Positions 1 through 17,012 of a DNA stretch of 17,012 nucleotides are shown piece by piece (the stretch's first letter is position 1; every line of letters begins with the position of its first letter). A program made the position numbers and the translations under genes. The notes beneath the pieces are model-generated. The model saw nothing but the letters and a program-made list of their open reading frames with translations, had not been told where the DNA came from and did no database searches. The stretch is from NCBI GenBank assembly GCA_052390515.1, contig JBQTGV010000074.1, forward strand, positions 1 through 17,012, written 5' to 3'. The stretch comes from Candidatus Eiseniibacteriota bacterium (lineage in GTDB: Bacteria > ARS69).

Positions 1-1
1 G

Positions 2-139
2 GCGCTGGAGGAGACCGACTCCTCCGGTCGGGTCACCGTGCACGATCCGGCGCTGGGCCGGGTGGAGTTCTCGTCGGGCGCGGTGCGGCGGCTGTGGAGT
101 GGAGACGTGCTGGAGTTCATCGAGGAGGGAGCACCGTGA
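2..139 (+). CDS. C-terminal fragment of a C39-family (papain-like, double-glycine leader-processing type) peptidase; 5' end outside window
   Basis: Not in ORF track. Manual frame-2 translation ALEETDSSGRVTVHDPALGRVEFSSGAVRRLWSGDVLEFIEEGAP* (TGA 137-139). The V-x-x-DPA-x-G ... W-S-G-x-V-L pattern is typical of the C39 domain end. Catalytic Cys/His would lie upstream of the window. Confidence 0.65.
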   Translation, partial: ALEETDSSGRVTVHDPALGRVEFSSGAVRRLWSGDVLEFIEEGAP

Positions 140-402
140 AGGGAGAGAATCGGAACGAAGGTGGCGGTCGGCGTGGGCCCTGCGAGCGTCGTGCGGCTCC
201 ACGTCGGCTCAGTGTGGGAATCGGGATCGCGCTCGTGCTGGTGGCTGTCCTCCCCTCGGACTCGGCACCTGATGCCGCGGTTCCCGTCGGGGGTCTGTCG
301 CCGCTCTGCAAGGTAGGGCTCGCGCTTCTGGCCACGGCGGTCACCCAAGTACCGGGGATGATCGGCGGCGCCCTGGATCTGATCGGGGAGCACTGCTTCT
401 GA
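136..402 (+). CDS. Small 88-aa hydrophobic protein; possible double-glycine peptide precursor
   Basis: GTG at 136 overlaps the upstream TGA (GTGA) and follows GAGGAGG. Basic N-terminus, hydrophobic segment LSVGIGIALVLVAVL, then VPVGG followed by LSPLCKVGLALLATAVTQVPGMIGGALDLIGEHCF. Confidence 0.6.
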   Translation: MKGENRNEGGGRRGPCERRAAPRRLSVGIGIALVLVAVLPSDSAPDAAVPVGGLSPLCKVGLALLATAVTQVPGMIGGALDLIGEHCF

Positions 403-416
403 CGGCAACCGTCTCG

Positions 417-445
417 TTGGAGCTTTCGCTCTGAAGTGCTACGAT
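417..445 (+). promoter_or_regulatory. Putative sigma70 promoter
   Basis: TTGGAG (417-422), 17-nt spacer ending in TGc, TACGAT (440-445); lies upstream of the ORF at 498. Confidence 0.45.
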
Positions 446-497
446 CCCGGAACGGCGGTTCGCGCCAGCGTGCGCGCCGCCGCCCCGAGGTCCGCTC

Positions 498-1289
498 ATG
501 ACCTGCACTCTCGACGATCCGCCTCCGGGGGGCCGTGCCCTGGGAGAGACTCACGGGGGAGCGCGGAACCTCCCGAGGTTCCTCTGCTCGTTGCTCGGAC
601 CGGGGCCGGTTCTCGTGGTCGGCTCCTCGCAGGTGGCCCTGGAAGCCGCAGCCACGCGAGAGGTCGTCGTCGTCGATCCCGACCATCGGCGTCTGAGCGA
701 CGTCCAGGATCGCGTTTCCCGGCACGGGGGCCACCTTCGCGCCATCTGCAAGGACCTGGAGCGGCAGGATCTCGGCGTGGCGCCTCGGAGCATGGCGAAT
801 GTCGTCTGCGTCGACGTGCTGGAGCGCACCCGCGACGACATCGCGGTCCTGGAGCGACTTCATCGGGTGCTCGCACCGGAGGGTCGTCTCGTGACGCGCG
901 TCCGGGCGCGGCGCACCTCAGACACGTCGAGGCTCTACGACCCGGAGACGCTGCGCAGCTCGCTGGAGGTCGCCGGCTTCCGCACGCAGACGGTTCGCTA
1001 CTGGAACTTCCTCGGGGTTCCGTGGGCCTGGGCGACGGCTCGACGTCGGGATCTCGCTGACGGGGCCGGTGAGGCCGCCGTCGGTCTCCCCTCGCACTGG
1101 TGGGACCAGGCGCTGGACTGGTGGTTCGAGGCGGTGGAGAACCGGGTCGGTTTCCCCACCGGCGTGAGCCTCATCTCCGTCGCCACGCCGCACGTGGAGA
1201 AGGTGCGCGTACGCCGCGAGTCCCTGTCCAAGGCGCTGGGTCAACGCGGAACCCGCGAGGCCTACGAGCCCATGGCGGCGTCGCGCTGA
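498..1289 (+). CDS. Class I SAM-dependent methyltransferase-fold protein with degenerate motifs
   Basis: VVCVDVLERTRDDIAVLERLHRVLAPEGRLV and RLYDPETLRSSLEVAGF...RYWNFLGVP resemble Methyltransf_11/23-type proteins. Motif I reads VLVVGSSQ. GAGG precedes the ATG. Confidence 0.7.
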   Translation: MTCTLDDPPPGGRALGETHGGARNLPRFLCSLLGPGPVLVVGSSQVALEAAATREVVVVDPDHRRLSDVQDRVSRHGGHLRAICKDLERQDLGVAPRSMANVVCVDVLERTRDDIAVLERLHRVLAPEGRLVTRVRARRTSDTSRLYDPETLRSSLEVAGFRTQTVRYWNFLGVPWAWATARRRDLADGAGEAAVGLPSHWWDQALDWWFEAVENRVGFPTGVSLISVATPHVEKVRVRRESLSKALGQRGTREAYEPMAASR

Positions 1290-1365
1290 GGCACGGGTTA
1301 ATTTCGGTCCGCTGACGTCCTAGCTTGGTCGTGGCTCTCCCCCGGGCTCGTAGCTGGAGGCTGCC

Positions 1366-1854
1366 ATGAACCGTCTCCGCGTCGCCTCGCTCGCTGCCTT
1401 TCTGACCGCTGCGTCCTTTCACCCGGTGTCGGCCCTCGAGAAGCGGGCCATGCTCATGCCGGAACACGTGGGAGAAGAATGGGGTGCTGCCGCCACGGTG
1501 ACGCTGGCGTACTACAACATCTGCACCGGTTGGATCTGGGCGTACAGTGGCTGGGCCGAAGGCGAACAGGTAGGCGTGTACTTCGAGCCCGACTGTTCGC
1601 TCCCCGCCCTGATCCGCGCGTCATCCGTGCTGACGTTCGACGGACCCTGGTCCGGCTACGGGTACACGGGCACGATCGCGATCGTGTCGGCGGACGATTG
1701 CTCGGGGCAGATCATCGCCTCACAGCCCTGGGTGGGAGGCGACGGATGGAACGACCACACCTGGAATGTGGAGGTCTCGGCCAGCGTTCAGCTGGCGTGT
1801 GTGACCGGTGTCGAGGCCACGAGCTGGGGTAGGGTGAAGGGCATCTACGAGTAG
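1366..1854 (+). CDS. Secreted Trp/Tyr/Gly-rich hypothetical protein with C-terminal SWGxxK motif
   Basis: GGAGG RBS (1356-1360); Sec-type signal MNRLRVASLAAFLTAASFHPVSA; 4 Cys; ends TGVEATSWGRVKGIYE. Confidence 0.8.
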   Translation: MNRLRVASLAAFLTAASFHPVSALEKRAMLMPEHVGEEWGAAATVTLAYYNICTGWIWAYSGWAEGEQVGVYFEPDCSLPALIRASSVLTFDGPWSGYGYTGTIAIVSADDCSGQIIASQPWVGGDGWNDHTWNVEVSASVQLACVTGVEATSWGRVKGIYE

Positions 1855-1895
1855 CTGTCCGATCCGGCCACGAAGGACCAGCGGCGCGGCCTTCG

Positions 1896-4800
1896 CTATC
1901 GCCCACGGAGCTTTCGCCGTCGCGCCTCCAGTTCCTCCGCCCCGGGATGAAGCTCGAGCCCGGCGGTCAGCACCGAGTCGGCACGCGCCTTCTCCCCGAG
2001 TCGATCGAGCGCATCGGCCAACGCTGCGTGTGCGTCGAGGTGACGGGGGCGAAGCTCGAGCGCGCGCATCGCCGCATCCCGCGCTTCCTCGATTCGGCGC
2101 ACCCCGACCAGCGCCCCTGCGCGGAGCGCGTGCAGGTCGGCCGAGTCGGGGTGGAGCGCCAGCCCTTCCTCGGTGATCGCGAGCGCGGTGGTGAGCTGCC
2201 CCGAGTCCCGGTAGAGCCGGCCCAGATCGAGGTACGTCTCCGCCAACTGCCCCACTTGCAGAGCGCGTACCCAGCTACGCGCGGCACCCGCGGTGTCGCC
2301 GCGCCGGGCGAGTGCCGCCCCCCGCTCGTTCAGCGAACCCGCCAGCGTTCGGCGGATGGAGGGTGCAGGCATCAACCGGTACGCATCCTCGAGCGCGCGG
2401 AGCGCCGGCTCCCCCTCGCCAGCCCGGAGCGCCAATCGCCCCGCGGACTCGAACGAGCGAGCGCGCCGCCACTCGCCCAGGGCCAGCGCGACCTCGGCCG
2501 GTGCCGTAGCCGGAATCGGAGCCGCCGTCGCGGCTCGGTGCAGGCCTTCGAACAACTCGCCCATGGAGTCGGCATAGAGGAGCTTGGGCGCTTCGAACTC
2601 GAGCGTAGGCCGGTCGTCGGTGTTCGCCGCGGAACCGCCGATCCAGGAGTCGAGCGACGTGCCGGAGAGCAACAGGAGAGACAGCAGGCTCGGTGCGTCC
2701 GGCGCGTCGGCAGTCTGCATGACCGGCGCAACGCCCGGCAGTCTCTGCCGCTCGACGAGGGCGCTCACGTCGAGCTCGAACGACTCGTCCCCGGCGACGA
2801 TCAGCAGGTCGCCCCACGCGCCGCGCCACACCTGCACGGCGGGGAAGGTGCCCCGGACCGCGGCGACCACGCTGCGCAGGGCTTCCGTCGAGAGCGAGTA
2901 GCCCTGGATCCAGGAGCAGAGGATCCCTCCCGGGCGAAGTCGTTCACGCGCCTCGGCGTAGAACTCCGCCGACATGAGCGAGCCGATTCCCGAGTTCCAC
3001 ACGTGCGACGGCAGCGACACGACCACGTCGTACTCACGCCGGGAGAGCCTCACGTGGCTTCGTCCGTCGCCGACCAGGAGGCGCACGCGGGGGTCCTCGA
3101 GCACGCGACCGTTGGCTTCGCCGAACCAGGCCCGTGCGGCCCGCACGACCTCCGGGGAGATCTCCACCACGTCGATGCTCTCGACTCCGGGGAAACGCGC
3201 GGCGGTGGCCGCGGTGATGCCGCCGCCGAGGCCGATGACCAGCACGTCGCGGGCGTGGCCGTGCAGCAGGAGCGGCAGCCCGGCGACCGAGACCTGCGTG
3301 GAAAGGTCGCCCGCGGTGCTCGCCTCGGTGACGCCGTTCAGCTGCATCGTGTACGACTCGTCCTCCCGTCGCACGGTGACGGTGGAAGTGAGGCCCTCCT
3401 CGAGGAACACGATCTCGGCGTTCTCCGGCGCCAGCGCTTCGCCTCCGGCCCGCCGGAGGTCGGCGCCGAGGACGAAGGCTCCGCGAGGCATCACCGATCG
3501 ATTCCACTCCGGCATCCGCGCGGCGTTGGCCGTCGCCGCGACGGCGAGCGTCAGGGCCGACGCAACGACGAAGACGCGCCCGGGTCCGCGCCAGACGGTG
3601 ACGATCGCCAGGGACGCGAGGACCGGCAGCGCCGCCACGAGCGTCACTCCGCTCTGCAGACCGGCCGCGGGCAGGATGACGAAGCCCGCCGCCCAGGAGC
3701 CGAGGATCGCGCCGAGCGTGTTCGCCGCGTAGACGTCGCCGGTGGCGCGGTGCCCCGCGGCGCGGCGGTCCAGGGCGACGGCGAGCGGCAGCGCGGCCCC
3801 GGAAACGAACGTCGGCGGCAGCAGCGGGATTCCCGCCAGGAGGAACTGCACGAGTACGCTCTCTCCCCACGTGCCTCCGCCTCGGGCGGCCAGCGTGACG
3901 AACAGCGCGGGGAGGCGGTCGAAGAGCGGCAGCAGCGCGAGCGAGAACGCGCCGATGAGAACTGGACACAGGGCGAAGGCCCTCGCCGCGCTCGGTCCGC
4001 CGCCGGCGAGGCGGCGTGCAGTCAGGCTCCCCGCGGCGATGCCGAGGAGGAACACGGCGAGCACGACGGCGAACGCGTAGATCGTCGTGCCGAGGGAGAG
4101 CGCGAGCGCCCGCGTCCACAGCACCTCGAAGGCGAGCGCGGCGAACCCGAGGACTCCCGCGGCGAGATAGAGGAGGGGGCGCGGGAACGGAAGTGCGGCG
4201 ACGGGCGCCGCGGCCTCGGGCGATGCCGCTGCAGGAGTGTCGGCGTCGGGGGACGCCCCTGTGGGCGAAGCCGCCGCGGGCAGGTCGGCGTCGCGAGACG
4301 CCACTGCGGAGATGTCTCCCGCGGCGGGAGACTTGCGCCCGAGCGCGATGGCCGCGATGCCCAGCGTCACGTTCAGCGCGACACCCGCGGCCAGAGTCGC
4401 CGTCAGCCCGGCGGACGGCAGCAGACCGAACGTCGCCGCGAGGGTTCCCCCCGCCGCTCCCAGCGTGTTGATTCCGTAGAGGTCGGCGACGCGGCGGCGC
4501 TCCGCGCTCCCGGCTTCCGCGTGGCGGACGAGAACCGGGAGCGTCGCGCCCATCAGAAAAGTGGGCGGGAGCAGGATCATCGCGCTGACCGCGAAGCGGA
4601 CGGCGTCGAGCGCGGGCCCGGACTCGCCGAGCGCGGGATAGAGCGCCGCGTAGAGGGGCTCCGCCCCGCGCAGCAGGAGCGGAACGAGCACCGCAGCCGC
4701 AGCCAGCAGGAGCTCCAGCCGCCCGTACACCTCCAGCGGCCTCGCCCAGCGGTGCGCGTTCCGTCCGGCCCACCATCCGCCGAGCGCCAAGCCTCCCATG

Positions 4801-4949
4801 AACGCGGTCAGCACGGTCGAGACGGCCGGCACAGTCGCGCCGAAGAGCAGCTGGAAGAGTCGGATCCAGACGATCTGGTAGAGCAGCCCCGCCGCCCCCG
4901 ACAGGAAGAACAGGGCGAGGACCGCGGAGAACGAGGGGGATCGGTTCAG
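1896..4949 (-). CDS. Fused multi-TM (MFS-like) / spermidine-synthase-like SAM-binding domain / TPR protein, about 1017 aa
   Basis: N-terminal LFFLSGAAGLLYQIVWIR and internal repeat GFAALAFEVLWTR; paired PTFLMGATLP/PTFVSGAALP and LYGINTLG/VYAANTLG; Rossmann loop VLVIGLGGG, DVVEISPEVV, GDGR, NTDDRPTLEF; C-terminal TPR-like helices. The track start at 5417 lies within nrfA; CTG at 4949 is the inferred start. Confidence 0.85.
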   Translation of the reverse strand: MNRSPSFSAVLALFFLSGAAGLLYQIVWIRLFQLLFGATVPAVSTVLTAFMGGLALGGWWAGRNAHRWARPLEVYGRLELLLAAAAVLVPLLLRGAEPLYAALYPALGESGPALDAVRFAVSAMILLPPTFLMGATLPVLVRHAEAGSAERRRVADLYGINTLGAAGGTLAATFGLLPSAGLTATLAAGVALNVTLGIAAIALGRKSPAAGDISAVASRDADLPAAASPTGASPDADTPAAASPEAAAPVAALPFPRPLLYLAAGVLGFAALAFEVLWTRALALSLGTTIYAFAVVLAVFLLGIAAGSLTARRLAGGGPSAARAFALCPVLIGAFSLALLPLFDRLPALFVTLAARGGGTWGESVLVQFLLAGIPLLPPTFVSGAALPLAVALDRRAAGHRATGDVYAANTLGAILGSWAAGFVILPAAGLQSGVTLVAALPVLASLAIVTVWRGPGRVFVVASALTLAVAATANAARMPEWNRSVMPRGAFVLGADLRRAGGEALAPENAEIVFLEEGLTSTVTVRREDESYTMQLNGVTEASTAGDLSTQVSVAGLPLLLHGHARDVLVIGLGGGITAATAARFPGVESIDVVEISPEVVRAARAWFGEANGRVLEDPRVRLLVGDGRSHVRLSRREYDVVVSLPSHVWNSGIGSLMSAEFYAEARERLRPGGILCSWIQGYSLSTEALRSVVAAVRGTFPAVQVWRGAWGDLLIVAGDESFELDVSALVERQRLPGVAPVMQTADAPDAPSLLSLLLLSGTSLDSWIGGSAANTDDRPTLEFEAPKLLYADSMGELFEGLHRAATAAPIPATAPAEVALALGEWRRARSFESAGRLALRAGEGEPALRALEDAYRLMPAPSIRRTLAGSLNERGAALARRGDTAGAARSWVRALQVGQLAETYLDLGRLYRDSGQLTTALAITEEGLALHPDSADLHALRAGALVGVRRIEEARDAAMRALELRPRHLDAHAALADALDRLGEKARADSVLTAGLELHPGAEELEARRRKLRGR
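4218..4292. repeat. Imperfect 30-bp direct repeat (period 45 bp) in a Pro/Ala linker
   Basis: 4218-4247 and 4263-4292 encode DADTPAAASP and DADLPAAASP on the minus strand, between the two TM halves. Confidence 0.7.
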
Positions 4950-6346
4950 TTGCCTGCTCGCGGCGCGTCGAGCCGCGCCACCGCGACCTGACCCAGCCGG
5001 GAGTAGTCCACGCTGCGACCGGCGAGCCGCACGGCCTCCTGGTCGGCGTGGAATCCCATCGAGTTCTCCGCCTCGATGTAGTCGAGCAGGAACTGCGCCT
5101 TGCGCTGGTAGTCGCGGGCGCCGGCGAGCTGCTCGTCGGTGGCACCGCCGTCGCGCGCCGCCTTGATGTCGCCGATCAGCGCGACGAGCGCGTCCATGGC
5201 CACGTTGCGCATCTCGTGCGTGCGGCTCTGGATCGTCTCCGCGCGGCCGCGCAGCTCGTCCTCGCTCGCCTTGTGGCACGTCTGGCAAGCGTTCGCCACG
5301 TTGAGCAGCGGCGAGCGCACGTGGTGGTCGCTGATCTTGAGGGCTCCGACGCGCTGATAGGGCATGTGGCAGTCCGCACAGGCCACGCCGTTGCGAGCGT
5401 GGATGCCCTGGTTCCACATCTCGAACTCCGGATGCTGCGCCTTCAGCACGGGCGCGCCGGTCTCCGCGTGAACCCAGTCCTTGAACCCGGCCTCGTCGTA
5501 GTAGGCCAGAGCGTCATCGGCGCGGAGTCCCTTCGCCCAGGGGTAGACGAGCCGCTTCTCCGGCCCTTGGAAGTAGTACTCCACGTGGCACTGGCCACAA
5601 ACGTACGCTCGCATCTCCTGGCGCGAAGCATCTCGGTTGACGTCGTAGCCCTCGATCCCCTCGGACGACTTGAACGCGCGCATGCCCTCGATGAAGGCCG
5701 GCCGCGTCACGCGCAGCGCCATGGTGGCCGGGTCGTGGCAATCGATGCACGCGACGGGGTGCTCCACCAGCGGACGCGCTTCGGAGTACGCCATTCGGTT
5801 GATCGCCTCGAATCCGCGGGTCATATCGCCGTCTCCGGCCGTGCGGTAGGCCTGCACCATCGAAGCGTGGCAGTTGAGGCACGTGCCCGGCTGCTTCACG
5901 ACCGCCTGCCGCTCGGTGAAGGTCTGGTCCTGGAGCATGAACGCGTGGCCGCGCTCCTCGCGGAAGTCGACCGAGAACGCGTAACCCGCCCAGATCGTGC
6001 GCAGCCTCGGATCCTCCTCGAGCCTCGATTGCGCGACGATCGACCGCGGATCCGCCGCGGTGGGCGTGCGCTGCACCGCCTCGGAGCCTCCGAAGCGCGT
6101 CCGTTGCTGGTCCACGGTGCGGACGTAGCCGTCGTACTGCAGCGGGAAATTCTTGCCCCACACCGCGGGGTCGGACGTCTCCTCGGTGACTTCCACCACG
6201 CGGAAGAACGGGTCGTGGGCCTCGTGCTTGCGCTCCGCGATGTTCACCAGCAGCGCGGTCACGCCCGCGGCGCCGGCCGCCGCAGCGATCGCGACGAGGA
6301 TCGCGGTGCGAAGGAACGAACGGGACTCGGGGGGAGGTGGGGTCAT
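4946..6346 (-). CDS. nrfA: Pentaheme cytochrome c552 nitrite reductase (ammonia-forming), CXXCH heme-1 type
   Basis: ATG at 6346 overlaps the nrfH stop (ATGA) with GGAG upstream. N-terminal TM anchor; hemes CLNCH, CIDCH, CGQCH, CADCH, CQTCH; diagnostic LKAQHPEFE, CHVEYYF, WAGYAFSVDFREERGH, AENSMGFHA. Confidence 0.95.
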   Translation of the reverse strand: MTPPPPESRSFLRTAILVAIAAAAGAAGVTALLVNIAERKHEAHDPFFRVVEVTEETSDPAVWGKNFPLQYDGYVRTVDQQRTRFGGSEAVQRTPTAADPRSIVAQSRLEEDPRLRTIWAGYAFSVDFREERGHAFMLQDQTFTERQAVVKQPGTCLNCHASMVQAYRTAGDGDMTRGFEAINRMAYSEARPLVEHPVACIDCHDPATMALRVTRPAFIEGMRAFKSSEGIEGYDVNRDASRQEMRAYVCGQCHVEYYFQGPEKRLVYPWAKGLRADDALAYYDEAGFKDWVHAETGAPVLKAQHPEFEMWNQGIHARNGVACADCHMPYQRVGALKISDHHVRSPLLNVANACQTCHKASEDELRGRAETIQSRTHEMRNVAMDALVALIGDIKAARDGGATDEQLAGARDYQRKAQFLLDYIEAENSMGFHADQEAVRLAGRSVDYSRLGQVAVARLDAPRAGN

Positions 6347-6849
6347 CGTGGATCTCCATCGTGAGGGAGGGGCGCGCTCCCGACACTGACGAACTCGGGG
6401 TGGCCCTCCCCGGAGTGACAGCGGAGGCAGGATATCGCTTCGCCCGCCCGGTGGGGACCGTCCAGCTGGGCCACGAGGTCCTCGTGGCAATGGCGACAGG
6501 CGCCTTCGGTGACGCGCCGGTTGCGCTCGGTGATCCGGATCGTCTGAGGGAAGTCTCCGGTCGTGAAGGCGTACGAGTGGAAGAAGCCGTTGACGGCCTT
6601 CGTCCAGTACTTCCCGGCGAGGTCGTGGGGCGCGTGGCAGTCGTTGCACACCGCCACGTGGCGATGGCTCGACTTCACCCAGCCATCGAACTGTGCCTGC
6701 ATGACGTGGCAGTTCGCGCAGGCGTCGGGGTCGTTCGTCAGGTAGGACGCTCCGCGGGCGTAGACGAAGGTGAAGCCCCCGACCCCGACGGCCACGCCCA
6801 GGACGCACCCGACGACGACGGCGGCCAGCGAGATTCGGCTCATCGGCAT
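6343..6849 (-). CDS. nrfH: Tetraheme NapC/NirT-family quinol dehydrogenase, small subunit of nitrite reductase
   Basis: N-terminal TM helix, ASYLTNDPDACANCHVM, CNDCH, CRHCH, CLRCH; adjacent to nrfA. Alternative ATG at 6843. Confidence 0.95.
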   Translation of the reverse strand: MPMSRISLAAVVVGCVLGVAVGVGGFTFVYARGASYLTNDPDACANCHVMQAQFDGWVKSSHRHVAVCNDCHAPHDLAGKYWTKAVNGFFHSYAFTTGDFPQTIRITERNRRVTEGACRHCHEDLVAQLDGPHRAGEAISCLRCHSGEGHPEFVSVGSAPLPHDGDPR

Positions 6850-6863
6850 TCGCCCCGCGTGCG

Positions 6864-7256
6864 TCAGCTCCGGAGGAAGCGCTCCTTCACCCGTCGCCGG
6901 GCCAGCCAGCGGCGGCGCGCCTCGGCGAACTCGCCGCCCAGTCCTTCCTCGCGGAGTTCGTTCACGCGTCGTTCCGCGGCTGCGACGTCCACGTCGGCCA
7001 CCGGGGACGCGGTATCGGTCAGCACGGTGACGCGGTTCTCGGCGACCTGCAGGAAGCCGCCCTCGATGTAGAAGGAGTGCGTCTGTCCGTCCGTCGTGAC
7101 GCGCAACTCGCCGTTGCCGAGCTTGGCGAGGAGACGGGCGTGGCCGGGCAGGACGCCGACCTCCCCGTCGTGGACGGGAACCGTCACACGAGCCGCAGGA
7201 GCGTCGAAGATCGACTTCTCCGGGGTGACCACCGTGACGTTCAGCGTCTCCGCCAT
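6864..7256 (-). CDS. atpC: ATP synthase F1 epsilon subunit
   Basis: VTVVTPEK, GEVGVLPGHA, IEGGFLQVAENRVTVL; position after atpD. Confidence 0.96.
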   Translation of the reverse strand: MAETLNVTVVTPEKSIFDAPAARVTVPVHDGEVGVLPGHARLLAKLGNGELRVTTDGQTHSFYIEGGFLQVAENRVTVLTDTASPVADVDVAAAERRVNELREEGLGGEFAEARRRWLARRRVKERFLRS

Positions 7257-7284
7257 CGCCCGTCCTCTCCCGCCCGGCGGGACG

Positions 7285-8718
<1,434 letters not shown>

Positions 8719-9615
8719 CTATTTCAGCGCTTCGACTCCGCCCATGAGCTCGGAGATCTCGTTGGTGATCTGGGTCTGGCGAGCCCGGTTGTACATCCGC
8801 GTCAGACGCTTGATCAGCTTGTCCGACGCGTCGGTGGCGTTCTTCATCGCGACCATCCGCGCGAGGTGTTCACCGACGACGGCCTGCAGGAAATCGGCGA
8901 AGAGCGTCGTCTTGAAGTAGGCCGGCAGCAACTCCCGCATCAGGGACTCCGGCTCCGGCGAGAAGAGGTAGTTCACCGTCTTCGGTCTGACCGGAGCGGA
9001 TGCACCGCCGACCGGTTTCGCCGCGCCTGCCGAGATCGTCGCCAGCGGCAGGAGCACCTCCGCGACGGGAGCCTGGCGCCCGGCGGAGTAGAACTTCTGG
9101 AACACGACGGTGAAGCGGTCGATCTCCGCTTTCGAGTACCGCTCGATGTACGTTTCCGCCAGCGCGTTGATCTCGGCGTAGCCGGCCTTGTCGCCGAAGT
9201 GGTCGTGCGCACGCGCGATCGGCTGCTTGCGGTGCCGGAAGTACACGATGCCCTTCTTGCCGATGATCTCCAGCTCGACGGCGGCGCCGGCCTCGCGTTC
9301 CTTCTCGACCAGCCGCCGCGCCAGGACGTTGAGGTTCGAGTTGTAACCGCCGCAGAGACCCCGGCTGGAGGTGACGAGCAGCACCAGCGAGCGCTTCACC
9401 GGTCTGGACACGAGCAGCGGATGGGTGATGTCCGCCGACACCGTCGCGAGGTCCGCCATCATCTCGCGGAGCTTCCTCTGGTACGGCGCCGAGCTCGCGA
9501 TGCGACCGTGCGACTGCTTGTACTTCGCCGTCGACACCATCTCCATGGTGCGGGTGATCTTCTTGGTGTTGCGCACGCTCTTGCGGCGCTTGAGCAGTAC
9601 CTTGGCCTTGGCCAT
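8719..9615 (-). CDS. atpG: ATP synthase F1 gamma subunit
   Basis: KITRTMEMVS, RGLCGGYN, EHLARMVAMKNATD, YNRARQTQITNEISE. Confidence 0.98.
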   Translation of the reverse strand: MAKAKVLLKRRKSVRNTKKITRTMEMVSTAKYKQSHGRIASSAPYQRKLREMMADLATVSADITHPLLVSRPVKRSLVLLVTSSRGLCGGYNSNLNVLARRLVEKEREAGAAVELEIIGKKGIVYFRHRKQPIARAHDHFGDKAGYAEINALAETYIERYSKAEIDRFTVVFQKFYSAGRQAPVAEVLLPLATISAGAAKPVGGASAPVRPKTVNYLFSPEPESLMRELLPAYFKTTLFADFLQAVVGEHLARMVAMKNATDASDKLIKRLTRMYNRARQTQITNEISELMGGVEALK

Positions 9616-9636
9616 CGCTCTCGCTCTCCGTCCCCG

Positions 9637-11149
<1,513 letters not shown>

Positions 11150-11166
<17 letters not shown>

Positions 11167-11710
11167 AGCCTCCACTCCTCATGATCTGCTTGCGGAACCG
11201 ATTGAGCCGGTTCCGGATGCTCCCGTCGTACACCTTGTCGCCGATCCCGACCACGGCTCCGCCCAGGAGGGCCGGCTCCACCTCGGAATCGATCACGATC
11301 TCCTTCTGCAGCAACCCGCGGAGCATGAGCTCGAGCTCCCCGCGAAGATCCGCGGAGAGCGGCCGTGCGGTGCGCACCGAGATTCGCGCGCGCGCGGCGT
11401 GCTCGTCCGCCATCGCCTGGTACGCCTCCGCGATCCAGCGAAGCTGACCGGCCCGCCGTTTCGCGACGAGCAGGCTCAGGAAGTCGGCCATCACCGTGGA
11501 GGCCCGTCCGTCGAGCGCCTTGCGCAGGTGCGCCACCTTCACCGCGGGCTCGAGCACCGGCGTCGCCAGGAAGCGCTCGAGGTCGGACGTCGAGCGGACC
11601 AGATCCGTGAACTCGCGAAGCTCGGCTCCCAGCGCCTCCACTTCACCTCGGTCCCGCGCGATCCCGAACAGGGCCTCCGCGTAGACGCGCGCCACGGGGC
11701 TCGCCAGCAT
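11150..11710 (-). CDS. atpH: ATP synthase delta subunit
   Basis: [35 protein letters not shown] at 11710 overlaps the atpF stop (TGATG). Confidence 0.95.
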
Positions 11711-12378
11711 CAAGCCTTGCCCGCCGGCGTCTTGTCGTCACGCATCTCCTGGATCAGCTCGCGGACGAGCCGCTCCTGGTCCTTCTGATCGAGCGCGCGG
11801 CCCAGGATGCGCGTGGCCAGCTCCGTGGACAGGCCGGCGGCCTGCTCCCACAGCTCGTGCACCGCGCCGTCCTTGGCCAGTTCGATCTCGCGCCGTGCCC
11901 GCTCCTTGAAGTGCTCCGCCTCTTCGTGCGCCTTGCGGCGGATCTCCTCCTGTACGGCGAGCCCGTCGCGGCGAGCTTCGTCCAAGATGCTGCGCGCCTC
12001 GTCCTTCGCCTTGTCCATCATCGTCTGGTGGCGGGCGAGGAGCTGCTGCGCCTCGGACTTGATGCGGTCCGCCTCTTGGATGGCGCCGGAGATCCGCTGC
12101 TCCCGCTCCGCCAGGGCCCTCATCAGCGGGCCCCAGGCGGTGATGCGGAGCACGACCAGCACCACCAGGAACGTGATGATGGTCCAGATGAGCAGTCCTG
12201 GCTCGACGCTGAACAGGCTCGGGGCGGCATGGGCGGCCTCCGTGGCGTGCGTCGCCGCCGCCTCCTCGGCGTGCGGGTCGGCGGCCCAGACCGCTGCCGG
12301 CGCGAGGCTTGCCCCGCCGGCGAGACGCACCGCCGCCGCGGAGATTCCCCCGAGCGCCCGGCTCGTCGCTCTGATCAC
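11710..12378 (-). CDS. atpF: ATP synthase Fo subunit b with N-terminal extension
   Basis: PGLLIWTIITFLVVLVVLRITAWGPL...REQRI, followed by coiled coil; GTG start with AAGGGG upstream. Confidence 0.93.
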   Translation of the reverse strand: MIRATSRALGGISAAAVRLAGGASLAPAAVWAADPHAEEAAATHATEAAHAAPSLFSVEPGLLIWTIITFLVVLVVLRITAWGPLMRALAEREQRISGAIQEADRIKSEAQQLLARHQTMMDKAKDEARSILDEARRDGLAVQEEIRRKAHEEAEHFKERARREIELAKDGAVHELWEQAAGLSTELATRILGRALDQKDQERLVRELIQEMRDDKTPAGKA

Positions 12379-12406
12379 GGGCTTCCCCTTTCCGGCGCCT
12401 GAGCCG

Positions 12407-12664
<258 letters not shown>

Positions 12665-12674
12665 TCAGTGACAC

Positions 12675-13457
12675 CTAGTGCTCGGGATGAGCAGCCATCC
12701 CGATGAACACTGCGGTGAGGAACGTGAAAACGTACGCCTGGAGCAGCGCGACGAAGAGCTCGAGAAAGTAGATCGCCGTGGCGGCTGCGATGGACACGCC
12801 GATCACGGGCCCCTGGATGAAGATCGCCGCGTTCTTCACCATGAAGATGAAGCCGAGCAACACCAGGATGATGATGTGCCCGCCGTTCATGTTCGCCCAG
12901 AGACGGACGGCGAGTGCGAACGGCTTGGTGAAGATGCCCACCATCTCCACGACGAACAGGATCGGCCACAGCCACAGCGGGACGGGCGGAACGATCGACC
13001 GGACGTAGTGCACCAGCCCGTTCTCGCGGATCCCCACGAAGTGGATGGCGAAGAAACTGATCACCGCGAGTCCCGCCGTGACGGAGAGGTTCGCGGTGGC
13101 GGTGGCGCTGCCGGGCACGAGACCGAGCAGGTTGCAGAACAGGATGAAGAAGAAGAGCGTCCACAGGTAGGGCAGGTAGCGGTCCGCCTTGTCGTGGAAG
13201 TTGGGGACGGCGAGCTCGTCCTTGATGAAGAGCAGGATCGGCTCGACGAAGTTGCGGAAGCCGCGGGGAACCGGCCCCCTCTGGCGCGCGGCCACGTTCA
13301 TCAGGACGATGAGCAGGGCCGAAGCGATCCACATGAGCCAGACGTGCTTGGTGATCCCCAAGCGGGAGAGATCCATCCCGAAGAACGTCGGGCTGTCCAG
13401 CAGGTGATGGAGGATGTCGATCTTGCTCGGGTCGCTGGCTGCGGACAGTAGGATCAC
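12675..13457 (-). CDS. atpB: ATP synthase Fo subunit a
   Basis: NLLGLVP, ATATANLSVT, KPFALAVRLWANM with the essential Arg, ELFVALLQAYVF; GTGA overlap with atpI. Confidence 0.97.
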   Translation of the reverse strand: MILLSAASDPSKIDILHHLLDSPTFFGMDLSRLGITKHVWLMWIASALLIVLMNVAARQRGPVPRGFRNFVEPILLFIKDELAVPNFHDKADRYLPYLWTLFFFILFCNLLGLVPGSATATANLSVTAGLAVISFFAIHFVGIRENGLVHYVRSIVPPVPLWLWPILFVVEMVGIFTKPFALAVRLWANMNGGHIIILVLLGFIFMVKNAAIFIQGPVIGVSIAAATAIYFLELFVALLQAYVFTFLTAVFIGMAAHPEH

Positions 13458-13813
13458 CGCGCGGCCTCCCCCATCTCGCGCCGGGCGAGGATCCAGGCCT
13501 CGGCCATGACCAGCGCGAAGTAGAACGTGACCACCCAGAGCACGAAACGTGCGGGGTCGAGCCCCGTCAGGGCGACCAGCCCGATGACCGCGGCGACGAG
13601 GAGCACGAGGCGAATCACGAACCCGCCGACCACGAGCTTCACCGCGTAACGGTCCGGGCCGCGCAGCGCCAAGCGAACACAGCCGTACCCGCCCAGCACG
13701 GTCAGCAGCGAGAGCCCGGCTCCGATGGACATCATGGCGACCGCGTCACGGCCGCCGAGCAGTGTCGTCGGGATCCCGGTCAGGAGGCCGAGGGCGAGGG
13801 TGATCAGGATCAT
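13454..13813 (-). CDS. atpI: ATP synthase protein I-like 4-TM membrane protein
   Basis: Four hydrophobic segments, GGFVIRLVLL, directly upstream of atpB. Start uncertain (ATG 13813 or 13735). Confidence 0.75.
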   Translation of the reverse strand: MILITLALGLLTGIPTTLLGGRDAVAMMSIGAGLSLLTVLGGYGCVRLALRGPDRYAVKLVVGGFVIRLVLLVAAVIGLVALTGLDPARFVLWVVTFYFALVMAEAWILARREMGEAAR

Positions 13814-14045
13814 CGTGATCGGAATCCGGTCGGCCGCTTCGTTGCGTTTCGCGGTAGAGAACATAGAAGCCGATGCTCGCTCCGAGAAAGGTCCCGACCA
13901 GCGTGAGGGTCCCGGCGGTGGAGAGTCGGCGATCGAGCCAGCTTCCACCCAGGATGCCAAGAACCACAATCAGGGCGAACTGAACGCCAACGTGTGCGAA
14001 GCGGACGTACCGGTCGAGGTCCGACGGTCCCTTGCGGCGAACCAT
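13746..14045 (-). CDS. atpZ: AtpZ/AtpI-family 2-TM protein (first gene of the atp operon)
   Basis: GVQFALIVVLGILGGSWLDRRL...LVGTFLGASIGFYVLYR matches the G-x-W-L-D signature; GGAG RBS. Confidence 0.85.
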   Translation of the reverse strand: MVRRKGPSDLDRYVRFAHVGVQFALIVVLGILGGSWLDRRLSTAGTLTLVGTFLGASIGFYVLYRETQRSGRPDSDHDDPDHPRPRPPDRDPDDTARRP

Positions 14046-14213
14046 CCAGATCTCCGCATCCCGGACCCGAGAGGAGGCCGTGCCGGAACGGCAGTGCCTG
14101 CTCCCGAAGTTCCTGGGATTTCAGCCACTTCCCCGCATCCGCACAGTCGGCCGGTCACAGTAGGGGCGGCGCCGGCGGGATGCAAGCGTTTTCCTTCACA
14201 AGCCGTTCGCGCC

Positions 14214-14241
14214 AAGGTATCAGGGGCGGGCGGTCGGTCAA
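14214..14241 (-). promoter_or_regulatory. Putative sigma70 promoter of the atp(-nrf) operon
   Basis: Minus strand TTGACC (14241-14236), 16-nt spacer ending in TGa, TACCTT (14219-14214). Confidence 0.45.
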
Positions 14242-14298
14242 GCACCAGGAGAGAGGGGCCGATGACAAGAAAGTGCTCGAATTCCGTCCGGGGACGTG

Positions 14299-14307
14299 TG
14301 CTATACT
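14299..14307 (+). promoter_or_regulatory. Putative extended -10 promoter
   Basis: TGcTATACT, an AT-rich near-consensus element in GC-rich DNA; no good -35. Confidence 0.35.
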
Positions 14308-14486
14308 GCGGGCGTCCTGGTATCGGTACGGGGCTCCCCCCGGGCCGTCTCCCCGGTCGGATCGGCCAACCCCATGATGGGGAAGAAGATGGGGGAGGCT
14401 GTTCGTCGGCTGGTTCGGGTTCGTGTGTGGGGTGGGGTCGAAGTGCCAAGCCCGCAGAAAAAGTGGGCCTGAGAGCTTCCGGGCGG

Positions 14487-14515
14487 TTGAAATCGGTTCC
14501 CGATCCTGCTAGAGT
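14487..14515 (+). promoter_or_regulatory. Putative sigma70 promoter for the 14587 gene
   Basis: TTGAAA (14487-14492), 17-nt spacer ending in TGc, TAGAGT (14510-14515); GGAGG RBS at 14573-14577. Confidence 0.6.
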
Positions 14516-14586
14516 AATCAGGCGCTCGGGCGGGTACACGTGTCCGTCCACCTGCGCTCGTCAATCCGATTCGGAGGAAACAATCC

Positions 14587-15132
14587 ATGAAGCGTTTCAT
14601 GACGATTCTTGTTCTGGCGATGCTCGTGATGGCTCCGGCTGCCATGGCCGCCAACCGCTACGGCTGGACCGTCAGCAGCAGCGCGGTCGACCCGTTCGTC
14701 AACACCGGCCTGCCCACGGGCGGCATCGTCTCGCTGTTCCTGTGGCTGCAGTGCGCTCCGGATGGCGGCGCGGCGGCTGCGGAGTTCGACATGCAGGGTC
14801 CTGCCGGCGCCGTGCTCGCCTTTACGGCGATGAACGGCTTCCTGAACGCGGGCGGCGCGCTCAATCTGCTGCTCGCGACTCCATGCAATGCGGGTCCGGT
14901 GGTTGCCGGTAACTGGCTCTGCCTGAGCCTCCCTGGTGACTTCTGCCTGCGTCCGTCGGCTGCGAACGCCAAGAACGTGTCGGTGGACTGCGTGCTCTTC
15001 GGCGAGCACACGAACAACACGGTCGGCTTCGGCAACAGTGGCGCGCCGGCCCTTTGCGTCGAGCAGATCTGCCCTCCGATCGTCTCGGTCGAGGAGAGCA
15101 GCTGGGGCGAGATCAAGGGCCTGTATCGCTAA
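14587..15132 (+). CDS. Secreted Cys-rich hypothetical protein with C-terminal SWGxxK motif (paralog A)
   Basis: Signal peptide MKRFMTILVLAMLVMAPAAMA; 7 Cys; ends VSVEESSWGEIKGLYR; strong GC3 codon bias, promoter, RBS and terminator. Confidence 0.9.
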   Translation: MKRFMTILVLAMLVMAPAAMAANRYGWTVSSSAVDPFVNTGLPTGGIVSLFLWLQCAPDGGAAAAEFDMQGPAGAVLAFTAMNGFLNAGGALNLLLATPCNAGPVVAGNWLCLSLPGDFCLRPSAANAKNVSVDCVLFGEHTNNTVGFGNSGAPALCVEQICPPIVSVEESSWGEIKGLYR

Positions 15133-15158
15133 CCGCGATTCGAGCCTGAAGGTTTGAC

Positions 15159-15197
15159 GAAGGGCCTCTCCTCGGAGAGGCCCTTCTGCTTTGTGTT
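15159..15197 (+). terminator. Rho-independent terminator
   Basis: Perfect 12-bp stem GAAGGGCCTCTC / GAGAGGCCCTTC with CTCG loop, followed by TGCTTTGTGTT. Confidence 0.75.
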
Positions 15198-15290
15198 CGC
15201 CTTCCACGGATGAGTAGACTCGCCTCCGTCGCTGCCGGAGGAGAGGAGGGGCCGGGCGAAGAGCGGACGGCGCGATCGGGGAGGTGTCCC

Positions 15291-15824
15291 TTGAAGCAAC
15301 TGCTTACCATCCTGGCTCTCGTGACTCTCGTGATGACGCCCCCCGCGGAGGCGGCGCGTTACATCTGGACCATCAGCAGCCTCGCCACCAATCCGTTGAT
15401 GAACGTCGGCGAGCCGACTGGCGGGATCATGACCCTGTACCTGTGGCTGTGGTGCGCGTTGGACGGGGGTGCGTCGGCGGCGGAATTCGACATCGCCGGC
15501 CCGGCGGGTTCCGTTCTCGCCTTCACGCCGATCAATGGCTTCCTGAACGCGGGCGGTACGACGAACCTGCTGCTCGCCACTCCGTGCAACGCCGGGCCGG
15601 TGGTTGCCGGAAGCTGGTTGTGCCTGAGCCTTCCGGGGGAGTTCTGCCTGGTTCCGTCTGTGAACGGCAAGAACGTCTCGGTGGACTGCATCGTGTTCGC
15701 CGAGCATCCCAACCAACAGACGGGTTTCGCGAACGGAGTGTCGCCCACCTGTGTGAGCATCTGCGATTGGTCCGACACGGAGTCGGCCAGCTGGGGCCGG
15801 GTGAAGTCGCTGTTTCGCAGGTAG
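15291..15824 (+). CDS. Secreted Cys-rich hypothetical protein with C-terminal SWGxxK motif (paralog B)
   Basis: TTG at 15291 after GGGAGGT; signal MKQLLTILALVTLVMTPPAEA; collinear with paralog A with all 7 Cys conserved; ends DTESASWGRVKSLFRR. Confidence 0.88.
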   Translation: MKQLLTILALVTLVMTPPAEAARYIWTISSLATNPLMNVGEPTGGIMTLYLWLWCALDGGASAAEFDIAGPAGSVLAFTPINGFLNAGGTTNLLLATPCNAGPVVAGSWLCLSLPGEFCLVPSVNGKNVSVDCIVFAEHPNQQTGFANGVSPTCVSICDWSDTESASWGRVKSLFRR

Positions 15825-15866
15825 GTCCGGCGGTGCTCAGTGCATCCCGCCAGGCGGGTTGGGCGC

Positions 15867-16493
15867 TCAGTACGTGCCGGGCATGACCGCGCGGAGGGCA
15901 TGAACCAGCAGCCGCTCGGCCTTCTCGAGCTGCCGGCGGTGGAAGGGCTCCGCGGAGGAGCCCCACAGGAAGACGAAGGTCGCCGGCACGGGGTCGACCG
16001 GCTTGCCGCGAGCGTTTCTCTGAGAGAGGACCTCGATGAACTCCTCGACCGCCCAGGTGTCGGGCCGGGTCGTGTCGAGCTCGGTCCAGATCTCGCGGAA
16101 GCCGAACAGCAGCTCCTGGATGTCGTGCATGGCTGCGCCGTCCCGGAGGATGCTCTTCACCATTCGCTCCGCCTCCGGCAGCGCCTCGAACTCCGCGATG
16201 GGCGGCCGCTTGGGCGCCCGACCCCGCTTCTGGAACGCCTTGGGGAGAAGGCCGAGACAGGTCTCCAGGCCCGCCTGCCCGAGCCAGCGGAACGCGCCGC
16301 GGATCGGGCCGCCGTCGTATCCCTGCACCCAGGCGGCCGCGTACTCGTCCGGGCCGGCACCCGGAGCCGGGGGAACCCAGGGCGGATCCACCTTCCCGTA
16401 TCTGGAAAGCTGATAGAGCTCCCTCGGGAGCGGTTGCTCGAGGAACGCTCCGACGAGCTCGGTCGGTGTCCTGTAGGTCGACCTCGTGGGCAC
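15867..16493 (-). CDS. Hypothetical cytoplasmic protein, about 208 aa
   Basis: Protein-like composition from PTRSTYRTP to VMPGTY. GTG at 16493 has GGAGG upstream; alternative ATG at 16580. The track's extension to 16919 is antisense to thiC. Confidence 0.65.
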   Translation of the reverse strand: MPTRSTYRTPTELVGAFLEQPLPRELYQLSRYGKVDPPWVPPAPGAGPDEYAAAWVQGYDGGPIRGAFRWLGQAGLETCLGLLPKAFQKRGRAPKRPPIAEFEALPEAERMVKSILRDGAAMHDIQELLFGFREIWTELDTTRPDTWAVEEFIEVLSQRNARGKPVDPVPATFVFLWGSSAEPFHRRQLEKAERLLVHALRAVMPGTY

Positions 16494-16689
16494 GATCCGC
16501 CATCCTCCCTGGAGCGCGGGTGGAGTCCCGGAGGGGGGGAACCGGTTCCGGAACACCGCCGGCACGACCGGAGGACGCATCGTGGGGGTCGTGCTCCGAA
16601 GATCCCACGCGGAGAGGCCGGCGGCAAGGCGAAGATGCGCCTCCGCGGGGTGACGCGGCGGGCCGGATGCTCGCGCGGCCGGCGCCCGC

Positions 16690-16718
16690 TGGACCGACCG
16701 GTCCCGTTCGCCTAGATT
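16690..16718 (+). promoter_or_regulatory. Putative thiC promoter
   Basis: TGGACC (16690-16695), 17-nt spacer, TAGATT (16713-16718). Confidence 0.35.
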
Positions 16719-16760
16719 GCGGCCAGCCGGGCGCTTGCAAGCGCCCCCCGGAGGGCGGTC

Positions 16761-17012
16761 ATGGCGACGACGGAGCGGGGCGTCGAGCAGGTCGGGGTTC
16801 CGATCGGCCGCGACCGGGGTCCGGGCTATGGCGACCTGGACGACATGCGGCCGGAGCAGCCGCTGCGCCGGGAGTGGGTGGCGCGCCGCCGGCCCGACGC
16901 CGTCCGCACGCAGATTCACTACGCCCGGCGCGGCGACCTCACGCCGGAGATGTGGGTTGTCGCGGAGCGGGAGGGTCTCGAGCCCGCCTGCATCCGCGAC
17001 GAGGTGGCGCGC
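16761..17012 (+). CDS. thiC: Phosphomethylpyrimidine synthase, N-terminal part (runs off window)
   Basis: Not in ORF track. Manual translation MATTERG...PLRREWVARRRPDAVRTQIHYARRGDLTPEMWVVAEREGLEPACIRDEVAR matches the ThiC N-terminal TQxHYARxGxxTPEM...EVARG; GGAGGG RBS at 16750-16755. Confidence 0.85.
   Translation, partial: MATTERGVEQVGVPIGRDRGPGYGDLDDMRPEQPLRREWVARRRPDAVRTQIHYARRGDLTPEMWVVAEREGLEPACIRDEVAR

What the first reader, a model, noticed from the sequence alone, without database searches (positions are those of the whole stretch)
1801..15824. Portable C-terminal motif [VT]ExxSWGx[VI]Kx[LI][YF]x on three Sec-exported proteins: candidate sorting/anchoring system
Seen: three ORFs each have an N-terminal signal peptide and end in near-identical tails a few residues after a Cys: TGVEATSWGRVKGIYE* (1801-1854), VSVEESSWGEIKGLYR* (15082-15132) and SDTESASWGRVKSLFRR* (15771-15824). 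The body of the 1366 protein shows no visible similarity to the other two, so the tail behaves as a module grafted onto unrelated passengers. Established: this is the architecture of C-terminal sorting signals (LPXTG, PEP-CTERM, GlyGly-CTERM, T9SS CTD). This tail differs in having no TM helix or basic cluster and being only about 14 aa. Inference: W, V/I, L/I and Y/F could form one face of a short amphipathic helix read by a dedicated translocon, protease/transpeptidase or surface scaffold. I recall similar WGxIK tails in candidate-phylum proteomes but cannot verify this, and I know of no assigned machinery.
Basis: partly seen in the sequence, partly recalled or inferred. Interest (0 to 1): 0.85.

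Follow-up and report, generated by a model that had tools for sequence, protein, structure and literature searches.

The report
Short C-terminal sorting-type tag, FCB bacteria
Three exported proteins in this window end in a conserved 15-residue tail that also ends many unrelated exported proteins in uncultured Fibrobacter-related bacteria, in the position where known surface-sorting signals sit, so it is probably an undescribed sorting or docking tag.

Summary
Three window ORFs end in [VT]E-x-x-S-W-G-x-[VI]-K-x-[LI]-[YF], 1-2 residues before the stop. These are the only matches in six frames, and 0 of 200 shuffles gave any match. They represent two passenger families, not three, because P0002 and P0003 are 65% identical paralogs.

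A codon-level scan of species-representative genomes gave 135 distinct in-frame instances. All lie within 12 residues of a stop, and 127 within 2. All are in MAGs. The named ones are labelled Eisenbacteria, Krumholzibacteriota, Latescibacterota, Fermentibacteria, Zixiibacteriota, Fibrobacteraceae and Gemmatimonadota.

- **Passengers are diverse:** 89 tail-bearing ORFs fall into 52 BLAST clusters, including two "choice-of-anchor" domains.
- **The tail is interchangeable with known signals:** in one CBM-like family of 96 homologs, 50 end in the tail, 18 in a T9SS-type CTD and about 22 in PEP-CTERM-like anchors. None carries two endings.
- **Nothing describes it:** no Pfam, NCBIfam or PDB entry and no paper I could search.

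Most likely it is a post-Sec sorting or docking tag, possibly a short amphipathic helix, with an unidentified reader. Internal copies in repeat lipoproteins and the missing machinery keep confidence near 0.6.

The parts
1366..1854 (+). P0001, a 162-aa exported protein of unknown family carrying the tail. It is a shortened member of a ~240-aa family.
   Evidence: Translation; GC3 0.83. Homologs P0008-P0010 are 41-61% identical, have about 80 extra residues and keep the tail. No Pfam or NCBIfam hit.
1810..1851 (+). Tail 1: VEATSWGRVKGIYE, followed by the stop at 1852-1854.
14587..15132 (+). P0002, a 181-aa exported Cys-rich protein carrying the tail.
   Evidence: Translation. Homologs P0004-P0007 are 68-93% identical and all end in SSWGEIKGLYR. 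A promoter-like site lies at 14487-14515 and a terminator-like hairpin at 15159-15186. The AlphaFold2 model is poor (pLDDT 47.6) with the tail unstructured.
15088..15129 (+). Tail 2: VEESSWGEIKGLYR, followed by the stop at 15130-15132.
15291..15824 (+). P0003, a paralog of P0002 (65% identity) carrying the tail. The likely start is TTG 15291; the longest ORF starts at ATG 15210.
15777..15821 (+). Tail 3: TESASWGRVKSLFRR, followed by the stop at 15822-15824.

Best explanation
The three window proteins carry a genuine, widespread and so far unnamed C-terminal tag. Its consensus is P-[VT]-E-x-[ST]-[ST]-[W/F/M]-G-x-[IV]-K-x-[LM]-[YF]-R-COOH.

The proteins are exported by Sec or the lipoprotein pathway through an N-terminal signal peptide. 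The tag then acts in the cell envelope as a sorting or docking signal that takes the passenger to the outer membrane or cell surface, or holds it there. It plays the role that a T9SS C-terminal domain or a PEP-CTERM anchor plays on homologous passengers.

The last ~10 residues probably form a short amphipathic helix, with W/F, I/V, L and Y/F on one face and K and R flanking it. This helix sits on a flexible Pro-rich linker and would be read by a protein receptor that has not been identified.

Shown: the tag exists, it is placed at the C-terminus, it is portable, it co-occurs with signal peptides, it is interchangeable with two known sorting signals, and it occurs in the taxa listed.

Inferred: that it is read in trans, that it is helical, and that its destination is the surface.
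For: 1. Strictly C-terminal. 135 distinct instances came from a genome scan. The number of residues between the aromatic residue and the stop was 0 in 5 cases, 1 in 100, 2 in 22, 3-5 in 3 and 6-12 in 5. A looser regex over all six frames of all 132 loci gave 179 hits and none lay further than 12 residues from a stop.

2. Positions the search pattern did not fix are also conserved: P at -6 (64 of 132), V or T at -5 (91 of 132), S or T at -1 (131 of 132), R at +8 (84 of 132) and a stop at +9 (102 of 132).

3. Portable. 89 tail ORFs fall into 52 BLASTP clusters, 33 of them singletons. Pfam families on 16 of 65 complete ORFs include PD40, Laminin_G_3, DUF4440, Beta_helix/NosD, Cleaved_Adhesin, Cytochrome_C7, X25+CBM20 and LTD, and no best-scoring stretch reaches the tail. 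NCBIfam finds choice-of-anchor J and choice-of-anchor E domains above their cut-offs.

4. Exported. A signal-peptide heuristic is positive in 70 of 80 tail ORFs, 53 of 162 other likely genes and 10 of 381 non-coding frames.

5. Same slot as known signals. L012 holds tandem paralogs that are 67% identical over 177 residues. One ends in the tail and the other in a T9SS-type CTD. Among 96 homologs of that CBM-like passenger, 50 end in the tail, 18 carry PF13860 and 21-22 end in a hydrophobic stretch plus a basic cluster. Of that last group, one is named PEP-CTERM by NCBI and two carry PF07589. The passenger-only tree needs at least 5 switches of ending. The tail motif is absent from 0 of 18 CTD forms and 0 of 21 TM+basic forms, so the endings are mutually exclusive.

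6. Retained when the body changes. P0001 lacks about 80 residues present in its homologs but keeps the tail.

7. Structure. In a confident model of the CBM-like passenger (pLDDT 89.2), the tail is a separate helix at residues 205-212 after a coil linker. Hydrophobic residues at 0, +3, +6 and +7 fit a helix better than a strand.
Against: - No reader or processing enzyme was found. The only non-tail family that recurs next to tail genes is the set of T9SS-CTD proteins, which are cargo rather than machinery.
- The window neighbours are housekeeping genes: the ATP synthase operon, NrfA and a spermidine-synthase-like protein.
- The motif is not always terminal. 11 of the 15 best profile hits carry internal copies at the end of each repeat unit, and one has two tails in tandem. 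Classical sorting signals do not do this. That list does favour multi-copy proteins, because HMMER scores add up.
- Some carriers are lipoproteins that already have a lipid anchor.
- The helix prediction has low confidence (pLDDT about 55), and in the P0002 model the tail is unstructured.
- Every sequence comes from MAGs or metagenomes, and there is no experimental datum.
Confidence: 0.6

Rival explanations
1. The tail is a minimal or non-canonical signal for the type IX secretion system itself. The same genomes use T9SS for CTD-bearing cargo, and the short tail is a second way into, or onto, that machine, for example by binding a PorV-like shuttle or a T9SS-anchored surface protein.
For: Tail genes sit in genomes, and often beside genes, whose products end in T9SS type A CTDs. 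TIGR04183 is above its cut-off in 9 of 10 neighbours tested, and PF13860 has E <= 5e-6 in 10 of 10. Paralogs swap the tail for the CTD. All named taxa but one belong to the FCB group. Both endings finish in hydrophobic residues followed by a basic residue.
Against: The tail is about 15 residues with no Ig-like sandwich. No T9SS model matches any tail protein (0 of 68). From the abstracts listed (PMC4804311, PMC11285876), the folded beta-sandwich architecture of the CTD is described as the export signal and as essential. No T9SS core gene was seen or could be searched for here. The same passenger also takes PEP-CTERM-like endings, so swapping does not by itself show a shared machine.
Confidence: 0.15
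2. The tail is a self-sufficient membrane-targeting amphipathic helix, like the C-terminal membrane-targeting sequence of MinD or the C-terminal helix of PBP5. It sticks exported proteins to a membrane leaflet or to LPS without any dedicated receptor.
For: It is a short C-terminal segment with aromatic and aliphatic residues at 0, +3, +6 and +7, flanked by Lys and Arg. It is predicted as a free helix on a linker. No machinery was found nearby. Tandem or internal copies would simply add avidity.
Against: Its sequence conservation goes well beyond amphipathicity. Across passengers from many phylum-level lineages, Glu at -4 is kept in 35 of 50 tails where it was not imposed, S or T at -1 in 50 of 50, Gly at +1 in 39 of 50 and Lys at +4 in 49 of 50. 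The spacing is also fixed, with one residue (usually Arg) between the aromatic residue and the C-terminus. From my own knowledge, not tested here, generic membrane-binding helices drift freely in sequence.
Confidence: 0.12
3. The tail is a processing, covalent-attachment or turnover site. It may be cleaved near P-V-E by a periplasmic or surface peptidase or transpeptidase, in the manner of a sortase or PorU. Alternatively it may be linked through its conserved Lys, or be recognised by a tail-specific protease.
For: A conserved P-[VT]-E lies just upstream of the tail and persists at the passenger/CTD junction of the L012 paralog. Internal copies at the end of each repeat unit would fit cleavage of multi-domain precursors into units. 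Lys is nearly invariant (49 of 50).
Against: No peptidase or transpeptidase gene is associated with the tail. One tail has Arg in place of the Lys, which argues against obligatory Lys chemistry. The terminal residue is Arg rather than Lys, unlike Braun lipoprotein (recalled, not tested). This rival overlaps with the best explanation and does not fully exclude it.
Confidence: 0.08
4. The tail is only a structural element of the passengers, such as a shared capping helix or strand, or an oligomerisation peptide, and has no role in sorting.
For: Internal copies follow each NTF2-like repeat unit and stay conserved while the units are only 40-66% identical.
Against: It is found on passengers of unrelated folds: beta-propeller, beta-helix, jelly-roll CBM, multihaem cytochrome and NTF2-like. 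In the confident model it is separated from the fold by a linker. In homologs it can be replaced by a CTD or a PEP-CTERM-like ending without change to the passenger.
Confidence: 0.05

Closest known systems
T9SS type A C-terminal sorting domain (TIGR04183 / PF18962, FlgD_ig-like PF13860)
   Same: It is a C-terminal module on Sec-exported, often surface-type passengers. It occurs in the same genomes and even on tandem paralogs of the same passenger. The carriers are FCB-group taxa.
   Different: The CTD is a 70-90-residue Ig-like beta-sandwich. The tail is about 15 residues, is predicted as a linker plus a short helix, and matches no T9SS model.
PEP-CTERM and related tripartite sorting signals (LPXTG, GlyGly-CTERM, MYXO-CTERM, IPTL-CTERM)
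   Same: It is a short, portable C-terminal signal on diverse exported proteins. It alternates with the tail on one passenger family and sits on "choice-of-anchor" domains.
   Different: Those signals consist of a motif, a transmembrane helix and a basic cluster, and are processed by membrane-embedded sortase-like enzymes (abstracts of 10.1101/2023.06.07.544157 and PMC11980579 as listed). The tail has no hydrophobic span and no known enzyme.
Secretin S-domain / pilotin docking peptide (recalled from the literature, not tested here)
   Same: A short, disordered C-terminal peptide folds into an amphipathic helix on a partner, and the partner takes the protein to the outer membrane. This is a working model for how such a tail could be read.
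   Different: It is restricted to secretins, has no sequence similarity to the tail, and no pilotin-like partner was identified here.
C-terminal membrane-targeting amphipathic helices (MinD MTS, PBP5; recalled, not tested here)
   Same: They are about 10-residue C-terminal amphipathic helices with flanking basic residues.
   Different: Those helices are weakly conserved in sequence. The MinD MTS acts in the cytoplasm, while PBP5 is periplasmic. The tail is strongly conserved at specific positions and at a fixed distance from the C-terminus.

Membership tests
T9SS type A CTD (TIGR04183 / PF18962 / PF13860) | Match to the CTD profile: a C-terminal Ig-like domain of about 70-90 residues. | tested here: not met
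   0 of 3 window proteins and 0 of 65 complete tail ORFs match. Neighbours that do carry a CTD are detected by the same searches, so the negative result is informative.
T9SS type A CTD | Dependence on the T9SS machinery (SprA/Sov, PorV, PorU and others). | not testable with these tools
   No whole genomes were available.
PEP-CTERM / tripartite sortase-type signals | A signature motif followed by a transmembrane helix and a basic cluster at the C-terminus. | tested here: not met
   Only 1-2 residues follow the aromatic residue, and there is no hydrophobic span. No PF07589 or NCBIfam CTERM model hit.
Outer-membrane protein beta-signal | An aromatic residue at the very C-terminus of a beta-barrel passenger. 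| tested here: not met
   The aromatic residue is last in only 5 of 135 instances; usually Arg follows it. The passengers are soluble domains: CBM, beta-helix, propeller and cytochrome.
Dockerin (type I/II, GC-type) | A Ca-binding duplicated module of about 60-70 residues that matches dockerin profiles. | tested here: not met
   No dockerin model matched any tail protein, and the tail is about 15 residues long.
Generic class: C-terminal protein-sorting signal | Found on unrelated passengers, at the extreme C-terminus, together with an N-terminal signal peptide. | tested here: met
Generic class: C-terminal protein-sorting signal | Interchangeable with other sorting signals on homologous passengers ("choice of anchor"). 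| tested here: met
Generic class: C-terminal protein-sorting signal | A cognate sorting enzyme or receptor co-distributed with the signal. | not testable with these tools
   This needs whole-genome phylogenetic profiling. Local neighbourhoods gave no candidate.

The most novel reading that the evidence does not exclude
The tail is the address label of a previously unrecognised outer-membrane translocation or surface-attachment pathway. The pathway would be shared by several FCB-group candidate phyla (Eisenbacteria, Krumholzibacteriota, Latescibacterota, Fermentibacterota, Zixibacteria, Fibrobacterota, Gemmatimonadota) and would be independent of T9SS. Its reader would recognise a 10-15-residue C-terminal helix instead of a folded domain or a transmembrane anchor.
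Probability: 0.3. Interest if true: 0.9.

Novelty: new variant of a known kind. Interest (0 to 1): 0.78.

Why it matters
These phyla are almost entirely uncultured, and many of their exported proteins are "hypothetical". A 15-residue tag on dozens of passenger families would immediately classify a large set of them as one co-sorted group. That set includes CBM-like binders, beta-helix proteins, cytochromes and choice-of-anchor domains.

The tag would also give a concrete handle for finding the machinery by phylogenetic profiling. If it proves sufficient for targeting, it would be an unusually small tag for surface display.

Finally, it shows that a passenger can switch between a T9SS CTD, a PEP-CTERM-like anchor and this tail. 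That bears on how diderm bacteria evolve their surface proteomes.

Tried and rejected
- **Word-index search restricted to the tail of P0002.** It returned only 4 full-length homologs, so it could not find unrelated carriers.
- **First collection scan.** I fixed Glu to GAG and Lys to AAG, which biases the scan towards GC-rich genomes.
- **AlphaFold2 of P0002 with 6 sequences.** pLDDT was 47.6, too poor for a fold search.
- **PDB profile search with 122 tails.** 0 hits at E <= 10.
- **Literature.** Motif strings gave one irrelevant hit, a densovirus paper. Searches on sorting signals, candidate phyla and T9SS gave nothing on this tail. The Haft myxosortase preprint has none of the terms I looked for.
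- **Fibrobacter "basic terminal domain".** I read only passages of PMC3079729.
- **Neighbourhood clustering for candidate machinery.** It found only T9SS-CTD cargo and tandem paralogs.
- **ESM Atlas.** It gave only unnamed clusters from Krumholzibacteriota, Eisenbacteria and Coatesbacteria, plus weak leads (Cohesin on 16% of members, IPTL-CTERM clusters at 0.81-0.86, DUF7451). Pfam did not confirm any of these.
- **Complex prediction.** Not run, because there was no motivated partner.
- **Ideas considered and set aside.** Small-xxx-small helix packing: position +5 is small in the scan set but not in the CBM family. Donor-strand exchange: the hydrophobic spacing fits a helix better. Braun-lipoprotein-type Lys linkage: the Lys is not terminal, and one tail has Arg instead.
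Full report
**1. The window**

The window is 17,012 bases at about 65-74% G+C and looks chromosomal. On the minus strand lies an F-type ATP synthase operon (epsilon, beta, gamma, alpha, delta, b, c, a; 6864-13457). Also on the minus strand are an NrfA-type cytochrome c552 (within 4946-6808) and a fused MFS/spermidine-synthase-like protein with TPR repeats (within 1896-5417). A methyltransferase lies on the plus strand at 498-1289. The three ORFs of the finding sit between these housekeeping genes.

**2. The observation**

A six-frame regex for WG.[IVLM][KR]..[YFW] hits only these three places, each 1-2 residues before a stop. The codon-level pattern hits 3 times in the window, and none of 200 shuffles gave any match. 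At DNA level only the codons of the motif are shared, so this is not a DNA repeat.

P0002 and P0003 are paralogs at 65% identity. P0001 shares only the 17-residue tail with them. The window therefore shows two passenger families.

P0003 most likely starts at TTG 15291, behind a GGAGG-like site. Only from there does it align with the signal peptide of its relatives. P0002 has a promoter-like site upstream and a clean terminator hairpin downstream.

None of the three matches any Pfam or NCBIfam model, even at E <= 10. The one exception is a meaningless weak zinc-knuckle hit in the probably untranslated extension of P0003.

**3. Relatives of the window proteins**

P0002 has four close relatives (68-93% identity), all ending in SSWGEIKGLYR. 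P0001 has three relatives of about 240 residues (41-61% identity). P0001 lacks an ~80-residue segment that they have, yet all four end in the tail. The tail is therefore kept when the body is remodelled.

**4. Is the tail portable?**

A 30-position profile of the three tails was run against 1.84 billion representative proteins. It gave 16 proteins at E <= 0.001, including P0001 itself.

All 15 others carry the motif within 4 residues of their C-terminus. Eleven also carry internal copies, 12 in total, each at the end of an NTF2-like/DUF4440-like repeat unit of a lipoprotein. One protein has two tails in tandem. The repeat units are only 40-66% identical while the motif is kept. This list favours multi-copy proteins because HMMER adds up the scores of the copies.

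**5. Genome scan**

I scanned one genome per species (genome contigs) with a codon pattern for E-x-x-[ST..]-W-G-x-[IVM]-K-x-(xTx)-[YF]. The accepted pattern fixes GAG and AAG, which biases it towards GC-rich genomes.

- **Position.** In frame there are 135 distinct instances. The number of residues between the aromatic residue and the stop is 0 in 5, 1 in 100, 2 in 22, 3-5 in 3, and 6, 6, 9, 10 and 12 in the remaining 5. By my own arithmetic, a random open frame would meet a stop within two codons about 13% of the time at most.
- **Looser search.** A looser regex over all six frames of all loci gave 179 hits (overlapping loci not merged), all within 12 residues of a stop.
- **Unconstrained positions.** Positions the pattern left free are also conserved: P at -6 (64 of 132), V or T at -5 (91 of 132), S or T at -1 (131 of 132), R at +8 (84 of 132) and a stop at +9 (102 of 132). 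A Cys within 15 residues upstream occurs in only 73 of 132.
- **Taxa.** All loci are MAGs. My hand count of the titles gives Candidatus Eisenbacteria 28, Krumholzibacteriota/-ia 15, Fibrobacter/Fibrobacteraceae 9, Latescibacterota 6, Gemmatimonadota 5, Fermentibacteria 2, Aegiribacteria 1, Zixiibacteriota 1, "Verrucomicrobia" 1 and unnamed "bacterium" 64.

**6. The passengers**

- **Diversity.** 89 tail-bearing ORFs (stop-to-stop segments of at least 120 residues in the longer loci) fall into 52 BLASTP clusters, 33 of them singletons.
- **Pfam.** Of 65 complete ORFs, 16 have a Pfam family at E <= 0.001: PD40/TolB-like propeller, Laminin_G_3, DUF4440, Beta_helix/NosD (six proteins), Cleaved_Adhesin, Cytochrome_C7, X25+CBM20, LTD, and weak ThuA and Cohesin hits. 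The other 49 have none. No best-scoring stretch reaches the tail.
- **NCBIfam.** It adds two "choice-of-anchor" domains above their cut-offs (J at 40.2 bits, E at 140.1 bits) and no model for the tail.
- **Export.** A crude signal-peptide heuristic is positive in 70 of 80 tail ORFs with complete N-termini. The comparison values are 53 of 162 other likely genes of the same loci and 10 of 381 non-coding frames. Several carriers have lipoboxes.
- **Arrays.** Tail genes often form tandem paralog arrays, for example L031-L034, and P0002/P0003 in the window.

**7. The key comparison**

The largest family among neighbours of tail genes comprises 20 ORFs from 15 loci, 16 of which end in a T9SS-type CTD. 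These proteins are linked only by their C-terminal ~85 residues. TIGR04183 is above its cut-off in 9 of 10 tested. PF13860 has E <= 5e-6 in 10 of 10, with 8 above the gathering score.

In L012, two adjacent genes encode the same passenger (67% identity over 177 residues). One ends ...DDPSPIEQSSWGKVKSLFR*. The other continues from ...QPVES... into a CTD.

Searching that passenger found 96 homologs. Their endings are as follows:

| Ending | Count |
|---|---|
| Tail, W form | 24 |
| Tail, variant with F, M or I for W and sometimes S or T for G | 26 |
| PF13860 (T9SS-type CTD) | 18 |
| Hydrophobic stretch plus basic cluster | 21 (22 with P0100, judged by eye) |
| Fragments or other | 6 |

In the hydrophobic-plus-basic group, one protein is named PEP-CTERM by NCBI and two carry PF07589. 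The two tail forms that NCBI names are both called "hypothetical protein".

I built a tree on the passenger region only, using 86 of the 96 rows. I left out the 7 rows classed "other" and 3 CTD forms that my junction regex missed. The tree needs at least 5 switches among the three classes, and PEP-CTERM-like forms are nested inside the tail clade. The tail motif is absent from all 18 CTD forms and all 21 TM+basic forms.

A 63-sequence alignment gave a confident model (pLDDT 89.2). It shows a jelly-roll whose best PDB matches are CBM16, CBM4, CBM22 and CBM61 modules (best E = 2e-8). The fold is followed by a coil linker and a short helix at residues 205-212 (SWGKVKSL) at pLDDT of about 55.

**8. 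Interpretation**

The tail is at the extreme C-terminus, on unrelated Sec-exported passengers of surface type. It is interchangeable and mutually exclusive with two recognised sorting signals. It is attached by a linker rather than built into the fold. These facts make a sorting or docking tag the best reading.

The hydrophobic spacing (0, +3, +6/+7), the polar and variable positions +2 and +5, and the flanking K and R fit an amphipathic helix. The strong conservation of E(-4), S/T(-1), G(+1) and K(+4), together with the fixed distance to the carboxyl end, argues for a protein reader rather than generic membrane binding.

The internal copies in repeat lipoproteins are unexplained. They could mean multivalent docking, cleavage into units, or a use that does not need a free C-terminus.

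**9. Comparison with what is known**

The tail is not a member of the T9SS CTD, PEP-CTERM/tripartite, dockerin or OMP beta-signal families. In each case a defining feature was tested and not met (see Membership tests). It works most like a "choice-of-anchor" alternative to those signals. A mechanistic analogy, recalled and not tested here, is the secretin S-domain, which folds as a helix on its pilotin.

No Pfam or NCBIfam model covers it. No PDB chain matches it. No paper in the searchable library describes it. That library lacks most subscription journals, and supplements were not examined.

**10. Verdict**

The feature is real, widespread and apparently unnamed. I class it as a new variant of a known kind (C-terminal sorting signals), with unknown machinery. 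Confidence that it is a trans-read sorting or docking tag is 0.6, and interest is 0.78.

Left unchecked:
- AT-rich FCB genomes, because of the codon bias of the scan;
- the number of tails per genome;
- the presence of T9SS core genes in carrier genomes;
- the identity of the window's organism. The Atlas neighbours of P0002 are mostly Krumholzibacteriota, which is a lead only.

Noticed in passing
window 15210-15824: The longest ORF of P0003 starts at ATG 15210. The signal peptide and the alignment with its relatives begin at TTG 15291, just after a GGAGG-like site, so the first 27 residues are probably not translated.
   Followed up: partly
window 1366-1854: P0001 lacks an ~80-residue Cys- and Pro-rich segment that its three homologs (P0008-P0010, about 240 aa) carry just before the tail. 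It is a natural deletion variant that keeps the signal peptide and the tail.
   Followed up: partly
P0011-P0024: A family of NTF2-like/DUF4440-like lipoproteins has 1-3 repeat units, and each unit ends with its own copy of the tail. P0011 has two tails in tandem, 12 residues apart. These internal copies are unexplained.
   Followed up: partly
P0037-P0086: In the CBM-like family, 26 of 50 tails replace W with F, M or I, and sometimes G with S or T. The broader motif is therefore [ST]-hydrophobic-[GST]-x-I-K-x-L-[YF]-R, and a W-based search undercounts the tag.
   Followed up: partly
L031-L034 (contig JAPEKQ010000030.1): This contig holds an array of at least five consecutive small paralogous genes, each ending in the tail (PVExxxWGGIKALYR).
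   Followed up: no
window 1896-5417 and 4946-6808, minus strand: The longest ORFs of the spermidine-synthase-like/TPR protein and of the NrfA-like cytochrome overlap by about 470 bases in different frames. The family matches of the former begin only near residue 404, so its real start is probably well downstream of 5417. The NrfA-like ORF also has about 200 residues before the cytochrome c552 match.
   Followed up: no
window 13454-13969, minus strand: A 171-aa ORF lies directly upstream of atpB. It has a weak match, below the cut-off, to the Cg1360 family of ATP-synthase-associated proteins (E = 2.7e-4, 20.9 bits against a cut-off of 40).
   Followed up: no
L054:2-1297 and L054:1401-2051: A cohesin-domain protein with a T9SS CTD lies directly upstream of a tail-bearing protein that itself has a weak cohesin match. 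The Atlas also lists a cluster with Cohesin on 16% of members near P0002. This is an anecdotal lead for a cohesin-like passenger or scaffold.
   Followed up: no
P0015: This database protein joins pieces resembling an AMP-binding enzyme and a sodium:dicarboxylate symporter to the C-terminal part of a P0001-like protein. It is probably a chimeric assembly or a gene-call artefact.
   Followed up: no
L117 (QNAI01000304.1): One tail-bearing locus comes from a MAG labelled Verrucomicrobia. It is the only named hit outside the FCB group, and may reflect a binning or labelling error, or a wider range for the tag.
   Followed up: no
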